A stretch of 18,787 bases of DNA from a virus (lineage: Duplodnaviria > Heunggongvirae > Uroviricota > Caudoviricetes). The DNA lies in IMG/VR virus record IMGVR_UViG_2778261532_000018, positions 1 through 18,787 of that record; one strand, given 5' to 3'. How positions within the stretch are numbered: position 1 is the stretch's first letter; the number at the start of each line of letters is the position of its first letter. This document shows positions 1-18,787 of this stretch, in pieces. The position numbers and the translations under genes are program-made. The notes under the pieces are model-generated. The model worked only from the letters and a program-made list of their open reading frames with translations, did no database searches and had not been told where the DNA came from.

Positions 1-411
1 ATGGATCAGGTAGTCATTTTTAAACAAATATTTGATAAAGTTCGAAACGATTTAAACTATCAATGGTTTTATTCTGAGCTAAAACGTCACAATGTCTCAC
101 ATTACATTTACTATTTAGCCACAGAGAATGTTCATATTGTATTAAAAAATGATAATATAGTGTTATTAAAGGGCCTAAAAAACATTGTGTCTGTCAAATT
201 TTCAAAGGATAGGCATCTTATAGAAACGACCTCTAATAAGCTGAAATCCAGAGAGATCACATTTCAGGAATACAGAAGAAACCTTGCTAAAGCAGGAGTT
301 TTTCGGTGGGTTACAAATATCCACGAACAAAAAAGATATTACTATACCTTTGATAAATCATTACTCTTTACTGAAAACATACAGAGCACATCACAAATAT
401 TTCCACACTAA
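1..411 (+). CDS. DUF1398-family (YbcV-like) prophage protein; ORF starts exactly at window edge so may be 5' partial
   Basis: 136-aa ORF on the strand opposite the lysis cassette, the position lambda uses for bor; resembles E. coli DLP12 YbcV as I recall it. Confidence 0.4.
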
Positions 412-709
412 ACCATAACGTCCGGTTTCTTCTACCCCAGCACCGGACTGGCTGACATGAAGAGCAACCCCGCGTTCAGTTGACGTGTTAATAACCCGGT
501 GTACATCGTTTTTGATTATTCCCCCACACTTGTGCAGAAGGAGTTCCCCGTCGGGCTACGGTCATGGTTAATGCGGGAATACAGCGACGATACAGCGCAT
601 TATGTGTCAGGCTTGAATACCTTTATCCGTTAAAAGGGATATCAGTTAAGTTATCCTGCGTAGGGTATAAGCCATTATCAAGCCCACCCGTAGATAGGCT
701 TTGTAATGG

Positions 710-967
710 CTACTTCGCTTTTGCTTCCGCTCGCTTACGCCGGCGCTCTTCTTTCCTCTCGGCTTTTGCCATGTCCATGAATGCCTGCATGATCGAGTTC
801 CGCATCATGTAGCTAACAAAGTGATGATTGACACAGCCGTTGAGGCGCAGCTGCTCGCCAAACTCATCCACCGAGGCCAATGCTTCCATCATGCCCTTCT
901 CGCCTTTCATGAACTCTGAGAAGTCGCGCCCCGCTCTGGAGGCGCATTCAATGACACGATCAATCAT
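710..967 (-). CDS. Hypothetical protein, translationally coupled to upstream KilA-N gene (possible C-terminal part of a split antirepressor-like gene)
   Basis: 85-aa ORF whose ATG overlaps the stop of the 964-1461 ORF in an ATGA motif (964-967). Confidence 0.35.
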   Translation of the reverse strand: MIDRVIECASRAGRDFSEFMKGEKGMMEALASVDEFGEQLRLNGCVNHHFVSYMMRNSIMQAFMDMAKAERKEERRRKRAEAKAK

Positions 968-1461
968 CCCGGAAGCCCGGGGATCGTAATCTGCAGCTGG
1001 TTAGCCAGGGAGTTAATCTCAGCGACCAACACTGGCTTCGTATAGCGCCATGCTGCCAGCCCTTGTCCGCAGAAGCTCGCCATGTCTTTCTTCTGGTCAA
1101 ACTCATGACATTTCATGTTGAGCTGCGCACTTAAGCTGTTGCGATGCTGAAGTTCTCCGGTGAAGTAGTCATCGAGGACTTTATAGGCCGCGTACTTGAA
1201 CCCGGGGTTTAGCCATGCTGCATAATCATAAGCAACAAACTTCCCGCCATATGTTCCACCGTGTACACCGCGCTCAGTAAAAACCACAGATTCGTGGTTT
1301 TTCTCCAGCTCGGCTAAGAACTCTTTGGTCTGCTTGTTTCGCAGGTAGTAGTACGGAGATTCAGATTCACTTTTACCACTGGCTTTCCACATATCAGTGA
1401 GGCAGATCATGCCATCTTCACCGATACGAATTGGTTGATTGAAGAGGGTTAATGATTTCAT
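964..1461 (-). CDS. KilA-N domain-containing protein
   Basis: 165-aa ORF, N-terminus MKSLTLFNQPIRIGEDGMICLTDMWKASGK resembles KilA-N/antirepressor N-terminal domains; ATG at 1461 with AGGT upstream. Confidence 0.5.
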   Translation of the reverse strand: MKSLTLFNQPIRIGEDGMICLTDMWKASGKSESESPYYYLRNKQTKEFLAELEKNHESVVFTERGVHGGTYGGKFVAYDYAAWLNPGFKYAAYKVLDDYFTGELQHRNSLSAQLNMKCHEFDQKKDMASFCGQGLAAWRYTKPVLVAEINSLANQLQITIPGLPG

Positions 1462-1575
1462 AGCGTATACCTACTCTTTGAAATGAACCTTTGCCGCACA
1501 GGAAACCAGCCCACCGAGGCTCGCCAGCACTAACTGGTATCCTCAAAGGCCCATTCCAAAGGGGCAGGTTCGGTG

Positions 1576-1602
1576 TAAAAAAACATGCGTTGCGGTACGC
1601 AT
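1576..1602 (-). terminator. Intrinsic terminator (second of tandem pair downstream of Rz)
   Basis: Minus strand reads ATGCGT-ACCGCA-ACGCAT followed by GTTTTTTT. Confidence 0.6.
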
Positions 1603-1609
1603 TTATTGC

Positions 1610-1632
1610 AAAAAAGCCCCGCATCGCGAGGC
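1610..1632 (-). terminator. Intrinsic terminator (first of tandem pair downstream of Rz)
   Basis: Minus strand reads GCCTCGC-GAT-GCGGGGC followed by TTTTTT. Confidence 0.6.
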
Positions 1633-1664
1633 TCATTAAATGGACTTTGTGATTTGCAAAAAAA

Positions 1665-1919
1665 TTATTTCAGGCATTGCGTCCTGATGTACTCCTGCAT
1701 TTCGATAGTCGCGTTAGCATCAGCAAGCTCCTTTGTATATCTGGCGTCGAGTTCTGCTACATCATGTTGACGCTTCTGCATGTCAGCGATTGTGGATGTG
1801 GCCTTATCGCGCTGCTCTTTGTAGGTAATGGCGTTATCACGGTAATGATTAACAGCCCATGACAGGCAGACGATGATGCAGATAACCAGAGCGGAGATAA
1901 TCGCGGTTACTCTGCTCAT
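1665..1919 (-). CDS. Rz: Rz i-spanin, internally shortened (84 aa versus about 153 aa in lambda)
   Basis: N-terminal 65-70 aa match lambda Rz including the TM segment ([34 protein letters not shown]); C-terminus resembles the lambda Rz end; the central region is absent. ATGA overlap with R stop. Confidence 0.75.
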
Positions 1920-2392
1920 ACCTCAATCTCTCTGACCATTCCGCCAGCTTCTTTGAATTTTGCAATCAGGTTGTCAGCCTTATGCTCGAACTGACCATAA
2001 CCAGCCCCCGGCAGTGAAGCCCAGATATTACTGCAACGGTCGATTGCCTGACGAATATCACCGCGGTCAATCATCGGTAAAGCGCCACGCTCTTTAATCT
2101 GCTGCAATGCCACAGCATCCTGACTTTTGGGAGAGAAGTCTTTCAGGCCAAGCTGCTTGCGATAGGCATCCCACCAACGGGAAAGAAGTTGGTAACGTCC
2201 GGCGGCTGTTGATTTGAGTTTTGGGTTTAGCGTGACAAGTTTGCGAGGGTGATCGGAGTAATCAGTGAATAGCTCTCCTCCTACAATGACGTCATAACCA
2301 TGATTTCTGGTTTTCTGACGTCCGTTATCAGTTCCCTCTGACCACGCCAGCATATCGAGGAACGCCTTACGTTGATTATTGATTTCCACCAT
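1916..2392 (-). CDS. R: Endolysin R (lytic transglycosylase)
   Basis: 158-aa product essentially matches lambda R ([45 protein letters not shown]...); start overlaps the end of S as in lambda. Confidence 0.95.
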
Positions 2393-2699
2393 CTTCTACT
2401 CCGGCTTTTTTAGCAGCGAAGCGTTTGATAAGCGAACCAATCGAGTCAGTACCGATGTAGCCGATGAACACGCTCGTTATATAAGCGAGATTGCTACTTA
2501 GTCCGGCGAAGTCGAGAAGGTCACGAATGAACCAGGCGATAATGGCGCACATCGTTGCGTCGATTACTGTTTTTGTAAACGCACCGCCATTATATCTGCC
2601 GCGAAGGTACGCCATTGCAAACGCAAGGATTGCCCCGATGCCTTGTTCCTTTGCCGCGAGAATGGCGGCTAACAGGTCATGTTTTTCTGGCATCTTCAT
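2376..2699 (-). CDS. S: Holin S (class I, dual-start S107/S105)
   Basis: 107-aa product matches lambda S ([39 protein letters not shown]...); the ATGAAGATG dual start motif is present. Confidence 0.95.
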
Positions 2700-2941
2700 G
2701 TCTTACCCCCAATAAGGGGATTTGCTCTATTTAATTAGGAATAAGGTCGATTACTGATAGAACAAATCCAGGCTACTGTGTTTAGTAATCAGATTTGTTC
2801 GTGACCGATATGCACGGGCAAAACGGCATGAGGTTGTTAGCGCAGCCTCCTGCCACCTGCTTTCACGAAGGTCATATGTAGAAGGCCGCAGCATAACTAT
2901 CACTGATGAATTCAGGATAGCCAGTGGCTACGGCTTAGTTA

Positions 2942-3017
2942 TGGTGCTGGTTAACGGACTTGAACCGCTACCCATTCGCTTACAAGGCGACGGCTCTACC
3001 ATTGGAGCTAAACCAGC
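2942..3017 (-). tRNA. tRNA, predicted anticodon UGU (Thr)
   Basis: Manual cloverleaf on minus strand: acceptor GCTGGTT/AACCAGC 7/7 bp, D stem GCTC/GAGC, anticodon stem 4/5 bp with loop CTTGTAA, T arm AGCGG-TTCAAGT-CCGTT, discriminator A, encoded CCA. Confidence 0.6.
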
Positions 3018-3022
3018 ATATT

Positions 3023-3097
3023 TGGCGGGACAGCGTGGACTCGAACCACGATAAGAAGGTTAACAGCCTTCCGTAATGACCTTTATACGACTGACCC
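3023..3097 (-). tRNA. tRNA-like gene, predicted anticodon GUU (Asn-like); weaker fold
   Basis: Minus strand: anticodon arm GAAGG-CTGTTAA-CCTTC and T arm CGTGG-TTCGAGT-CCACG with loops identical to E. coli tRNA-Asn as I recall it; discriminator G, encoded CCA; one U-U mismatch each in acceptor and D stems; 4-nt variable loop. Confidence 0.45.
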
Positions 3098-3099
3098 AA

Positions 3100-3187
3100 A
3101 TAAAAAAGCCACCGTTGCAACTTAAGAGTCACTAACGGCAGCTTATGCGAATAGTGTTGCTCATTTGCTCAATGATGTCAACACGTT
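3100..3187 (-). promoter_or_regulatory. Candidate late promoter / Q-utilisation region with leader hairpin
   Basis: Immediately downstream of the Q stop; TTGACA on minus strand at 3176-3181, no convincing -10; hairpin CCGTT...AACGG (3112-3137) followed by a T-run on the minus strand. Assignment is by position. Confidence 0.25.
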
Positions 3188-3676
3188 CTATGCTACATGT
3201 TTAATTTTCTCTACACGTTTCCGGTTTTTAAACGCACTATCCAGAACCGGGCAAATCATAAACAACGAGGCATTAAGGATTTCGTCAACTTCCCGTCGAC
3301 AGGTTGCGAGCGATGGTTTTTGAATGCGCCCGCCGCCACGGCATAACATCTTGCGAGGTCTTGCGACGCGATGATAGTAAGATGCAATGGCGTGCTTGGA
3401 AGAACCATGAGCGTAGTAGCTGAGGAGGATGCCAAAGGCTTTCTTGTCAATGCACATGACGGAATCGACGACCTGAGAAATCAACATTCCATCATCATCA
3501 TTGCACATTGGCCTTGTCATAACTCTTCCCGGCTCTACGCTCTCCATGAACTTCGCTATTACGCTGCTCATACGCTTTTCCAGACGACCTGAATAAACCC
3601 ATGCGCCCCACAGTTCAAGCCAGCCATTCAGCCACTCATGCTGTTCTTTGGTGAGGTTTAGTTCTCTTATGCCCAC
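3188..3676 (-). CDS. Q: Late-gene antiterminator Q (non-lambda Q family, phage 82/21/933W-like)
   Basis: 162-aa ORF directly upstream of the late promoter/tRNA/S region; unrelated to lambda Q but resembles Q proteins of other lambdoid phages as I recall them. Confidence 0.7.
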
Positions 3677-4338
3677 GCGCCTTCTCCCTGTACCTGAATC
3701 AATGTGAGATTTCCGCAGAACACTGCGCCGGTATCGATATACATCTGGTTGGCAAATTTGAGTGGTTTCACTGCTGGCGTATGACCAAAGATGAACGTGT
3801 CCGCGCCTTTAATTTCTTTCACGATCCCGTCTTGTGAGTTGCTGATTCGTTTGCGGTTCCAGATTACCTGCTGATGATCAACTGGCTTTCCAAACTCGTA
3901 TTCGTCAAAGGGATAATCGGCGTGGCAGATAACATATTTTTTATCTTTGCTCACCAGTTCGATGATTAACGGAAGTTCTTCTGCTTTATGGGCAAGAGCT
4001 TTAGCCAGAATTTCTTTGTCGTAATCGAGATTAAAGAACCAGCCACCGCCATTAAGCAGCCAGTGATTGACGTTTCCACGCTCTGATAAGCCATCAATCA
4101 TCATGTGCTCATGGTTTCCACGTACAGCTCTGAACCAGGGGAATGTGATTAATTCCAGGCATTCAACGTTCTCTGCACCACGATCAACCAAATCGCCCAC
4201 CGAGATAAGCAGGTCTTTTTTGTTGTCGAATCCAATCGTATCCAGTTTGTTCATCAGGTTCGTGTAGCATCCGTGCAGATCGCCAACTACCCAAATATTT
4301 CGGTATTTGCTGCCATCAATTCTTTCGTAGATATTCAT
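3667..4338 (-). CDS. ninI: Ser/Thr protein phosphatase NinI (lambda PPase, calcineurin-like)
   Basis: 223-aa product with GDLHG and GNHE metallophosphatase motifs; near-identical to the lambda phosphatase as I recall; ATGA overlap with ninG stop. Confidence 0.9.
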
Positions 4339-4937
4339 GCAGCCTCACTTCTGCTGTTTCGCAGTTTTTTAAGTTTCTGTTGATACTCCGCCTTGATGGC
4401 CCTGCACTCTTCGACAGTCCAGCGATGGCGGTTATGGTTTGATTCGATTTCGTCTACTGCTTCCTGCCCGATGCGGTTAATCAGTTCGACGCGATACGGA
4501 ACGAGATTTCCGCTTTTATGTTGGTTGCACACCACGCATTGCTTGTGAATATTGCGTTCATCAAATCGGAGTTGAGGCGCCGCAGCAGTTGTCCGGTAAT
4601 GCCCGGCATCCCACTGAGCAGACGTGAGCGTTCCGCACGAGATACATGGTAAGTCGCGGTCTCTTTCTCTGATGAAGGCGTTTACGGCTTGTTGGGCTTG
4701 TTTAATCCAGTAACTGCGGGGCTTTAAGGCGAGTTTTCGAATCTTAAGTTTATCTTTCTGTCTCTGATCCTCTCGTCGTCGTTTCTTCTCTGCTGCTTTT
4801 TCCGCTTTTTCGCGTTCTTTGCTTCGTCGTTCGAGTGCTATCTTTGTTCCACAAATCTCATTACACCAATATTGATTTTGATATTTTGGTATAAACCATT
4901 CATTGCAACATTTACATTTCCTTCGATAGATTCGCAT
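4335..4937 (-). CDS. ninG: NinG (Rap) recombination protein with recoded N-terminus
   Basis: ATG at 4937 preceded by AGGAG; product [15 protein letters not shown]... becomes lambda-NinG-like from [18 protein letters not shown] onward; the first ~30 codons are AT-rich and divergent. Confidence 0.8.
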
Positions 4938-5478
4938 AAGTGCTCCTTTCGTTGCCGGAAAAATCACCGTAATACTTATCTCGGGCTTCTTCAGCAACTA
5001 GTACCGCTAACTCCAGATCATCAAAGCATCCGAAGTGTTTACTCTTGCCATGGAAACCTAGCCTAACATTCCATTTTTTCTGTCGTTTGTGCCAAGTAAC
5101 TCCTCTGCAACCTGATTTGCTATTCTTTCGGATCCTTATATTTCTTGAATTTTCTATTGGCAGGCATTCTCTTAAATTTTCTGGCCTATTGTCGGTCCTA
5201 ATTCCATTAACGTGGTCAATTTGACCAGCAGGCCAACGATTATGAGTTATGTAAAAAACTAAGACGTGAGTTTTATATCTACGCCCATCAATCATGATCA
5301 TTGAATAACCGTTGGAATCAAAAGTTCCAGCAACACTATTTAATGCTATCCTTCCCTGAGTGGGAACTTTCCATCTAAATACACCGGTAGATTTATCGAA
5401 ACTTAGTAACTCAAATATCCTTTTAACAGTTAAATCTTCTCTTTTACGGTTACATCGTCTTCGCGCTGGTTTAGCCAT
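4912..5478 (-). CDS. HNH homing endonuclease (HNH_3 plus AP2-like DNA-binding domain) fused to the native ninG start
   Basis: 188-aa ORF; first 9 codons MAKPARRRC sit at the normal ninF/ninG junction; then HNH motif ([16 protein letters not shown]) and AP2-like segment ([27 protein letters not shown]); AT-rich. Confidence 0.75.
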
Positions 5479-5647
5479 CGTCTTCTTCCTCGTACATTGA
5501 GCTATTCGGATCGCTCATCAGTTCTGCGCAGCAATCGGAGCACACGTGAACTTCCAGCACATGCAGCTTCTGACCGCAGTTAGCGCACGTTAAAGCTCGC
5601 TCGACGCTTTCTTTCTGGTATTGAAGGGATTGGGATTGGCTAAGCAT
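5471..5647 (-). CDS. ninF: NinF
   Basis: Product from [36 protein letters not shown]... matches lambda NinF as I recall it; start chosen at the internal ATG 5647. Confidence 0.8.
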   Translation of the reverse strand: MLSQSQSLQYQKESVERALTCANCGQKLHVLEVHVCSDCCAELMSDPNSSMYEEEDDG

Positions 5648-6047
5648 GGATTTCACCATTAAAAAGTCGCTTGTAAGCATCAATGTCTCGTTTTGCTTCA
5701 CCGAGCTTTCGTCTTAATTCCATGTTTTCTGATTCAAGCTTTTCCATGTCTTGTTGGTATCGATCGCGGTGTTCTTTCCATGCTTTTTGATACGCCTTCA
5801 TGTATGTCGTATTGGCCTTTCTCTTTGCCTGACGAACCGCATGGTGGTTTTTCACAAACCAGTCAGGGTCGTTAAATGCTGCTCTGGCGCAGGTATACCA
5901 ATAATTTGTTGCCTCCCTGTTTAGCCAATAAATACTGATAAATGGCAACCGGATAGACACCATTTTTCGTTGTGACTCTTTCTCGCCAAACATGTGTCCT
6001 TTTTTGATGCTAAGGCCAAATCCAGGTTGAATTAAAAGCATTGTCAT
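5640..6047 (-). CDS. Hypothetical nin-region protein (slot between ninE and ninF, where P22-like phages carry ninX)
   Basis: 135-aa ORF whose ATG overlaps the ninE stop (ATGA); charged, probably coiled-coil C-terminus; no lambda counterpart recalled. Confidence 0.5.
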
Positions 6048-6220
6048 TTCCTCGCACGTTCTCTAAGCCACCGGATATCCCACAGGTGAGCCGTGTAGTT
6101 GAAGGTTTTTACGTCAGATTCTTTTGGGATTGGCTTGCGTTTATTTCTGGAGCGTTTCGTTGGAAGGTATTTGCAGTTTTCGCAGATGATGTCGGTGATA
6201 CTTCGTCGCTGTCGTCTCAT
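6044..6220 (-). CDS. ninE: NinE
   Basis: Manually translated 58-aa ORF, below the 60-aa cutoff of the ORF track: [58 protein letters not shown]; ATGA overlaps on both sides. Confidence 0.7.
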
Positions 6221-7062
6221 GACGCATCCTCAAAATTAAATCCAAGCTGACATGAAAATGCTTCACATGATTCAGAACACGAACCTGAATCATACTGTCG
6301 CATTGATGTCATTCTTGAGGCTAACTCATCTCTTGATATATCACTAAACAAGGCAATCAGTGATTTAAGTGTATTATTCCCTCGATACATAACCGGTTCC
6401 TTTCCTGTTTTTATTTCTGTATCAAGGATGTTGATAAATGCATCTGCAAGTTCTGGCTCATCCATGGCTGCCAGCGCCACCTTTTGCATACTTTTTTTTA
6501 TGCAGAAAACACAATTACCAAGATGCTCCTGTATGCCAAGATCAAACTTCTGCTCACTCCACCAATCAAGCACATCCTGTTTTTCAAAATCGCTTATATC
6601 AGCCAGGTACCGAAAACCATTAGCCCTTTTAAGCCTGTTTGGTTCATCTGTGCGAATGCCAAGCCATGTGATGTAATTTCCTTTCCCAAACTTTTCCTGA
6701 CAATATTTGGTGAATGGAACAGACTTCATTCTGTCGGTACAGAACGCACCGCCGATATATGGATGTCCGTATTTATTCAACATCCTTTTCCACGGTATAA
6801 GATCTGGACCAATATCATTGACACCTATCTCTTCATAACTACTGGCCTTCCCCATTTCTGGATTAGGTATTACACGAAGGCAATGTAAGTCTATTTTCCA
6901 GTTACTGACGATATTTCGGATGAACTCATATGTTTTAGGGTGCTCTGCCCCTGTATCCATGAAAACGTAATGCACGTCTTCACCTGCCTGTCGCTTTTGC
7001 TCCATTAGCCAGAGCAAATATGCTGACGTCCTGCCACCTGAGAAACTAACGACATTTATCAT
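6217..7062 (-). CDS. ninC: NinC (PAPS-reductase-like protein)
   Basis: Product from [24 protein letters not shown]... matches lambda NinC as I recall it; start at internal ATG 7062 overlapping the methyltransferase stop, not the extended track start 7152. Confidence 0.85.
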
Positions 7063-7586
7063 GCAGCCCTCCTGACACCCTGCCCGATCGCCATCAATGC
7101 CGCTTTGGATACGGTAGTAAACATCCGTCGAGGACTGATGAACGGTCGCCAAATCAGCAGCATGGAGCCTTTGCTGTTTCCCTTCTTCTCCAGCCCCGTC
7201 GATGGTTCGATAAAATTAATCCGTCCATCAGTGATAATACGAACTTCGTCAACACTCTCCAGAGCCTTGCTGAACCATCCGACAGACATATCCTCTGGCA
7301 CAAGCATCACTACCGTCTGTCGTTGTTGTATGCACTGCTCAGCGGCTTTTTCCACCCACGGCCTGATATTGCTGTACGGTGGGTTATTCCAGATTGCACC
7401 GTGGCTTACCCACTCAGAATTGAGCGCGTCGTCGGCCTCAGTTAGCCAGTGAGCACACAGAGCATTTTTGTCGCTCGCTGCCGAATCCAGCCAGAATCCA
7501 AACTCAATATCCAGTGCATCAAAAAGCCAAAGCGGCGTTTGCCAGCAGTCCTTGTCGTGTGCTGGCGTATTTGATTTGATAGTCAT
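7059..7586 (-). CDS. Phage DNA N6-adenine methyltransferase (Dam-like)
   Basis: 176-aa product from MTIKSNTPAHDKDCWQTPLWLFDALD... with NPPY catalytic motif (IWNNPPYSN); ATGA overlaps with ninB stop and ninC start. Confidence 0.7.
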   Translation of the reverse strand: MTIKSNTPAHDKDCWQTPLWLFDALDIEFGFWLDSAASDKNALCAHWLTEADDALNSEWVSHGAIWNNPPYSNIRPWVEKAAEQCIQQRQTVVMLVPEDMSVGWFSKALESVDEVRIITDGRINFIEPSTGLEKKGNSKGSMLLIWRPFISPRRMFTTVSKAALMAIGQGVRRAA

Positions 7587-8023
7587 GCAGCCCGATCTCC
7601 CCATCTCGCTTTCCACTCCAGAGCCAGTCTCGCTTCGTCTGACCACTTAACGCCACGCTCTGTACCGAATGCCTGTATAAGCTCTAATAGCTCCGCAAAT
7701 TCGCCTACACGCATCCTGCTGGTTGACTGGCCTATTACCACAAAGCCATTCCCGGCAAGGTTAGGAACAACATCCTGCTGCTTTAATGCTGCGGTAAACA
7801 CACACTTCCAGCTTTCTGCATCCAGCCAGCGACCATGCCATTCAACCTGACGAGAGACGTCACCAAGGCAAGCCCAAAGCTTTCGGTTTTGGTCTAAGCT
7901 GCGGTTGCGTTCCTGAATGGTTACTACGATTGGTTTGGTTGGGTCTGGAAGAATTTGCTGTACTGCGTGAATAGCGTTTTGCTGATGTGCTGGAGATCGA
8001 ATTTCAAAGGTTAGTTTTTTCAT
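7583..8023 (-). CDS. ninB: NinB recombination protein
   Basis: Product from MKKLTFEIRSPAHQQNAIHAVQQILPDPTKPIVVTIQERNRSLDQNRKLWACLGDVSRQVEWHGRWL... matches lambda NinB as I recall it. Confidence 0.9.
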   Translation of the reverse strand: MKKLTFEIRSPAHQQNAIHAVQQILPDPTKPIVVTIQERNRSLDQNRKLWACLGDVSRQVEWHGRWLDAESWKCVFTAALKQQDVVPNLAGNGFVVIGQSTSRMRVGEFAELLELIQAFGTERGVKWSDEARLALEWKARWGDRAA

Positions 8024-8037
8024 GACTTCCCTCTCCC

Positions 8038-8071
8038 CCAAATAAAAAGGCCTGCGATTACCAGCAGGCCT
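8038..8071 (-). terminator. Intrinsic terminator between ren and ninB (tR2-like position)
   Basis: Minus strand: AGGCCTGC-TGGTAATC-GCAGGCCT followed by TTTTTATTT. Confidence 0.65.
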
Positions 8072-8096
8072 GTTATTAGCTCAGTGATGTAGATGG

Positions 8097-8387
8097 TCAT
8101 CTTTTAACTCCATATACCGCCAATACCCGTTTCATCGCGGCACTCTGGCGACACTCCTTAAAAATCAGGTTCGTGCTCATCTTTCCTTCCCGTTCTTCCC
8201 TGGTAGCAAACCGGTAATACACCGTTCGCCAGACCTTACCTTCGATAACCAGAAGACCTGCCCGTGCCATTTTAGCCGCGGCCTGATTTATGCTGGTTAC
8301 TGTTGCGCCTGTTAGCGCGGCAACGTCCGGCGCACAGAAGCTATTATGCGTCCCCAGGTAATGAATAATTGCCTCTTTGCCCGTCAT
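8097..8387 (-). CDS. ren: Ren
   Basis: 96-aa product MTGKEAIIHYLGTHNSFCAPDVAALTGATVTSINQAAAKMARAG... matches lambda Ren as I recall it. Confidence 0.9.
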   Translation of the reverse strand: MTGKEAIIHYLGTHNSFCAPDVAALTGATVTSINQAAAKMARAGLLVIEGKVWRTVYYRFATREEREGKMSTNLIFKECRQSAAMKRVLAVYGVKR

Positions 8388-9085
8388 ACACTTGCTCCTT
8401 TCAGTCCGAACTTAGCTTTGAGTTCTGCGATCTTCGCCAGAGCCTGTGCACGATTTAGAGGTCTACCGCCCATGACAGGAAGTTGTTTTACTGGTTCAGG
8501 GATCGCCTCACCACGGTTAATTCTCGCAGTCATATGGACAAGCTCATCTGCGGCCTTACGGCGTAATTCCGCATCAGTAAGCGCATTGGCCCGCATGTTC
8601 TGATACAGGTTGGTAACCAGCCAGTAGTGCGCGTTTGATTTCCACGGATAAGACTCCGCATCCGGATACAGGCCTCGCTTCCGGCAATACTCGTAAACCA
8701 TATCAACCAGCTCGCTGACGTTTGGCAGTCCGGCGATAACGGATGCTTCTTCCCGGCACCATGCAACAAACTGCCCGGGTGATGGCAGAAATGGTCGATT
8801 CTGCCGACGGGCTACGCGCATTCCTGCGTTAACCTGTTCCATTGTGGTGATCCCGTTTTCCCGGAAAGCCAGCACCCACTGGCGGCGGATTTCGTTCAGT
8901 TCGTTCTGGTCCCGGTTAGCCAGGCTCGCCGGGAAAGTTGCCAGTAACTGGCTGAACACACCATTGATGATCTGCGCTACCTGTTGTACCTGCGGCTTTT
9001 CGTCGTACTGTTCCGGCATGTTGTTGGCGATCCGACGCATCTGCTCACGGTCAAAGTTAACCATCTGTGCGGCGATGTTTTTCAT
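8384..9085 (-). CDS. P: Replication protein P (DnaB helicase loader)
   Basis: 233-aa product MKNIAAQMVNFDREQMRRIANNMPEQYDEKPQVQQVAQIING... matches lambda P as I recall it. Confidence 0.95.
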   Translation of the reverse strand: MKNIAAQMVNFDREQMRRIANNMPEQYDEKPQVQQVAQIINGVFSQLLATFPASLANRDQNELNEIRRQWVLAFRENGITTMEQVNAGMRVARRQNRPFLPSPGQFVAWCREEASVIAGLPNVSELVDMVYEYCRKRGLYPDAESYPWKSNAHYWLVTNLYQNMRANALTDAELRRKAADELVHMTARINRGEAIPEPVKQLPVMGGRPLNRAQALAKIAELKAKFGLKGASV

Positions 9086-9981
9086 AGATCCACCCCGTAA
9101 ATCCAGTCTGTGTTTGTCAGGTCGAGTTTTGGTTTGCTGGCTATCACGCCTGCCTGTTGCTTGTTACGGTTGATTTCGAGTTGGGTCCACTTATCGCGGA
9201 GTTTGGCCGGGCTCAGCACGTTACCGGACCAGAAGTTGTCCTGGCAGGCCCAGCGGAAAAGCACACACATATCGCGGTGGTTACGTCCGTCACGTTCACG
9301 CATCAGGCGGATATCGTTAGCCCACCCAGCAAAATTCGGTTTTCTGGCTGATGGCGCGATGGTCTTCACCATGTCAAACATCCACTCTGCGGCGGTCAGG
9401 TCTTCTGCTGTTCCCCACTTGCTGCCGCTCTGAATTGCAGCATCCGGTTTAACCACAGAAAGATCGTTTTCTGGCTGGTCAGAGGATTCGCCAGAATTCT
9501 CTGACGAATAATCTTTTCTTTTTTCTTTTGTATTAGTGTCTTTTGTGTTCCCCTGTTTTGAGGGATAGCAATCCCCCAATTTGAGGGATGTTTTATCCCT
9601 CGTTTTAGGGGGTTTTCCCTCGTTTTGAGGGATACACCATTCTGAGATGTTTTTATTTGGTCCAAACATGCCGCCTTGCTGCTTGATAATATTCATTCTG
9701 ACGAGTTCTAACTTGGCTTCATTGCACCGTTTAACAGGTAACTTTGTAATCTCGCTAAGTTGAGAATCGGTGATTCTGTCCATTGGTTTATTCCACCCAT
9801 AGGTTTTACGCAGAATGGCAAGCAGCACTTTAAACTGTCGCTTGGTCAGATCTGCGCCTGAATAAGCCTCAAGCAGCATATTTGATAGTCTGGCGTAACC
9901 ATCATCGAGATCTGCCACATTACGCTCCTGTCCGGCAAAGTTACCTCGGCCGAAGTTGAGTATTTTTGCTGTATTTGTCAT
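9082..9981 (-). CDS. O: Replication initiator O
   Basis: 299-aa product MTNTAKILNFGRGNFAGQERNVADLDDGYARLSNMLLEAYSGADLTKRQFK... matches lambda O; contains the ori iterons. Confidence 0.95.
   Translation of the reverse strand: MTNTAKILNFGRGNFAGQERNVADLDDGYARLSNMLLEAYSGADLTKRQFKVLLAILRKTYGWNKPMDRITDSQLSEITKLPVKRCNEAKLELVRMNIIKQQGGMFGPNKNISEWCIPQNEGKPPKTRDKTSLKLGDCYPSKQGNTKDTNTKEKRKDYSSENSGESSDQPENDLSVVKPDAAIQSGSKWGTAEDLTAAEWMFDMVKTIAPSARKPNFAGWANDIRLMRERDGRNHRDMCVLFRWACQDNFWSGNVLSPAKLRDKWTQLEINRNKQQAGVIASKPKLDLTNTDWIYGVDL
9495..9635. repeat. ori-lambda: four ~18-bp iterons (9550-9634) plus adjacent AT-rich region (about 9495-9545) inside O
   Basis: Four copies of a TCCCTC-N6-GAGGGA type inverted motif at ~22-bp spacing, flanked by an A/T-rich stretch. 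Confidence 0.85.
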
Positions 9982-9984
9982 AAT
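9956..9984 (+). promoter_or_regulatory. pO promoter for OOP RNA
   Basis: -35 TTGAGT (9956-9961), 17-bp spacer, -10 CATAAT (9979-9984). Confidence 0.6.
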
Positions 9985-9991
9985 GACTCCT

Positions 9992-10068
9992 GTTGATAGA
10001 TCCAGTAATGACCTCAGAATTCCATCTGGATTTGTTCAGAACGCTCGGTTGCCGCCGGGCGTTTTTTA
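9992..10068 (+). ncRNA. oop: OOP antisense RNA ending in the lambda t0 terminator
   Basis: Sequence from GTTGATAGATCCAGTAATGACC to GCCGCCGGGCGTTTTTT matches the lambda oop/t0 region as I recall it; overlaps the 3' end of cII on the opposite strand. Confidence 0.8.
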
Positions 10069-10310
10069 TTGGTGAGTCCATCAAGCGCATACTTAAAAGC
10101 CCTGCTAATCGGACTGATGTCTGATGCCATTCCGAAAGCACACAAGACCGAAGCAATAAATCTCCAGTCCGTTCTGCTTATCTTCGATTCATGACAGCCA
10201 ATCATCTTTGCCAAACCGCGCTGTGTAAGCGTTGACAGGTTGATGAGTAAATCTGTTTCTGCGCGATCAACGTCGCGCTGTGATAGTTTGCTGTAACTTG
10301 TTTGTTCCAT
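10014..10310 (-). CDS. cII: CII-type lysogeny activator (P22 c1-like N-terminal part, lambda CII-like C-terminus)
   Basis: 98-aa product; the C-terminal TNKKRPAATERSEQIQMEF matches lambda CII, the N-terminal two thirds does not. Confidence 0.8.
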   Translation of the reverse strand: MEQTSYSKLSQRDVDRAETDLLINLSTLTQRGLAKMIGCHESKISRTDWRFIASVLCAFGMASDISPISRAFKYALDGLTNKKRPAATERSEQIQMEF

Positions 10311-10324
10311 TTCTTACTATTTCC

Positions 10325-10366
10325 ATAGGTAAATAATCACTAATACTCATCTTTCGATGAGTGATT
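10325..10366 (-). terminator. Candidate tR1 hairpin between nutR and cII
   Basis: Minus strand AATCACTCATC-GAAA-GATGAGT...AGTGATT nested hairpin followed by a moderately T-rich tail. Confidence 0.4.
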
Positions 10367-10374
10367 AATTAGTT

Positions 10375-10410
10375 ACCGCGTTGTCGGCGGTGCAGATTGA
10401 TAAAGAGCGG
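10375..10410 (-). promoter_or_regulatory. nutR (boxA plus P22-type boxB)
   Basis: Minus strand boxA CGCTCTTTA (10401-10409), then boxB ACCGCCGACAACGCGGT (10375-10391), directly after the cro stop. Confidence 0.65.
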
Positions 10411-10419
10411 ATCCGCTTA

Positions 10420-10635
10420 TTAAGCGGTTTTGTGTTCCGGTGGGAACACGTCATCAAGACTGACTTTTGCGCCTAACTTGTTTAGGCACGCAACAAGAGC
10501 ACGGCATGTTTTAAGGTCTGGGAAGCGACGACCAGATTCCCAATGTCCGATAGCTCCCTGTGTGCATCCAACCGCCTTAGCAAGTGTTGTTTGAGAGATA
10601 TTCAGTGACTCTCGATATTTTCGTAGGTTGCTCAT
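10420..10635 (-). CDS. cro: Cro-like repressor (HTH), heterologous immunity
   Basis: 71-aa product MSNLRKYRESLNISQTTLAKAVGCTQGAIGHWESGRR... with HTH; ATG at 10635 preceded by GGAGGG; divergent from cI across an operator region. Confidence 0.8.
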   Translation of the reverse strand: MSNLRKYRESLNISQTTLAKAVGCTQGAIGHWESGRRFPDLKTCRALVACLNKLGAKVSLDDVFPPEHKTA

Positions 10636-10752
10636 ATGCCCTCCATAGTAACCATGAAACAATAATACGATATGTACTTTTGGAATGCAAACAAAAAATA
10701 CATCTTGTGCATGGATGGTTTTAGTACAGAGCGTAATAATAAGGATATGAAA
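10636..10752. promoter_or_regulatory. OR region with divergent PR and PRM and operator-like 13-bp motifs
   Basis: PR on minus strand: -35 TTGCAT (10685-10690), 17-bp spacer, -10 TATTAT (10662-10667). Motif copies ATACGATATGTAC (10665-10677) and GTACAGAGCGTAA (10724-10736) overlap the PR -10 and a putative PRM -10 (TAATAA 10734-10739). Confidence 0.6.
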
Positions 10753-11406
10753 ATGAAATGGTATGAACTGGCTAGATCCAGAATGAAAGAACTCGGCATA
10801 ACTCAAGAGAAGTTAGCTGAAGAGCTTGGTATGACGCAGGGTGGAATTGGTCACTGGTTGCGCGGATCTCGTCATCCATCTCTTGACGAGATTGGTATGG
10901 TGTTTAAATACCTTGGTATTGATAACGTCTCGTTCAACCACGACGGTACATTTTCACCTGTTGGCGAATACTCATCTGCCCCCGTTAAAAAACAATATGA
11001 GTACCCTGTTTTTTCTCATGTTCAGGCCGGGATGTTCTCGCCTGAGATTAGAACCTTTACCAAAGGTGATGCGGAGAGATGGGTAAGCACAACCAAAAAA
11101 GCCAGTGATTCTGCATTCTGGCTTGAGGTTGAAGGCAACTCAATGACAGCGCCGGCAGGATTGAAACCAAGTTTTCCTGATGGAATGTTAATCTTGGTTG
11201 ACCCTGAACAACCTGTTGATCCTGGTGATTTCTGTATCGCTAGACTTGGTGGTGATGAATTCACATTCAAAAAACTGATCAAAGATAGTGGGCAAGTGTT
11301 TTTGCAACCACTCAACCCGCAGTTTCCAATCATCCCATGCAATGAGAACTGCAACATTGTAGGCAAGGTTATCGCCAGTCAATGGCCTGAAGAGACGTTT
11401 GGGTGA
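10753..11406 (+). CDS. cI: CI repressor (heterologous HTH N-domain fused to lambda-type S24 autocleavage C-domain)
   Basis: C-terminal ~130 aa from [17 protein letters not shown]... to [12 protein letters not shown] match lambda CI as I recall it; N-terminus is different. Start 10753 preferred for SD spacing (alternative ATG 10747; track ORF starts at 10672). Confidence 0.9.
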
Positions 11407-11472
11407 TATATGTGAAATGCATATATTGATATAAATGCAGCAATATCAAATAGTTAAAAGGTTATATTTTTA

Positions 11473-11853
11473 ATGAATGATCTTGATAAGAAAAAGTACG
11501 ACCAAGTTATTGATTCTGTGAACTTCGCCCTTAGATCGTTGTCAGAGTTATTCGAAGCCCATGGAATGCATGGGATGTATGATCTAACGAATCCAAGCCT
11601 TGATGAGCTAAAATTAGTGTTTACAAGGATGAAAAACGGTGTTGACTCTATTGCTCAAAGCTTTGAGCACATGGTAGAGACAGCAAAGGATATGGATGCC
11701 GCAAGTGCAAGCATAAATGTTATGAACATCAAACAAGGATTGATGTATGCTGAATCACTATTGCTTGCTGTAGAGAAATTAGACTATGATAAATGTGTGG
11801 AAGCAAATACGCAGATAAAAACCCACGATCTTCCACCAACCCAATGGCCTTAA
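11473..11853 (+). CDS. Hypothetical protein in the rexAB slot downstream of cI (unrecognised, AT-rich)
   Basis: 126-aa ORF, no hydrophobic segment, acidic; AAAAGG 11 nt upstream of ATG; codon usage markedly more AT-rich than neighbouring lambda-type genes. Confidence 0.6.
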   Translation: MNDLDKKKYDQVIDSVNFALRSLSELFEAHGMHGMYDLTNPSLDELKLVFTRMKNGVDSIAQSFEHMVETAKDMDAASASINVMNIKQGLMYAESLLLAVEKLDYDKCVEANTQIKTHDLPPTQWP

Positions 11854-11922
11854 TAGTAAATCAAGATTTCATATAGTCTATTTGAACTAGGCTAGTACCA
11901 TAAAATAAACCGAGGAAACGCA

Positions 11923-12024
11923 ATGAAAACCATGTCCACTCTGCACAAAGATGCAATGACCCTGAGATCTCTCATTAACGAGATTCTGGCTCGCTCGTCA
12001 GCACACACCAAAAAAGCCGCATAA
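11923..12024 (+). CDS. Small ORF (33 aa, basic) preceding the immunity-region terminator
   Basis: Manually translated: MKTMSTLHKDAMTLRSLINEILARSSAHTKKAA; GAGGAA SD 6-7 nt upstream; below the ORF-track length cutoff. Confidence 0.3.
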   Translation: MKTMSTLHKDAMTLRSLINEILARSSAHTKKAA

Positions 12025-12035
12025 TGCCTACATAA

Positions 12036-12061
12036 CCCGGCCTCAGCGCCGGGTTTTCTTT
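12036..12061 (+). terminator. Intrinsic terminator at the end of the cI-distal operon (tIMM-like position)
   Basis: CCCGGC-CTCAGC-GCCGGG followed by TTTTCTTT. Confidence 0.7.
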
Positions 12062-12199
12062 GCCTCACGATCCCCACACCTAATAACACCATAACCAATT
12101 GTATTTATTGAAAAATTGACAGATACAACTTGCTAAACAGTGCAATTCTGATCCCTCACCTACCAAACAATGTACCCCTGCAAAAAATAAATCCATAAA

Positions 12200-12273
12200 A
12201 TACAATATGTTATAAAAAACCAACAACATTTAGAACATTTTGTATTGACTAAATAAAGTACACATCGTACTAT
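12200..12273 (+). promoter_or_regulatory. OL/pL region with operator-like motifs
   Basis: -35 TTGACT (12245-12250), 17-bp spacer, -10 TACTAT (12268-12273); motif copies ATACAATATGTTA (12200-12212), a weaker copy on the opposite strand (12235-12246) and GTACACATCGTAC (12258-12270) overlapping the -10. Confidence 0.55.
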
Positions 12274-12316
12274 TTAGCCATCAGCAGGAAGCTGGAAGCC
12301 AAACGGAACAGATTGG

Positions 12317-12353
12317 CGGGCTCTTTAACTTCGATGGGGCGCTGACAAAGCGC
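12317..12353 (+). promoter_or_regulatory. nutL (boxA plus P22-type boxB)
   Basis: boxA-like GGCTCTTTAAC (12319-12329) then boxB hairpin GCGCTGACAAAGCGC (12339-12353). Confidence 0.7.
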
Positions 12354-12472
12354 AAACAGATACCAAACGAGATGGGTTTGGCGGTGATGTGAATTGCAGC
12401 TGCAACGACAGCAACCAGAAGATCAGCATCTGGCGCATCACCACCAAAGCCATTTCACATGAGGAAAACATC

Positions 12473-12781
12473 ATGACGGTAATCGTGTACGGGAAATCAA
12501 CATTCGCAGGAAATGCCAAAACTCGCCGTCATGAGCGGCGCAGAAAGCTGGCCATCGAGCGTGATTCCATCTGCAACATCATCGATTCGATCTTCGGAAC
12601 AGACAGCGAGGAACCTGTTCAGAAAGACACGAGAAAGCGTTTAAGCCTTTCTGAAAAAGCAATATCACTCGGCAACATTCGTAACCAAAATACCGACGAA
12701 TGCAGTGGAAGTATTTGCCTGCCAAACGTAGCCATTTACGCGGCAGGCTACCGGAAATCAAAACAACTGACGGCGAGGTAA
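12473..12781 (+). CDS. N: Antiterminator N (P22 gene 24-like, arginine-rich motif)
   Basis: Product from MTVIVYGKSTFAGNAKTRRHERRRKLAIERD... ; arginine-rich motif matches P22 N as I recall it; GAGGAA SD; start is the internal ATG of the track ORF. Confidence 0.85.
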   Translation: MTVIVYGKSTFAGNAKTRRHERRRKLAIERDSICNIIDSIFGTDSEEPVQKDTRKRLSLSEKAISLGNIRNQNTDECSGSICLPNVAIYAAGYRKSKQLTAR

Positions 12782-12783
12782 TT

Positions 12784-13200
12784 ATGGATTTAAGTAAATT
12801 AGAAAGCTCCTTGGAAGCATCAGTAAAAAATTTTATATCAGTAATTGATGAAAAAACTGAAGATATTAAGAAAGCAACTATTGCAGAACTTATTCAAACA
12901 AGAGCCAGTACATTTGATCATCTTCCTGATGATGTCCGGTCAGCGGCAATTCATTTATATGTTACAGCGCTAAGCAATATTGAACCCCCAATTGATGAAG
13001 AATCAAGAGATATTCAGAAAAAACGGTTTGAGATGTTAGCCAGCAACATTATCGCTGGTTTCACACAACTCTTAACAAAAGAGCCTGCCAGTGAGGCTGT
13101 TCGCCAGCAGGCTCAGGTAATGATTAATCAGGCAGAAACTATTTCACGTGAGCGAAAAGCATTTGATAAATCGGTTTCTGAACTTCCAACACCTCAATAG
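12784..13200 (+). CDS. Hypothetical protein immediately downstream of N (unrecognised, AT-rich)
   Basis: 138-aa product from MDLSKLESSLEASVKNFISVIDEKTEDIKK...; ATG 2 nt after the N stop with GAGGT upstream; no hydrophobic segment. Confidence 0.55.
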   Translation: MDLSKLESSLEASVKNFISVIDEKTEDIKKATIAELIQTRASTFDHLPDDVRSAAIHLYVTALSNIEPPIDEESRDIQKKRFEMLASNIIAGFTQLLTKEPASEAVRQQAQVMINQAETISRERKAFDKSVSELPTPQ

Positions 13201-13393
13201 CAGCCGCTGAACCTTCCTTCTCAACAAACTTAATAACTTCATCAAGATGCTTTTTTGCATGTGATGATTGCTCAGGCGGCATAGCAGAAACTATCGAAAT
13301 GATTGCTTGCTGGAGCGCGAGGTTTTCAGTGCTCAGTTTTGAAACTCTGTCGTTTAAATCCTCAATGACTTTAACAAGAGATACATCTGACAT
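13139..13393 (-). CDS. Hypothetical protein, convergent with and overlapping the 3' end of the 12784-13200 gene
   Basis: 84-aa product from MSDVSLVKVIEDLNDRVSKLSTENLALQQ...; strong AAGGAG SD 5 nt upstream of the ATG at 13393. Confidence 0.45.
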   Translation of the reverse strand: MSDVSLVKVIEDLNDRVSKLSTENLALQQAIISIVSAMPPEQSSHAKKHLDEVIKFVEKEGSAAAIEVLEVQKPIYQMLFAHVK

Positions 13394-13404
13394 GTGAACT
13401 CCTT

Positions 13405-13454
13405 CTTTTGACTGTGGAAACAACAGTCTACCCATTTCCTTTGACTGTGGAAAG
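13405..13454. repeat. Two direct repeats with identical 14-bp core TTTGACTGTGGAAA (13407-13420 and 13440-13453)
   Basis: Read directly; 33-bp period; the proximal copy lies immediately upstream of the SD of the 13139-13393 gene. Confidence 0.8.
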
Positions 13455-13513
13455 TGAAGGAACCACCGAGCCTGATGTGGTTAAAAGACAGGCATACGAA
13501 TAAACACTGCACT

Positions 13514-13541
13514 GTGTATTCATTCCAACGAGTGAATACAC
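13514..13541. repeat. Perfect 9-bp inverted repeat GTGTATTCA / TGAATACAC with 10-nt spacer
   Basis: Read directly from sequence; no flanking T-run. Confidence 0.75.
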
Positions 13542-13603
13542 GGAGCAATGTCGCTCGTAACTAAACAGGAGCCGACTTGTTCTGATTATTGGAAATCTTC
13601 TTT

Positions 13604-13629
13604 GCCCTCCAGTGTGAGGGCTTTTTTAT
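13604..13629 (+). terminator. Intrinsic terminator upstream of cIII (tL-type)
   Basis: GCCCTC-CAGTGT-GAGGGC followed by TTTTTTA. Confidence 0.65.
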
Positions 13630-13690
13630 ATGCATACCAATAACGCTTCACTCGAGGCGTTTTTCGTTATGTATAAATAAGGAGCACACC

Positions 13691-13855
13691 ATGCAATATG
13701 CCATTGCAGGGTGGCCTGTTGCTGGCTGCCCTTCCGAATCTTTACTTGAACGAATCACCCGTAAATTACGTGACGGATGGAAACGCCTTATCGACATACT
13801 TAATCAGCCAGGAGTCCCAAAAAATGGATCAAACACTTATGGCTATCCAGACTAA
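13691..13855 (+). CDS. cIII: CIII (FtsH inhibitor)
   Basis: 54-aa product [54 protein letters not shown] matches lambda CIII; AAGGAG SD. Confidence 0.95.
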   Translation: MQYAIAGWPVAGCPSESLLERITRKLRDGWKRLIDILNQPGVPKNGSNTYGYPD

Positions 13856-13967
13856 ATTCACTATCGCCACTTTTATTGGCGATGAAAAGATGTTTCGTGA
13901 GGCCGTCGACGCTTATAAAAAATGGATATTAATACTGAAACTGAGATCAGGCAAAAGCATTCACTAA
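13824..13967 (+). CDS. kil: Kil (host killing/FtsZ inhibitor)
   Basis: 47-aa product [47 protein letters not shown] as in lambda; overlaps cIII end and gam start. Confidence 0.85.
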
Positions 13968-14338
13968 CCCCCTTTCCTGTTTTCCTAATCAGCCCGGCAT
14001 TTCGCGGGCGATATTTTCACAGCTATTTCAGGAGTTCAGCCATGAACGCTTATTACATTCAGGATCGTCTTGAGGCTCAGAGCTGGGCGCGTCACTACCA
14101 GCAGATCGCCCGTGAAGAGAAAGAGGCAGAACTGGCAGACGACATGGAAAAAGGTCTTCCACAGCACCTGTTTGAATCACTCTGCATCGATCATTTGCAA
14201 CGCTGCGGGGCCAGCAAAAAAGCCATTACCCGTGCGTTTGATGACGATGTTGAGTTTCAGGAGCGCATGGCAGAACACATCCGGTACATGGTTGAAACCA
14301 TTGCTCACCACCAGGTTGATATTGATTCAGAGGTATAA
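13922..14338 (+). CDS. gam: Gam (RecBCD inhibitor)
   Basis: 138-aa product [36 protein letters not shown]... matches lambda Gam. Confidence 0.95.
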
Positions 14339-14343
14339 AACGG

Positions 14344-15129
14344 ATGAGTACAGCACTCGCAACGCTGGCAGGGAAGCTGGCTGAACGTGTCGGCATGGAT
14401 TCTGTCGACCCACAGGAACTGATCACCACTCTTCGCCAGACGGCATTTAAAGGTGATGCCAGCGATGCGCAGTTCATCGCATTGTTGATCGTCGCCAACC
14501 AGTATGGCCTTAATCCGTGGACGAAAGAAATTTACGCCTTCCCTGATAAGCAGAACGGCATCGTTCCGGTGGTGGGCGTTGATGGCTGGTCCCGCATCAT
14601 CAATGAAAACCAGCAGTTTGATGGCATGGACTTTGAGCAGGACAATGAATCCTGCACATGCCGGATTTACCGCAAGGACCGTAATCATCCGATCTGCGTT
14701 ACCGAGTGGATGGATGAATGCCGCCGCGAACCATTCAAAACCCGCGAAGGCAGAGAAATTACGGGGCCGTGGCAGTCGCATCCCAAACGGATGTTACGGC
14801 ATAAAGCCATGATTCAGTGTGCCCGTCTCGCCTTCGGATTTGCGGGTATCTATGACAAGGATGAAGCCGAGCGCATTGTCGAAAATACCGCATACACTGC
14901 AGAACGTCAGCCGGAACGCGACATCACTCCGGTTAACGATGAAACCATGCAGGAGATTAACACTCTGCTGATCGCCCTGGATAAAACATGGGATGACGAC
15001 TTATTGCCGCTCTGTTCCCAGATATTTCGCCGCGACATTCGTGCATCGTCAGAACTGACACAGGACGAAGCAGTGAAAGCTCTTGGATTCCTGAAACAAA
15101 AAGCCACTGAACAGAAGGTGGCAGCATGA
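14344..15129 (+). CDS. bet: Bet (Red-beta single-strand annealing protein)
   Basis: 261-aa product [48 protein letters not shown]... matches lambda Bet. Confidence 0.95.
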
Positions 15130-15806
15130 CACCGGACATTATCCTGCAGCGTACCGGGATCGACGTGAGAGCTATCGAGCAGGGAGATGATGCGTGGCAC
15201 AAATTACGGCTCGGCGTCATCACCGCTTCAGAAGTTCACAACGTGATAGCAAAGCCCCGCTCAGGAAAGAAGTGGCCTGACATGAAAATGTCCTACTTCC
15301 ACACCCTGCTGGCTGAGGTTTGCACCGGTGTGGCTCCGGAAGTTAATGCTAAGGCGCTGGCCTGGGGAAAACAGTACGAGAACGACGCCAGAACTCTGTT
15401 TGAATTCACTTCCGGCGTGAATGTTACTGAATCCCCGATCATCTATCGCGACGAAAGTATGCGCACCGCCTGCTCTCCCGATGGTTTATGCAGTGACGGC
15501 AATGGCCTTGAGCTGAAATGCCCGTTTACCTCCCGGGATTTCATGAAGTTCCGGCTCGGTGGTTTCGAGGCCATAAAGTCGGCTTACATGGCCCAGGTGC
15601 AGTACAGCATGTGGGTGACACGAAAAGATGCCTGGTACTTTGCCAACTATGACCCGCGTATGAAGCGTGAAGGACTGCATTATGTCGTGGTTGAGCGGGA
15701 TGAAAAGTACATGGCGAGTTTTGACGAGATGGTGCCGGAGTTCATCGAAAAAATGGACGAGGCACTGGCTGAAATTGGTTTTGTATTTGGGGAGCAATGG
15801 CGATGA
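15126..15806 (+). CDS. exo: Exo (lambda 5'-3' exonuclease)
   Basis: 226-aa product [50 protein letters not shown]... matches lambda Exo. Confidence 0.95.
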
Positions 15807-15985
15807 CGCATCCTCACGATAATATCCGGGTAGGCGCGATCACTTTCGTCTACTCCGTTACAAAGCGAGGCTGGGTATTTCCCGGCCTTTCTGTTATCAG
15901 AAATCCACTGAAAGCACAGCGGCTGGCTGAGAAGATAAATAATAAACGGGAGGCGGTATGCACAAAGCATCTCCTGTTGAGTTAA
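15797..15985 (+). CDS. Lambda orf60a-like protein
   Basis: 62-aa product containing [48 protein letters not shown]...; matches the lambda orf60a product as I recall it. Confidence 0.75.
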
Positions 15986-16143
15986 GAACGAGTATTGAGA
16001 TGGCACATAGCCTTGCTCAAATTGGAGTCAGGTTTGTGCCAATACCAGTAGAAACAAACGAAGAATTTCATACGTTAGCCACATCCCTTTCACAAAAGCT
16101 GGAAATGATGGTGGCGAAAGCAGAAGCAGATGAGAGAGACTAG
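15958..16143 (+). CDS. Lambda orf63-like protein
   Basis: 61-aa product [61 protein letters not shown]. Confidence 0.75.
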   Translation: MHKASPVELRTSIEMAHSLAQIGVRFVPIPVETNEEFHTLATSLSQKLEMMVAKAEADERD

Positions 16144-16159
16144 GTATGACAACCACTGA

Positions 16160-16441
16160 ATGCATTTTCCTGGCAGCGGGCTTCATATTCTGTGTGCTTA
16201 TGCTTGCCGACATGGGGCTTGTTCAGTGACACCTCAGCAAGAAAACGCCCTTCGCAGCATTGCCCGTCAGGCTAATTCTGAAATCAAAAAAGCCAGACAG
16301 CAGTTTCCGGATAAAAACGTCGATGACATTTGCCGTAGCGTACTGAAGAAGCACCGCGAAACGGTAACGCTGATGGGATTCACACCGACTCATTTAAGCC
16401 TGGCAATCGGCATGTTAAACGGCGTTTTTAAGGAACGGTGA
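16160..16441 (+). CDS. Hypothetical protein at the lambda orf61 position (start uncertain)
   Basis: 93-aa track ORF; a 27-codon hydrophobic ORF (16146-16229, MTTTECIFLAAGFIFCVLMLADMGLVQ) overlaps its 5' part in another frame, so the true start or frame is unresolved. Confidence 0.45.
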   Translation: MHFPGSGLHILCAYACRHGACSVTPQQENALRSIARQANSEIKKARQQFPDKNVDDICRSVLKKHRETVTLMGFTPTHLSLAIGMLNGVFKER

Positions 16442-16539
16442 ACATGAAAAGCAAAATCATCAGGGAGCTACAGGCTCCTTTTTTATTATTCGCATTCACC
16501 CTCAAGCGTATTAACCAACAATTCAGGGATTAATGAAAG

Positions 16540-16761
16540 ATGGCAGACATCATTGATTCAGCATCAGAAATTGAAGAATTACAGCGCAACACAGCAATAA
16601 AAATGCGCCGCCTGAACCACCAGGCTATATCTGCCACTTATTGTTGTGAGTGTGGCGATCCGATAGATGAACGAAGACGCCTGGCCGTTCAGGGTTGTCG
16701 GACTTGTGCAAGTTGCCAGGAAGATCTGGAGCTTATCAGTAAACAGAGAGGTTCGAAGTGA
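16540..16761 (+). CDS. TraR/DksA-family C4 zinc-finger protein
   Basis: 73-aa product with CCECGDPIDERRRLAVQGCRTCASC four-cysteine motif typical of phage TraR-like proteins. Confidence 0.7.
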   Translation: MADIIDSASEIEELQRNTAIKMRRLNHQAISATYCCECGDPIDERRRLAVQGCRTCASCQEDLELISKQRGSK

Positions 16762-17441
16762 GCGAAATTAACTCTCAGGCACTGCGGGCCAAGGCAGAAA
16801 AAGCAACGTGTGGTGAGTGGTCGCTCGAATATGGAGAGAGCCGATTTGATGGTGATGATGCGCTAATTCATCGTGAAGTTGCTGGATATATTCCTATTTG
16901 CAGAATTGAAGGAGCGCATCCAGAAAGCGGTTTCGATGAAGATTTCCAAATGGAACAGCAGGCCAATGCTGAATTCATCGCCGCAGCCAATCCCGCTACC
17001 GTCTTGGCGCTGCTGGATGAGCTGGAAAGAAACCAGCAATACATCAAACGCCGCGACCAGGAGAACGAGGATATTGCGCTTACGGTTGGGAAGCTGAGAG
17101 TTGAGCTTGAGGAGACAAAATCAAAACTCAACGAGCAGCGTGAGTATTACGAAGGCGTTATCTCGGATGGGAGTAAGCGCATTGCTGAACTGGAAAGCAA
17201 CGAAGTCCATGAAGACGGAAATCAGTTTCTTGTTGTTCGCCACCCCGGGAAATCTCCGGTAATCAAGCACTGCACTGGTGACCTGGAAGAGTTTCTGCGG
17301 AAGTTAATCGAACAAGACCCGTTAGTAACTATCGACATCATTACGCATCGCTATTACGGGATTGGCGGTCAATGGGTTCAGGATGCAGTTGAGTATCTGC
17401 ATATGATGTCTGACGCTGGCATTCGCATCAAAGGAGAGTGA
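16758..17441 (+). CDS. Ea22-family protein (lambda Ea22-like, divergent N-terminal region)
   Basis: 227-aa product; MSEINSQALRAKAEKA start and C-terminal ~150 aa (QQYIKRRDQENEDIALTVGKLRVELEE...HMMSDAGIRIKGE) match lambda Ea22 as I recall it. Confidence 0.75.
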   Translation: MSEINSQALRAKAEKATCGEWSLEYGESRFDGDDALIHREVAGYIPICRIEGAHPESGFDEDFQMEQQANAEFIAAANPATVLALLDELERNQQYIKRRDQENEDIALTVGKLRVELEETKSKLNEQREYYEGVISDGSKRIAELESNEVHEDGNQFLVVRHPGKSPVIKHCTGDLEEFLRKLIEQDPLVTIDIITHRYYGIGGQWVQDAVEYLHMMSDAGIRIKGE

Positions 17442-17442
17442 T

Positions 17443-17925
17443 ATGAGCGCTATAACCAAAGAACGTATCGAATTATTCATTAAAAATCCGCTCGATAACG
17501 GACTTACCCGTGGCGAACAAATGGAACTGGCACGAATTGCACTGGCATCGCTGGAAGCAGAGCCGGTGGTGTGGAAGGTAACATTCACGCAAATTGACCG
17601 TGAATATAACACGTTCACTGGTATGTATTCTGACAAAGCAGAAGTCGAACGGTGGCTGCGGCTGCATAAAGCATGTAATTTTCGGGCAGATATAACACCG
17701 CTTTATACCGCCAAGCCAGTGCCGGTAACTCCGGATGGTTGGATAAGCTGTAGTGAGCGAATGCCCGCTCAAGATGATTGGATTTTAATTTATTCAAAGC
17801 ACGGTGAGTATATGGCAGGACAGGTGCAAGGGGAATACGTGGAGTTGAGCGACGGCACTTTATCGTGGTTAGGGAACGCCTTGCTCTGGATGCCGCTACC
17901 AGAAACGCCGCAGGAGGTGAAGTGA
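17443..17925 (+). CDS. DUF551-like prophage protein
   Basis: 160-aa ORF, C-terminal region (WISCSERMPAQDDWILIYSKHGEY...) resembles DUF551 domains common in the early-left regions of lambdoid prophages. Confidence 0.55.
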   Translation: MSAITKERIELFIKNPLDNGLTRGEQMELARIALASLEAEPVVWKVTFTQIDREYNTFTGMYSDKAEVERWLRLHKACNFRADITPLYTAKPVPVTPDGWISCSERMPAQDDWILIYSKHGEYMAGQVQGEYVELSDGTLSWLGNALLWMPLPETPQEVK

Positions 17926-18197
17926 TGGACTCCTTCGCGAAATATACGATTATTGACTGGATAGCATTCCTTCAGGTTTTGCTCATCTGGTTTTATATGG
18001 CTTACAGGAGTGGACAGTGGATTGTCAGTGTAGCCTATAGCAAGGGATGGCGTTGGTGGAACCGAAAGAATAAAAAAACACTGGCCTTGGATTCGTTTTA
18101 CGAAGCATTCAATCTTAACAGTCTTCAGCCTGGTTCTGTCGTTGTAGTCACCACTCAAAGCGTCATGATCATTCAGATTCATAAACCAAAAGAGTAA
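17925..18197 (+). CDS. Small predicted membrane protein (one hydrophobic helix)
   Basis: 90-aa product from MDSFAKYTIIDWIAFLQVLLIWFYMAY...; strong CAGGAGG SD; ATG overlaps the upstream stop (TGATG). Confidence 0.5.
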   Translation: MDSFAKYTIIDWIAFLQVLLIWFYMAYRSGQWIVSVAYSKGWRWWNRKNKKTLALDSFYEAFNLNSLQPGSVVVVTTQSVMIIQIHKPKE

Positions 18198-18199
18198 AA

Positions 18200-18289
18200 A
18201 TGATGTGGCCTATATGTGTTAATTGCGGACGGATGTGCCTATCTGGATGGTGCCGAAAGTGCGACAAATGCACGAAGAAAAGACAATAA
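18200..18289 (+). CDS. Small cysteine-rich peptide (29 aa, 7 Cys)
   Basis: Manually translated MMWPICVNCGRMCLSGWCRKCDKCTKKRQ; starts 3 nt after the upstream stop; weak SD; below ORF-track cutoff. Confidence 0.3.
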   Translation: MMWPICVNCGRMCLSGWCRKCDKCTKKRQ

Positions 18290-18518
18290 CAATCCTCGCA
18301 CTCGCGGGGATTTCTTTTATCTGAACTCACTACGGCGAGTTTTGTTTTATGGAGATGATAAATGCACTTCCGAGTCACAGGTGAATAGAATGGAGAACCA
18401 TTCAACAGAGTTATCGAAGCAGAGAACATCAACGACTGCTATGACCACTGGATGATATGGGTGCAGATAGCACATGCAGACGTAACCAATATTTGTATTG
18501 AAGAACTGAAAGAACACC

Positions 18519-18543
18519 AAGCCGCCTGATGGCGGTTTTTTAT
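18519..18543 (+). terminator. Intrinsic terminator upstream of the excisionase-like gene
   Basis: GCCGCC-TGAT-GGCGG followed by TTTTTTATT. Confidence 0.65.
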
Positions 18544-18586
18544 TACCTGATTTGCAGGTTCGATTCCCTATTCGGAGATAGCACTC

Positions 18587-18787
18587 ATGCAACACGAACT
18601 ACAGCCTGATTCACTGGTTGATTTGAAATTCATCATGGCCGATACTGGCTTCGGTAAAACCTTCATCTATGACCGGATTAAGTCCGGCGACCTGCCAAAA
18701 GCCAAAGTTATCCACGGGCGAGCAAGATGGTTATATCGTGACCATTGTGAATTCAAAAATAAGCTCTTAAGCCGCGCCAATGGGTAA
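18587..18787 (+). CDS. Excisionase-like DNA-binding protein (not lambda Xis), at window edge
   Basis: 66-aa ORF with GGAGA SD at the position where xis precedes int in lambdoid phages; sequence differs from lambda Xis; stop codon is the last three bases of the window. Confidence 0.5.
   Translation: MQHELQPDSLVDLKFIMADTGFGKTFIYDRIKSGDLPKAKVIHGRARWLYRDHCEFKNKLLSRANG

Follow-up and report, generated by a model that had tools for sequence, protein, structure and literature searches.

The gene pair described here is already known: it stands in public records and is annotated in phage HK620 as hkbK/hkbL, whose products share ~96% and 99% protein identity with those of our locus (ORF-A and ORF-B, respectively), with the same ATGA overlap of stop and start codons and in the same genomic slot. 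The same pair, again with the ATGA overlap and located between Rz and the packaging genes, is carried by the Stx phages 1717 and 2851 and by PhiR49_1, and phage ECP1 also has the pair between Rz and its packaging genes. In P22 and ES18, this slot between the lysis and packaging genes is occupied by rha. Rha (ORF201 of P22, also present in phi80) is encoded by a late-operon gene and is reported to be detrimental to lytic growth in hosts that lack IHF (PMC4936722). Lambdoid phages commonly have terminators within the late operon and stop/start overlaps of the ATGA type (PMC8022706), and the domains KilA-N, ORF11CD3, Phage_pRha, ANT and others were reported to form a domain-shuffling 'Bro network' (PMC10111431). 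In 2026, an 89-nt RNA of unknown function, P22F, was reported to be detected in P22-infected cells (PMC13397905).

The window, that is, the whole stretch of 18,787 nucleotides analysed here, represents a lambdoid (pro)phage whose late operon lies on the minus strand. The genes of the late operon around the pair, and the gene that faces it, are as follows.

3188-3676, minus strand (late operon): ORF of a Q-type antiterminator
2942-3097, minus strand, in the late-operon stretch: tRNA-Asn and tRNA-Thr
2376-2699, minus strand: holin
1916-2392, minus strand: endolysin
1665-1919, minus strand: Rz-like ORF
964-1461, minus strand: ORF-A, 165 aa, ATG start, with KilA-N and ORF11CD3 domains
710-967, minus strand: ORF-B, 85 aa, ATG start, with three helices and a basic (AK)n tail
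1-411, plus strand: DUF1398 (ydfO/ybcV-like) gene, convergent with ORF-B

The earlier note had correctly described the pair as facing an opposite-strand ORF at 1-411, which is this DUF1398 gene. A 72-aa ORF at 1418-1636, which spans the leader RNA discussed below, was treated as spurious, as it is without a family match and overlaps structured RNA.

At the junction of the two genes, 'tcat' at 964-967 of the plus strand reads ATGA on the minus strand, where the TGA stop codon of ORF-A overlaps the ATG of ORF-B. We compared this junction in 92 related loci; contig searches gave 6 loci from genome contigs and near-identical relatives only from viral contigs, and the diversity came from annotated phage records. 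A 4-nt ATGA overlap behind a KilA-N+ORF11CD3 gene was present in 83 of the 92 loci, and a TGAnnATG junction with a 2-nt gap was found behind KilA-N+P63C proteins of 242-268 aa in 6 (HK022, mEp234, Klebsiella, Raoultella, Scandinavium and Trabulsiella). ORF-A was damaged in 3 loci. An in-frame fusion of ORF-A and ORF-B was seen in none of the 92, nor did any occur among the protein-search matches. HK97, which was fetched separately from these loci, also has a KilA-N gene and a small ORF. In phage phiEt88, ORF-A stands alone, with the same C-terminus and with the terminase genes directly after it. Because the same junction recurs in more than 80 independent assemblies, a sequencing error in the window is ruled out. 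At the level of sequence comparison, ORF-A and ORF-B are thus shown to be two separate, conserved cistrons.

The earlier note had offered two readings of the overlap, namely, one KilA-N gene of ~250 aa interrupted by a frameshift, or two coupled genes. A single KilA-N/antirepressor gene broken by a frameshift, either as a pseudogene or through sequencing error, would be consistent with the 4-nt overlap, with the summed length of ~250 aa, which is close to that of phrog_129 (273 positions), and with the database protein P0001, which joins part of ORF-A to ORF-B. However, P0001 was the sole joined protein found, is a singleton, and links its ORF-A fragment to ORF-B through an out-of-frame stretch. 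The position of the ORF-A stop codon is kept down to 51% identity, ORF-B constitutes a full-length stand-alone family (phrog_875), and the identical junction in 83 loci is accompanied by a different two-cistron junction in 6 more. Alignment with full-length KilA-N proteins, which the earlier note had proposed, also argues against a broken gene: comparison by hhalign of the ORF-B profile with the 242-aa KilA-N+P63C protein gave a probability of 0.1 and no similarity to its C-terminal part, and phrog_129 had no match to ORF-B. We therefore regard a broken single gene as highly improbable, and it is the reading as two coupled genes that agrees with the data, ORF-A and ORF-B being separate throughout. 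Even less credence, practically none, can be given to programmed ribosomal frameshifting at the overlap, by which an ORF-A-ORF-B fusion would be made besides the separate products. Such an event would be compatible with the overlap of 4 nt and with a hairpin of high G+C content in the junction region (955-995), but no canonical slippery heptamer was seen in the junction sequence, the hairpin is upstream of the stop codon and not downstream, and the partners of KilA-N+P63C proteins use the non-overlapping TGAnnATG, which means that no frameshift signal is conserved. As the two are separate, widely conserved accessory genes in their usual place, we reject the idea of a split gene and regard the finding as an ordinary one.

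ORF-A contains a KilA-N domain (Pfam PF04383) at residues 9-101, with 56.1 bits against a gathering cut-off of 23.8, as had been supposed for the 165-aa ORF from the outset, and an ORF11CD3 domain (PF10549) at residues 109-161, with 50.5 bits against a cut-off of 25. A Pfam scan of ORF-A at E <= 1 detected these two domains only, with no ANT, AntA, P22_AR_N/C or Bro-N domain, and with no match to Phage_pRha (PF09669), the domain by which membership of the Rha family is judged. This domain composition fits the domain-shuffling 'Bro network' (PMC10111431). In the AlphaFold2 (AF2) model (mean pLDDT 85.5), an alpha/beta N-terminal domain is followed by a long two-helix hairpin, which corresponds to the ORF11CD3 part. 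ORF-A is the counterpart of HK620 hkbK and of the product labelled 'KilA-N-ORF11CD3' in phage PhiR49_1, and it covers positions 3-174 of phrog_129. Homologues of 165-189 aa, with 51-99% identity and a common ...QLQI.IPGL.. C-terminus, come from Escherichia, Salmonella, Pantoea, Cronobacter, Yersinia and the Erwinia phage phiEt88. The dN/dS ratio of 0.05-0.17, with dS saturated in distant pairs, points to purifying selection. A PDB sequence search returned nothing for ORF-A, and a Foldseek search of its model against PDB gave none with E < 0.1, the matches to DdrC, the Swi6 N-domain and I-DmoI not being significant. In PADLOC-DB 2.0, the only match of ORF-A was a weak one of 31 bits, at the KilA-N level, to PDC-S22, a candidate system, with none to a named defence family, and an NCBIfam search gave a family for neither ORF-A nor ORF-B.

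ORF-B, the counterpart of hkbL of HK620, aligns end to end with phrog_875, a family of unknown function (residues 1-85 of 85, E 1.6e-53). Its homologues are stand-alone proteins, nearly all of 83-87 aa, from Escherichia, Enterobacter, Citrobacter, Klebsiella, Salmonella and Rouxiella, and the family is narrow: clustering at 50% identity gives 22 clusters in a set of 1.84 billion proteins. The AF2 model (mean pLDDT 92.8) has helices at residues 2-20, 26-42 and 48-84, the last of which ends in the basic tail. The N-terminus reads MIDRV in the window and MSDRV in HK620. As with ORF-A, purifying selection is indicated (dN/dS 0.05-0.32, dS saturated in distant pairs). G44 and C45 are invariant in the family, and C8, H48 and H49 are nearly so; from the conservation of C45, C8, H48 and H49, a metal site is conceivable. 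Searches for relatives of known structure or function were negative: Foldseek of the model against PDB and BFVD gave none with E < 0.1, a PDB sequence search gave nothing, and PADLOC-DB 2.0 gave no credible match. In two distant members of the family, matched weakly (E 3e-5 and 4e-4), a T5orf172/MUG113 domain is joined to an N-terminal region that resembles ORF-B.

ORF-B sits behind KilA-N proteins whether their C-terminal domain is ORF11CD3 or P63C, and is absent behind the Rha+ORF11CD3 genes of P22 and of two other loci (L009 and L100). Two genes were considered as its equivalents there and rejected: the 172-aa gene that follows the Rha+ORF11CD3 gene of Klebsiella (L009) is not ORF-B-like, and P22 orf80 is a DUF2560 gene (hkbM homologue) that is not adjacent to rha. 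Since ORF-B follows KilA-N proteins of both C-terminal types and not Rha+ORF11CD3, we infer a functional link to the KilA-N domain, for which ORF-B is a candidate partner protein. The occurrence of ORF-A without ORF-B in phiEt88 means that ORF-A does not need ORF-B.

The pair is framed by RNA structures, all on the minus strand.

1610-1634, minus strand: T1, an intrinsic terminator downstream of Rz, with stem GAGCCUCGC/GCGGGGCUU, loop GAU and six U
1459-1605, minus strand: structured 5' leader of ~145 nt, with hairpin P0, then an irregular hairpin P1-P4, ending at the ORF-A ATG (1459-1461)
1576-1602, minus strand: T2, identical with leader hairpin P0, AUGCGU/ACGCAU plus seven U in this lineage
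1570-1575, minus strand: segment a (CACCGA), just 5' of the long leader hairpin and complementary to a'
1512-1517, minus strand: segment a' (UCGGUG), in the apical loop of the leader hairpin
670-711, minus strand: 3' hairpin at the end of the cassette, directly after the ORF-B stop codon, with no clear U run

The leader folds with a minimum free energy of -53.5 kcal/mol, and none of 200 shuffled sequences was as stable; in this fold, the 3' arm of the hairpin reaches and covers the ribosome-binding site of ORF-A. Diverged versions of the leader were also seen ahead of ORF-A-type genes, namely, in HK620-like, mEp234/HK022, Klebsiella, Raoultella, Trabulsiella and Erwinia loci, and RNAalifold found compensatory changes in 9 of 17 predicted pairs. 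A covariance model (R1) was built from 12 leaders, and the window leader matches it with 91.7 bits (E 1e-19). Full-length matches to the model, with E values from 1e-9 to 1e-30, end at the start codons of several gene types. The start codon at the end of the match is ATG with one exception, where the model puts ACG just upstream of the annotated start. The genes that follow the leader matches are of the following kinds.

KilA-N+ORF11CD3 genes
KilA-N+P63C genes
Rha+ORF11CD3 genes (P22, IdasGreatGrand and a Klebsiella phage)
ES18 gene 79
A gene for a 188-190-aa protein with an apparent AntA-like N-terminus, as read from its sequence
Four genes resembling HNH-AP2 endonucleases, as read from their sequences, three of which are annotated as HNH/homing endonucleases
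One gene annotated 'tellurite resistance protein'

Among 30 aligned leaders, 88.4% of the cells pair, compared with 29-53% in slid controls, a paired fraction that is inflated because the alignment was fitted to the model. In the same model-fitted alignment, by which the counts are biased, 17 of 27 pairs changed on both sides, and the covariation score, likewise from a model-fitted alignment, was reached by none of 500 shuffles. Segments a and a' provide evidence that is independent of the model: each of the 23 distinct leaders keeps a Watson-Crick helix of 5-8 bp between them, and the helix occurs in 15 sequence variants. This helix may be either a pseudoknot or an alternative helix or fold. 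Together, the aligned leaders show a conserved, covarying structure, as judged from sequence variation. Rfam covariance models applied to both strands of the window between 400 and 1950 gave no match at E <= 1, and the same scan revealed no c4-like antisense RNA.

The core of the leader is ~95% identical to P22, where it stands before rha. The sequence of P22F (PMC13397905) is that of the long hairpin of the leader, a region over which P22 is ~95% identical to the window. P22F was reported in one phage, and the conserved fold, the a:a' helix and the spread before KilA-N, Rha and HNH genes were not found described in the literature searched. The leader may represent an undescribed class of cis-acting RNA of enterobacterial lambdoid phages, in which a hairpin that pairs with the ribosome-binding site, together with a:a', would gate the translation of DNA-binding or nuclease proteins that are potentially harmful (KilA-N, Rha, AntA-like and HNH) and are encoded in the late transcript, and would serve as a landing site for HNH homing, with ORF-B as a KilA-N-specific partner. 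We propose this broader view tentatively, as plausible but somewhat short of probable.

The earlier note had placed two tandem terminators ahead of the pair. Both hairpins are present, and the first of them looks real: in L078, L084 and HK620, judging by eye from the alignment of related loci, paired changes apparently maintain the stem of T1 (9 bp at 1614-1634, -14.1 kcal/mol, z -3.1), and T1 thus appears to be a conserved terminator. The second requires another interpretation. The stem of T2, at 1585-1602, comprises 6 bp (-6.9 kcal/mol), and this P0 hairpin is kept in the HK620, mEp234 and Klebsiella leaders without the U run, with helix 1 being 100% paired; T2 is therefore primarily a part of the leader and not a universal terminator. 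Across the region, terminator-like sites are not above chance (6 vs 3.6 +/- 1.9 expected). The hairpin at the 3' end of the cassette (-27.2 kcal/mol, z -5.05) is apparently kept by paired stem changes, again by eye, in L045, L013, L014 and L004. From Rz to ORF-A, a crude consensus scan of the minus strand detected no sigma-70-like site, and IHF consensus matches in the window (27 vs 23.7 expected) were not above chance. For comparison, a moron, as an autonomous unit of promoter, gene and terminator, would carry a sigma-70 promoter of its own upstream and a terminator downstream; in the cassette, this consensus scan gave no promoter-like site, and the 3' hairpin is without a clear U run.

The position of the pair, which had been called unusual for a regulatory gene, is in fact its regular one: the slot after Rz regularly holds either this cassette (HK620, Stx phages and PhiR49_1) or rha (P22 and ES18), and its position is the same with lambda-type and with P22-type packaging genes. 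Of 5426 complete E. coli genomes, 376 contain at least 80% of the window segment 600-1700. Homology to HK620 is limited to 673-1466 of the window, and hence the two genes move as one unit. In the Klebsiella phage RAH1, the cassette is located among tail genes.

As a whole, the locus is probably a horizontally exchanged accessory cassette of the late operon, with separate ORF-A and ORF-B cistrons that would be Q-dependent and leader-controlled and would encode a Rha-like regulator. The order of its parts is T1, the ~145-nt leader, ORF-A, ORF-B and the 3' hairpin. As the consensus scan gave no sign of an own promoter and T1 would block other transcription, the cassette would depend for its transcription entirely on RNA polymerase that is Q-modified and terminator-resistant and that starts from pR', and T1 would block stray transcription in lysogens. 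Pairing of the leader hairpin with the ribosome-binding site of ORF-A may keep translation low or may make processing or refolding necessary. ORF-B would be made by termination-reinitiation at the ATGA, in a fixed ratio to ORF-A, and would work with the KilA-N domain. ORF-A would bind DNA via KilA-N as a late-expressed regulator and, as suggested by its structural model, may oligomerise through the ORF11CD3 helical hairpin. By analogy with Rha, ORF-A is probably dose-sensitive and would be tolerated only at a low dose.

Two other functions were weighed against that of a Rha-like regulator. The first is an antirepressor module: acting alone or together with ORF-B, ORF-A would inactivate the repressor encoded by a different prophage or a satellite, in the manner of the Ant-type proteins of the Bro network. 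That ORF-A belongs to this network (PMC10111431) and that several records of relatives carry the annotation 'antirepressor' would suit such a role; however, these annotations are by similarity only, ORF-A has none of the ANT, AntA, P22_AR_N/C and Bro-N domains, and late-operon expression comes after the lysis-lysogeny decision of the phage itself, so that we consider an antirepressor unlikely. Alternatively, ORF-A may be a toxic effector with a coupled modulator, or may act in exclusion or abortive infection like BstA or P1 KilA, with ORF-B as an antidote or specificity factor. BstA has been described as a KilA-N defence protein (PMC8585504), and ORF-A carries this domain and has the weak 31-bit PADLOC match to candidate PDC-S22. 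Expression also looks tightly silenced, by the terminator and by a leader that sequesters the ribosome-binding site, and the same leader precedes nuclease genes. Nevertheless, the PADLOC match is weak and to no named defence family, ORF-A stands alone in phiEt88, and the crude consensus scan found no promoter for expression in lysogens; a toxic or exclusion function is accordingly judged quite unlikely.

The regulator cassette that we favour has several implications. A suspected pseudogene is removed, and the cassette is placed in a well-populated rha/kilA slot class of lambdoid late operons. The fact that ORF-B always travels with KilA-N proteins, whichever their C-terminal domain, leads to a testable hypothesis of a KilA-N partner. 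The leader offers a handle on how phages quiet dose-sensitive accessory genes within an operon that is transcribed at a high level; it may also account for the long-standing finding that expression of Rha must be restrained, and it gives the P22F small RNA a structural context.

Of the known systems close to the locus, HK620 has a leader that is a diverged variant of the structure found in the window. In HK97 (gp73), HK022 and mEp234, a KilA-N+P63C protein is followed by a homologue of ORF-B (84-96% identical), with the same class of leader and in the same slot; unlike ORF-A, KilA-N proteins of the HK022/mEp234 type have P63C and not ORF11CD3 at the C-terminus, and a 2-nt gap instead of the ATGA. 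In phage P1, icd and ant, a small ORF and a regulator gene, are likewise coupled by overlapping stop and start codons. The nin-region genes of lambdoid phages show ATGA couplings (PMC8022706) with the same kind of stop/start arrangement as ORF-A and ORF-B. In contrast to icd-ant and the nin-region couplings, the small ORF is here downstream of the regulator. P22 rha has the same slot and a ~95% identical leader, but there is no ORF-B in P22. P22 Rha consists of Phage_pRha (79.8 bits) and ORF11CD3; ORF-A shares the ORF11CD3 domain but has KilA-N as its N-terminal domain, and the two proteins are thus of one kind, differing in the DNA-binding domain at the N-terminus. By its predicted domains, ORF-A is an N-domain-swapped analogue of P22 Rha, and the slot, the leader and ORF11CD3 that the two have in common support, by analogy, the view that ORF-A may work like Rha, not that it is a member of the Rha family.

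The structured RNA leader in front of ORF-A, the KilA-N gene of the window, was conserved at about 145 nt among related phage loci, and the start codon of the downstream gene marked its 3' limit. Copies were found at the following positions:

Window, 1459-1605, minus strand: structured RNA
L002, 4787-4922: structured RNA
L003, 1630-1772: structured RNA
L096 (P22), 2174-2317: structured RNA
L098, 1959-2103: structured RNA
L099, 1970-2108 and 3254-3388: structured RNA

Covariation was strong in the leader and extended to the long-range helix a:a'; no Rfam family matched it when window 400-1950 was searched on both strands. The genes located behind the leader encode KilA-N, Rha and HNH-endonuclease proteins, one AntA-like protein, and one protein annotated as a "tellurite resistance protein". 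Four of these genes resemble HNH-AP2 endonucleases and are found in the following regions:

L013, 2547-3243
L098, 1959-2604
L099, 1970-2600
L084, 1005-1640

Three of the four carry an HNH or homing endonuclease annotation, and each lies directly 3' of a leader copy. In L013, a full leader is followed first by the endonuclease gene and then by the KilA-N gene, and a second copy of the leader's 3' part stands in front of the KilA-N gene. The endonuclease genes directly behind leader copies, together with the L013 arrangement, suggest that the leader serves as a homing or insertion site.

Several further features of the window lie within or around the ORF-A/ORF-B cassette:

670-711: strong hairpin directly 3' of the ORF-B stop codon, -27.2 kcal/mol, z -5
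710-740, minus strand: (Ala-Lys)n tail of ORF-B, variable in L017, L039, L053, L073 and L087
955-995, minus strand: CCCGG-GCUU-CCGGG, a G+C-rich hairpin (the 41-nt segment folds at -15 kcal/mol)
1418-1636, minus strand: 72-aa ORF across the leader and terminators
1665-1919, minus strand: Rz-like ORF, 84 aa

The ORF-B start codon coincides with the end of the G+C-rich hairpin, and the Klebsiella RAH1 junction carries a different small hairpin, GGCU-UGC-AGCC, in the same place; the junction hairpin may enforce translational coupling. Distant loci appear, among the sequences listed, to retain the hairpin behind ORF-B via paired stem changes. Since a clear U run was not seen in this hairpin, it is a candidate for a terminator, a stabiliser or a processing site alike. 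Owing to its C-terminal tail, ORF-B differs in length (85-95 aa) between loci that are nearly identical elsewhere, the kind of variation that slippage within a short GCN-AAR repeat would produce. Two weak, distant database relatives, P0189 and P0191, join an ORF-B-like N-terminal region to a T5orf172/MUG113 domain, fusions that link ORF-B to shuffled phage DNA-binding and nuclease modules.

The 72-aa ORF, for which a family search gave no match, is most likely spurious. The Rfam lambda cIII thermoregulator element was matched at full length (88.5 bits) at 13678-13736 on the plus strand. Rz of HK022 has 145 aa, whereas the Rz-like ORF of the window has just 84 aa, a difference that the in-frame loss of 183 nt from within the gene would explain. 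All best-matching complete E. coli genomes have the longer version, to which the window aligns as two separate segments over a span of about 469 nt. The deletion would also take out the embedded Rz1 lipoprotein frame, and the spanin of the window is probably defective.

In P22 (L096, NC_002371; 2246-2851), the annotated start of rha/ORF201 falls within the leader. According to the leader model, rha instead starts at record position 39644 and encodes 178 aa rather than 201. This start agrees with the Pfam domain position in P22 rha, and also fits the P22F small RNA, which was stated to end 6 nt before the rha start (PMC13397905) and whose sequence equals the leader core.

Follow-up and report, generated by a model that had tools for sequence, protein, structure and literature searches.

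The DNA analysed here, called the window throughout, is a stretch of 18,787 nucleotides from a virus of the class Caudoviricetes (IMG/VR record IMGVR_UViG_2778261532_000018). It belongs to a lambdoid prophage of E. coli and carries a lambda-type lysis cassette, encoded on the minus strand in the order Q, tRNA genes, S, R, a shortened Rz gene (referred to below as Rz∆) and terminator. The antiterminator gene Q (3188–3676, minus strand, 162 amino acids) is recognised by its match to PF06530 (E = 1e-24), and its homologue in the prophage of strain PEC41 is annotated as an ‘antiterminator Q family protein’; its product would drive expression of the lysis cassette. Between Q and S lies a pair of tRNA genes (2942–3097), tRNA-Thr(TGT) at 2942–3017 and tRNA-Asn(GTT) at 3023–3097, both on the minus strand, followed by ~240 nt without a cargo gene before S is reached. 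This is the slot in which Stx-type lambdoid phages carry tRNAs and their toxin genes. The holin/antiholin gene S (2376–2699, minus strand, 107 amino acids) has the dual start MKM and encodes a protein 99% identical to lambda S, with R105G as the single change; Pfam family PF05106 is recorded for S in related loci. The endolysin gene R (1916–2392, minus strand) encodes a full-length lambda-type transglycosylase of 158 amino acids that contains no internal stops and is 97% identical to lambda R, differing by G63A, S141N, T152M and D157E. The earlier note on this DNA had described both genes as intact, and so they are, not only in the window but in all 12 deletion-bearing copies compared (the window and 11 others).

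The last gene of the cassette, in the position expected for the spanin family, is Rz∆ (1665–1919, minus strand), an internally deleted i-spanin gene of 84 codons with an ATG start and a TAA stop. The start of Rz∆ overlaps the stop of R by 4 nt and S overlaps R by 17 nt, as in lambda and in ECP1. Beyond Rz∆ the terminator region has been retained (1585–1636, minus strand): the annotation of phage HK544, alignment and a terminator scan identify a GC-rich hairpin with a T-run, to which the HK544 record gives the annotation of rho-independent terminator, and past it another terminator-like hairpin (1602–1585). Past the late terminator come a KilA-N/ORF11CD3 gene of 165 codons (964–1461, minus strand, assigned by Pfam hits) and an 85-codon ORF that overlaps it by 4 nt (710–967, minus strand; phrog_875, unknown function), and the same pair is found 3′ of the full-length Rz/Rz1 genes in ECP1. 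We considered whether the two might be a single frameshifted antirepressor gene and rejected the idea, as ECP1 has both with the same 4-nt overlap. The slot past the terminator is a swap site: in HK544 it is occupied by a KilA-N gene of that phage's own, and in the prophage of PEC41 by a Rha-family gene. Further along are ~290 nt (420–710) with no credible ORF and then, on the plus strand, a DUF1398 gene (1–411).

The nature of the change in Rz is clear from comparison with its relatives. A megablast search with window positions 1400–2420 against 50,697 phage records matched 329 of them, and the best of these matches were all in two pieces, spanning ~183 bp more than the query. Three-way DNA alignment of the window with ECP1 and HK544 resolves the difference into a single in-frame gap of exactly 183 bp, with near-identical flanks on both sides that extend past the native stop and take in the terminator. 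The junction lies between positions 1700 and 1699 on the minus strand, as placed by the alignment, the BLAST coordinates and the flank sequences, and reads ...CTATCGAAA/TGCAGGAG...; a 30-mer across it is CGCGACTATCGAAATGCAGGAGTACATCAG. The DNA absent from the window corresponds to ECP1 (L001) 2222–2404. The two break points share no base (...CGAAA/GTCTCC...CTACC/TGCAGG... in the parent) and show no microhomology, and a repeat search of the parent sequence turned up nothing more than a weak inverted repeat in their vicinity, direct repeats at the ends being absent (I3: L001 2228–2237 and 2414–2423, 9/10 complementary). The loss of the 183 bp looks like a one-off event of illegitimate recombination.

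At the protein level, residues 1–73 of the window Rz are the N-terminus of the parent and residues 75–84 are the parent's last 10 residues, with M74 encoded by a hybrid codon derived from parent S74 and L135. The earlier note had reported an Rz shortened internally to 84 amino acids with matching N- and C-terminal parts, a description that the alignment with the full-length ECP1 and HK544 genes bears out; it had also allowed that the ORF might have been mis-delimited, which is excluded by the fact that the window ORF ends at the native stop. Its figure of ~70 missing amino acids holds against the 153-amino acid lambda Rz, relative to which 69 are absent, but against the true parent allele, of 145 amino acids, the loss is exactly 61 codons (residues 74–134). 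Lambda itself, taken as the reference in that note, is not the parent: this is the 145-amino acid Rz and 61-amino acid Rz1 pair found in ECP1, HK544 and HK022/HK97-like relatives. This type of pair is also matched in HK022, mEp and IME10 phages.

What has been lost can be read against the domain map of lambda Rz, in which coiled-coil 1 (residues 27–87) is followed by a hinge, L2 (89–120, including C99), and by coiled-coil 2 (121–150), with essential helices at approximately 60–90 and 130–140 (Cahill et al., PMC5295617). The missing part aligns with lambda residues 81–143 and takes in the last portion of coiled-coil 1, the hinge, cysteine included, and most of coiled-coil 2. Rz∆ retains the N-terminal transmembrane anchor, with 38 of its first 39 residues (and 24 of 24 in the membrane domain) the same as in lambda Rz, whose anchor has a type II, N-in/C-out topology (PMC5295617). 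Also retained are 49 residues at the start of the periplasmic domain and 10 at the C-terminal end, the latter identical to the parent and including a cysteine that aligns with lambda C152. This leaves a periplasmic domain of ~60 residues, as against ~121 in the parent, so that Rz∆ is without the two hinge-linked coiled-coils that characterise the family and that, in combination with Rz1, are of sufficient length to span the periplasm. Profile searches reflect this: ECP1 Rz aligns with PF03245 along the full length of the profile (positions 9–125 of 126; E = 8e-36), whereas the window protein covers positions 7–52 only, and the window protein matches the ‘Rz-like spanin’ family phrog_13 only at profile positions 1–80 of 154. 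The C-terminal end of Rz, which contacts Rz1, has been kept in Rz∆ but is a tip without a partner, Rz1 being absent.

Rz1 is embedded in Rz in the +1 frame, and for this reason the one lesion destroys both spanin subunits. In ECP1, Rz1 is a 61-amino acid protein with the lipobox VSAC and a match to PF06085 (E = 2e-20); the parent sequence begins MLTRLSKVSVLMFLLGVSAC-KSPPP.... Translation of the window and comparison with ECP1 Rz1 reveal a 16-amino acid remnant (1670–1720, minus strand), consisting of the start and seven native codons (MLTRLSK), then nine out-of-frame codons and a stop. Codons 8–61 have been deleted, and with them the signal peptide's hydrophobic core, the lipobox cysteine and the whole of the mature domain. 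The earlier statement that Rz1 appears to be absent holds, although the start codon and the first seven codons remain. An o-spanin ORF in the +1 frame, with signal peptide, lipobox cysteine and proline-rich mature domain, is not present at this locus.

To look for such an ORF elsewhere, every start in all six frames was scanned for the elements of a lipoprotein signal (charged N-region, hydrophobic core, lipobox), in a procedure that recovered the ECP1 Rz1 control. In the window the scan yielded no credible o-spanin, the sole match (16868–17047) being antisense to an early gene, and this upholds the earlier claim that no frame contains a lipobox or proline-rich ORF. The 10-kb flanks of four related deletion-bearing loci (L004, L005, L010 and L011) yielded short ORFs, mostly antisense, and no plausible o-spanin. 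The second spanin that the earlier note wished to see sought elsewhere has therefore been looked for, and none was found in the window or in 10 kb downstream in these related prophages.

These results bear on the idea that the short Rz is functional after all, or that the spanin function is provided by a separate o-spanin, a unimolecular spanin or a cationic peptide like phiKT gp28. Spanin-independent solutions do have precedents: some 13–15% of phages of Gram-negative hosts are without a recognisable spanin, and phiKT is described as using a cationic peptide instead (PMC6139136; bioRxiv 10.1101/515445). The morphogenesis half of the prophage also falls outside the window. For Rz∆ itself, however, the strict length requirement that applies to lambda Rz (PMC5295617) speaks against function, and the alignment reveals an ordinary gene pair that has suffered a deletion, the start of Rz1 still being in place, rather than a cassette of different architecture. 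On the coding strand, a lipobox ORF was found neither in the window nor in any of the four 10-kb flanks. All the genes shared by the carriers (S, R, the KilA-N gene and the 85-codon ORF) also sit beside full-length Rz/Rz1 in ECP1, and on this basis we rejected the proposal that a replacement outer-membrane disruptor is to be found among them; in particular, the KilA-N gene, part of the near-identical ~1-kb core that accompanies the deletion, is no spanin substitute. Taken together, we regard a functional short Rz or a substitute for it as very unlikely.

With both subunits destroyed and Q, S and R intact, the phenotype to be predicted is therefore that of a spanin-null cassette, in which holin and endolysin would act but the outer-membrane step would fail; this agrees with the earlier note's suggestion of a possible spanin defect. 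In lambda, lysis is blocked if either spanin subunit is defective, and the cells persist as spheres enclosed by the outer membrane (PMC5295617, citing Berry et al. 2012; PMC6139136). We infer loss of function here by analogy with lambda, whose protein is 78% identical. As the sequences show, illegitimate recombination removed 183 bp from the DNA shared by Rz and Rz1, whereupon Rz1 lost its signal-peptide core, its lipidated cysteine and its entire mature domain and Rz was left with its membrane anchor and a shortened periplasmic domain. On induction, Q would switch on the late operon, S105 would make holes in the inner membrane and the wall would be degraded by R, but the outer membrane would be neither fused nor otherwise disrupted. 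The expected outcome, as with lambda mutants null for Rz or Rz1, is fragile spheres from which phage would be released only under shear, in detergent or at low concentrations of divalent cations; the cassette should behave like an RzRz1 double null of lambda. Shaking of cultures without added divalent cations masks the requirement for spanins. That requirement was long overlooked under standard laboratory culture (PMC6139136).

The allele is rare. The exact 84-amino acid protein occurs on 36 contigs from independent assemblies (NCBI, ENA and Logan) and is listed in 75 blocks of the gene-position index. For comparison, one single full-length sequence (P0016) occurs on 162 contigs, and the cluster of mostly full-length Rz proteins to which it belongs has 7,837 members. 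The junction is present in one IMG/VR prophage contig, and L013 (GCA_002536695.1) matches window positions 1–11919 at 100% identity; GCA_907166325.1 and GCA_030006335.1 are further carriers. By contrast, a 40-nt junction sequence was absent from 5,426 complete E. coli genomes and from the 50,697 phage records, and the 30-nt junction pattern from the GTDB species representatives and from JGI metagenome contigs. Of the 5,426 complete genomes, 1,988 match a 201-nt Rz query, and the best of these matches are all in two pieces, as is expected of full-length Rz. A different lesion in the same Rz family was seen in P0008 (WP_308788786.1), an N-terminally truncated protein encoded on a 5.1-Mb E. coli contig that retains only the C-terminal 74 residues; the 183-bp allele is thus not the sole spanin lesion among prophages of E. 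coli.

Ten of the genomic contexts in which the deletion is found were read. Between them they contain five repressor/cro (immunity) types, three Q types (PF06530 proteins of 162 and 172 amino acids and a PF03589 protein of 207) and two head modules, one lambda-like (Nu1-A-W-B-C-D-E-FI) and the other of a DUF1441/GpA/ClpP-capsid type. In at least four of the contexts the deletion-bearing cassette adjoins head genes encoding proteins of 181 (Nu1), 641 (A), 68 (W), 533 (B), 439 (C), 110 (D) and 341 (E) amino acids, the lengths that these proteins have in lambda. The flanks thus vary, but the deletion does not: all copies have the same junction and a single Rz haplotype, the Rz∆ DNA being identical in 10 of the 11 other copies, with a 1-nt difference in L005. 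Across 10 loci a core of approximately 990–1937 (window coordinates) is near-identical, with 0–3 differences, and beyond it divergence rises to 2–3%, with at least four different break patterns in R. From the shared junction, the single haplotype, the near-identical core and the varied flanks we conclude, at the level of sequence comparison, that the deletion arose once and then spread with its ~1-kb core into mosaic prophages by homologous recombination.

Several features of these loci are recorded here as observations. Nearly the only variation in the core among the deletion-bearing loci is found at window positions 1562–1566, where SNPs lie in and beside the T-run of the second terminator-like hairpin. 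Two of the R changes, S141N and T152M (codons 141 and 152; window 1937–1972, minus strand), are absent from both lambda and ECP1; they lie less than 60 nt from the start of Rz and are found in nine of the 12 deletion-bearing copies, the other three having recombinant R ends. At the other end, L004 and L011 diverge from the 420–710 interval onward into a different head module, marking that interval as a recombination boundary.

The same comparison disposes of the suggestion that the deletion is a sequencing or assembly artefact, or that it is made recurrently or in a programmed fashion through repeats, either of which we consider extremely improbable. An artefact would be hard to square with the occurrence of one and the same junction in independent assemblies from four sources (NCBI, ENA, Logan and IMG/VR). 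Recurrence could appeal to the weak inverted repeat near the end points, yet there is neither direct repeat nor microhomology at the break points to mediate the deletion and all copies are on one Rz haplotype. In our assessment, the cassette very probably derives from an ordinary S-R-Rz/Rz1 cassette of the ECP1/HK544 type that was rendered spanin-null by a single deletion and spread by recombination.

Whether the allele has spread because of its effect or in spite of it is a separate matter. A spanin-less cassette might be maintained by selection, with release gated by external bile, shear, detergent or low Mg2+; the deletion would then create an environment-gated burst of phage or of cell contents, or reduce collateral lysis. 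Were this so, it would explain the transfer of the lesion into at least five immunity backgrounds beside intact S, R and head genes, and the variety of immunity, Q and head types associated with the allele, the integrity of S and R in every copy and the presence in several contexts of complete-looking lambda-like head genes are in keeping with it. The rarity of the allele (36 contigs against 162 for the single full-length sequence P0016) and its absence from the complete-genome, phage and JGI sets point the other way. Moreover, the very low divergence of the core indicates that the allele is young, so that S and R could be intact without having been kept so by selection. One carrier, at the least, is plainly in decay: in L007 (GCA_958336295.1, 10001–16202), the same deletion is found at a Qin-like site where an 85-amino acid Nu1 fragment abuts a fragment of the tail-tip gene J, followed by tail-fibre assembly genes, a Pin-like invertase and host genes of the ynaE/ydfJ type. 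We therefore think it unlikely that selection maintains the lesion. Rarity, youth and absence from isolated phages argue instead for a tolerated, mildly deleterious lesion; at the same time, the allele is not obviously confined to dead prophages, and the natural cost of spanin loss may be small.

The closest complete genome to the window is that of PEC41 (L003, NZ_CM168023.1, 1395739–1445021), whose prophage is 99% identical to the window in the early region. This prophage lies at the tRNA-Arg gene argW, with intS at one end and torI at the other, and is defective: a fragment of a DNA-packaging gene abuts the tail-fibre genes, nearly all of the morphogenesis genes having gone. Its Rz is full length, and a Rha gene replaces the KilA-N gene.

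Outside the late region, the window contains a number of other genes that merit description. In the nin region, a PAPS-reductase-domain gene of 311 codons (6217–7152, minus strand; PF01507, phrog_33262) adjoins a Dam-like methyltransferase gene (7059–7646, minus strand). The former, which is found in only some of the related prophages, gives moderate PADLOC matches to SspD (3e-14), BrxP (5e-8) and DndC and could be a DNA-modification or anti-defence accessory gene. In the left part of the immunity region, directly 3′ of the repressor gene, is an ORF of 126 codons (11473–11853, plus strand) whose only match is phrog_16322, a family of unknown function; its slot is that in which lambda carries rexAB. 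A second ORF, of 166 codons (12700–13200, plus strand), follows N and has no match in Pfam, PHROGs or PADLOC. Both of these ORFs are candidate exclusion or moron genes expressed in the lysogen.

On its own, a loss-of-function lesion in a well-understood system carries little weight, prophage gene decay being routine, and the biology here is ordinary decay of this kind that involves no new mechanism. The twist is that one and the same defective allele has come to be shared by several prophages with no other obvious damage. As a natural allele in which a single event has removed both subunits, it illustrates the fragility of the embedded-gene architecture. Lysogens that carry it also offer ready material for testing how far spanins are needed under conditions other than shaken culture, such as those of the gut, in which bile might stand in for the spanin. 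There is in addition a point of annotation: at present the 84-amino acid product goes under the names ‘lysis protein’ and ‘putative phage endopeptidase’, and these hide the absence of a spanin from the cassette.

How, then, does the locus compare with known systems? Judged on its sequence, it is by descent a remnant of the lambda-family embedded two-component spanin, and by the defining features of that family it contains no functional member. Its direct parent is the Rz/Rz1 pair of ECP1 and HK544, with which the DNA is 96–97% identical on both sides of the gap. The start, the stop, the overlap with R, the downstream terminator and, beyond it, the KilA-N gene are all shared, and the 83 retained residues are 98% identical; the window differs in being without the 183 bp and hence without Rz residues 74–134 and Rz1 residues 8–61. 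The likeness to lambda extends to gene order and overlaps, to S (99%) and R (97%), to 38 of the first 39 residues of Rz and to the C-terminal QC motif. Lambda Rz, however, has 153 amino acids, with a 7-amino acid insert at positions 40–46, the lambda Rz1 gene is intact and the gene downstream is that for Bor in lambda rather than a KilA-N gene.

In the cryptic Qin prophage of E. coli K-12, as in the window, spanin genes are found in a non-inducible or decaying lambdoid prophage. Qin, however, has a full embedded pair that belongs to a different Rz family and is undeleted, with rzpQ (165 amino acids, DUF2514 family) containing rzoQ (84 amino acids). We considered whether rzpQ might itself be an 84-amino acid truncated Rz and rejected this: rzpQ is the 165-amino acid protein, of another family, and the 84-amino acid protein is rzoQ. 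Phage phiKT, with its disruptin gp28, is similar in having a lysis cassette without a recognisable functional spanin gene (PMC6139136; bioRxiv 10.1101/515445). In phages of the phiKT type a spanin was never recognisable or an alternative disruptor is present, whereas the remnant in the window, for which no substitute was found, speaks of recent loss. The closest functional equivalents are expected, by analogy, to be the Rz-am and Rz1-am null mutants of lambda, in which holin and endolysin do their work but the cells become spherical with the outer membrane intact (Berry et al. 2012, cited in PMC5295617). Those alleles are engineered nonsense mutations that affect one subunit each; in the window, a single natural deletion has affected both.

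Follow-up and report, generated by a model that had tools for sequence, protein, structure and literature searches.

Why would a temperate, lambda-like phage carry two tRNA genes where its late transcript begins, between the gene for its Q antiterminator and its lysis genes? The question arises from an 18,787-nt stretch of phage DNA (the whole of what was analysed, referred to below as the window), a lambda-like mosaic in orientation opposite to the lambda map, about half of which is 97% identical to lambda. Lambda itself has no tRNA genes; an earlier reading of the window, made from the letters only (the sequence-only reading), had stated this absence for the site, and it was confirmed.

Two tRNA genes between the late terminator and the holin gene

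ARAGORN, run on the complete window, returned exactly two tRNA genes, both on the minus (late) strand. tRNA-Thr(UGU) spans 2942..3017 (76 nt) and tRNA-Asn(GUU) spans 3023..3097 (75 nt). The spacer between them (3018..3022, minus strand, 5 nt), which was read directly from the sequence, differs from that of phage 21 at one base. This independent predictor drew a complete cloverleaf for both genes, with the anticodons (tgt and gtt) at position 34, and Rfam RF00005 scored tRNA-Thr at 58.1 bits (E = 1.8e-10) and tRNA-Asn at 55.3 bits (E = 9.9e-10) against a gathering score of 29. Both programs gave the same boundaries and anticodons as the sequence-only reading, which had placed two adjacent genes, 5 nt apart, on the late strand downstream of a candidate late promoter and ahead of the holin gene S; they indeed lie on the minus strand, after pR′ and tR′ and before S. 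That reading had called the Thr gene the first of the two, which is so by coordinate, but transcription has Asn first and Thr second. A permissive Rfam rescan of 2650-3250 (E ≤ 1) detected no third tRNA, tRNA remnant or other structured RNA.

The finer structure bore out most of what had been noted. The Thr tRNA was said to fold cleanly with anticodon UGU; the anticodon stands, but the fold is not clean, as the uppermost position of the anticodon stem is a G27•A43 mismatch, which leaves a stem of 4 bp. tRNA-Asn has a 4-nt variable loop and the discriminator G73. Its anticodon and T loops are, as had been stated, those of E. coli asnT (7 of 7 positions identical in each), and the U-U mismatches reported in its acceptor and D stems are present as U4•U69 and U13•U22. 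Overall identity of the phage tRNAs to the host genes is only 58-64%. We take the recognition set of AsnRS in E. coli to be the anticodon plus G73, and the identity set of ThrRS to be G1:C72, C2:G71, G35 and U36. The acceptor end of tRNA-Thr carries G1:C72 and C2:G71, and when both tRNAs were examined for the presence of the synthetase-recognition nucleotides, all of them were found. The gene identity and intactness of both tRNAs are nearly certain. To judge from their sequences, they are two intact and probably functional tRNA genes of the known phage 21/Sf6-type cassette, situated at the 5′ end of the late operon.

The order of elements on the transcribed strand is Q, pR′, tR′, tRNA-Asn, tRNA-Thr, S. 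The Q gene (3188..3676, minus strand) encodes a 162-aa antiterminator of the phage 21 type, identical to phage 21 Q at 160 of 162 residues (Pfam PF06530, Phage_antitermQ, E = 1e-24). It is followed by a late promoter pR′, also of the phage 21 type (3146..3181, minus strand), with a −35 element at 3181-3176, a Q-binding element at 3173-3158, a −10 element at 3158-3153 and a start at 3146. The late leader with tR′ (3098..3144, minus strand) has a sigma-dependent pause element at 3145-3139 and a hairpin with a U-tract that extends to the first base of tRNA-Asn. Promoter and terminator coordinates were carried over by alignment and regular expression from the curated phage 21 record OL657228.1, in which the terminator annotation derives from PMID 1704887. 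The promoter, Q-binding element, pause element and tR′ match that record base for base, save for one T fewer in the U-tract. A simple sigma-70 consensus scan missed pR′, so it was assigned by homology to a promoter that has been studied experimentally. The tR′ leader folds to −20.2 kcal/mol (z = −4.77), and none of 200 shuffled sequences was as stable.

Downstream of tRNA-Thr, an untranslated spacer of about 240 nt (2700..2941, minus strand) is conserved with Sf6 by alignment and yielded no Rfam match at E ≤ 1 and no consensus promoter or terminator. It leads to S (2376..2699, minus strand), a holin/antiholin gene of the lambda type (S107/S105; Pfam PF05106, E = 2.4e-30) with the layout of Sf6 genes 60/61. 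S is the first protein gene on the late transcript and R comes after it. Consensus scanning, which also misses the genuine pR′ and tR′, detected neither a promoter belonging to the tRNAs (between tR′ and the tRNAs) nor a terminator after them. Because tR′ ends where tRNA-Asn starts and no consensus promoter lies between, the tRNAs would be the first products of the Q-antiterminated late transcript. On this model pR′ would fire constitutively, with transcripts halting at tR′ next to tRNA-Asn. Build-up of Q21 would then yield terminator-resistant RNA polymerase, and the tRNAs would be transcribed first, followed by S, R and the structural genes. Excision would presumably be by RNase P with trimming of the 3′ ends; since both genes encode CCA, its addition would be unnecessary.

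The pair is a known cassette of temperate enterobacterial phages

The sequence-only reading had set this isoacceptor pair apart from the tRNA sets of other lambdoid phages, with the implication that it was unusual. It is instead the standard pair of phage 21 and Sf6, which GenBank and RefSeq annotate and PMC3636060 describes; the only set from which it is distinct is that of the Stx phages, ileZ-argN-argO, probably the one used there for comparison. Tandem Asn-GUU and Thr-UGU genes were reported downstream of Q in SfI in 2013, and one or both tRNAs at the same site in Sf6, ST64T, PS3 and phage 21 (PMC3636060). The phage 21 genome announcement gives two tRNA genes (PMC9119081), and the paper describing BTP1 does not mention tRNAs. 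The cassette is already known: standard pipelines call it, and it has been in print since 2013.

The cassette region is 98-99% identical to the annotated copies of phage 21, Sf6, SfI and BTP1 (97.9% against phage 21 and Sf6 over 241 nt). Phage records with a high-identity match to this 241-nt region numbered 91 (in 53, the match covered at least 80% of its length) and included phage 21, Sf6, SfI, BTP1, SPN9CC and HK446; many of the 91 annotate tRNA-Asn and tRNA-Thr. Part of the region was matched in 958 of 5426 complete E. coli genomes (~18%), and RefSeq annotates both tRNAs among the matches listed for E. coli genomes; the full-length Thr gene is present in 340 complete E. coli genomes (~6%). 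A scan of a genome collection covered six species representatives and has little bearing on spread beyond the Enterobacteriaceae. Among temperate enterobacterial phages it is probably the commonest tRNA module of the kind that may counter tRNA-cleaving immune systems.

In phage 21 (OL657228.1, CPT_21_64/65), Sf6, SfI, BTP1 and HK446 the arrangement is the same, Asn, 5 nt and Thr, in the slot after tR′ and before the holin gene. Relative to phage 21, tRNA-Asn is identical at 75 of 75 positions and tRNA-Thr at 75 of 76, the difference falling at position 26. The lysis genes differ in kind, as the window has the lambda/Sf6 type (S107 holin) whereas phage 21 has a pinholin and SAR endolysin. Stx phages of the 933W type carry ileZ-argN-argO in this slot, from the late promoter/terminator to the lysis genes. 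Their tRNAs are Q-dependent too, set between Q/pR′ and stx, and are usually read as codon supplementation for stx and the late genes. They are Ile and Arg rare-codon isoacceptors, and the window is without toxin cargo. Regulation at the Stx-phage site is covered in PMC7547250.

An Asn(GUU) gene followed by an adjacent Thr(UGU) gene, 2 nt apart, is also found in P1 (AF234173.1), in a different genomic context. The P1 Thr is ~80% identical to the window Thr and the P1 Asn essentially unrelated to its counterpart. The Asn and Thr pairing recurs with unrelated sequences in P1 and in an N4-like phage, these being the versions with which the window pair was compared.

The cloverleaves of both tRNAs are maintained by compensatory change

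IMG/VR was scanned with patterns in which the D and T arms were constrained and the anticodon stems were not, and 155 contigs were recovered. ARAGORN found 152 tRNA clusters on these contigs, 125 of them exactly Asn followed by Thr; in the remainder Phe, Arg or Gly was added or Thr was missing. tRNA-Lys was absent from all 152 clusters on the 155 viral contigs. The window tRNA-Asn is the majority allele (98 viral contigs) and is identical in phage 21, ST64T, JLK-2012 and HK446, so that one sequence spans phages of Escherichia, Shigella and Salmonella. The Thr anticodon arm, though free to vary in the search pattern, is identical in 123 of 128 viral copies.

Covariation was assessed with 22 distinct alleles per tRNA; with the D and T arms and the loops held constant by the search patterns, only the acceptor and anticodon stems were free. 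Six pairs of tRNA-Asn showed compensatory double changes (covariation score 0.138 against 0.062 for shuffled alignments, reached by 0 of 500), as did five pairs of tRNA-Thr (0.125 against 0.068, again 0 of 500), and controls with a slid register were far lower for both tRNAs. Both cloverleaves are thereby supported by covariation. In tRNA-Thr, pairs 3:70 to 6:67 covary, 2:71 is conserved in all 22 alleles and 1:72 in 21, and the G27•A43 mismatch is kept in 22 of 22. In tRNA-Asn, U13•U22 is unpaired in every one of the 22 alleles, 4:69 is unpaired in 20 and G73 is retained in 21. The constancy of these non-pairs fits maintained features rather than drift. The earlier suggestion that tRNA-Asn may be a degenerate copy, made on account of its mismatches, was rejected in view of this conservation and covariation.

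Decay is seen elsewhere in the family. The Thr slot of ST64T is scrambled, and phages of the JLK-2012 type carry a phage/host Thr chimera, as does contig L158. The cassette also occurs behind other leaders and Q types (HK446 and Klebsiella phages) and is therefore not tied to one module.

The anticodon arms lack the published recognition motifs of OLD-family tRNases

The anticodons UGU and GUU match those of host tRNAs targeted by published nucleases. P2 Old underlies classic P2-lambda interference: once lambda Gam has activated it, it kills by excising the anticodon arm from host tRNA-Thr(UGU) (PMC12445682, NAR 2025). In the same study, the Thr tRNA of phage 21 (tRNA-Thr21) protected Old+ Gam+ cells and withstood cleavage in vitro, a resistance attributed to its shorter anticodon stem and to C28U/G42A, which destroys the CNG motif. 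The window tRNA-Thr shows these features of tRNA-Thr21, the shortened anticodon stem and C28U/G42A. The Thr(UGU) tRNA of HK446 provided strong counter-defence for HK97, HK542 and Bas34 (2026 preprint); HK446 carries the same cassette, and its Thr is the phage 21 allele. Plasmid-borne copies of the Thr alleles from phage 21 and HK446 restored ACA decoding or phage growth (PMC12445682; 2026 preprint).

The second nuclease whose rules bear on the pair is AriB of PARIS. Its targets are Lys(UUU), Thr(UGU) and Asn(GUU), in which the cut falls between positions 40 and 41, beside a UAAU motif; in the T5 tRNA-Lys, resistance has been traced to positions 39 and 41 (PMC12409363). When anticodon arms were scored against the published P2-OLD and AriB rules, host thrU and asnT were found to have UAAU and, in addition, CNG on both strands. 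The window Thr arm (UAAG, C/G, UCG/CGA, 4-bp stem) and the window Asn arm (UAAC, C/U, AAG/CUU) are both without UAAU and without CNG on either strand. A parallel is provided by virulent phages, in which T5 tRNA-Lys/Thr/Asn act against PARIS and T4/T5-like tRNA-Thr(UGU) against P2-OLD: the window pair shares its anticodons with two of the three main AriB targets and with the prime OLD target, and in both cases the substitutions lie in the anticodon stem, at the cleavage site or close to it (28, 39, 41, 42, 27:43). The window differs from these in that a temperate phage carries two tRNAs, without tRNA-Lys, under late Q-dependent expression, and not a large array.

Gam is the known trigger of P2 Old (PMC12445682; 2026 preprint). 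The window has a gam gene (13922..14338, plus strand), noted here as context, whose product, a RecBCD inhibitor, is identical to lambda Gam at 134 of 138 residues (97%), and its phage would therefore be expected to trigger Old. In the model that we favour, OLD-family Toprim tRNases (P2 Old, PARIS AriB) of competing P2/P4-type elements would cleave both host tRNAs, and the cassette tRNAs would sustain late protein synthesis after such a defence has fired. It is probable, in our judgement, that the Asn/Thr cassette is an intact, late-expressed pair that replaces host tRNAs cleaved by OLD-family tRNases. An anti-defence role is likely for tRNA-Thr, and plausible for tRNA-Asn and in the native phage context. 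By inference, Asn would work as Thr does, C26 in the window Thr would be equivalent to A26, and the phage would benefit from the cassette when it is expressed late, in the native context.

We raise more tentatively, as a possibility that at present we would not call probable, that tRNA-Asn is a second nuclease-resistant tRNA and that the pair forms a minimal two-tRNA counter-defence module against the OLD-family Toprim tRNases of P2/P4 elements. Three observations would be explained if Asn were also resistant. First, Asn and Thr recur together, independently, in lambdoid, P22-like, P1 and N4-like phages. Second, tRNA-Asn is 100% identical in ST64T despite the decayed Thr of that phage. Third, an unrelated Asn body that occupies the same slot in contig L097 and four other contigs is also without UAAU and CNG. 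In P1, Thr retains CNG and Asn retains UAAU. If true, a second resistant tRNA in the form of Asn would be a modest extension of a published principle, not a new one.

Several points weigh against an anti-defence role. The preferred targets of OLD are Thr, Gly, fMet, Val and Pro, and Asn is not among them (2026 preprint). Escape from PARIS needs a resistant tRNA-Lys (PMC12409363), and full PARIS evasion was rejected as a function of the cassette in view of the 152 clusters without tRNA-Lys. The Thr(UGU) tRNA alone failed to rescue lambda from OLD, and HK446's own escape has been credited to the protein inhibitor Oad2, its authors suggesting another, lysogeny-related purpose for the tRNA (2026 preprint). 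A resistant tRNA may also arrive too late, since the tRNAs are late products, whereas OLD is set off early by Gam and ACA codons abound in the early genes. The loss of short motifs may be simple divergence, given that the phage tRNAs share so little of their sequence with the host genes, and motifs do occur in two other Asn alleles, that of Klebsiella phages having CNG on each strand and that of P1 having UAAU.

Codon usage and alternative functions

The alternative that survives best, which we nonetheless consider unlikely, is codon supplementation: the tRNAs would raise decoding of ACA and AAC/AAU because the phage uses these codons more than its host, and phage protein synthesis would be faster as a result. 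The window ORFs, mostly early genes, do use ACA at 15.9 per 1000 codons (33% of Thr codons), compared with 8.6 per 1000 (16% of Thr codons) in a K-12 host sample of 46 genes. A similar difference (17.3 in SfI, 7.1 in the host) has been reported and a supplementation role proposed for the Thr tRNA (PMC3636060), and host tRNA-Thr(UGU) is single-copy and of low abundance (PMC12445682). However, the ACA excess is limited to early genes and is equalled in those of lambda (15.6 per 1000), which has no tRNAs, while the late genes, which are co-transcribed with the tRNAs, are host-like (8.1 per 1000 in lambda; 10.1 per 1000, or 15.5% of Thr codons, in phage 21).

Asn codons likewise fail to show the enrichment that supplementation would call for. 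Per 1000 codons, late genes have 35.1 of them in phage 21 and 35.9 in lambda, against 40.6 in the host sample; the values for the window ORFs and lambda early genes are 47.6 and 43.6. SfI has no Asn codon bias either (PMC3636060). In addition, overexpression of host thrU cannot replace the phage tRNA under OLD (PMC12445682; 2026 preprint). An excess of cognate codons in genes co-expressed with the tRNAs was not found when phage 21 and lambda late genes were compared with the K-12 sample, and since the frequencies of ACA and Asn codons in these late genes resemble those of the host, there is little support for codon supplementation.

A function in lysogens appears more doubtful still, and we regard it as improbable. 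Low read-through of tR′ in the prophage state would supply the host with tRNA, which would compensate for tRNA genes disrupted at attB or tune host translation. Phages with the cassette differ in integration site, and compensation for attB disruption was judged unlikely. Phage 21 uses icd, a gene that encodes no tRNA; integration normally regenerates a target tRNA gene; and the thrW tRNA has the anticodon CGU and not UGU. SfI integrates into thrW (PMC3636060). The lysogen idea draws support from constitutive activity of pR′ in lysogens, as reported in PMC7547250. It is also in keeping with RNA-seq of BTP1 lysogen cultures, where a list of genes with TPM>100 treated the two tRNA genes of the phage separately, implying high expression (PMC7067206), which also speaks, indirectly, for functional genes. 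This signal could nevertheless reflect the unusually high spontaneous induction of BTP1 (PMC5322425). A 'temperate lifestyle' idea for such tRNAs was raised in the 2026 preprint, whose authors propose a lysogen role for the HK446 tRNA. What a function in lysogens leaves unexplained is that the anticodon arms differ from those of the host at the nuclease determinants.

The least credible alternative takes tRNA-Asn, or both tRNAs, for a passenger, decaying or neutral, that travels with the Q21 late-promoter module and has no separate function: the two U•U mismatches of Asn, the loss or scrambling of Thr in ST64T, JLK-2012 and contig L158 and the rare position-26 substitution of the window Thr might suggest it, but it is at odds with an Asn sequence shared across phages of three host genera, the compensated pairs of both tRNAs, the constancy of the Asn non-pairs, the different leaders and Q types behind which the cassette occurs, Thr alleles that were biologically active in two studies (PMC12445682; 2026 preprint) and natural polymorphism at position 26.

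For annotation, the value of the locus is routine, as the cassette is known and widely annotated. Replacement of cleaved host tRNAs, the reading that we prefer, connects it to a finding of 2024-2026 that is of wider interest, namely that phage tRNAs can counter tRNA-cleaving immune systems. The role of the Asn half and the native late arrangement bear on how temperate phages handle defences borne by P2 and P4.

A rare substitution in the window copy of tRNA-Thr

What is particular to the window copy, on comparison of sequences, is the C at Thr position 26 (window position 2992), which is rare in the family. Among 128 viral copies this position is A in 97, G in 31 and C in none, and the window Thr differs from the phage 21 and HK446 alleles here alone. 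Since position 26 alone is freely polymorphic in the family, the change to C26 is probably tolerated. The same base was found in 1 of 346 E. coli records, that of strain PEC41.

Variation of the tRNA cassette among related phages

In five viral contigs (L097 1561-1635, L100 11325-11399, L106 425-499, L125 3137-3211 and L130 541-615) the Asn slot of the cassette, 5 nt upstream of the same tRNA-Thr, is occupied by another tRNA-Asn body. The D, anticodon and T arms of this alternative all differ from those of the window tRNA-Asn; the acceptor stem is identical in the two, including U4•U69. Inspection by eye of the five contigs showed that the UAAU and CNG motifs, the published anticodon-arm recognition motifs of AriB and P2-OLD, are absent from the alternative tRNA-Asn too.

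The Thr slot also varies. Chimeric tRNA-Thr genes, in which the first 25 nt are phage-type, occur at comparison locus L158 (1359-1434) and in phage JLK-2012 (L007 481-556). Past nucleotide 25 the L158 gene is the exact sequence of host thrU, which encodes tRNA-Thr(UGU) in E. coli, including its nuclease-sensitive anticodon arm, and this junction of a phage-type 5′ part with host sequence suggests that a prophage tRNA recombined with the host tRNA gene. The JLK-2012 chimera is damaged further than the L158 version, and ARAGORN returned no tRNA call for it. Phage ST64T (L006 401-560) has a tRNA-Asn gene 100% identical to that of the window, adjoining a Thr slot so scrambled that the tRNA call is lost; tRNA-Asn is thus kept independently of tRNA-Thr.

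Both cassette tRNAs are present in phage HK446 (JQ086372.1, L176 114-269). Neither is annotated in that GenBank record, and a 2026 preprint mentions one single tRNA for this phage. Homology between HK446 and the window starts at the terminator U-tract, a boundary indicating that the tRNA cassette is a module placed behind differing late leaders.

The same two isoacceptors are found together outside the lambdoid phages. P1 carries neighbouring Asn(GUU) and Thr(UGU) genes with 2 nt between them (L009 525-678), and the N4-like phage VEc25 carries both with a third tRNA in between (L010 237-486). Recurrence of the pair in sequences largely unrelated to the lambdoid genes hints at a common selective pressure on these two isoacceptors.

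Position 26 of tRNA-Thr and ACA codon use

Position 26 of the window tRNA-Thr (window 2992) is C, whereas the experimentally tested alleles of phage 21 and HK446 have A. Across all 128 viral copies this position is A (n=97) or G (n=31), and among 346 E. coli records a single one, from strain PEC41 (NZ_CM168023.1), has the C. Two short gut-metagenome contigs from bins assigned to Segatella copri and Collinsella (L171 and L174) contain the enterobacterial phage tRNA-Thr; these are most likely phage contigs that were binned wrongly.

In the lambda genome (L167), ACA is used about twice as often in early as in late genes (15.6 vs 8.1 per 1000 codons). The early/late split in ACA usage is independent of phage tRNA carriage.

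Other features of the window

The Rz spanin ORF (1665-1919, minus strand; only 84 aa) gives a partial Pfam match, covering only positions 7-52 of the 126-position Rz profile, and homology to lambda stops within it, near 1807. Beyond it lie a KilA-N/ORF11CD3 gene (964-1461, minus strand) and then a DUF1398 gene (1-411, plus strand). The spanin has perhaps been shortened or exchanged for another sequence, so that the lysis cassette of the window could be defective. The nin region contains an HNH_3/AP2-domain endonuclease ORF (4912-5478, minus strand; 188 aa) that runs into the beginning of the NinG-like ORF. This endonuclease ORF probably represents an insertion of the homing-endonuclease type that lambda lacks. 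At 13678-13736 on the plus strand the window matches the lambda cIII thermoregulator RNA element over its full length (RF01804; 88.5 bits, E = 8.9e-21), which confirms that its orientation is the reverse of the lambda map.

Follow-up and report, generated by a model that had tools for sequence, protein, structure and literature searches.

A predicted HNH-AP2 endonuclease gene in the 5' end of ninG of lambdoid phages, a candidate homing cassette with a substitute ninG start

Results

The nin region and the block within ninG

The window, a stretch of 18,787 nucleotides (IMG/VR record IMGVR_UViG_2778261532_000018), is part of a lambda-like prophage whose nin-region genes all lie on the minus strand (Table 1). 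The ninF stop overlaps the ATG of the following ORF (ATGGCTAA), as it does at the lambda ninF/ninG junction, and this ORF, which encodes a protein of 188 residues, carries the RefSeq label "HNH endonuclease". The best whole-length match to the window is PEC41 (79% coverage), where a rusA module occupies the place of ninG, so that HK630 and lambda were chosen as the empty-site references.

The boundaries of the block were set by aligning the minus strand with lambda and phage HK630. The 29 nt ATGGCTAAACCAGCGCGAAGACGATGTAA (5478-5450) are identical to the start of lambda ninG, homology ends there, and it picks up again at TGTGGAAC (4853 downward). The GC content is 37.3% in the block, compared with 48.9% in the ninG body and 47.6% in ninF. 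The block is a replacement at a sharply bounded site and not an ordinary separate gene, and the signals behind the block and its ORFs (alignment, composition and family matches) are above chance level. An earlier note, made from the sequence alone, had given MAKPARRRC as the N-terminus of lambda NinG, which the alignment with lambda and HK630 confirms, and had placed an insertion at 4850-5478, a range that is correct to within a few bases, with 4854-5449 foreign and 5450-5478 being the retained ninG start. Its description of an AT-rich block of about 600 bp with its own altered copy of the target region also agrees with what we find, namely 596 bp that include a divergent ninG start of 84 nt.

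The search for an intron signal gave no Rfam match at E values up to 1 within positions 4200-6100, which rules out an intron-borne endonuclease. An intein is likewise ruled out, since a stop codon and a change of frame divide the nuclease and NinG into separate ORFs. A promoter or terminator of its own for the nuclease gene was looked for on the gene strand, with no match.

Table 1. Genes and features of the nin region in the window, listed in the direction of transcription
Feature	Position	Strand	Basis or remark
ninB	7583-8041	-	First of the listed genes in transcription order
Dam-type methyltransferase	7059-7646	-	After ninB
NinC-like PAPS reductase	6217-7152	-	After Dam-type methyltransferase
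ninE	6044-6220	-	After NinC-like PAPS reductase
NinX-family ORF	5640-6047	-	After ninE
ninF	5471-5701	-	Pfam NinF, E 1.5e-13; alignment with lambda and HK630
Nuclease ORF, 188 aa	4912-5478	-	After ninF
Retained lambda-type ninG 5' end, ATG and nine codons (MAKPARRRC); left junction	5450-5478	-	29/29 nt identical to lambda and HK630
AT-rich cassette, 596 bp, replacing lambda ninG nt 30-93 (64 bp)	4854-5449	-	Alignment with lambda and HK630
Nuclease core, residues 68-113; boxes H..LV, WP, DH (D88-H89), DNR, NLRE (N101), EN (N110)	5140-5277	-	HNH_3 and invariant columns
AP2-like DNA-binding domain (predicted), residues 122-173	4960-5115	-	Pfam AP2 below cut-off; structure model; Foldseek
New Shine-Dalgarno AAAGGAG, inside the 3' end of the nuclease ORF, 5 nt ahead of the ATG	4943-4949	-	Read from the sequence
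Substitute ninG 5' end, ATG (4937) and 28 codons, 84 nt, 28.6% GC	4854-4937	-	Alignment with lambda
Overlap of nuclease 3' end and new ninG 5' end, 26 nt, different reading frames	4912-4937	-	ORF map
ninG (rap), complete as now read, 200 aa	4335-4937	-	After nuclease ORF; Pfam NinG; RefSeq start identical
Lambda-like ninG body, right junction at TGTGGAAC	4335-4853	-	499/519 nt (96%) identical to lambda
Ser/Thr phosphatase	3667-4338	-	After ninG
Q	3188-3676	-	After phosphatase; followed by two tRNA genes, then lysis genes

The nuclease ORF

The nuclease ORF is read from the ribosome-binding site, the ATG and the first nine codons of ninG, another candidate start being absent. In an alignment of homologues (n=15), most of the others start near residue 14-16 and finish near residue 175, and from this shorter span we conclude that a core of about 160 residues has been extended at both ends, by the nine NinG codons in front and behind by the C-terminal tail that runs over the new ninG start.

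HNH_3 (Pfam PF13392) matches residues 68-107 with 42.7 bits against a cut-off of 24.8 (E 4e-11), and the 188-residue protein also matches phrog_99, "HNH endonuclease", with an E value of 1.4e-71. The Pfam AP2 match to residues 123-171 (E 1.8e-4) reaches 22.2 bits and so stays under its cut-off of 33.3; a precomputed PF00847 match is present in several homologues. HNN-AP2 endonucleases were described to share the boxes H..L.., WP, DH, DNR, NLRE, and EN (PMC2248197), and every one of these is found in our protein. The residues D88, H89, N101, L102, R103, and N110 are invariant across the 15 homologues. A search of solved structures by sequence returned a weak AP2 match alone and no HNH entry, and a search of NCBIfam gave no match for either the nuclease or NinG.

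The AlphaFold model of the nuclease has a pLDDT of 87.8. Its AP2-like part consists of three strands (residues 127-130, 135-142, and 145-152) and a helix (155-173), and superposes in Foldseek on the solved domain 1gcc with an rmsd of 1.3 Å over 51 columns (probability 1.00); 7wq5 and 7et5 also match this part, with rmsd values of at most 2.0 Å and a probability of 1.00 each. The domains matched by this part of the model are AP2 domains from plants. The top Foldseek PDB match for the nuclease half is I-HmuI (PDB ID 1u3e), with probability 1.00, an E value of 0.012, and a TM-score of 0.37-0.40 over 109 columns. The Foldseek E values are weak, 0.01-0.1, as is expected with two small domains. Taking the family matches and the model together, the ORF is predicted to be an endonuclease of the HNH_3 ("HNN") plus AP2 family, its nuclease half being of the His-Me finger type. 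The MAKPARRRC ORF had been proposed to run on into an HNH motif and an AP2-like segment, and it does so, with HNH_3 above and AP2 below the cut-off and the Foldseek matches for both; the HNH catalytic residues, on whose presence that proposal depended, are there in the alignment as the invariant D88, H89, N101, and N110.

The substitute ninG start

The new Shine-Dalgarno sequence, the ATG at 4937 and the 28 substitute codons all lie within the final 110 bp of the block. The NinG protein that starts there matches the Pfam family (PF05766) with an E value of 4e-84 from model position 5 to 192 of 193, being full length, and is 90% identical to lambda NinG over the whole protein. The divergence is marked in the substitute segment, where 55 matches remain between its 84 nt and nucleotides 1-93 of lambda ninG, which amounts to about 50% identity in protein and about 59% in DNA, with 28.6% GC compared with 50.5% in the lambda counterpart. 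Four cysteines are retained, C8, C11, C25, and C29 corresponding to C9, C14, C28, and C32 of lambda. As judged from this alignment, the substitute codons rebuild the Cys4 N-terminus of NinG and ninG is predicted to be intact as a separate, overlapping ORF. The restart of ninG at ATG 4937 behind an AGGAG, with some 28 divergent, AT-rich codons before the protein becomes lambda-like, had been recognized in the earlier note, which called this start recoded. A replacement start does exist there, but it is a divergent copy and not a synonymous rewrite, and the N-terminus that it encodes is probably foreign.

Distribution among E. coli genomes and phages

The block is found in 538 of 5426 complete Escherichia coli genomes, at 571 places and always with at least 95% identity, where many of the 538 genomes are heavily sampled STEC clones, so that these counts do not equal independent events. 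RefSeq annotates the pair in these genomes as "HNH endonuclease" and "recombination protein NinG". The uninterrupted lambda-type junction is present in at least 926 E. coli genomes, and lambda, HK630, and VT1-Sakai have empty sites. The block also occurs in the Stx1 phages AU6Stx1 and SH2026Stx1, and the nuclease protein is recorded from Salmonella too. Every occurrence that we saw belongs to a temperate phage or to a prophage of one, and an exact-pattern scan of viral contigs finds the cassette and the uninterrupted allele together in one metagenome. Lambdoid phages are polymorphic for the block, which is either present or absent at one fixed site.

The set of 538 E. coli genomes with a match to the substitute N-terminus is identical to the set with the nuclease, and this N-terminus was not seen without the nuclease gene in the 5426 genomes or in the phage collection. 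Between 44% and 99% identity, no relatives of the nuclease are found in a collection of 5.8 billion proteins.

We compared 60 loci, namely the window, 52 loci from IMG/VR, and seven from E. coli or phages. In 59 of them the block measures 596 bp and in one 595 bp, and the junctions are the same in all 60. Pairwise identity averages 99.6% in the block and 95.7% in the ninG body. About 60% of the pairs have an unrelated flank, with identity under 90%, in the 300 bp upstream or the 500 bp downstream of ninG. Upstream lies either ninF or non-coding DNA with an opposite-strand gene of 1773 bp, and in the latter context everything up to 14 nt ahead of the ATG is displaced; downstream there may be the phosphatase, ninH, or other genes. 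Apart from one singleton, the retained 29 nt do not vary across 59 loci. In the block, nucleotide diversity is 0.004, and it rises along ninG from 0.014 to more than 0.06 with distance, a gradient that is partly shaped by a few divergent ninG 3' ends, and the common polymorphisms among the cassette loci begin 9 nt beyond the right junction. There are 16 haplotypes of the cassette and 32 of the ninG body. Ordinary recombination and clonal sampling could have a share in this pattern of diversity and haplotypes.

The nuclease ORF is intact in 59 of the 60 loci, and its variants comprise 10 synonymous and 11 non-synonymous changes, the frequent ones being synonymous except for T52A. The cases of decay or disruption that we see are a 1-bp deletion (locus L063), the singleton N101S, an insertion sequence at the HNH-ninG junction (PK8241), and one within ninG (locus L013).

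Origin of the cassette

The nuclease stop (..AAATGTAA) in the substitute copy and the left junction (..CGATGTAA) in lambda ninG occupy homologous positions, and the nuclease core is flanked by two ninG starts. A recent duplication does not account for these starts, since the first 29 nt are of the lambda type and the substitute is far diverged. The cassette probably arose once. In the simplest history, a nuclease gene upstream of a foreign, AT-rich ninG homologue would have been joined by illegitimate recombination onto codon 9 of a lambda-type ninG, and in that joining the start of ninG would have replaced that of the nuclease gene. Searches for a donor of the substitute NinG N-terminus by tblastn of phages, by a word-indexed search of the 5.8 billion proteins, and by an exhaustive phmmer run over 1.84 billion representatives returned only the cassette allele or unrelated zinc-ribbon repeat proteins. 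The nearest relatives of the nuclease (L064, P0004, and P0007) stand in lytic-phage settings from which ninG is absent.

Discussion

A candidate homing cassette

HNH-AP2 proteins are treated as a recognized homing-endonuclease family in phages in the passages that we draw on from PMC10448857 (citing Magnani 2004) and PMC2248197. The anatomy of the locus together with this family membership leads us to assign the ORF as a free-standing HNH-AP2 homing-endonuclease gene. A recent spread by recombination into different ninG alleles fits the near-clonal block found in many backgrounds, the diversity that increases outward, and the strict linkage between the nuclease and the substitute start. We consider it fairly probable that the block is a free-standing homing-endonuclease cassette inside the 5' end of ninG, self-immune through its own copy of the target. 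Cutting of uninterrupted ninG by the nuclease, and its homing, are suggested by the family membership, by the population pattern, and by analogy with intronless homing in T4.

In the mechanism that we propose, a cassette-bearing and a cassette-free lambdoid phage or prophage would replicate in one cell, and the enzyme would be made from the delayed-early nin transcript. It would nick or cut lambda-type ninG in or near the replaced nucleotides 30-93, and the break would be repaired by recombination, with about 30 nt of ninG and ninF as the left arm and the ninG body as the right arm, copying the cassette into the cut genome. The ninG copy of the cassette, being about 59% identical to the target, would escape recognition and thus confer self-immunity. 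AP2 domains are reported to prefer GC-rich sites (PMC10448857), and the displaced lambda stretch has 50% GC as opposed to 29% in the substitute, which is suggestive only. The cassette is seen in temperate phages and prophages, and as the nin genes are repressed in a lysogen, the chances for homing would be limited to induction or superinfection.

Several observations weaken the homing reading: the cassette has not gone to fixation by a sweep, there being more empty than occupied sites; the 538 genomes, many of them heavily sampled STEC clones, do not count as independent events; recombination among lambdoid prophages alone could put one conserved block in many contexts; the AP2 match lies below the Pfam cut-off and the Foldseek E values are weak; and a donor lineage with a similar ninG N-terminus was not found in the searches above.

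Alternative explanations

The first three of these observations are also what one would see with a passive mosaic module, in which a single illegitimate recombination event brought in the nuclease gene, which has since been carried along in an inert or decaying state and has spread solely by ordinary homologous recombination of lambdoid prophages and by clonal expansion of the hosts, the nuclease driving none of the copying. The nin regions of lambdoid phages are strongly mosaic, as the rusA module of PEC41 and the varying contexts of the cassette illustrate, decay or disruption is seen in the four cases listed above, and HNN-AP2 genes are said to degenerate following transfer (PMC2248197). 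This explanation accounts for much of the population pattern. We nevertheless regard it as rather unlikely, since an accidental insert that also restores ninG with its own Shine-Dalgarno sequence, ATG, and N-terminal module would be an improbable passenger, and the ORF is intact in nearly all loci with common variants synonymous, its catalytic residues are conserved, and the diversity of the cassette is 5-10 times below that of the adjacent ninG.

A domesticated nuclease that serves the phage, either as a weapon against competing lambdoid genomes (marker exclusion, with copying as a by-product) or as a recombination partner of NinG/Rap, would suit a gene that sits within the nin recombination genes and is coupled to them in translation. 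Nucleases related to homing endonucleases act in conflicts between phages and between phages and satellites (PMC10448857), and a relative with 44% identity adjoins a T7-type junction resolvase gene. Most lambdoid phages are without the gene, however, and we see no sign of an interaction with NinG, which makes such a role quite improbable; moreover, cutting rivals at the cassette site is mechanistically the same as homing, the difference being one of emphasis.

HNH proteins with a packaging role exist in some siphophages, which is the sole support for a DNA-packaging protein that aids the terminase at cos sites as in HK97-like phages, and we dismiss this as extremely improbable, given that the gene lies in the nin region distant from the terminase genes, that its family is HNH_3 plus AP2 with relatives annotated as homing endonucleases, and that only a minority of otherwise similar phages carry it.

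Implications

Most work on homing endonuclease genes has been done in lytic phages (T4, T5, and ICP1, for example), and the mosaicism of lambdoid phages is usually attributed to ordinary or illegitimate recombination. An active cassette would generate mosaic joints in the lambdoid nin region through its nuclease, in Shiga-toxin phages as well, and would add a directed route of gene exchange to lambda-like phages. About one-tenth of the complete E. coli genomes carry the cassette, O157:H7 and further Shiga-toxin strains among them. The borrowed start combined with the substitute start makes a compact case of a selfish gene that can occupy a coding sequence with little cost. The presumed target is present in lambda itself, which opens the homing hypothesis to standard lambda genetics, and the enzyme could become a site-specific nuclease tool with an AP2-type recognition domain.

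Comparison with known systems

The HNH-AP2 family was reportedly defined by Magnani et al. in 2004. The HNN-AP2 enzymes of lytic phages (T5, T1, Jersey-like Salmonella phages, and the Xanthomonas phages Xp10/OP1/Xop411) have the same two domains and the same boxes, and the relatives with 40-44% identity are annotated as free-standing "HNH homing endonucleases" and are likewise compact genes overlapping their neighbors. Those genes are intergenic and have their own start, whereas the ninG cassette is intragenic, borrows its start, brings a substitute gene start with it, and resides in temperate lambdoid phages. Routine annotation already labels the gene an HNH endonuclease, and the family to which it belongs is established; it is the layout that is unusual and seemingly undescribed. 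Our literature search, with subscription journals mostly outside it, returned no description of the cassette, of a homing-endonuclease gene among the lambdoid nin genes, or of a borrowed start paired with a substitute start.

I-HmuI, an HNH nicking endonuclease of Bacillus phage SPO1 with an HNN-type active site, is the best structural match to the nuclease half of the model, with a sequence identity of only 18%. The cassette shares the HNN type of active site, its residues having been aligned within the homologue set. The I-HmuI gene lies in a group I intron, and the enzyme binds DNA through a part other than an AP2 domain, whereas the ninG cassette has an AP2-like domain and lacks an intron signal.

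In gene 31 of the P22-like Salmonella phage epsilon34, the N-terminus of the resident gene is fused in frame to an HNH gene, an arrangement at another locus and with another nuclease lineage, whose relatives are in Lactobacillus phages, and for which a substitute gene copy is not reported.

Intronless homing has been shown experimentally for SegF, SegG, and MobE of T4, which belong to the GIY-YIG family and to an HNH family other than HNH_3-AP2. There, a free-standing nuclease gene lies by or in its target, the allele without the gene is cut, and the carrier is protected by nearby sequence differences, to which we liken the cassette. Intronless homing in T4 co-converts flanking markers, and the diversity gradient at the cassette is consistent with co-conversion. 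The T4 enzymes are intergenic, whereas the differences presumed to protect the cassette are concentrated in a discrete substitute start of 84 nt.

Another likeness is mobE of Aeromonas phage Aeh1, which, as far as it is summarized in PMC10448857, lies in nrdA and splits this host gene. As with the cassette, a homing gene sits within a coding sequence, with neither intron nor intein, and the host function is kept, or, for ninG, predicted to be kept. The nrdA gene of Aeh1 yields two polypeptides that reassemble, whereas ninG loses only nine codons to the nuclease and receives a replacement N-terminus. The cassette may tentatively be seen as a distinct way to live inside a coding gene free of intron and intein, one that takes over the translation start of its target and would deliver a cleavage-immune replacement segment together with a ribosome-binding site.

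Two ninG starts and variation among cassette loci

The stop context of the 188-aa HNH-AP2 nuclease gene, AAATGTAA, lies in the substitute ninG copy and is the positional homologue of the lambda-type left junction CGATGTAA; therefore, the nuclease core has a copy of the ninG start on either side, and the two copies have diverged.

Loci that carry the cassette differ in both coding sequence and integrity. The NinG substitution W24L (codon 24) is found in 7 of 59 cassette loci, and a singleton, N101S, falls at an invariant residue of the nuclease. One locus (L063) has a 1-bp deletion, another (L013) has an insertion in ninG, and in PK8241 an IS3 element lies between the nuclease gene and ninG. 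Upstream of the nuclease gene, other sequence takes the place of ninF and ninX in about 41 of the 60 cassette loci and reaches to within 14 nt of the nuclease ATG; it consists of non-coding DNA with tandem TTTCTA hexamers, together with a hypothetical gene of 1773 bp that lies on the opposite strand.

Metagenome 3300045988 holds both cassette-bearing and uninterrupted lambda-type ninG alleles, which are located on different viral contigs (L038 versus L072 and L075).

Locations of features in the window and in compared loci or contigs (L-numbers)
Feature	Location	Strand	Context
Nuclease stop context	window 4912-4919		substitute ninG copy
Lambda-type left junction	window 5450-5457
Overlap of ninG stop and phosphatase ATG	window 4335-4338
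Ser/Thr phosphatase gene	window 3667-4338
tRNA-Thr (tgt)	window 2942-3017	minus	between Q and holin gene
tRNA-Asn (gtt)	window 3023-3097	minus	between Q and holin gene
Variants and damage among cassette loci	window 4866-4868 (W24L); L063; L009; L013
Upstream replacement, examples	L001 3700-5983 (AU6Stx1); also L006, L007, L008, L010
NUMOD4-domain protein gene	L004 10848-11450		between ninB and Dam methyltransferase gene
Nuclease relative	L081 1033-1927		directly after endonuclease I gene

A nuclease relative and possible further nuclease genes

The E. coli UMNF18 prophage (L004), which bears the ninG cassette in its nin region, also has there a gene for a NUMOD4-domain protein. This may be a further gene of the homing-endonuclease type; it is absent from the window. 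A tblastn search with the nuclease protein matched two places in phage SH2026Stx1 (MG986485.1), which suggests that the phage has another, more distant HNH-AP2 gene at a different location.

A nuclease relative with 44% identity is found on a T7-like contig (L081), where it directly follows the gene for a T7-type endonuclease I, a junction resolvase. In the window, too, the nuclease gene is associated with a resolvase of this kind, as it lies within ninG/rap, and this common association may be a coincidence.

Comparison downstream of ninG

In the window, ninH is absent between ninG and the Ser/Thr phosphatase gene, and the ninG stop directly overlaps the phosphatase ATG, whereas in the empty-site references lambda and HK630 the two genes are separated by ninH. 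In the remaining loci that bear the cassette, this position is occupied by ninH or by different genes. The tRNA pair of the window is also found in the related PEC41 prophage.

Follow-up and report, generated by a model that had tools for sequence, protein, structure and literature searches.

Gene content of the locus

The 18,787-nucleotide stretch of DNA analyzed here, hereafter the window, comes from a lambdoid phage or prophage and has its early-right operon on the minus strand. Roughly 52% of the window aligns to lambda at 96.7% identity, and its best match in E. coli is a prophage in strain PEC41 (79% coverage, 99.1% identity). Within the nin region of the operon, a gene for a phage N6-adenine DNA methyltransferase, hereafter dam, lies between ninB and a ninC-like gene (Table 1). 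A methyltransferase had been placed here by the initial annotation, which also remarked that lambda itself has none; the minus-strand open reading frame (ORF) with its PF05869 and TIGR01712 matches bears out the first point, and comparison with lambda bears out the second.

Table 1. Coordinates of dam, its neighbors, the junction sequences, and other features of the window.
Feature	Position	Strand	Details
Holin gene	2376..2699		
tRNA-Thr(TGT) and tRNA-Asn(GTT)	2942-3097	-	Between Q gene and holin gene
Q antiterminator gene	3188..3676	-	162 aa; PF06530
GGCNGCATGA	4335-4344	-	ninG/ninI junction, where ninH is missing
HNH_3+AP2 ORF	4912..5478	-	188 aa; between ninF and ninG
phrog_1511 ORF	5640..6047	-	135 aa; between ninE and ninF
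ninC-like gene	6217..7062	-	PAPS-reductase/PP-loop protein, 281 aa; PF01507, phrog_33262
dam	7059..7586	-	Phage N6-adenine DNA methyltransferase, 175 aa; PF05869, TIGR01712, phrog_111
GGCNGCATGA	7059-7068	-	dam/ninC junction
Downstream repeat copy GGGCTGCATGA	7059..7069	-	dam/ninC junction
ninB (orf)	7583..8023	-	Recombination mediator; PF05772, E 2e-54; 100% identical to lambda NinB
GGCNGCATGA	7583-7592	-	ninB/dam junction
Upstream repeat copy GGGCTGCATGA	7583..7593	-	ninB/dam junction; Ala-Ala-stop overlapped by the next ATG
Intrinsic terminator	8048..8071	-	Between ren and ninB; 8-bp stem with 6 GC pairs, then T run TTTTATTT
ren	8097..8387		
GGCNGCATGA	15120-15129	+	bet/exo junction

Direct reading of the window sequence gives a gene of 528 nt, that is, 175 codons plus a stop; the length of 176 residues first reported had counted the stop codon. 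The same reading recovers the ATGA couplings described for both ends of the gene: the ninB stop TGA (7583-7585) overlaps the dam ATG (7584-7586), and the dam stop TGA (7059-7061) overlaps the ninC ATG (7060-7062). The ATG at 7586 is also the start used by the family, in which the 175-residue cluster representative (P0001) stands for 2325 member sequences. We rejected a GTG start at 7646, which would lengthen the protein to 195 residues, because it overlaps ninB by 60 nt and homologs begin MTIKSN. A plus-strand ORF (7105..7452, 115 residues) was rejected as a shadow of the strongly supported minus-strand gene.

The NinC-like protein is only 57% identical to lambda NinC and represents a different allele. 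Genes ninD and ninH had been described as missing from this nin region, and we find the same: tblastn with lambda NinD and NinH returned nothing significant, and ninC runs straight into ninE, as ninG does into ninI. In addition, the region contains two ORFs that lambda does not have and that the initial annotation did not mention. One, the phrog_1511 ORF, occupies a slot that holds NinX/DUF2591 in other phages, and Pfam, NCBIfam, and PADLOC returned no match to assign it a function. The other is an HNH_3+AP2 ORF of the homing-endonuclease type, which opens with the first nine codons of lambda ninG (MAKPARRRC). The body of NinG follows from another ATG, near 4937; its N-terminus has been replaced, and it has an AAAGGAG ribosome-binding site of its own. 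The HNH ORF looks like a mobile endonuclease gene that has inserted at the 5' end of ninG. In E. coli HNSQ2209, fragments of NinF flank a comparable HNH ORF.

The description of the methyltransferase as an orphan is upheld: dam is flanked by the NinB and NinC-like genes with no restriction partner adjacent, and its best PADLOC matches are to 'orphan methyltransferase' (oMTase) models. As a candidate cognate nuclease, the HNH ORF was rejected because it is of the homing type, lies 1.6 kb away, and is missing from other phages with dam, for example VT2-Sakai.

Family assignment, conserved residues, and predicted fold

Three family libraries match the Dam protein. In Pfam it matches PF05869, 'DNA N-6-adenine-methyltransferase (Dam)', over profile positions 1-167 of 169 (E 6.4e-65; 218.4 bits against a cut-off of 28.1 bits), and in NCBIfam it matches the equivalog TIGR01712, 'phage N-6-adenine-methyltransferase', over the full profile (1-165 of 165; 265.9 bits against a cut-off of 97.05 bits); the third match is to phrog_111, 'DNA methyltransferase'.

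We aligned diverse family members at 32-67% identity to the query, 45 sequences with the query included. Six residues are invariant in this alignment (T17, D34, N68, P70, R122, and F125), and ten more are conserved in at least 90% of its members (P18, A37, W59, P69, Y71, L95, W104, N137, G140, and S141); all sixteen are present in the window protein. Among 44 closer family members, 42 columns are invariant. The NPPY motif reported initially occupies residues 68-71 and corresponds to catalytic motif IV, (D/N)PPY. A conserved N-terminal TP...D (motif X/I-like) is also present, and D34 is the motif-I-like conserved Asp. Loss of essential catalytic residues had been named as one observation that would overturn the initial finding; every family-invariant residue is kept, and no such loss is seen.

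A confident AlphaFold2 model built from 44 homologs (pLDDT 88.1, pTM 0.86) consists of a single alpha/beta domain, and its predicted fold is that of the class I SAM-methyltransferases (Rossmann-like) of the N6-adenine group. A phmmer search against PDB sequences found no meaningful relative of solved structure (best match SdiA, E 0.24), so that only fold comparison is informative. The search for a target-recognition domain family that had been proposed is largely moot, since one Rossmann-type domain makes up the whole protein, leaving no distinct target-recognition domain, and GATC is reported for an identical enzyme (see below). Without such a domain, the recognition of DNA would fall to loops in the catalytic domain, possibly by way of oligomerization.

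Identity with a GATC methyltransferase of phage VT2-Sakai

The window protein is identical over 175/175 residues to orf32 (NP_050531.1) of the Shiga-toxin phage VT2-Sakai, the sole annotated methyltransferase in that 60.9-kb genome. The VT-2 phage Dam was cloned by Radlinska and Bujnicki (2001) and bears the REBASE name M.EcoVT2Dam; according to PMC6602927, the enzyme 'is known to target 5'-GATC-3'', with the 2001 study as the source. Elsewhere, the VT-2 Dam is grouped with the Dam enzymes of phages P1, HP1, and the T-even phages (PMC7556043). Equating the cloned M.EcoVT2Dam with orf32 rests on the gene name and on orf32 being the only annotated methyltransferase of VT2-Sakai. With this equivalence, the window Dam is predicted to methylate adenine in GATC, a specificity taken from the literature on the identical protein. 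The count of GATC sites in the window is neither markedly depleted nor markedly enriched (63 observed, ~72 expected) and so gives no sign of selection either way.

At the nucleotide level, 11 differences separate the window dam from its VT2-Sakai counterpart, and 11/11 are synonymous. Under a simple neutral site model with ~116 synonymous and ~409 non-synonymous sites, such an outcome has a chance of ~6e-8, which indicates that dam is under purifying selection. The possibility that the ORF is an inactive remnant, or that its specificity is other than GATC, must be weighed against this pattern. A full-length reading frame, a protein 100% identical to that of VT2-Sakai, DNA differences confined to synonymous sites, and the presence of every family-invariant residue all speak against it, and we regard it as very improbable.

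A widespread gene in an uncommon junction

By presenting the methyltransferase as a departure from lambda, the initial annotation implied that such a gene is rare in nin regions. That implication fails, because the identical protein also follows ninB in VT2-Sakai and the gene is common in databases. When a 901-nt stretch spanning the gene served as the query, dam DNA turned up in 346 phage records, from Escherichia, Salmonella, Shigella, and Stx-converting phages. Of 5426 complete E. coli genomes, 1886 contain it, at up to 7 places each, and the matched features already carry the annotation 'phage N-6-adenine-methyltransferase | recombination protein NinB'. The protein family comprises 8784 representatives of 50%-identity clusters at E<=1e-3. 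The Phi24B paper reports that the 'dam' coding sequence of that phage (clone CM2) is 100% identical to NP_050531.1 and 99% identical to the HK97 protein, and that the dam protein occurs at 99-100% identity in Min27, HK97, and other Stx phages.

The gene that follows dam varies, and in most phages it is ninE. Joined to the ninC allele of the window, dam occurs in only 18 of the 5426 complete E. coli genomes, HNSQ2209 among them (query centered on the junction, coverage of at least 80%).

The NinC-like protein deserves mention in its own right: its PP-loop/PAPS-reductase domain matches the PADLOC models SspD (E 2.4e-14), BrxP, and DndC. SspD, BrxP, and DndC are proteins of DNA phosphorothioation and BREX systems. 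This resemblance, together with the translational coupling of the two genes, led us to consider whether Dam and this NinC allele act jointly as a two-enzyme DNA-modification module, as opposed to being two independent nin genes. Their distribution argues against it, since dam occurs without ninC in VT2-Sakai and ninC occurs without dam in lambda and in SE16, as expected of genes that assort independently, and since the junction of dam with this allele is confined to so few genomes. We consider a joint module highly improbable.

Sequence repeats at the boundaries of the dam cassette

The same 11-bp sequence, GGGCTGCATGA, flanks dam on both sides as a direct repeat on the minus strand. Lambda's own ninB/ninC junction consists of this 11-mer, such that removing one repeat together with the cassette would restore the lambda junction exactly. 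Comparison of homology blocks with lambda and VT2-Sakai places the breakpoints at these repeats. Homology to lambda (98.2% identity) runs from 8200 to 7583 and ends there, homology to VT2-Sakai (97.9% identity) extends over exactly 7593..7059, and beyond 7059, in the ninC allele, identity to lambda drops to 69%.

Other junctions were compared by DNA alignment. In Salmonella P22-like phages such as SE16, the ninC allele of the window is joined straight to ninB through the same kind of junction. Across 10 junctions involving five elements, the core GC-GCATGA (alignment columns 36-44, with a variable base between GC and GC) is invariant whatever the flanking genes. A looser 10-mer, GGCNGCATGA, which likewise encodes Ala-Ala-stop overlapped by the next ATG, has four copies in the window, all of them at ATGA gene junctions (Table 1); 0.26 are expected by chance, and 0 of 200 shuffles reached four. 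The 10-mer looks like a module-boundary and translational-coupling signal common to both early operons.

Clark et al. (2001), cited in PMC3029335, proposed that 'short conserved boundary sequences' are focal points for recombination in lambdoid phages. The dam cassette has the corresponding architecture, a short conserved sequence at both junctions with the homology breakpoints inside it, and judging from the sequence it agrees with this earlier proposal on lambdoid mosaicism. We suggest that dam is a mosaic cassette that would pass from one lambdoid phage to another through recombination at the conserved GGGCTGCATGA junction. The 11-bp repeats around it offer a clear, textbook-style illustration of module exchange at gene boundaries.

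Mosaic structure is also apparent farther downstream. The Q antiterminator has no detectable similarity to lambda Q, and the ninI/Q junction keeps lambda flanks with GCGCGTGGGC where lambda has GCGCATGAGA, and hence is without lambda's ATGA overlap. This junction is another mosaic breakpoint at a gene boundary. Between the Q and holin genes lie two tRNA genes (Table 1); in Stx phages this slot carries tRNAs and stx genes, and in the window it is without a toxin gene.

Position of dam in the early-right operon

A terminator scan identified a strong intrinsic terminator upstream of ninB, in a stretch 98.2% identical to lambda, which by its position we take to be lambda tR2. The nin region owes its name to the N-independence that results when these terminators are deleted. 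Lying downstream of this tR2-like terminator in the pR operon, dam would be transcribed only after N antitermination, as a delayed-early gene, a timing that draws on the operon structure of lambda and on quantitative PCR in Phi24B. There, the expression profile of the identical dam gene was linked to the lytic cycle (Phi24B paper). Early expression, as first proposed, is therefore plausible. The enzyme would be made during infection or induction, and its translation would be coupled to that of ninB and ninC through the ATGA stop/start overlaps.

This placement bears on an alternative in which Dam mainly regulates lysis-lysogeny or host genes by reinforcing GATC methylation at Dam-sensitive promoters or operators, instead of shielding DNA from restriction. 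Several points favor such a role: host Dam is essential for maintenance of lysogeny by Stx phage 933W (Murphy et al., 2008, as cited in the Phi24B paper), the Phi24B authors suggest that the phage Dam could play a similar role or supplement the host enzyme, and they detected the Dam protein (clone CM2) by CMAT in cultures of the lysogen. The same study, however, placed dam by qPCR with the lytic-cycle genes and not with cI, and dam sits behind tR2 in an operon, that of pR, which a lysogen keeps repressed. A separate promoter is not apparent either: no convincing match was found upstream of dam within ninB or between tR2 and ninB. Over 5400-8500 there was a single promoter-like match, within dam, and shuffled sequences gave more. 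We judge a mainly regulatory role unlikely.

Proposed role of the phage methyltransferase

Taken as a whole, the locus is very probably a known gene of the lambdoid-phage/T1/HP1 dam family that encodes the M.EcoVT2Dam protein: an orphan, delayed-early GATC methyltransferase carried on a mosaic cassette, with a proposed role in topping up methylation. In this proposal, Dam would act as a small, single-domain, SAM-dependent enzyme that makes N6-methyladenine in GATC.

E. coli hosts are normally Dam+. The phage enzyme thus duplicates a specificity of the host, and it is not evident what the phage gains from a second GATC methylase; the role of phage Dam enzymes has been called poorly understood (PMC7556043). 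We infer that Dam may top up the GATC methylation of fast-replicating phage DNA independently of a limiting supply of host Dam. As a result, progeny would carry fully methylated DNA, which GATC-cutting, methylation-sensitive restriction systems of the next host would leave intact, and progeny from dam-deficient hosts would be protected as well. MutH-dependent mismatch repair and Dam-sensitive regulation could be affected incidentally.

Mismatch repair could also be the point of the enzyme. Rapid and full GATC methylation might serve phage recombination and replication by preventing MutH nicking, and with it the abortion by MutHLS of Red/NinB/NinG recombination between diverged phage sequences. 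The logic follows from established Dam/MutH biology, and dam is embedded in and coupled to the nin recombination genes, with ninB/orf directly upstream and ninG/rap downstream. That proximity loses force, however, because dam assorts independently of ninB alleles and of ninG, and the prophages in E. coli PEC41 and HNSQ2209 have RusA in place of ninG alongside dam. We consider a recombination role improbable, and methylation top-up with protection from restriction remains our preferred interpretation.

Whatever the benefit, the gene itself is ordinary: it is already known, annotated, widespread, and identical to a characterized enzyme. The interpretation given in the initial annotation is thus partly supported, being right on enzyme class and orphan status and wrong in implying novelty. 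As a discovery, the locus has little value: the gene and its family have been described before, as have the placement behind ninB and the GATC specificity, and standard pipelines annotate the gene. As to why a lambdoid phage should bring a GATC methylase of its own into a Dam+ host, the locus adds nothing beyond the many identical copies already known.

Comparison with known systems

The host and phage enzymes are distinct proteins. The E. coli Dam has ~278 residues, and the phage Dam is much smaller. A phmmer comparison with PDB sequences detects no similarity between the phage protein and host Dam (PF02086; PDB 2ore, 4rtk), and the host enzyme has a DNA-recognition domain inserted between its motifs, whereas the phage enzyme is without this insertion. 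At the level of fold, a Foldseek search with the Dam model matches PCIF1/CAPAM (PDB 6irx; E 1e-4), a eukaryotic cap-specific mRNA adenosine N6-methyltransferase. The two share only 15-16% identity, and PCIF1, unlike the phage Dam, is a large multidomain protein that acts on RNA. The resemblance is a fold-level curiosity, with no evidence of shared function.

The closest parallels are found in other lambdoid phages. In VT2-Sakai, the methyltransferase gene is likewise 528 nt long and directly follows ninB with an ATGA overlap, in the order ninB-methyltransferase-ninE with 4-nt overlaps; the two loci differ downstream of dam, where VT2-Sakai has ninE and the window has its ninC allele. Salmonella phage vB_SosS_Oslo (gp64) and E. 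coli prophages such as those of HNSQ2209 and PC-NDM34 show the ninB-dam-ninC order with 4-nt overlaps as in the window, and the gene is annotated in them as DNA methyltransferase / phage N-6-adenine-methyltransferase. In Oslo, a lambda-like ninC is followed by ninD (ninB-dam-ninC-ninD-ninE), unlike in the window. The ninB-dam-ninC arrangement of the window is uncommon, although public records already contain it in annotated form.

Follow-up and report, generated by a model that had tools for sequence, protein, structure and literature searches.

Modular exchange among lambdoid phages is well established; junctions fall at the boundaries of genes or domains, and N/nut and repressor/operator sets stay matched. 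The closest known systems to the locus described here are the Shiga toxin (Stx) phages VT2-Sakai, Nil2, Stx2-II, 2851, and 1717, together with Dewey, vB_EcoP-683R2, and phi458, which share its cro, oR/oL family, CI HTH, and N-terminal part of CII. The CI proteins of VT2-Sakai and lambda show high homology in their C-terminal part and low homology in their N-terminal part (Fattah et al. 2000, as reported in PMC10742460), so a CI split by domain is not new and has had a precedent since 2000. PMC10742460 also raises the question of whether the two repressors interact via their shared C-terminal regions.

We analyzed a window of 18,787 nucleotides from a Caudoviricetes virus (IMGVR_UViG_2778261532_000018) at its full length, and we are confident that it holds the whole immunity (early-control) region of a lambda-like prophage of E. 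coli, running in lambda's leftward direction and forming a natural mosaic of known modules. The gene order is P-O-cII-nutR-cro-oR-cI-(moron)-tImm-oL/pL-nutL-N, and all four regulators exceeded the Pfam thresholds in a profile search. The locus is a known-style region with a new allele combination, in which a repressor switch of the Shiga-toxin-phage type is joined to P22-type N antitermination and lambda-type replication genes. The patchwork is genuine but ordinary for lambdoid phages, with an immunity type that was very probably already known.

Breakpoints were mapped against lambda and P22 and then against 12 relatives, based on identity steps and informative sites. HSP-based segment identities were adopted in place of global pairwise alignments because the latter inflated identity in unrelated stretches, where they gave spurious values of 60–80%. 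Positions 9900–10076 were 98–100% identical to lambda, 2009C, and phi458; 10077–10419 to N39, UMNK88, and CAU16175 (98–100%, with UMNK88 and CAU16175 also given as 97–98% for cII-nutR); 10420–11066 to N39, Dewey, 683R2, and phi458 (98–99.5%); 11067–11406 to UMNK88 and CAU16175 (98.2–98.5%, against 82–86% to everything else compared, lambda included); and 12273–12781 to N39 (98–99%). As the original prediction had it, several recombination junctions are intragenic, lying in cII, cI, and N. Their placement within the genes is not arbitrary, however: one lies just past the oop terminator, where the oop unit ends, two more at the CI linker/C-terminal-domain boundary and in the highly conserved CI hinge, and one ahead of the conserved C terminus of N, all of them places where a crossover would be harmless.

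The cII gene (10014–10310, minus strand; Phage_CII PF05269, E = 8e-35) is of VT2-Sakai/N39 type in codons 1 to 77 and of lambda type in codons 78 to 98, with the junction at 10076/10077 according to alignments and breakpoint mapping. The proposed switch to the lambda CII C terminus stands, as the last 20 residues are identical to those of lambda, but it comes after four fifths of the protein and not after two thirds. Over the remainder, 21 of 77 residues are identical to lambda CII and the same number to P22 C1, which does not bear out a c1-like N terminus (lambda CII and P22 C1 themselves share 47 of 97); the full-length protein is 97–99% identical to CII of N39 and ev207. Reading the sequence also revealed a pRE-like promoter (10288–10320, plus strand) with a CII box, TTGC-N6-TTGT, at 10288–10301, just where the VT2-Sakai annotation has its CII binding site, and a −10 element, TACTAT, at 10315–10320. 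A Phage_CII domain combined with a TTGC-N6-TTGC-like box at the pRE −35, overlapping the cII start, points to a CII family activator, which would activate pRE through this box.

Antisense to the 3′ end of cII lies a lambda-type oop unit (9956–10075, plus strand), called from its identity to lambda (98.4–99% for the DNA up to 10076) and from predicted matches to a promoter-like site (9956–9984) and a terminator stem (10038–10065) with a T-rich tail. It was placed with what we take to be the lambda oop coordinates, it has a fold z of −3.6, and the P22 record has an oop promoter and an oop terminator marked in the corresponding place. A promoter, an RNA of about 77 nt, an intrinsic terminator, and the antisense location together suggest a true oop unit. 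The cII junction falls about 10 bp beyond the terminator stem and on this account marks the edge of a module: the replication module, with O/P of lambda type, would bring its own oop antisense RNA, and because this overlaps the last 21 cII codons, a lambda C terminus would be imposed on CII. An Rfam scan of 9500–14000 (E ≤ 1) returned only the cIII thermometer and no oop or nut family, so the oop and nut calls are based on identity to lambda and P22 and on motif and fold checks.

The cI gene (10753–11406, plus strand) encodes a 217-aa protein with HTH_3 (E = 6e-11) and Peptidase_S24 (E = 4e-28) domains; PGAP gives a 231-aa form starting at 10711. A foreign HTH fused to a lambda-type autocleavage domain had been predicted and was confirmed, since the N-terminal domain has no DNA alignment to lambda and the protein matches lambda repressor structures from residue 82 onward. 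Alignment to lambda repressor (3BDN) showed that Ala92-Gly93, the serine of GNSM, and the lysine of FKKL are all conserved; with its HTH and Peptidase_S24 domains, Ala-Gly site, and Ser/Lys dyad, the protein is predicted to be an autocleaving repressor of the CI/LexA (S24) type. Informative sites and segment identities divide the gene into an HTH domain plus linker of VT2-Sakai/N39 type (to 10995), a conserved hinge carrying the cleavage site (10996–11066), and a variant lambda-type S24 domain (about 11067 to 11406). The switch is clean, with N39-type sites up to 10995, CAU16175-type sites from 11067–11085, and a 71-bp stretch without informative sites in between. The linker/C-terminal-domain junction would be ancient and common to the whole VT2-Sakai immunity group, and the hinge crossover more recent, with a wild lambda-immunity prophage as the donor of the variant C-terminal domain. 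Both parental alleles are found in a single swine strain, CAU16175, which has two prophages. In one, CI and Cro are of N39 type and nutR is of P22 type; in the other, which has lambda immunity, CI ends in the variant C-terminal domain. Jointly, the two cover 10014–11406 at an identity of at least 97%.

This variant C-terminal domain differs from that of lambda by 11 substitutions, among them R196K, Y210F, and M212I (lambda numbering), at positions that we take to be part of the dimer-dimer cooperativity surface. We consider it unlikely that the rare domain changes oligomerization or cooperativity specificity or the rate of RecA-induced cleavage. If it did, it could insulate the switch from co-resident prophage repressors with a canonical lambda-type C-terminal domain, and the significance of the CI chimera would lie in cross-talk and induction rather than in immunity specificity.

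The N antiterminator (12473–12781, plus strand; 102 aa, beginning MTVIVYGKSTFAGNAKTRRHERRRKLAIERDSI; Pfam N_peptide, E = 4e-40) is P22-type in codons 1 to 81, which include the arginine-rich motif (ARM) at residues 14 to 34, and shares codons 82 to 102 with the VT2-Sakai/ev207-type N, as seen in alignments and segment identities. The anticipated P22-type ARM is present: 20 of its 21 residues are those of P22 gp24, with S for T as the one change (GNAKTRRHERRRKLAIERDSI versus GNAKTRRHERRRKLAIERDTI in P22), and overall identity to gp24 is 68%. A PDB sequence search with N gave a chance match only, the P22 N peptide entry probably being too short to detect. The P22-type boxB hairpins expected at both nut sites were likewise found, with sequences identical to those of P22. 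nutL (12319–12353, plus strand) consists of boxA GGCTCTTTAA (12319–12328), whose first base is G where the consensus has C, and boxB GCGCTGACAAAGCGC (12339–12353); nutR (10375–10409, minus strand) consists of boxA CGCTCTTTAT (10400–10409) and boxB ACCGCCGACAACGCGGT (10375–10391). A search for the boxA-spacer-boxB pattern returned exactly these two sites and none in 200 shuffles, the boxB hairpins are present in predicted folds, and pL and pR lie upstream of the nut sites. The ARM and the matching boxA and boxB point to the P22 specificity class of lambdoid N/nut antitermination.

nutR lies within a cassette of about 110 bp (10311–10419) that is identical to N39, 98–99% identical to UMNK88 and CAU16175, and about 70% identical to VT2-Sakai, Nil2, and ev207. 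A stable hairpin (10338–10372, minus strand; fold z = −4.0) is predicted where the tR1 terminator would lie, downstream of nutR; in VT2-Sakai, a putative rho-dependent terminator is annotated at the corresponding site. The immunity core (cro, oR, and the CI N-terminal domain) occurs with three N/nut types, that of lambda (Dewey and 683R2), that of Sakai (VT2-Sakai, Nil2, and ev207), and that of P22 (the window and N39), and nutR matches N in all cases examined (the window, N39, UMNK88, CAU16175, and VT2-Sakai/Nil2/ev207).

The rex slot is occupied by a moron cassette (11407–12062, plus strand), which among the 12 relatives was 99.5–100% identical to prophage 2009C-3133 only (99.5% over 11407–12031). 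The cassette is conserved in three further genera. It comprises a 126-aa ORF (11473–11853, plus strand; PHROG 16322, to which PHROG assigns no function), an unannotated 33-aa ORF (11923–12024, plus strand), and an intrinsic terminator homologous to lambda tImm (12034–12055, plus strand), supported by terminator and fold prediction. The AlphaFold model of the 126-aa protein is of low confidence, with a pLDDT of 60 and a pTM of 0.42, and PADLOC gave no match for the 126-aa, 33-aa, 138-aa, or 84-aa ORFs.

The cro gene (10420–10635, minus strand) encodes a 71-aa protein of the HTH_3 type (E = 4e-12) that is 99% identical to Cro of N39, Nil2, and 2009C-3133. By mapping the annotated VT2-Sakai operators, we located the 17-mers oR1 (10663–10679), oR2 (10696–10712), and oR3 (10722–10738) within 10662–10738, where they overlap the predicted promoter pR (10691–10662, minus strand), as well as oL3 (12198–12214), oL2 (12231–12247), and oL1 (12256–12272) on the plus strand near the predicted promoter pL (TTGACT-17-TACTAT, 12245–12273, plus strand). 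All six VT2-Sakai operators thus have counterparts, with TAC-N5-GTA/GTG/GTT cores and half-sites kept. The oR sites have a TAC-N5-GTA/GTG core and each differ from VT2-Sakai by one or two bases, which lie either within the central spacer or at the outer end of the site. The region does not belong to imm-lambda, as 10077–10995 has no DNA similarity to lambda and Cro is only 35% identical to that of lambda and of a different family type.

It had been presumed that the intragenic chimeras create a repressor/operator system of new immunity specificity. Such a system would fit with the absence of the whole block from any phage isolate (the best coverage among 50,697 records was 61%, as expected of a mosaic), with an oR region only 86% identical to VT2-Sakai/Nil2 and operators differing at one to four positions each, and with the precise fusion of this CI N-terminal domain to the variant C-terminal one, which occurs in 1 of 5,426 complete genomes. 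However, the HTH segment is identical to that of VT2-Sakai, Nil2, and ev207, the four differences from VT2-Sakai in the N-terminal domain falling outside it; Cro is one residue off that of Nil2; and most operator changes affect the central spacer or the outermost base. What is novel in CI is its C-terminal domain, and this has no part in reading DNA, specificity residing in the HTH and the operator half-sites. Moreover, the core of cro, oR, and the cI N-terminal domain is 98–99% identical to prophage N39 and to three phage isolates, Dewey, 683R2, and phi458, and 86–97% identical to VT2-Sakai/Nil2, and it is carried by 776 of the 5,426 complete E. coli genomes and by 64 phage records. We therefore regard a new specificity as very improbable: the CI recognition domain, Cro, and three oR and three oL operators place the locus, by sequence, in the VT2-Sakai/Nil2 immunity group, and its immunity is very probably that of this group. 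Given the operator differences and the 86% oR identity, some affinity shift or partial heteroimmunity to VT2-Sakai itself may exist.

A similar weighing applies to the origin of the block. A recent direct hybrid, with N and nut from phage P22 and the cI C-terminal domain, cII end, and O/P from phage lambda as in laboratory lambda-P22 hybrids, would account for the identical boxB sequences, the nearly identical ARM, and the 98.4% identity of O, oop, and the cII end to lambda. The segment identities contradict it. Outside the boxB/ARM core, N/nutL is 73–86% identical to P22 but 97–99% identical to E. coli prophages (98–99% to N39) and 94–96% to many coliphages, Stx phages included, P22-type N/nut modules being common in coliphages; likewise, the cI C-terminal domain DNA is 85% identical to lambda and 98% identical to the E. 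coli prophages of UMNK88 and CAU16175. The P22-type and lambda-type parts, the replication module excepted, are thus long-established E. coli alleles, and direct parentage by either phage, for which we see hardly any chance, was rejected. Assembly of a chimeric contig from the reads of several co-resident prophages is conceivable in that E. coli strains often carry several lambdoid prophages with common conserved linkers (two in CAU16175), but the chance of this is negligible, and we rejected it because the same 2,768 bp are intact at about 100% identity in a sequenced prophage of the complete E. coli PEC41 chromosome. In addition, the exact CI and N proteins are present on 29 and 33 contigs, respectively, with neighboring accession numbers.

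The mosaic of E. coli alleles probably arose by repeated homologous recombination at short conserved linkers between co-resident or co-infecting lambdoid prophages, and we infer that recombination between co-resident prophages produced the present arrangement. Since each specificity set is internally matched, the parts should function as a circuit much like the textbook one. CI with its VT2-Sakai-type HTH and the matching Cro would act on oR1–3 and oL1–3 of the same type, and N would bind the P22-type boxB RNA at nutL and nutR and, with host Nus factors, render transcription from pL and pR resistant to termination. In the closest complete genome, the prophage has no annotated integrase and carries a tail-fiber gene directly next to one for packaging, which may mean that the element is defective.

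For basic biology the locus matters little, and its value is illustrative: it shows one immunity core with three N/nut systems, a nutR cassette that covaries with N across an unrelated immunity core, and a single strain that harbors both parents of a CI domain swap. In practical terms, its immunity type is very probably that of VT2-Sakai-like Shiga-toxin phages, so, should cross-immunity hold, non-Stx prophages with this repressor could affect how Stx phages superinfect a shared host or are induced there.

Compared with known systems, the locus shares with the VT2-Sakai group and with Dewey, 683R2, and phi458 the ancient CI architecture in which the linker connects a non-lambda N-terminal domain to a C-terminal one of lambda type, but all of these have the canonical lambda-like C-terminal domain (82–86% DNA identity) and different replication modules and rex-slot genes. 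The VT2-Sakai group also differs in N and the nut sites, as reflected in its nutR cassette, and Dewey and 683R2 have a lambda-type N. With P22, the window shares identical boxB and nearly identical boxA sequences, the ARM, and the positions of the nut sites downstream of pL and pR, yet its N diverges in overall protein and DNA identity and ends in 21 residues of Sakai/ev207 type; its N/nut module is closest to those of E. coli prophages and of coliphages (1H12, Lambda_2E9, SH2026Stx1, and many Stx2a phages), not to that of P22. Lambda has the same gene order, about 98% identity in O/P/oop and the last 20 CII residues, 88% identity in the tImm terminator region, the same CI C-terminal-domain fold, cleavage site, and catalytic residues, and the cIII thermometer, but it differs in cro, operators, CI N-terminal domain, CII body, N, and nut sites and has rexAB in place of the 126-aa and 33-aa cassette. 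Finally, wild lambda-immunity prophages of the UMNK88 and CAU16175 type have P22-type nut sites and represent the source type of the CI C-terminal domain and the cII-nutR segment, but their cro, operators, and CI N-terminal domain are of lambda type, their N is 90% identical, and they have no moron.

The stretch is part of a lambda-like E. coli prophage, with its plus strand running in the leftward (pL/pRM) direction of lambda. The early-control block at 10014-12781 (2,768 bp) has a match of approximately 100% in the chromosome of E. coli PEC41, from swine faeces, and the remaining window is 98-99.5% identical to the PEC41 prophage, the nin region excepted, so the stretch comes from a close relative of PEC41 and not from that strain. 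The order is P, O, cII, nutR, cro, oR, cI, a 126-aa ORF, a terminator, oL/pL, nutL, and N, followed by cIII, kil, gam, bet, and exo. Matches above the Pfam threshold were obtained for cII (10014-10310, minus strand; Phage_CII), cro (10420-10635, minus strand; HTH_3), cI (10753-11406, plus strand; HTH_3 and Peptidase_S24), and N (12473-12781, plus strand; N_peptide). The nin region (4334-8032) is not collinear with PEC41 and shares only short patches of 94-98%, with both flanks at 98-99.5%; this difference represents a further module swap between otherwise near-identical prophages. Outside the window, the prophage of PEC41, the closest complete genome, may be defective, though its immunity region is intact, because a tail-fibre gene directly adjoins a DNA-packaging gene, the interval from torI to the host csc genes lacks an annotated integrase, and several left-arm genes are pseudogenes. 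At 2942-3097 (minus strand), the antiterminator gene Q and the lysis cassette are separated by genes for tRNA-Thr (TGT) and tRNA-Asn (GTT). In Stx phages this site holds both tRNA genes and stx; the window has no toxin gene there.

Breakpoints relative to lambda and P22 were placed by local alignment, the check that the original prediction had proposed. Lambda matched 9000-10076 at 98.4% (O, the oop region, and the last 21 cII codons), 10996-11407 at 86.7% (the cI C-terminal domain), and 12032-12200 at 88% (the tImm terminator region). P22 matched 37 bp around nutR at 94.6%, 12273-12597 at about 74%, and the final 63 bp of N at 73%. By these values, the replication module alone is genuinely like that of lambda, and the regulatory parts called "P22-type" and "lambda-type" are alleles that have diverged within those types. 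Local alignments with twelve relatives were scored for each segment. The 5' end of O, oop, and the 3' end of cII (9900-10076) are 98-100% identical to lambda, the 2009C-3133 prophage, and phage phi458 (in part also to ev207 and 683R2), and the cII body (10077-10310) is 98-99% identical to the N39, UMNK88, and CAU16175 prophages and 96-98% to the VT2-Sakai group. The nutR cassette (10311-10419) matches N39 at 100% and UMNK88/CAU16175 at 98-99%, but VT2-Sakai, Nil2, ev207, and 2009C-3133 at only about 70%. For cro, oR, and the cI N-terminal domain (10420-10995), the values are 99% for N39, 97-99% for the isolated phages Dewey, 683R2, and phi458, and 86-97% for VT2-Sakai/Nil2. The cI hinge (10996-11066) is about 98.6% identical to N39, UMNK88, CAU16175, Dewey, 683R2, and phi458, 96% to lambda, and 91.5% to the VT2-Sakai group, whereas the remaining cI C-terminal domain (11067-11406) is 98.2-98.5% identical to UMNK88/CAU16175 and 82-86% to all others, including lambda. 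The moron segment at 11407-12031 is found in 2009C-3133 only (99.5%), the tImm region (12032-12197) matches lambda, UMNK88, and CAU16175 at about 90%, and N39 matches oL/pL (12198-12272) at 92% and nutL with N (12273-12781) at 98-99%. The expected mosaic with junctions inside genes is thus evident.

The CI repressor was predicted to join a foreign HTH to a lambda-type autocleavage domain, and indeed lambda repressor structures align with it from residue 82 through to the C-terminus. CI has the Ala-Gly cleavage site together with the serine and the lysine, and its HTH domain differs from that of lambda. In a site-by-site comparison, all informative sites up to 10995 carry the N39 allele, none occur in the 71 bp surrounding the cleavage site, and from 11067-11085 on nearly every informative site carries the UMNK88/CAU16175 allele. 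Taken with the junction of the VT2-Sakai group, this allele switch suggests that the gene records two recombination events. The older junction, at codon 82, falls on the boundary between linker and C-terminal domain, is common to the whole VT2-Sakai immunity group, and coincides with the start of crystallised lambda C-terminal constructs. The second event appears to be a more recent homologous exchange within the conserved hinge, and its joint is rare (1 of 5,426 complete genomes); in a larger collection, the exact CI protein was present on 29 contigs, beside the exact N (33 contigs). The UMNK88 and CAU16175 prophages encode a 237-aa CI with an almost lambda N-terminal domain and a lambda-length Cro, and are wild lambda-immunity prophages with a variant CI C-terminal domain. 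E. coli CAU16175 (swine) carries both putative parent types: one prophage has an N39-type CI (WP_014532159.1), the same Cro as the window, and a P22-type nutR, and the other has lambda immunity with the variant domain. Jointly they match 10014-11406 at ≥97%. Since both parent types are present in this strain, we infer that recombination between co-resident prophages is a concrete route. Many carriers of the variant domain are porcine (CAU16175, rl0044, PEC240, UMNK88, UMNF18, and PEC41). The domain may alter cooperativity or inducibility, or affect cross-talk with the repressors of co-resident prophages.

CII is also chimeric. The lambda C-terminus was correctly called, the last 20 residues being identical and the body unrelated; the switch, however, comes after codon 77 of 98 rather than at two thirds. 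A P22 c1-like N-terminal part did not hold up, as 21 of 77 residues are identical to P22 C1 and 21 of 77 to lambda CII (lambda CII and P22 C1 share 47 of 97). Lambda-type identity ends at 10076, inside cII. On the plus strand, a promoter-like site (9956-9984) precedes a strongly folding predicted transcript of about 80 nt and an intrinsic terminator (stem 10038-10065, T-rich tail to about 10075); going by lambda, we take this unit (9956-10075) to be the oop antisense RNA. In the P22 record, an oop promoter and terminator are annotated at the corresponding place, where they overlap the c1 end. The junction within cII thus falls some 10 bp beyond the terminator stem of the oop unit, a part of the replication module. 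The 63-bp segment at the cII end is 93-100% conserved in most examined relatives with other replication modules and only 75% in VT2-Sakai and Nil2, a conservation that would be expected of a recombination linker.

N carries the predicted P22-type arginine-rich motif, GNAKTRRHERRRKLAIERDSI, one residue off that of P22 gp24, and the whole proteins are 68% identical. Both nut sites also bear out the prediction, each boxB being identical in sequence to that of P22: nutL comprises boxA GGCTCTTTAA (12319-12328) and boxB GCGCTGACAAAGCGC (12339-12353) on the plus strand, and nutR comprises boxA CGCTCTTTAT (10400-10409) and boxB ACCGCCGACAACGCGGT (10375-10391) on the minus strand. A search for the boxA-spacer-boxB pattern returned these two sites only, with no match in 200 shuffles. 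The nutL-N segment matched 344 phage records, with 91 in the 95-99% range; many Stx1/Stx2 phages are among them, as are lambda-like isolates (1H12, for example), so a P22-type N is not unusual in such prophages. Over its final 21 codons, N shares 92% identity with the N of ev207 and 2009C-3133, from which it differs elsewhere. A short GC hairpin, CCGCTTATTAAGCGG (10413-10427), overlaps the cro stop codon and, in the pR transcript, comes immediately before boxA of nutR; the sequence beside it is kept in all members of the immunity group, with any nut type. Downstream of N, at the sieB/ral position of lambda and P22 (12784-13393), two other ORFs are found instead, one of 138 aa (12784-13200, plus strand) and one of 84 aa overlapping it (13139-13393, minus strand), neither with a significant match in Pfam (above gathering score), PHROG, or PADLOC. 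At the start of cIII (13678-13736, plus strand), the lambda cIII thermoregulator RNA element (Rfam RF01804) is matched over its full length (88.5 bits, E=2e-21).

The place of rexAB in lambda is occupied at 11407-12062 by the 126-aa ORF (11473-11853), a 33-codon ORF, and a terminator homologous to lambda tImm. The 126-aa protein belongs to PHROG 16322 (function unknown), occurs on at least 1,000 contigs, has no Pfam or PADLOC match, and is modelled as four-helix with low confidence; the segment has no near match among 50,697 phage records. Homologues 66-86% identical are present in Klebsiella, where the gene adjoins umuDC, in Pectobacterium, in a P22-like prophage beside mnt/arc/ant, and in Pantoea, and the trio of both ORFs and a tImm-like terminator recurs in these genera in unrelated contexts, which argues for a mobile cassette. 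The unannotated 33-codon ORF, MKTMSTLHKDAMTLRSLINEILARSSAHTKKAA (11923-12024, plus strand), has a GAGGA Shine-Dalgarno sequence and is separated from the preceding 126-aa ORF by 69 nt and from the terminator that follows by about 10 nt. An ORF of exactly 33 codons lies downstream of every homologue examined in the three other genera; these are 52-64% identical, all with a KKAA or QKAA end, and their substitutions by codon position (81/51/124) follow a coding-like pattern. The window ORF might encode a small, labile partner protein.

The matched parts would form a standard lambdoid circuit. CI and Cro would compete at oR and oL; N, bound to the boxB RNA of nutL and nutR, would modify RNA polymerase together with boxA and Nus factors; CII would activate pRE through the TTGC-N6-TTGT box at 10288-10301, with oop RNA counteracting cII expression; and RecA-stimulated self-cleavage at Ala92-Gly93 would induce the prophage. 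The chimeric proteins are expected to keep their function because their joints all fall on domain or tail boundaries.

The immunity specificity, presumed novel in the original prediction, is very probably not new, judging from sequence comparison. The core of cro, oR, and the cI N-terminal domain was found in 776 of 5,426 complete E. coli genomes at ≥90% identity, and also in 64 phage records, including VT2-Sakai, Nil2, Stx2-II, 2851, 1717, Dewey, 683R2, and phi458. The CI HTH segment is identical to that of VT2-Sakai/Nil2, the four differences in the N-terminal domain all lying outside it, and the Cro proteins of the window and Nil2 are distinguished by a single residue. The six annotated VT2-Sakai operators map to oR1 (10663-10679), oR2 (10696-10712), oR3 (10722-10738), oL3 (12198-12214), oL2 (12231-12247), and oL1 (12256-12272), with TAC-N5-GT(A/G/T) cores kept and one to four differences each, mostly in the central spacer. 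PMC10742460 reports that Fattah et al. (2000) described the homology between VT2-Sakai and lambda CI as high in the C-terminal and low in the N-terminal part.

The region is thus a new allele combination of a well-known sort that should not surprise a specialist, and its instructive point is combinatorial. The same immunity core pairs with a lambda-type N in Dewey/683R2, with a Sakai-type N in VT2-Sakai/Nil2/ev207, and with a P22-type N in the window. In all cases examined at the nut sites, the short nutR cassette that separates cro from cII fits the N type, and among the 776 genomes carrying the core, 50 have the joint of P22-type nutR with the window-type cro.

Follow-up and report, generated by a model that had tools for sequence, protein, structure and literature searches.

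The DNA analysed here, a stretch of 18,787 nucleotides that we call the window, contains two clusters of short palindromes, at 10665-10736 and 12200-12270, and the question that they raise is which protein reads them and whether the resulting genetic switch would work as it does in lambda. A reading made earlier from the letters alone (the sequence-only reading) had regarded the sites as plausible targets of CI and Cro. Gene context, conservation, covariation with the repressor and a match to the predicted operators of the phage VT2-Sakai all support that proposal, and we conclude that CI and Cro of a lambda-like prophage of E. coli almost certainly bind at these palindromes.

Gene context and operator inventory

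The gene order is P, O, cII and cro on the minus strand, followed by cI, pL and N on the plus strand, and the Pfam matches in the region are HTH_3 with S24, HTH_3, Phage_CII and N_peptide. The cI gene (10753-11406, plus strand) encodes a protein of 217 aa, or 219 aa if the ATG at 10747 is the start, with Pfam HTH_3 and Peptidase_S24 domains; the recognition helix of its N-terminal helix-turn-helix (HTH) reads TQGGIGHW, and its C-terminal S24 domain is ~92% identical to that of lambda CI by BLASTP, with Y210 of lambda CI replaced by F and M212 by I in the alignment, both at positions implicated in lambda cooperativity. The divergent cro gene (10420-10635, minus strand) encodes an HTH_3 protein of 71 aa with the recognition helix TQGAIGHW, and alignment of Cro with the cI N-terminal domain shows that the helix TQG(G/A)IGHW is common to both. 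This Cro also has a homologue in PDB entry 28tn ("lambda repressor-like protein"; E = 5e-17) and weak sequence matches to the N-terminal domain of P22 C2. As in lambda, the region has a CII site, and a terminator follows the cI operon. According to the ORF map and the Pfam matches, the two clusters lie between the divergent cI and cro genes and upstream of pL and N, respectively. The window very probably holds the immunity region of an E. coli lambda-like prophage, orientated opposite to the usual lambda map, with six sites as its operators. The prophage lies outside an Stx context and is identical to one in E. coli PEC41.

Two promoters were identified by a promoter scan. PR (10662-10690, minus strand) has a -35 element TTGCAT (10690-10685), a 17-nt spacer and a -10 element TATTAT (10667-10662), and was listed by the scan as TTTGCA-18-TATTAT; the TTG of its -35 element is kept in relatives. 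The pL promoter (12245-12273, plus strand) consists of TTGACT, 17 nt and TACTAT, the -10 element being at 12268-12273. In the annotation of AP000422, PR and pL are the major rightward and major leftward promoters. The putative PRM (10712-10740, plus strand; -35 TGGATG, 17-nt spacer, -10 AATAAT), whose predicted start lies near the ATG at 10747, was placed by homology with the annotations of AP000422 and AP005153, which show a "putative maintenance promoter for cI" at the homologous position. The consensus promoter scan of the window missed PRM, as expected of an activator-dependent promoter.

Three sites, OR1-OR3, occupy the cro-cI interval, and the other three, OL3-OL1, precede pL and N. OR1 (ATACGATATGTAC; 10665-10677, 17-mer 10663-10679) overlaps the PR -10 element and is centred at about -16 from the predicted PR start. 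OR2 (ATACATCTTGTGC; 10698-10710, 17-mer 10696-10712), which is upstream of the PR -35 element and adjoins the putative PRM -35 element, is centred at about -43 relative to the predicted PRM start; of the six sites it gives the weakest match, with GTG as its right half. OR3 (GTACAGAGCGTAA; 10724-10736, 17-mer 10722-10738) overlaps the putative PRM -10 element. On the left, OL1 (GTACACATCGTAC; 12258-12270) forms the best palindrome and extends into the pL -10 element, OL2 (GAACATTTTGTAT; 12233-12245) covers the first base of the pL -35 element, and the distal operator OL3 (ATACAATATGTTA; 12200-12212) has GTT as its right half, as it does in nearly all relatives. The -10 hexamers of PR and pL begin inside OR1 and OL1. 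All six sites conform to the consensus A-RTACR-N3-YGTAY-T, which may alternatively be described as RTAC-N5-GTA(Y), and AC followed by a purine is found in each of the 12 half-sites in the window. Several dyad sites sharing one half-site consensus, a feature of lambdoid operators, are therefore present.

Reading the sequence confirmed the four main 13-mers that had been reported previously, at 10665-10677, 10724-10736, 12200-12212 and 12258-12270. The proposal that one copy in each region overlaps a -10 element was also borne out, by the promoter scan for OR1/PR and OL1/pL and by the homology-placed promoter for OR3/putative PRM. The formula RTAC-R-N-A-N-YGTA has 12 positions rather than the 13 bp claimed for it, and its middle A is T in two of the four sites. 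The weaker copy assigned to 12235-12246 exists, in a register that was off by 2 nt (OL2 is at 12233-12245), and the tally of two sites on each side plus this weaker copy was incomplete: OR2 at 10698-10710 had been overlooked, and the actual arrangement is three plus three.

A proposed switch and the spacing of OR1 and OR2

By analogy with lambda, CI dimers, and likewise Cro dimers, would place one helix-turn-helix on each ARTACR half-site and would not read the central 3 bp of each site base by base; Cro is expected to read the same half-site as CI because the recognition helices are near-identical. At OR1 and OL1, the best palindromes, the promoter-proximal GTA half-site would supply the TA that opens the -10 hexamer, so that bound CI would block PR and pL, and OL2 would cover the edge of the pL -35 element. 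OR2 adjoins the weak PRM -35 element at about the place where lambda CI acts as the activator of PRM, and could serve the same purpose here; the counterparts of the acidic residues E34 and D38 of lambda are E and E. OR3, lying over the PRM -10 element, would shut off cI at high CI or on Cro binding. The C-terminal domain of CI has kept its Ala-Gly cleavage site and its Ser/Lys catalytic motifs, and RecA-stimulated self-cleavage should therefore induce the prophage. In this scheme, the physical binding of CI and Cro, the occupancy order, PRM activation and cooperativity are predictions. Lambda-style cooperativity is the least secure part, because OR1 and OR2 are 33 bp apart as opposed to 24 bp in lambda.

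Spacings between site centres in the window are 33 and 26 bp at OR and 33 and 25 bp at OL, so the lambda-like O1-O2 spacing of ~24 bp is approached at OL (OL1-OL2, 25 bp) but not at OR. We also considered OL as a direct-orientation duplicate of OR, since the plus-strand spacing of 33/25-26 is common to both; the direct alignment scored 12 and the inverted alignment 15, and both exceeded shuffled sequences because the sites are palindromic, so the idea was dropped. Among relatives, the OR1-OR2 distance ranges from 32 to 35 bp through the length of a run of A, and OR2-OR3 is fixed at 26 bp in 81 loci.

The wide spacing raises the alternative that these are indeed CI/Cro operators of a switch wired unlike that of lambda, in which OR1 is filled independently and cooperativity acts between OR2 and OR3, through OR-OL looping, or not at all. 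OR2-OR3 and OL1-OL2 are the only site pairs at lambda-like distances (25-26 bp), and the OR spacing is 33-34/25-26 bp, with an OL pair 25-26 bp apart, in two diverged relatives with cI 86% and 74% identical (L085 and the Citrobacter locus L086). By comparison, relatives of the same C-terminal domain family with CAC-type half-sites have OR spacings of 24/24, like lambda. In addition, the 933W repressor is reported to be non-cooperative on adjacent sites (PMC3317979). Against this alternative, the near-identity of the CI C-terminal domain to that of lambda means that the cooperativity surface is probably present, and 33 bp corresponds to ~3.1 helical turns, which would put the dimers on nearly the same face of the DNA and may allow contact between OR1 and OR2. 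We consider such rewiring unlikely. This very common immunity type pairs a near-lambda CI C-terminal domain with a re-spaced OR. With somewhat greater reserve, we suggest a more specific and rather improbable form of the rewiring: should pairwise cooperativity of the lambda kind fail to reach from OR1 to OR2, PR would be repressed by an independently bound, strong OR1, and the cooperative unit would be the OR2-OR3 pair on PRM or would depend on an OR-OL loop. If this were true, the phage group would provide a natural experiment on the tolerance of lambda-CI cooperativity to a change in spacing, and it could bear on the induction readiness of Sakai-type Stx phages.

Conservation, covariation and chance

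The relatives in IMG/VR have cI proteins 93-97% identical to that of the window, and 203 of the 5426 complete genomes of E. coli have an operator region with at least 90% identity. In a footprint sample of 33 OR and 43 OL haplotypes, variable columns accounted for 3 of 36 positions in the half-site core, 17 of 30 in the site centres and 80 of 166 outside the sites (Fisher p = 3e-5 to 3e-6), counts that are not fully independent given that the haplotypes are related. The half-site core of OR1 is invariant in all 33 haplotypes. At OR2, TAC and GTG are invariant around the centre variants ATCTT, ACATT, ATATT and ATAAC, a conservation that could stem partly from the adjoining PRM -35 element. Positions 1, 5, 9 and 13 of the 13-mer vary by transitions only, and nearly all transversions fall in the centre, at positions 6-8, the exception being a single one at position 11. 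Of the 50 unique half-site variants, every one has the C followed by a purine, and 49 have the A. The OL3 variant of the window, ATACAATATGTTA, is absent from the other 42 OL haplotypes. As read from these haplotypes, conserved half-sites flanking free centres are the evolutionary signature of dimer-binding operators.

More distant relatives reveal that the operator sequence co-varies with the DNA-binding domain of the repressor. L085 and L086, which are otherwise diverged, keep TAC-N5-GTA/GTG at OR. In L107 and L108, which belong to the same C-terminal domain family, the recognition helix is PSRLxNYE in both cI and Cro, and OR and OL each have three copies of CAC-N5-GTG; TAC-N5-GTA is absent from the control regions of both loci, occurs nowhere in L107 and is represented by two scattered copies elsewhere in L108, and, conversely, CAC-N5-GTG has no occurrence in the window. 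Loci with the lambda N-terminal domain have lambda operators; many of the "66% relatives" from the scan of genomes proved to be lambda contamination of assemblies from unrelated taxa and were used only as a lambda reference. There are thus three pairings, TQGxIGHW with TAC-N5-GTA, PSRLxNYE with CAC-N5-GTG, and the lambda domain with lambda operators. Conservation of the motif alongside this cI type was a check that had been set beforehand, and the motif is indeed kept with similar cI proteins and replaced by another half-site where the CI/Cro DNA-binding domain differs.

This covariation bears on the idea that the sites bind LexA or some other regulator of the host, or that just one of the two phage proteins, CI or Cro, recognises them. 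Although cI is routinely auto-annotated as "LexA family", the motif follows the phage N-terminal domain and not the host, since loci in E. coli, Citrobacter, Trabulsiella and Scandinavium differ by cI/Cro type, and the near-identical recognition helices of cI and Cro speak against binding by one of them only. We regard this explanation as very improbable. The LexA box is CTGT-N8-ACAG; it is absent from all six sites, and LexA was rejected as the binder.

The window itself also provides statistical evidence. Exact TAC-N5-GTA occurs four times in 18.8 kb, and three of these copies are in the two control regions of ~100 bp. When all 3-mer dyads with spacers of 0-11 in OR and OL were scored against dinucleotide shuffles, TAC-N5-GTA was the top dyad (3 observed versus 0.082 expected); a dyad as enriched arose in 22 of 3000 shuffles, and the count of the specific motif with up to one mismatch was reached in none of 5000. 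With a family-wise probability of ~0.007, support from the window alone is moderate. A weight matrix for which the published VT2-Sakai operators were the sole source, scored at ~18,770 window positions, ranked OL1 first, followed by OR1, OL2, OL3 and OR3 in second to fifth place and OR2 in eighth. Two extra matrix matches, at 12090-12106 and 128-144, were rejected as operators, their scores being no better than chance (~0.7 expected per window at that threshold); the former sits in a stretch that differs in most relatives. That the motif is a chance product of AT-rich intergenic DNA, or of promoter elements common to PR and pL with their similar -10 regions, and binds no repressor is hardly credible, the least probable of the alternatives. 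In its favour, both control regions are rich in A and T; dyads counted crudely, with up to one mismatch allowed and composition left uncorrected, are mostly A/T-only, and such a count fails to pick out TAC-N5-GTA; and OR1/PR and OL1/pL are alike over ~20 bp including the -10 element. Against it, the composition-corrected scan puts TAC-N5-GTA first, four of the sites (OR2, OR3, OL2 and OL3) do not form a -10 element of either promoter, both symmetric half-sites are conserved around a centre that is free to vary, and the half-site switches along with the recognition helix in related phages.

Relation to the VT2-Sakai group and other lambdoid phages

The six sites match one-to-one the "putative operator" features annotated in VT2-Sakai (AP000422) and an Stx1-converting phage (AP005153), and the VT2-Sakai OR1-3 and OL1-3 oligonucleotides in Table S1 of PMC10742460 correspond to them. 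As cited in PMC4587872 and PMC10742460, these predictions trace to Fattah et al. (2000, Genes Genet Syst 75:223). We compared the window with VT2-Sakai (Sp5; AP000422, AP000363), the Stx1-converting phage (AP005153) and Stx2 phage II (AP005154). The gene order, the three-plus-three layout, the half-sites and the positions relative to PR, PRM and pL are the same, and the centre spacings (32-33/26 and 33/25) match. The 13-mer core of OR3 is identical to VT2-Sakai OR3, with 16 of 17 annotated positions matching, and the other five sites differ only in central or flanking bases. The cI HTH is identical to those of L083 and L084, and Cro is one residue off that of L001, all of them VT2-Sakai-type relatives; the OR DNA is ~85.6% identical to VT2-Sakai and the cro-OR-cI DNA ~91% identical to the Stx1/Stx2 phages. 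The window differs from the group in the genes between cI and pL and in its N/nut type, which is P22-like. Orthologous cI and cro, the same recognition helices and six operators at homologous positions and spacing place the window in the VT2-Sakai/Stx1-converting-phage immunity group, which corresponds to the Stx-phage CI "Clade I" of PMC8951638. Because the HTH is identical and the half-sites are conserved, a lysogen of the window prophage is predicted to be immune to VT2-Sakai-type phages.

On this comparative evidence the operators are almost certainly real, and they were already known by prediction. For about two decades GenBank has carried the same six sites in its records of VT2-Sakai and the Stx1-converting phage, and nothing here is conceptually new; what is added is the refined consensus with its comparative support, a documented anomaly in OR1-OR2 spacing, and a correct annotation of the genetic switch of a prophage. 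Keyword and full-text operator-sequence searches of the literature found no binding or reporter study with the cognate CI or Cro. The only binding assay found for these sites used lambda CI and gave an apparent Kd of 3.7-6.4 uM (PMC10742460); the value for the 933W repressor on nonspecific DNA is ~6 uM (PMC3317979). The immunity group includes the Sakai-type Stx1/Stx2 phages, in which repressor-operator affinity sets the ease of toxin induction.

Phage 933W likewise has an Stx-phage immunity region with dyad operators, in which the centre is less conserved than the outer positions 2-5 (PMC3317979). It differs in repressor clade and consensus and has only two OL sites, and its operators have been characterised experimentally by the Koudelka and Friedman laboratories, whereas those of the VT2-Sakai type are predicted.

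The window shares with lambda the tripartite operators that flank cI and overlap PR, PRM and pL, the divergent arrangement of cI and cro, the centring of the O1 sites at about -16 and the position of OR2 at about -43 from PRM. In contrast, the lambda half-site is of the TATCAC type within a 17-bp site, as opposed to ARTACR here, the N-terminal domain is only distantly related, and the OR2 of the window is clear of the PR -35 element because OR1-OR2 is 33 bp, not 24 bp. Unlike lambda Cro, the Cro of the window belongs to HTH_3 and has the N-terminal domain of cI as a relative.

In the very similar recognition helices of repressor and Cro, the window resembles 434 and P22. In those phages, repressor and Cro bind the same dyad sites, whose outer half-sites are conserved around a variable centre that is not contacted base by base; operator length is 14 bp in 434 (ACAA-N6-TTGT) and 18 bp in P22. 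Neither the sequences of the half-sites nor the lengths of the operators agree with those in the window, and the immunity specificities are separate.

Immunity region and predicted operators

The window contains a lambdoid immunity region whose orientation on the ORF map is reversed relative to the usual lambda map. P (8384-9085), O (9082-9981; both assigned from the ORF map), cII (10014-10310; Pfam Phage_CII) and cro (10420-10635; Pfam HTH_3) lie on the minus strand and cI (10753-11406; Pfam HTH_3 and Peptidase_S24) on the plus strand. The 2 kb between 10400 and 12400 share 100% identity with a prophage of E. coli PEC41. In the interval from cI to a plus-strand terminator (12034-12055), where lambda has rexA and rexB, are plus-strand ORFs of 126 aa (11473-11853; phrog_16322, function unassigned there, and no match in Pfam) and 33 aa (11923-12024). 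Most relatives have other genes instead of this segment, at which alignments end, and it may be cargo expressed in the lysogen.

The sequence-only reading had proposed a 13-bp motif, RTAC-R-N-A-N-YGTA, as the CI and Cro binding site, an observation that is real yet incomplete. Its coordinates are exact for four sites, OR1 (10665-10677) and OR3 (10724-10736) between cro and cI, and OL3 (12200-12212) and OL1 (12258-12270) upstream of pL, but the formula as written has 12 positions and its central A is T in two sites. The weaker copy placed at 12235-12246 exists and corresponds to OL2 (GAACATTTTGTAT), which lies two bases away in register at 12233-12245, and a third site in OR, OR2 (ATACATCTTGTGC, 10698-10710), had been overlooked. 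The site consensus is A-RTACR-N3-YGTAY-T; when half-sites are taken with their flanks, the first base is A in 11 of 12, and AC followed by a purine is present in all 12.

These six operators have previously been predicted and annotated in the VT2-Sakai/Stx1-phage immunity group. In the records of the Stx1-converting phage (AP005153) and the Shiga-toxin phage VT2-Sakai (AP000422), OR and OL each have three 17-mers labelled 'putative operator', and their positions are exactly homologous to those in the window; the same records mark PR, PRM and pL as well as terminators, nut sites and a CII site. OR1-3 and OL1-3 are predicted in Sakai-type Stx2a phages (PMC4587872), the VT2-Sakai OR1-3/OL1-3 oligonucleotides are the same sites in reverse complement (Table S1, PMC10742460), and both papers trace the operator predictions to Fattah et al. 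(2000). Our literature search turned up no study of binding by the cognate repressor; the sole binding assay found on these sites used lambda CI, with an apparent Kd of 3.7-6.4 uM (PMC10742460), compared with ~6 uM for the 933W repressor on nonspecific DNA (PMC3317979).

Enrichment, conservation and recognition helices

Exact TAC-N5-GTA occurs four times in the 18.8 kb, with three of the four copies in the two control regions. When all 3-mer dyads in OR and OL whose spacers ranged from 0 to 11 were scored against dinucleotide shuffles, TAC-N5-GTA ranked first (3 observed, 0.082 expected), and any equally enriched dyad arose in 22 of 3000 shuffles; a cruder dyad count without composition correction did not set it apart. 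A symmetrised weight matrix, derived solely from the six published VT2-Sakai operators, gave OL1, OR1, OL2, OL3 and OR3 as its five best matches in the window, with OR2 eighth. The sixth match, CATAACCAATTGTATTT (12090-12106), directly past the terminator with OL3 108 bp downstream, is probably no operator: its score is within chance expectation and the neighbouring DNA is unlike that of most relatives.

To the sequence-only reading, the proposal depended on conservation of the motif alongside this cI type, and such conservation was observed. Among 80 IMG/VR loci (cI 93-97% identical) and additional genome loci, giving 33 distinct haplotypes of OR and 43 of OL, only 3 of 36 half-site core columns (positions 2-4 and 10-12 of the 13-mer) vary, each in one haplotype, compared with 17 of 30 central columns (Fisher p = 3e-5) and 80 of 166 non-site columns (p = 3e-6 to 4e-6 against non-site and against all other columns), the haplotypes in these tests being related. 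Only transitions are seen at positions 1, 5, 9 and 13, and nearly all transversions fall at positions 6-8, a single one being at position 11. Such a pattern is the classical signature of an operator for a helix-turn-helix dimer that does not read the individual bases of the centre. Of 5426 complete E. coli genomes, 203 contain the operator region at >=90% identity, as do 64 phage records.

The predicted design is also kept in more distant relatives. Locus L085 (cI 86% identical) has ATACAATATGTAC, ATACATAACGTGC and GTACAAAGCGTAA in OR (spacings 34/26), and two sites in its OL are separated by 26 bp. The Citrobacter locus L086 (cI 74%, other DNA diverged) has TTACACATTGTAT, TTACATTATGTGC and TCACATACTGTAA in OR (33/25), and the distance between its two OL sites is 25 bp. 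Around 15 matches at 66% identity, among loci L087-L102, are lambda cI on contigs, some of ~48.5 kb, labelled Shewanella, Chromatium, Kitasatospora, Capnocytophaga, Pseudomonas, Bradyrhizobium and others; these look like lambda DNA contaminating those assemblies.

The window cI and Cro have a common recognition helix, TQG(G/A)IGHW, and the L086 helices are TQGALSHW and TQSSICHY. Trabulsiella and Scandinavium prophages (L107 and L108) encode a lambda-like CI C-terminal domain of the same family as in the window and a different N-terminal domain, with a PSRLxNYE helix in cI and Cro alike. At OR each has three CAC-N5-GTG sites, and at OL another three, spaced 27/25 (L107, 2917-2975 and 3751-3813; L108, 2901-2959 and 4461-4523), and the two look like a separate immunity type. 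TAC-N5-GTA is absent throughout L107, as is CAC-N5-GTG from the window, and lambda operators are present at lambda-type loci. Since each helix type is accompanied by its own half-site, the half-site follows the phage's own recognition helix, and the interpretation of the six predicted sites as CI/Cro operators is supported. The window Cro has a clear homologue in PDB entry 28tn (six chains, 82 aa, titled 'lambda repressor-like protein'; E = 5e-17), which, if solved with DNA, would give a direct view of half-site reading.

Promoters and proposed regulation

The promoter scan identified PR (minus strand, TTGCAT-17-TATTAT) and pL (plus strand, TTGACT-17-TACTAT). Both -10 hexamers begin at the 'TA' of the GTA half-site of OR1 or OL1, therefore placing the centres of these operators near -16, and OL2 touches the pL -35. 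The putative PRM (10712-10740, TGGATG-17-AATAAT, with a weak -35) was not detected by the scan of the window and is assigned by homology with the AP000422 annotation; hence the proposed overlap of a motif copy with a -10 element holds from the scan for PR and pL, and only through this homology for PRM, whose -10 is overlapped by OR3. OR2 is upstream of the PR -35 and adjoins the -35 of the putative PRM.

We envisage that CI and Cro dimers would read the ARTACR half-sites, with CI blocking PR from OR1 and pL from OL1 and OL2. OR2-bound CI, centred at ~-43 from the predicted PRM start, would probably activate PRM by analogy with lambda, and PRM would be shut off via OR3.

cI has two in-frame ATGs, 10747 and 10753. 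With PRM predicted to start close to 10747, its maintenance transcript may lack a leader, like that of lambda cI. AAGGA at 10741-10745 could serve ATG 10753 when transcripts are longer. The L086 cI has one ATG start, apparently equivalent to 10747. Within the 5' end of cII, TTGCTGTAACTTGT (10288-10301, plus strand) matches TTGC-N6-TTGC with one mismatch and is the counterpart of the 'CII protein binding site' and establishment promoter annotated in AP000422.

Downstream of pL are nutL-like elements, boxA GCTCTTTAAC (12320-12329) and a boxB hairpin GCGCTGACAAAGCGC (12339-12353), and, also on the plus strand, N (12473-12781; Pfam N_peptide) with the arginine-rich motif GNAKTRRHERRRKLAIERD. The hairpin is the P22 boxB sequence, and the region is thus a mosaic of a Sakai-type immunity module and P22-type N/nut.

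Comparison with lambda

The window CI belongs to the 'Clade I' Stx-phage repressors, with 61% identity to lambda CI (PMC8951638). Since its C-terminal domain (10990-11406) is ~92% identical to that of lambda CI whereas the two N-terminal domains are only distant relatives, cI is a domain-level mosaic. The Ala-Gly cleavage site and Ser/Lys motifs are intact in the alignment, and with this C-terminal domain RecA-dependent induction is expected. The acidic residues E34 and D38 of lambda CI both align with E, and lambda Y210 and M212, both implicated in lambda cooperativity, are replaced by F and I.

Read along the plus strand, the sites are arranged as OR1-33-OR2-26-OR3 and OL3-33-OL2-25-OL1, one shared spacing pattern in which the closer-spaced pair lies over PRM at OR and over pL at OL. 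An A-run between the PR -35 and OR2 (10693-10698) ranges from A5 to A8 among relatives, so that the OR1-OR2 centre distance is 32 bp in 5 loci, 33 in 61, 34 in 13 and 35 in 2, and the OR2-OR3 distance is constant (26 in 81 loci). These differences may reflect genuine phase variation in the distance between operators or, alternatively, errors in the assembly of a homopolymer. The CAC-type relatives have an OR spacing of 24/24, in contrast to 33/26 in the window. The lambda centre spacings are 24/23 and 24/20, compared with 33/26 at OR and 33/25 at OL in the window, and the distance is therefore lambda-like at OR2-OR3 and OL1-OL2 and not at OR1-OR2; this OR1-OR2 spacing, and with it a possible departure from lambda-style OR1-OR2 cooperativity, is the sole mildly new aspect.

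Follow-up and report, generated by a model that had tools for sequence, protein, structure and literature searches.

Two genes without recognised products face each other between N and cIII in the window, i.e. the whole analysed stretch of 18,787 nt, and overlap at their 3' ends. The question raised by this locus is whether the two genes form a self-regulated accessory module, as a preliminary description suggested, or were joined by the mosaicism of lambdoid genomes.

Genomic context

The window is 100% identical to sequence of E. coli PEC41, where its source is a lambdoid prophage; in the PGAP annotation of PEC41 both genes (ORF138 and ORF84) are listed as hypothetical proteins. The direction of pL transcription is that of the + strand, on which N (12474-12781), cIII (13692-13855) and then kil, gam, bet and exo are located, and ORF84 on the - strand is therefore antisense to pL, as previously proposed. 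The last codons of N supply the Shine-Dalgarno sequence (GAGG) of ORF138. The sole match in an Rfam scan was the cIII thermoregulator. The features of the locus are:

12474..12781, + strand: N antiterminator gene with the P22-type arginine-rich motif GNAKTRRHERRRKLAIER; sets the pL direction
12784-13200, + strand: ORF138, 138 aa, with its ATG 2 nt past the N stop codon and its GAGG within the end of N
12784..12909, + strand: ORF138 residues 1-42, an N-terminal extension also present in the post-N protein (97 aa) of locus L004 (hhalign, E=1.3e-4)
12910..13074, + strand: ORF138 residues 43-97, small early-protein domain resembling phrog_9419 (F-x-x-L-P ... A-G-F-x-x-L)
13075..13200, + strand: ORF138 residues 98-138 and stop codon, a 41-aa tail whose coding sequence lies opposite the terminator and the final 20 codons of ORF84
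13074..13114, - strand: predicted intrinsic terminator of ORF84, GAGCCUGCUGG...CUGGCAGGCUC followed by CUUUUGUU, within the ORF138 coding sequence
13139..13200, both strands: 3' overlap of ORF138 and ORF84, 62 bp, in which the ORF84 wobble positions face second codon positions of ORF138
13139..13393, - strand: ORF84, 84 aa, cargo of the cassette discussed below, from a narrow family (84-87 aa) under purifying selection
13399..13404, - strand: ORF84 Shine-Dalgarno sequence AAGGAG, with a 5-nt spacer to the ATG
13407..13453, - strand: predicted PsieB-type sigma-70 promoter and leader, aligned with the annotated PsieB of P22
13420-13407, - strand: direct repeat 2 at the start of the 5' UTR (both repeats 14 nt)
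13430-13425, - strand: -10 hexamer TAGACT, 17-nt spacer from TTTCCA
13453-13440, - strand: direct repeat 1, TTTCCACAGTCAAA, which includes the -35 hexamer TTTCCA
13460..13494, + strand: structured 35-nt element with the interleaved helices AACCAC/GUGGUU and GCCUG/CAGGC and an A-rich loop

Both reading frames, the 62-bp overlap and the strong Shine-Dalgarno sequence of ORF84 (13404-13399) were thus found where they had been described between N and cIII.

ORF84 and its product

ORF84 is under purifying selection: its variable sites are distributed over the three codon positions as 21/8/44, and dN/dS values of 0.04-0.25 at saturated dS were obtained for loci with nucleotide identities as low as 72%. 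The length of 84-87 aa and the C-terminal motif Q-K-x-x-F/Y-x-x-hydrophobic-F-x-x-V-K persist at 29-37% identity, and both ORF84 and ORF138 exceed chance ORFs. The ORF84 protein is acidic (pI 5.5), soluble and predicted to be all-helical with a heptad-like N-terminal helix; the peak of the Kyte-Doolittle 19-residue window is 1.02, without a membrane segment. Regarding known families, Pfam, NCBIfam and PADLOC yielded nothing above noise for ORF84 or ORF138 (a sub-threshold coiled coil in Pfam/NCBIfam), with no toxin, antitoxin or defence family in PADLOC; PHROGs gave no match to ORF84 and none above noise to ORF138, and none was found in PDB sequence searches with alignments of both proteins, in line with the earlier statement that neither product is recognised. 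The AlphaFold2 models are of low confidence (pLDDT 67 for ORF84 and 62 for ORF138). No PDB structure matched the ORF84 model with E<1 in Foldseek, and neither Pfam nor Foldseek against PDB detected a DNA-binding fold for ORF84.

ORF84 was gene-called in 12 clusters of a 90%-identity database, and an HMM search of 1.84 billion representatives yielded eight true relatives, the long matches being repetitive coiled coils. It is present in six of 5,426 complete E. coli genomes, in one of which IS1203 interrupts the gene, and no copy occurs among 50,697 phage records; a profile scan of contigs with the close ORF84 alignment yielded one species, Trabulsiella guamensis. In one ORF84 locus the 33 bp between the promoter repeats are missing. 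The backward genes of L004 (54 aa) and L007 (60 aa) were considered as ORF84 homologues and rejected, with no significant similarity. PGAP leaves out ORF84 in L002, L003 and L005; its annotation drops the gene in every case where the ORF opposite has 12 additional codons, which is an artefact.

Promoter, leader and 35-nt element

The DNA upstream of ORF84 aligns with the sieB upstream DNA of P22 and lambda, TAGACT sharing a column with TAAACT, the 3' end of 'P sieB' in AF527608.1, from whose annotation the position of PsieB was taken. Direct repeats flank the -10 hexamer in the ORF84 region and in P22 PsieB alike. Among at least 120 IMG/VR contigs with the repeat pair, T-A-n-n-n-T is kept 17 nt past TTTCCA though the spacer varies (43 spacer variants), often with a TGn extended -10. 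Promoter and leader are near-invariant where the ORF84 coding sequence is only 72-81% identical. The promoter agrees with the consensus at 8/12 positions and was missed by a simple promoter scan. Judged by this PsieB-homologous architecture, ORF84 very probably has the independent minus-strand promoter considered in the preliminary description, and transcription would start at about 13415-13421. An in-frame upstream ATG at 13435 was excluded as the start codon of ORF84, as it overlaps the -10 hexamer. A text search of the literature for the repeat sequence gave nothing relevant among the matches listed.

The 35-nt element is identical to lambda 34396-34430 (35/35) and nearly so to the 3' part of the P22 sas RNA in the pL direction (34/35). 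Its helices are backed by covariation, with G.U pairs in the pL direction only. The interleaved base pairs (10.8 bp, vs 9.3 bp in mononucleotide shuffles) make a total that is uninformative for this element, and covariation counting was therefore used. The element was rejected as a terminator in either direction, since no U-tract follows it. Manual inspection of 13330-13392 (+) revealed no hexamer pair with TAnnnT as in a sas-type promoter, and the P22 3' flank of sas, ACAAUCUUU, is replaced by other sequence in the window.

Terminator

The predicted terminator of ORF84 has an 11-bp stem in front of CUUUUGUU. Hairpin and U-tract are conserved in L012, L015, L063 and L086, and compensatory changes of the arms are found in L086/L094; by fold energy alone the hairpin is not distinguishable from shuffles (z=-1.0). 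Homology to L015/L016 stops just after the terminator; in L012-type loci it extends approximately 55 nt past it, up to the start of a small antisense ORF.

Composition of ORF138

The core of ORF138 contains 34% GC vs 46% in the whole window, which agrees with the AT-richness noted before, and has a dN/dS of 0.2-0.6. The equivalent of residues 43-97 is a stand-alone protein of approximately 50 aa in most relatives and ends there. An hhalign comparison of ORF138 with an 11-member alignment of the partner family gave E=8e-5 over residues 43-108; the L004 homologue gave E=1e-8 against the same alignment and matches phrog_9419 at E=0.004. As phrog_9419 was not listed at E<=1 in a direct hmmscan of ORF138, the protein is referred to as phrog_9419-like, on profile-profile and transitive evidence. 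At the very edge of the terminator, the short forms of the plus-strand protein become divergent (...AGF|AKLTCC vs ...AGF|TQLLTKEP), and the tail is 12 codons longer in relatives (138 vs 150 aa). Judged from these alignments, ORF138 is a composite of the N-terminal extension, the phrog_9419-like domain and a tail fused on by read-through.

In 45/105 loci the backward cargo has a phrog_9419-type gene as its convergent neighbour, usually ending 0-29 nt inside the cargo gene. Because of this count, and of its absence from L012 and L015, the phrog_9419-like protein was rejected as an obligatory partner or repeat-binding regulator.

The overlap

When synonymous codons were permuted with the ORF84 protein held fixed, 20% of the shuffles left the antisense frame open over 62 nt or more (p=0.20), the corresponding openness over lineages being 2-46%; the length of the overlap is not unusual and no more than chance allows. 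Within the overlap dN/dS is approximately 0.5-1.5 for the tail frame vs approximately 0.1-0.8 for ORF84 (lowest in the most divergent pairs), and the shift of the tail stop codon (138 vs 150 aa) arises via changes which are synonymous or conservative in ORF84. Compared with L015, the overlapping part of ORF84 shows a dS 3-5 times lower than the part upstream of it, and a higher dN.

In divergent cassettes, i.e. L012, L142 (Trabulsiella), L063, the L019 group and L086/L094, the tail frame occurs as a stand-alone ORF of 56-64 aa with its own Shine-Dalgarno sequence (GAGAGG/GGGG) and the start ATGAAT; it begins just beyond the terminator and reaches 95-131 nt into ORF84, whose identity drops to approximately 35-55% in these loci. 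The recurrence of the antisense ORF in divergent lineages and the low dS of ORF84 suggest that the overlap may not be purely incidental.

Distribution of the cassette and its cargo site

ORF84 and ORF138 are probably not a co-evolved pair: ORF84 is found without ORF138 in a Rac-like prophage (L012), in Trabulsiella (L142) and in L015, other backward genes accompany the ORF138 core in L004 and L007, and the part of ORF138 which overlaps ORF84 is the tail that read-through has added. At least 120 viral contigs carry a PsieB-type promoter and leader, behind which no fewer than ten mutually unrelated protein families, 54-136 aa long, are encoded; Zn-ribbon proteins are among them, as is a family resembling GhoS (22.7 bits for Pfam GhoS vs a cutoff of 21). 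These cargos, of uncharacterised function, nearly all face against the early operon, and in 75/114 loci genes of the opposite strand flank the backward cargo on both sides. The pattern of presence and absence is that of a moron: other cargos occupy the ORF84 site, the homology blocks are cassette-sized, and the single gene ORF84 has a predicted promoter of its own upstream and a terminator downstream.

Comparison with known systems

The layout had been regarded as unusual, which does not hold: in lambda, sieB (34482-35036, +) runs convergently toward N (complement 35037-35438) and adjoins it directly, and P22-like phages carry sieB in the same arrangement, backward right after N. Of the overall interpretation, the uncharacterised products, the antisense position relative to pL and a probable own promoter stand. 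Like sieB, ORF84 is located directly downstream of N / gene 24, against pL and with its 3' end toward N, and has a predicted promoter of its own; by analogy, it may likewise be expressed from the prophage. The likeness extends to the build of PsieB (35-mer, -35 within a direct repeat, 17-nt spacer, TAnnnT, second repeat in the leader) and to the RNA in the pL direction over the 5' region, which would be antisense to the gene and in P22 is sas. SieB is a membrane-associated protein of roughly 185-190 aa with hydrophobic segments, and Pfam has a SieB family. ORF84 has no Pfam match to SieB and an hhalign probability of 0.3% against lambda SieB; unlike SieB, whose ORF is annotated with 184-192 aa, it has 84 aa and is soluble and acidic. 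Further differences are the repeats (TTTCCACAGTCAA, vs ACCCCTACAG at sieB), the lack of an in-frame Esc start as in P22 sieB/esc, the lack of a recognisable sas promoter as in P22, and, unlike in lambda and P22, an extra pL gene, ORF138, between N and the backward gene, which it overlaps. The prophage expresses SieB, by which superinfecting phages are aborted (PMC10461980). The antisense RNA of sieB is sas (PMC7067206, PMC12197685), in whose sequence the 35-mer is found (PMC13397905, Table 2).

With morons the cassette has in common one extra gene inserted amid operon genes with a promoter and terminator of its own (predicted for ORF84), presence in some relatives and absence from others, a GC content below that of the surroundings and, presumably, expression from the repressed prophage. 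The concept of lambdoid 'morons' is said to stem from Juhala et al. in 2000, with HK97 gp15 reportedly serving as an example (Cumby et al. in 2012). Unlike classical morons, which are mostly located in the late/tail region and co-oriented with their neighbours, ORF84 is early-region and anti-oriented, and many unrelated cargos are swapped behind a fixed, conserved promoter/leader at its site.

In OOP/cII of lambda, transcription is convergent within the N-antiterminated operon and the overlapping 3' ends are complementary over tens of nucleotides. The convergent 3' overlap within an N-antiterminated early operon is common to both loci; unlike OOP, a 77-nt non-coding RNA, ORF138 and ORF84 are both coding and the backward transcript carries the main gene. 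OOP is mentioned in PMC7067206. In profile-profile comparison, residues 43-97 of ORF138 align with the phrog_9419 family (uncharacterised small early proteins), to which ORF138, unlike that family, adds a 42-aa N-terminal extension and the 41-aa read-through tail.

Proposed explanation and alternatives

The ORF138/ORF84 pair itself is an ordinary outcome of lambdoid mosaicism. In the preferred explanation, to which a probability of about 0.6 is assigned, ORF84 is the cargo of an autonomous moron cassette in the sieB slot, and the overlap is incidental to mosaic joining. The cassette (approximately 13074-13494, -) would occupy the lambda/P22 sieB slot just after N, facing pL, with the PsieB-type promoter TTTCCA-17 nt-TAGACT, a strong Shine-Dalgarno sequence and its own terminator. 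In the lysogen, with pL repressed, ORF84 would be transcribed alone into an mRNA of approximately 350 nt. ORF138 would follow N as the first gene of the pL transcript and encode a small early protein like those of phrog_9419; the overlap would be a by-product of mosaic joining because the ORF138 frame lost its natural stop codon at the cassette boundary and now continues antisense across the terminator and over the last 62 bp of ORF84. If the prophage is induced or a cell is infected, transcription from pL, antiterminated by N, would meet the cassette head-on and, by analogy with P22 sieB/sas, may silence ORF84 via promoter occlusion or polymerase collision together with antisense pairing. Judged from its position, ORF84 most likely has a prophage-expressed function benefiting the lysogen, exclusion of other phages being the leading guess. 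Self-regulation in a narrower sense, i.e. control by pL through antisense RNA and collision as in sieB/sas, is possible, and a small antisense-encoded partner peptide is perhaps part of such a module.

An unlikely but not negligible alternative is that ORF84 is an effector whose antidote is the pL-expressed antisense tail, in the style of sieB/esc, protecting the phage's own lytic growth; the antidote would be free-standing (56-64 aa) in relatives and fused here to the phrog_9419-like domain as ORF138, and selection would have favoured the overlap since it prevents the separation of effector and antidote. The stand-alone small ORF with Shine-Dalgarno sequence and ATGAAT in several divergent lineages speaks for this, as do the approximately 55 nt 5' of its ATG, also conserved in four such loci, the openness of the tail frame in all lineages, whichever of three N-terminal contexts precedes it, and the lowered dS of ORF84 in the overlap; per-lineage shuffle p-values combined by hand (Fisher) amount to approximately 0.05. 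However, for most lineages the openness is unremarkable on its own (p=0.2-0.46), the tail-frame dN/dS of approximately 0.5-1.5 applies to the overlap and also to close pairs in the non-overlapping part, and the window lineage lost 12 C-terminal codons via changes which ORF84 tolerates. Moreover, the conserved peptide K-x-P-A-S...I-R-Q-Q-A is encoded by the two terminator arms and changes with their compensatory changes, and L007 pairs the same ORF138 core with a different backward gene.

That ORF84 uses the constitutive sieB-type site as a small regulator or host-modulating factor (e.g., a coiled-coil protein tuning lysogeny maintenance, induction or host physiology) and not for defence or exclusion appears improbable. 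The small size of the protein, its acidity and solubility, the heptad-like helix at its N-terminus and the lack of similarity to known defence proteins (PADLOC) fit such a role, and the many unrelated small proteins behind the same promoter, including the Zn-ribbon and GhoS-like ones, suggest heterogeneous functions; yet nothing positive indicates a regulatory target, and the searches gave no DNA-binding fold. Where a fixed site of expression from the prophage has a hypervariable cargo, as here, genes of phage-phage conflict are usually involved, which also argues against a regulator. In PMC9122126 this pattern is described for P2/P4 and not for lambdoid phages. A chance or decaying ORF84, neither transcribed nor translated and leaving the + strand gene as the only one that matters, is very hard to reconcile with the codon-position pattern, the low dN/dS at saturated dS, the length and C-terminal motif kept to 29-37% identity, the conserved Shine-Dalgarno sequence, promoter and terminator around the gene, and its calls in 12 clusters with eight true relatives, even though PGAP omits it at three loci, IS1203 splits one locus and another lacks the 33 bp that separate the promoter repeats.

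Significance

The long-known sieB site appears as a conserved expression socket and not as a one-off. The sequence handle CTTTCCACAGTCAA-N22-TCCACAGTCAA, with ACCCCTACAG-N-CCCCTACAG as the companion search pattern of the sieB type, could help to collect candidates for genes that prophages express for exclusion or for host modulation. In the ORF84 family, the idea that a partner peptide may be encoded antisense across a terminator can be put to the test. In a more far-reaching and doubtful version, the PsieB-type promoter and leader (structured element, two direct repeats, TAnnnT) would be a general plug-in site in the early-left operon of lambdoid and P22-like phages of enterobacteria, where small proteins of dozens of unrelated kinds replace one another as conflict genes expressed from the prophage, and the ORF84 cassette would be an effector/antidote pair whose antidote comes from pL only; if true, approximately 420 bp would combine immunity at the protein level with antisense RNA and collision of transcription.

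Gene order of the prophage early region

The 18.8-kb window is a lambdoid prophage early region with 100% identity to E. coli PEC41 (NZ_CM168023.1), and its + strand is the direction of pL transcription. ORF138 (138 aa) and the opposing ORF84 (84 aa), both labeled as hypothetical proteins by PGAP in PEC41, lie between N and cIII; their coordinates, the AAGGAG Shine-Dalgarno sequence and the convergent 62-bp overlap are correct in the preliminary description, as judged by coordinates in the sequence.

Gene order in the window
10711-11406: cI-like repressor
11473-11853, + strand: 126-aa ORF, function unknown
12474-12781, + strand: N, with a P22-type arginine-rich motif
12784-13200, + strand: ORF138, starting 2 nt past the N stop, GAGG upstream
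13139-13393, - strand: ORF84, AAGGAG 5 nt ahead of the start
13692-13855: cIII, after ORF138 and ORF84
13678-13736: cIII thermoregulator RF01804 (Rfam, 88.5 bits)
Beyond cIII: kil, gam, bet and exo, in that order

The 126-aa ORF, between the cI-like repressor and N, occupies the place of lambda rexAB. It matched phrog_16322, a family of no known function, over its full length (E=8e-89), yielded no match in Pfam or PADLOC, and is probably a further prophage-expressed accessory gene. Features between ORF84 and cIII lie at 13514-13541, 13604-13621, 13642-13661 and 13678-13736 (the cIII thermoregulator); this gap holds an inverted repeat, GTGTATTCA-N10-TGAATACAC, and two + strand terminator-like hairpins, the first of which matches lambda near 33931-33952.

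Properties and distribution of ORF84

Both products had been described as unrecognised, and database searches gave no match for either protein in Pfam, NCBIfam, PADLOC or PDB sequences, nor for ORF84 in PHROGs. Each of the two is acidic and without membrane segments; their AlphaFold2 models are all-helical and of low confidence (pLDDT 67 and 62), and Foldseek found nothing for the ORF84 model.

DNA homologous to ORF84 was compared from E. coli, E. albertii, Logan assemblies and Trabulsiella, to 72% nucleotide identity. With the overlap left out, the variable sites were distributed 21/8/44 over codon positions 1/2/3, and pairwise dN/dS was 0.04-0.25 (dS being saturated in distant pairs). A profile search of 1.84 billion cluster representatives returned only eight true relatives, all of 84-87 aa, with identities down to 29-37% and the common pattern E-N-x-A-L...M-P-x-E-Q...Q-K-x-x-F/Y-x-x-hydrophobic-F-x-x-V-K. 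The codon-position pattern, the low dN/dS and the retention of length and pattern in distant relatives identify ORF84, on comparative grounds, as a genuine gene belonging to a narrow family; the alignments show it to be under purifying selection.

Among 5,426 complete E. coli genomes six carry ORF84, as does one species-representative genome; it is absent from phage records (0/50,697). One of the six copies, in E. coli Z1323CEC0019 (L006, about 2078-3386), is split near codon 9 by the IS3-family element IS1203 and is a natural knockout. Intact copies are unannotated by PGAP in L002 (2418-2672), L003 (2440-2694) and L005 (1850-2104). The gene is omitted where the facing ORF has 150 aa (98-nt overlap) and called only in PEC41 (62 nt); the omission is an annotation artefact from overlap rules.

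Promoter and terminator

Features of the ORF84 cassette (- strand)
13494-13460: 35-nt element (35-mer), TGCCTGTCTTTTAACCACATCAGGCTCGGTGGTTC
13453-13440: direct repeat, first copy, TTTCCACAGTCAAA; first six bases -35-like TTTCCA
17 nt: spacer between TTTCCA and TAGACT
13430-13425: TAGACT (-10)
13420-13407: direct repeat, second copy
13404-13399: Shine-Dalgarno AAGGAG; ORF84 ATG at 13393
13141-13139: ORF84 stop
13114-13081: terminator hairpin, 11 bp, then CUUUUGUU, end at 13074

PsieB, the promoter of P22 sieB, was reportedly mapped by Ranade and Poteete in 1993 via RNase protection and a -10 double mutant; 'P sieB' is annotated in P22-pbi record AF527608.1 as TGTACCCCTACAGCGAGAAATCGGATAAACT. 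In a five-way alignment the same columns read TAAACT in P22 and lambda, TAGACT in the window and TATATT in Salmonella phage MS2 LVA (T, A, A and T being invariant in the -10 columns), and all five sequences carry a direct repeat that covers the -35 and recurs immediately past the -10. At least 120 IMG/VR contigs contain the pattern CTTTCCACAGTCAA-N20-24-TCCACAGTCAA, and in them the hexamer 17 nt past TTTCCA is always TAnnnT among 43 spacer variants (e.g., TATATT, TATGTT, TACGTT, TAGACT, TAATCT, TACTCT), frequently preceded by TG. In L012 (a Rac-like prophage) and L015, promoter and leader are nearly invariant while the ORF84 coding sequence is only 72-81% identical. The promoter was identified from this alignment, the conserved TAnnnT and the near-invariance; homology of its architecture to PsieB is thereby shown at the sequence level, and the element would be active as the ORF84 promoter. 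A simple consensus scan did not list it, since only 8 of 12 positions match. An in-frame upstream ATG at 13435 was ruled out as the ORF84 start because it overlaps the -10 hexamer.

Direct repeats of 10-14 nt over the -35 and just past the -10 occur in all sieB-type promoters seen (window 13440-13453 and 13407-13420; P22, L141 about 940-975; lambda 34436-34475), with the sequence TTTCCACAGTCAA in the window versus ACCCCTACAG in P22 and lambda. L005 has lost the -10 together with the rest of the 33 bp that separate the repeats, apparently via repeat-repeat recombination.

The terminator has been retained in L012, L015, L063 and L086/L094, with compensatory changes in its arms (GAGCCUGCUGG/CUGGCAGGCUC in the window versus GCCUGUU/AACAGGC plus UUUUUAUCUUUU in L086). 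Homology stops directly past it in L015/L016 and continues for about 55 nt in L012-type loci, up to the start of a small antisense ORF. Taken together, promoter, gene and terminator features delimit a putative cassette of about 420 bp.

Comparison with the sieB region of lambda and P22

In lambda, sieB (34482-35036, + strand) converges on and adjoins N (complement 35037-35438), and in the P22-like SPN9CC and P22-pbi gene 24 is followed by sieB/esc in backward orientation. As lambda and P22-like phages are arranged alike, a backward gene directly after N in an antiterminated pL operon is classical. Window positions 13460-13494, 13498-13632 and 13632-13900 correspond to lambda 34430-34396, 34056-33920 and 33522-33254; relative to lambda, the flanks are kept and sieB, ral/orf28 and ea10 are missing. 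The interpretation in the preliminary description is supported in part, but not its term 'unusual': the layout is a variant of the known sieB-type arrangement, one in which the cargo (the backward gene behind a PsieB-type promoter) belongs to an uncharacterised family and the early gene upstream has become fused to the cassette.

The sequence of sas, the P22 antisense RNA to sieB, has been published (PMC13397905, Table 2). Read as its reverse complement, it runs in turn through the sieB coding start, the leader, both ACCCCTACAG repeats, PsieB and the 35-mer, which lambda shares at 34396-34430; the 35-mer part ends ...GAACCACCGAGCCUGACGUGGUUAAAAGACAGGCACAAUCUUU... (sas sequence of PMC13397905, placed on P22). 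By this placement the 35-mer is the 3' part of sas, in the pL direction. No sas-type promoter was found in the window. Across 25 distinct variants the 35-mer supports two interleaved helices, AACCAC/GUGGUU and GCCUG/CAGGC, with alternatives that include CCACG/CGUGG, CCAUG/CAUGG, GCCGGG/CCCGGC and GCUGGG/CCCAGC. Helix cells are paired in 85% of cases versus at most 43% with partners slid, six of 12 pairs are altered on both sides, and the covariation score was reached in 0/500 shuffles. G.U pairs occur in the pL direction only, as does the fit of the loops (1-3 nt, then A-rich 5-9 nt) to an H-type pseudoknot, which suggests that the + strand RNA is the functional one. An H-type pseudoknot may form in this RNA; alternative hairpins are equally possible.

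ORF138 and the overlap

Codons 1-93 of ORF138 show dN/dS of 0.2-0.6, and L004 carries a 32%-identical homologue at the same position. Counted from the MDL start, relatives have 99, 138 or 150 aa; the 99-aa form (end ...AGFAKLTCC) parts from the two longer ones at the very edge of the ORF84 terminator, and its backward partner in L007 is another gene, of 60 aa. Residues 43-97 are alignable to small proteins of about 50 aa, phrog_9419 and related PHROGs (M-K-F-E-E-L-P...V-Q...A-A...V-R-x-A-F-x-x-L-Y; hhalign E=8e-5, and E=1e-8 for the L004 homologue); in 45 of 105 loci the neighbouring gene that converges on the cargo belongs to this family, and it normally ends 0-29 nt inside the cargo. Residues 98-138, the tail, are antisense to the terminator (T-K-E-P-A-S-E-A-V-R-Q-Q-A) and the last 20 ORF84 codons. 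In the overlap, ORF84 wobble positions lie opposite ORF138 second codon positions, ORF84 third positions are the most variable (24 sites versus 10 and 9), and dN/dS is about 0.5-1.5 in the tail frame and about 0.1-0.8 in ORF84, with the minimum in the most divergent pairs. The 138- and 150-aa forms differ by CAA-TAG versus CAA-CCG, in ORF84 an Ala-synonymous plus a Val/Ile change. When synonymous codons were permuted with the ORF84 protein fixed, 20% of trials left at least 62 nt of the antisense frame open. The alignments show ORF138 to be composite. On these data, the simplest reading is that ORF138 lost its stop on joining to the cassette and reads on to the first chance stop.

What survives of the self-regulated module proposed earlier is that the tail, or the small ORF in its frame, may be a functional partner of ORF84, which we consider rather unlikely. 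The frame stands as its own ORF of 56-64 aa in divergent cassettes (L012, Trabulsiella L142, L063, the L019 group and L086/L094), with a good Shine-Dalgarno sequence and ATG (mostly ATGAAT) just past the ORF84 terminator, and about 55 nt upstream of it are also conserved in four lineages. Moreover, ORF84 compared with L015 has dS in the overlap 3-5 times below, and dN above, the upstream values, a pattern that would be expected with dual constraint. Against a partner role, however, the small ORF has dN/dS values from about 0.5 to >1 in close pairs, its stop shifts between lineages, and its conserved peptide stretch is accounted for by the hairpin arms. In L015/L016 the same tail is joined to an unrelated N-terminus. 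Antisense to ORF84, the small ORFs of the divergent cassettes (in L012 at 4161-4331, - strand) extend across the terminator and over 95-131 nt of the ORF84 3' end. Beside the ORF84 homologue, L012 encodes a 233-aa protein with a signal-peptide-like N-terminus (4785-5486, - strand), followed by a strong bidirectional terminator; this may be a second accessory cassette.

Proposed expression and the conserved socket

Position and orientation of the cassette and its conserved terminator are shown by the alignments. ORF84 would be transcribed from the repressed prophage; upon derepression, N-modified polymerases from pL would traverse the cassette and may lower ORF84 expression by promoter occlusion, collision and complementary RNA. 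Complementarity would extend over the entire ORF84 mRNA and, as in the case of sas, would notably include leader and start codon. Our guess is that ORF84 behaves as do the other prophage-expressed genes of the sieB site. Of these, only SieB has been characterised. When related phages superinfect a cell, SieB brings its macromolecular synthesis to a stop (PMC10461980). The sequence of ORF84 speaks neither for nor against an exclusion role.

The same promoter and leader (window 13407-13453; L019-L138, IMG/VR), marked by two TTTCCACAGTCAA repeats in at least 120 IMG/VR contigs, precede at least 10 unrelated small-protein families of 54-136 aa, nearly all of which point against the adjacent genes. 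Among these families are the N-P-x-x-A-A-Q-Q family (54-67 aa, phrog_27767), of which the L004 gene is clearly a member and the L007 gene, judged by eye, probably one (no similarity was detectable between the two), a 69-aa family (phrog_25023), Zn-ribbon proteins, the ORF84 family and others. A family of about 92 aa (phrog_8894) scored above the Pfam GhoS gathering threshold (22.7 versus 21 bits). GhoS is a type V antitoxin endoribonuclease. GhoS-like cargo (MARYIVRVEL..., MAMFIVRVEL...) was seen in L026, L052, L046 and others. Raw ORF content of the flanks is biased three-fold toward the opposite strand on both sides; both flanks are anti-oriented in 75 of 114 loci, and in 98 of 107 the cargo 3' end is adjoined or overlapped by an ORF on the other strand that has at least 50 aa, some of these ORFs being probably spurious. 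With one promoter and leader before many unrelated small-protein families, the sieB slot, the position directly after N, is a conserved expression socket whose cargo is exchangeable, and the interest of the region derives mainly from this socket with its hypervariable cargo and from the antisense small ORF.

Follow-up and report, generated by a model that had tools for sequence, protein, structure and literature searches.

The window, by which we mean the whole 18,787-nt stretch of DNA that was analysed, is a lambdoid prophage whose genes run in the order repressor, N, ORF, reversed small gene, cIII, kil, gam, bet, exo. The reversed small gene, here called the cargo gene, belongs to a cassette that is reverse-oriented in the pL operon, between N and ral/cIII, a position that matches lambda, HK620, and P22. 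Two copies of TTTGACTGTGGAAA are present on the plus strand, at positions 13407-13420 and 13440-13453, with a 33-bp period. Further upstream of the cargo gene, GTGTATTCA (13514-13522) and TGAATACAC (13533-13541) form an exact inverted repeat, 10 nt apart and 121 nt from the cargo ATG. Read along the cargo gene, the features of the minus strand are:

13440..13453, minus strand: distal repeat, lying over the -35 region TTTCCA (13453 down to 13448); placed by P22 homology.
13425..13430, minus strand: predicted -10 element TAGACT; aligns with the annotated P22 -10 element TAAACT.
13407..13420, minus strand: proximal repeat, TTTCCACAGTCAAA on the gene strand; predicted first nucleotides of the mRNA, by P22 homology.
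13399..13404, minus strand: Shine-Dalgarno sequence AAGGAG of the cargo gene; read from the sequence, inside the conserved module.
13139..13393, minus strand: cargo gene, encoding an 84-aa protein of unknown function, reversed within the pL operon; a hypothetical protein in the identical prophage of E. coli PEC41.
13082..13098, minus strand: terminator-like hairpin about 40 nt past the cargo stop codon, AGCCTCACTGGCAGGCT then CTTTTGTT; from the consensus scan only.

A first-pass annotation of the window had reported the 14-mer twice at a 33-bp period with no further copy, the proximal copy beside the Shine-Dalgarno sequence of the gene at 13139-13393, and a perfect 9-bp inverted repeat with a 10-nt spacer, and had taken both features to be non-coding and regulatory; our analysis bears this out. 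In particular, both copies of the 14-mer are exact, they are the only two matches in the whole window with up to 2 mismatches allowed, and 2 nt separate the proximal copy from CTCCTT (13399-13404), the complement of AAGGAG. The expected count of the 14-mer is 0.17, and at least two copies occurred in 0/200 dinucleotide shuffles of the window.

Both repeats lie within a 95-bp module (13400-13494) that recurs with 100% identity in further E. coli prophages, where it precedes different reversed genes, and that is homologous to the DNA 5′ of sieB in P22, lambda, and HK620 (hkaP in HK620). Within the module, positions 13460-13494 are 100% identical to lambda over 35 nt, and this block, which P22 and HK620 also carry, aligns with the P22 sas sequence. 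In lambda, HK620, and P22, the layout is the block followed by two direct repeats, ACCCCTACAG, with a 34-bp period, bracketing the -10 element. Lack of conservation in related prophages, which the first-pass annotation had named as evidence against its reading, is thus not what we find: the repeats are strongly conserved there. A search of isolated phage genomes with the cargo region returned one partial match, Salmonella phage MS2 LVA, in the repeat region only.

The closest known system is the sieB promoter of P22 and lambda with its antisense RNA, sas (Ranade & Poteete 1993, as cited in PMC12197685 and PMC13397905). The window cassette shares with it the reverse orientation between N and ral/cIII in the pL operon, the homologous block, and the order distal repeat, -10 element, proximal repeat, Shine-Dalgarno sequence, ATG. 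It differs in the repeat core (TTTCCACAGTCAAA at 33 bp rather than ACCCCTACAG at 34 bp), in the loop of the second predicted hairpin of the antisense RNA (9 nt rather than a GGGG tetraloop), and in the cargo, an unrelated 84-aa protein that has no internal Esc-type start. The cargo protein has no BLASTP similarity to P22 or lambda SieB or to HK620 HkaP, and the cargo protein and its neighbour gave nothing meaningful in Pfam, PHROGs, and PADLOC. By sequence homology, therefore, the cassette is of the sieB type and the gene itself is not sieB; since the gene lacks an internal Esc-type start, that portion of the sas mechanism known as the "translational switch" is inapplicable to it.

The terminator scan matched tL2a, tL2b, and the minus-strand hairpin after the cargo gene, and no other site. 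Together, the predicted promoter and the hairpin at 13082..13098 appear to complete a promoter-gene-terminator unit of the moron type. Like lambdoid morons, the unit is a single reversed gene with its own promoter and a terminator-like hairpin, placed between conserved early genes and variable in its cargo; unlike them, it has a promoter that is a conserved, exchangeable module, associated with at least 66 cargo genes and carrying a built-in antisense element.

The consensus promoter scan called no promoter at the repeats on either strand. The combination TTTCCA-17 bp-TAGACT matches consensus at 8/12 positions, below the scan threshold of at least 9/12 at 16-18 bp spacing, and therefore received no call. 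The case for a promoter comes from P22, for which records NC_002371 and BK000583 annotate the sieB promoter and a mapped RNA start: by record annotation, the mapped start coincides with base 1 of the homologous proximal copy, and the distal copy spans -34 to -25. By this homology, the cargo mRNA in the window is predicted to start at about 13415-13421. The final T of the -10 element is invariant in 42/42 aligned cassettes (alignment A1), and relatives have TATAAT, TATATT, or TAAAAT at the window's -10 position. The earlier suggestion of sigma-factor recognition thus holds in part: the distal copy lies over the -35 region, as judged by homology to P22 sieB, and TTGACT on the plus strand, considered as a -35 element, is rejected since it has no -10 partner at 16-18 bp. 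Likenesses to sigma-E, sigma-32, and sigma-28 motifs, noted by eye, were dropped; they concern at most one repeat type.

We considered whether promoter DNA by itself could account for the repeats, with the distal copy serving as the -35 element, the proximal copy as the initial transcribed sequence, both shaped by RNA polymerase (by way of promoter escape, the choice of start site, or reiterative transcription over the C or T run, for instance), and the antisense RNA incidental. The fixed position of the copies relative to the -10 element in all types would fit such an account, as would the coincidence of the P22 start with the proximal copy and the fact that every repeat type opens with a pyrimidine run followed by ACA (CCCC-N-ACA or TTTCC-ACA). 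Against it, no known polymerase contact demands the same sequence at -35 and at +1 to +12, the -35 matches are poor (2-4 of 6 across types), and the structured block and the co-varying left arm of the second antisense hairpin (see below) would go unexplained. We regard this account as quite unlikely. Direct repeats at a promoter with a weak -35 element are also a feature of the lambda CII-dependent promoters (TTGC-N6-TTGC flanking -35); those repeats, however, are 4 bp long, 10 bp apart, both upstream of the -10 element, and bind CII, whereas the cassette has repeats of 10-14 bp at a distance of 33-34 bp, one of which is transcribed.

An anchor scan revealed 120 loci built in this way, with 66 distinct proteins encoded downstream. 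Across cassette loci the repeats fall into several sequence types (A to D), with periods of 33-35 bp among the 42 aligned cassettes of alignment A1. Type A occurs in lambda, P22, and HK620. Type B, the type of the window, occurs as a pair with an exact 33-bp period in 24 species genomes across Enterobacterales, and an identical type B cassette is present in phages with 38%-identical repressors and differing N proteins. The two copies co-vary across types A-D: copies within a locus are identical at 10.6/13 positions, compared with 6.9 for permuted partners, and 0/10,000 permutations reach the observed value. In a scan anchored on the distal copy alone, the proximal copy is exact in 58/66 cassettes and is the most conserved stretch nearby, with an entropy of 0.10 bit (spacer, 0.77; next 12 nt, 1.02; block, 1.37). 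Identity of the copies is not absolute, since one hybrid locus (L061) has a distal copy of type A and a proximal copy of type D, and several type C loci have 1-2 mismatches between copies. One further locus, L202, is a single-copy deletion derivative.

The matching of the copies could also be a relic of a tandem duplication of 33-34 bp comprising 5′ UTR and start codon, kept alike by duplication or conversion and serving at most as short homologies for module exchange. Similarity does extend past the core in P22 (GAGAAATCGGAT vs GAGAATCGCCGAT) and in locus L004 (GGAAATGGGTAGAC vs GGAAATGCTATGTC), in which the -10 element aligns with the start-codon region, and the single-copy and hybrid loci are of the kind such a history would leave. 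The distal units are, however, homologous across all types, so that any duplication is older than the divergence of the types, and the cores stay matched within each type while spacers and UTRs diverge. Homologous conversion would generally be inefficient over cores of only 10-14 bp. A relic of this kind is, in our estimate, very improbable as the explanation.

The plus strand of the cassette carries a second set of features, which belong to a predicted antisense RNA and are as follows:

13389..13515, plus strand: predicted sas-like antisense RNA; from alignment with the 127-nt P22 "P22A-sas" RNA.
13410-13415 with 13423-13428, plus-strand RNA: hairpin 1, GACUGU (in the proximal repeat) with ACAGUC; from pairing.
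13435-13439 with 13449-13453, plus-strand RNA: hairpin 2, UUUCC with GGAAA, loop UUUGACUGU; from covariation.
13461..13493, plus strand: conserved block with two interleaved helices, forming the 3′ part of the sas-like RNA; near-identical in lambda, P22, and HK620.
13461-13466 with 13477-13482, plus strand: helix beta, AACCAC with GTGGTT.
13470-13474 with 13489-13493, plus strand: helix alpha, GCCTG with CAGGC.

P22A-sas is a 127-nt small RNA of P22 that was seen by small-RNA sequencing (sequence in Table 2 of PMC13397905). We find that on the P22 cassette it reaches from codon 2 of sieB to some 25 nt past the block; it is antisense to the whole P22 cassette, including both repeats and the block, and spans exactly the module that is homologous to the window cassette. 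The plus strand of the cassette very probably encodes a sas-like antisense RNA. The one predicted for the window would overlap the cargo mRNA by about 30 nt, a stretch that takes in the Shine-Dalgarno sequence and AUG. A sas promoter was sought inside P22 sieB: inspection by eye gave no convincing -35/-10 pair, and a scan of the gene gave a single match, on the opposite strand.

The sas-like region is thermodynamically ordinary, with z ~ -1 on either strand in the window and a mean z ~ -1 over 42 cassettes; because these scores are unremarkable on both strands, the structural case rests on covariation rather than on stability. In hairpin 2, the distal repeat forms the loop and the 3′ arm on the plus-strand RNA. 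Across types A, C, and D, 93.4% of alignment cells are paired when hairpin 2 is read on the antisense strand, compared with 85.9% on the sense strand, and changes on both sides occur in 7/11 pairs on the antisense strand. Its covariation score is 0.508 vs 0.288 for shuffled controls (0/500 reach the observed value), and sliding the partners leaves 38-60% paired. In type B variants from Photorhabdus, in which GGAAA is changed to GAAAA, the pair is kept solely as U-G on the antisense strand. For hairpin 1 the wobble evidence is mixed, with several type B variants that are G-T on the gene strand and hence A-C mismatches in the antisense RNA, and a consensus structure could not be defined, since the arm positions differ between types. 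The predicted exposure of the repeat sequence in the two loops is complementary between copies in types A and C and blurred in type B, the type of the window.

In the block, loci recovered by their repeats alone give 97% pairing and 3 compensatory pairs for helix alpha, and 76.6% pairing and 2 compensatory pairs for helix beta. Arm order and loop lengths suggest that helices alpha and beta may form a pseudoknot. An Rfam search over 13389-13551 gave nothing at the gathering threshold and nothing credible to E 5; the only Rfam family detected, Lambda_thermo, lies at 13678-13736.

The first-pass annotation had also taken the repeats as possible regulator sites, and the covariation bears on this directly. 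If a phage or host DNA-binding regulator bound both repeats around the -10 element to repress or activate the promoter, identical sites flanking the -10 element would be in the classical position for a repressor, the discrete sequence types would resemble specificity classes, and a sequence-specific reader would leave just such strong conservation of primary sequence, beyond pairing, as type B shows in many genera. No candidate protein emerges, however. The same type occurs in heteroimmune phages (type A in lambda, P22, and HK620; type B in phages with different N proteins and repressors as divergent as those given above), and the genes downstream of identical cassettes are unrelated, which leaves no linked protein able to co-vary with repeat type. 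One host protein, in turn, cannot account for four sequence types in the same host species, and periods of 33-34 bp, which amount to 3.1-3.2 helical turns, place the sites out of phase on the helix face. Finally, the arms around the distal copy vary in a manner that preserves base pairs, with the left arm of this palindrome keeping Watson-Crick or G-U pairing, which is the signature expected for an RNA rather than for a protein site. We therefore judge binding of a regulator to the repeats to be unlikely. A DnaA box, TTATCCACA, was also considered and rejected: CTTTCCACA and GTTTCCACA fit it at 7/9 positions, and types A, C, and D are dissimilar. The remaining suggestion of the first-pass annotation, a structured leader, is correct to the extent that the proximal copy lies in the mRNA, as judged from the P22 start; the two copies occur jointly only in the antisense RNA.

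The reading that we consider probable is that the direct repeats are part of a portable expression cassette of the P22/lambda sieB type that carries information on both strands, and that the inverted repeat is a separate element. We prefer to read the cassette as a switch that allows expression in the lysogen and is silenced in lytic growth. On the minus strand, a weak sigma-70-type promoter, with -10 element TAGACT and -35 element TTTCCA inside the distal copy, would drive a prophage-expressed accessory gene, here that of the 84-aa protein, from an mRNA start that coincides with the proximal copy or lies no more than a few bases from it. When pL is active, either upon induction or in a superinfecting phage, the cassette would be read in the opposite direction as a sas-like antisense RNA of about 105-127 nt, which would cover the cargo start codon, the Shine-Dalgarno sequence, and the mRNA 5′ end and would presumably shut off translation. 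The predicted sas-like RNA would comprise one hairpin capped by each repeat copy, followed by the two-helix block. The preferred reason for the identity of the copies is that both would be complementary to one target, the single-stranded 5′ end of the cargo mRNA; the two hairpins would then show complementary parts of the anti-5′-end sequence, providing recognition through two loops. Full complementarity to the target is already a property of any cis-antisense RNA, so that a second recognition copy is not obviously needed.

A mechanistic analogy is provided by RNA-IN and RNA-OUT of IS10. There, as predicted for the window, the cis-antisense overlap is about 30-36 nt and covers the 5′ end of the target, the ribosome binding site, and the AUG, and a single-stranded mRNA 5′ end is complementary to an antisense hairpin loop, as proposed here. 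RNA-OUT differs in that its sequence is unrelated and in that it has one recognition hairpin and its own promoter, whereas the cassette has two hairpins of the same sequence and an antisense RNA that is probably carved from the pL transcript.

More tentatively, and with the doubt weighing against it, the cassette family as a whole could be a mobile lysogen-on, lytic-off switch placed before any accessory or defence gene, with types A-D as specificity groups and the antisense RNA as a novel RNA class. Such a switch may be used by lambdoid phages across Enterobacterales. A superinfecting phage of the same type would silence the cargo of the resident prophage through its own sas-like RNA, and such silencing would drive the repeats to diversify and force the copies to change together. 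The two hairpins with split recognition halves, together with the small pseudoknot, would constitute an undescribed class of structured antisense RNA.

If these readings are true, a 95-bp module suffices for expression of any gene in the prophage and for its silencing once the pL operon fires, which would account for the presence of toxic exclusion or abortive-infection genes in antisense orientation within an essential early operon. The locus would be a hot spot at which small genes, at least 66 different ones and most of them without a known function, are swapped behind one control element, and a convenient place to seek new defence and counter-defence genes. The need for two separated identical copies would be an unusually clean case of natural covariation, open to compensatory mutation, and repeat type could determine which phages are able to switch off one another's prophage genes.

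The inverted repeat lies in another segment, which is 97.8% identical to the lambda ral-ea10 intergenic region, and the direct repeats lie in the module at 13400-13494, so the two features are not one unit. A bare perfect 9-bp inverted repeat is not unusual here, with 7 other pairs listed in the window (palindromes included). This one, however, extends to 22-nt arms (13504-13525 and 13530-13551) that are 82% complementary around a CAAC loop, and 20/22 stem positions are paired when two U-G pairs on the plus strand are counted. The hairpin has a predicted stability of -24.9 kcal/mol (z = -6.3), which is equalled in 0/200 shuffles. Two features are present here on the plus strand:

13504..13551, plus strand: 22-bp imperfect hairpin, a candidate processing site on the pL transcript; from folding.
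13543..13628, plus strand: homologue of LPR1/PreS, ending at tL2a (stem 13604-13621 plus T run); from identity to lambda.

LPR1 is a small RNA of lambda (described in bioRxiv 10.1101/2024.10.31.621285), and tL2A is annotated in HK620. The upper part of the hairpin is a 14-bp helix (13512-13525 with 13530-13543), the last base of which is the LPR1 5′ end as given by the cloning primers in the supplement of that preprint; the upstream hairpin is not discussed in the portions of the preprint drawn on here. Since the LPR1/PreS homologue has its 5′ end where the stem ends, the hairpin is probably a processing site. Most likely, it directs cleavage of the RNase III kind that would release the LPR1/PreS homologue from the pL transcript, and the first-pass view of it as an upstream site of the minus-strand gene is accordingly replaced by that of a hairpin on the pL transcript abutting a small RNA.

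That the inverted repeat is instead a protein operator or a transcription terminator appears improbable. The perfect symmetry of its 9-bp arms and the nearly equal stability of the hairpin on both strands would be in keeping with such a site. A T run, however, is absent 3′ of the stem on either strand and the scan made no call, so the hairpin is not an intrinsic terminator; a 22-bp symmetry with U-G pairs on the plus strand is long for an operator; the end of the stem coincides with the reported LPR1 5′ end; and in lambda the site is deep within the pL operon, flanked by ral and ea10, with no promoter near it. Hairpin substitutions in homologues comprise 3 that preserve a pair and 3 that break one, with no double compensation. 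The element at 13543-13628 resembles lambda LPR1/PreS in being about 98% identical to it, in ending at tL2a, and in having the inverted repeat immediately 5′; it differs in setting, the lambda copy lying between ral and ea10, both of which are absent from the window, where the element directly follows the cassette.

The direct repeats in front of the minus-strand cargo gene (13139-13393, 84 aa) are confined to that site. In particular, TTTGACTGTGGAAA occurs in the whole window at 13407-13420 (proximal copy) and 13440-13453 (distal copy) only, even with two mismatches tolerated, and dinucleotide shuffles give a mean of 0.17 matches and never two, confirming the first-pass annotation, which had reported two copies and none elsewhere. 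It had also placed the proximal copy beside the Shine-Dalgarno sequence of the gene; the copy and the complement of that sequence are indeed 2 bases apart. The repeats sit in a 95-bp segment (13400-13494) that is 100% identical in other E. coli chromosomes, where it precedes different reversed small genes (60 aa, 54 aa). Salmonella phage MS2 LVA has a version with 82% identity, which keeps both repeat cores and the 33-bp period but whose intervening spacer has diverged. From 13460 on, the window sequence matches lambda and HK620.

The window is a lambdoid prophage, and its early leftward (pL) operon runs on the plus strand, in the order repressor, N, ORF 12784-13200, then cIII, kil, gam, bet, and exo; the cIII, kil, and gam products are recognisable directly in the window sequence. 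The cargo gene is the sole minus-strand gene within this early-operon stretch, and 13130-13470 (341 bases queried) is 100% identical to E. coli PEC41. The cargo protein shows no relation to SieB. The cargo gene and ORF 12784-13200, whose 138-aa product is without known family, overlap convergently by 62 nt (13139-13200), and a terminator-like hairpin lies on the minus strand inside the ORF (13098-13082). The ORF product is 93% identical to that of the neighbouring gene in one viral-contig locus (L004) over the N-terminal 96 aa and then diverges; judged from this alignment, the point of divergence is the second recombination boundary of the slot that holds the cargo gene.

In lambda, HK620, and P22, the corresponding site lies upstream of sieB (hkaP in HK620), reverse-oriented there too. 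All three share a block, AACCAC-N10-GTGGTT overlapping GCCTG...CAGGC (13461-13493 in the window), followed by two direct repeats. The repeats are ACCCCTACAG, 34 bp apart, in all three phages, whereas those of the window are TTTGACTGTGGAAA at 33 bp. P22 database records annotate a sieB promoter and an experimentally mapped sieB RNA start: the −10 element (TAAACT) lies between the repeats, transcription begins with the first A of the proximal repeat, and positions −34 to −25 fall in the distal one. SieB translation is reportedly blocked by an antisense RNA, sas, according to reviews of the 1993 work of Ranade and Poteete. Homology with P22 predicts the following elements in the window:

13430-13425, minus strand: predicted −10 element, TAGACT
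inside the distal copy, minus strand: predicted −35 region, TTTCCA
about 13389-13515, plus strand: predicted equivalent of the sas-like RNA, from alignment with P22 sas

The cargo mRNA should accordingly start at about 13415-13421. The predicted promoter has 8 of 12 consensus matches and is not called by a consensus promoter scan. On the other strand, small-RNA sequencing of P22 infection in 2026 yielded a 127-nt RNA, "P22A-sas", of given sequence (PMC13397905). Mapped to P22, it runs from 2 bases inside the sieB coding sequence to approximately 25 nt past the block, spanning the anti-Shine-Dalgarno region, proximal repeat, −10 element, distal repeat, and block, in that order, and overlapping sieB mRNA by 36 nt. 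The P22 promoter and the placement of P22A-sas together define the module as a promoter on one strand and an antisense-RNA body on the other. The window repeats very probably belong to this sieB-type promoter/sas cassette family, and it is somewhat probable that an antisense RNA silences the cargo gene in this phage.

Anchored on the block, a search through viral contigs yielded at least 120 loci, with at least 66 distinct proteins encoded downstream, including both kinds of SieB, HkaP-like proteins, and many 40-100 aa proteins without known family. Of the 120 loci, 104 (57 unique sequences) show the same order, read on the gene strand: block, distal repeat, A-rich spacer, −10 element, 5-6 nt, proximal repeat, Shine-Dalgarno sequence, and ATG. 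The repeats, with periods of 33-35 bp, fall into four sequence types:

Type A: (T)ACCCCTACAG
Type B, that of the window: TTTCCACAGTCAA(A)
Type C: TCCCCAAC, then AAC, GAC, ATAA, and others
Type D: CCCCCACAA

The 14-mer, sought in other prophages as the first-pass annotation had proposed, is present as an exact type B pair at the 33-bp period in one genome each of 24 species; these range over Proteus, Providencia, Yersinia, Photorhabdus, Serratia, Pantoea, Erwinia, and Enterobacter. The window repeats appear as a sequence variant widespread in Enterobacterales, attached to a new cargo gene.

The two copies within a locus match each other. With coordinates anchored on the invariant last T of the −10 element, they are identical at 10.6 of 13 positions, as against 6.9 for random re-pairing (0 of 10,000 permutations reached 10.6); relatedness inflates this test, but matched differences still recur among the four types and sub-types of C. 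Exceptions are a hybrid locus (L061) and several loci with 1-2 mismatches. In a second scan, anchored on the distal 14-mer alone, 66 matches among the pooled loci are cassettes, and the proximal 12-mer is identical in 58 of these type B cassettes, differing by one base in 6 and by two in 2. Across the 46 unique cassettes from the loci of that scan, per-position entropy rises from 0.10 bit in the proximal copy to 0.77 in the spacer, 1.02 in the 12 nt that follow, and 1.37 in the block. The repeats are therefore the most constrained part of the module. Strongly selected, they are integral to a kind of element that is known but has been little studied, the sieB-type promoter and its sas antisense RNA.

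These comparisons make it unlikely that the repeats are a protein operator, the protein-binding-site reading of the first-pass annotation. Specifically, heteroimmune phages carry the same type (type A in lambda, P22, and HK620); an identical type B module occurs in phages with repressors only 38% identical; the diversity of cargo genes leaves no linked protein that could track repeat type; four sequence types are not readable by one host protein; and a 33-34 bp period is a non-integral number of helical turns. The two units also resemble the products of an ancient tandem duplication, 33-34 bp long, that took in the 5′ UTR and start codon; this accounts for their origin but leaves the continued matching of the cores unexplained. 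An in-frame ATG in the distal unit (13433-13435, minus strand), after AAGGAA, would lengthen the cargo ORF to 98 aa (13139-13435); the predicted start site excludes it from the mRNA, and it looks like a fossil start codon of the duplicated unit.

The preferred reading of copy identity is that both copies would have to remain complementary to the single-stranded 5′ end of the cargo mRNA, a two-site explanation that we hold tentatively. When 42 cassettes were folded as the antisense strand, the nine structures listed each had one hairpin per repeat copy, a U-rich linker between them, and then a block hairpin. In ensembles predicted for types A and C, GGGG, which complements +2 to +5, is exposed in the distal copy, and a stretch complementary to the mRNA bases after these is exposed in the proximal copy; in type B the loop-exposure signal is weak. 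In the window, hairpin 1, at the proximal copy, is predicted to expose GGAAACA and hairpin 2, at the distal copy, UUUGACUGU, jointly complementing UUUCCACAGUCAAA at the predicted mRNA start. Tight repeat conservation is what a need for two matching copies would produce, with a change in either penalised. Against this reading, an antisense RNA made in cis complements its target in full already and has no obvious need of another recognition copy.

Pairing at the distal copy is maintained on the antisense strand. In types A, C, and D, this copy lies within a CCCC-centred palindrome (e.g. GTCGTT-CCCC-AACGAC, TGTA-CCCC-TACA, GTTGTT-CCCC-AACAAC). Its 11-bp helix, counted in antisense orientation on an alignment of 20 distinct sequences of these types, is 93.4% paired, with changes on both sides in 7 pairs and a covariation score of 0.508 versus 0.288 in shuffles (0 of 500); when the partners are slid as a control, pairing falls to 38-60%. 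On the sense strand the helix is 85.9% paired, and at one pair 7 G-U pairs become mismatches. In Photorhabdus variants of type B, GGAAA is replaced by GAAAA, and the pair is kept only in the antisense orientation, as U-G. For hairpin 1, wobble evidence points both ways, and the folding stability of the cassettes is unremarkable (z about −1). In the block, counted on loci found via the repeats alone, helix alpha (GCCTG/CAGGC, GCCGGG/CCCGGC, or GCTGGG/CCCAGC) is 97% paired with 3 compensatory pairs, and the interleaved helix beta is 76.6% paired with 2 compensatory pairs, a value depressed because the Photorhabdus sequences are misaligned by one column. The arms run beta 5′, alpha 5′, beta 3′, alpha 3′ in the antisense RNA, with a short first loop and a last loop of 6-8 nt, a geometry that would suit an H-type pseudoknot in the antisense orientation only.

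Naturally rearranged cassettes (L061; L202; L052, L058, L029, L096) include the hybrid L061 (distal copy type A, proximal copy type D), the single-copy derivative L202 (spacer and −10 element lost), and several loci with CCCCCTTATTTTGTCAGGGGG in place of the proximal copy; these could serve as natural tests of the need for matched copies. Two further families (L036, L015, L026, L065, and others; L013, L018, L126) have the same block, unrelated downstream sequence, and direct repeats with 35-36 bp periods (AACTTAG... and AAATGTAC...), so the two-copy layout may be general beyond types A-D.

The inverted repeat GTGTATTCA-N10-TGAATACAC is exact, as first described (a perfect 9-bp repeat), and is the core of a longer hairpin (13504-13551; 22-nt arms, loop CAAC; −24.9 kcal/mol, z = −6.3). 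The region containing it, 13498-13632, is 97.8% identical to the lambda ral-ea10 intergenic region. A preprint (bioRxiv 10.1101/2024.10.31.621285) describes there a small RNA that depends on Hfq, named LPR1 (PreS in the supplement), approximately 88 nt long with a processed form of 68 nt, ending at the tL2a terminator, produced in the lytic cycle only, and activating dnaN; the cloning and in vitro transcription primers begin at GAGCAATGTCGCTCGTAACT, which is window position 13543.

13604-13621, plus strand: tL2a terminator stem, followed by a T run (terminator scan, HK620 annotation)

This primer-defined start and the terminator place the LPR1 homologue, approximately 98% identical to that of lambda, at 13543-13628 (plus strand). 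Its lambda flanks, ral and ea10, are both absent from the window. The inverted repeat belongs to this neighbouring small-RNA unit; on sequence comparison, the direct repeats and the inverted repeat are two features in two separate modules. By eye, no promoter-like sequence precedes the homologue in the window. In the hairpin, the upper helix of 14 bp ends with base 13543, and a stem of 22 bp that stops where a small RNA cut from a long operon transcript begins suggests, circumstantially, an RNase III-type processing site. Inverted-repeat substitutions in 47 homologues comprise 3 pair-preserving and 3 pair-breaking changes.

Other features of the window are as follows:

13642-13661: tL2b-like terminator
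13678-13736, plus strand: Rfam Lambda_thermo, the cIII thermoregulator element (88.5 bits), overlapping the cIII start at 13691
11652-11669: perfect 18-bp palindrome TGCTCAAAGCTTTGAGCA, inside ORF 11473-11853, downstream of the repressor gene
2945-3017 and 3026-3097, minus strand: two adjacent tRNA genes (Rfam, 58 and 55 bits)

The tRNA genes (2945-3097) fall within the late or Q-proximal region of this prophage.
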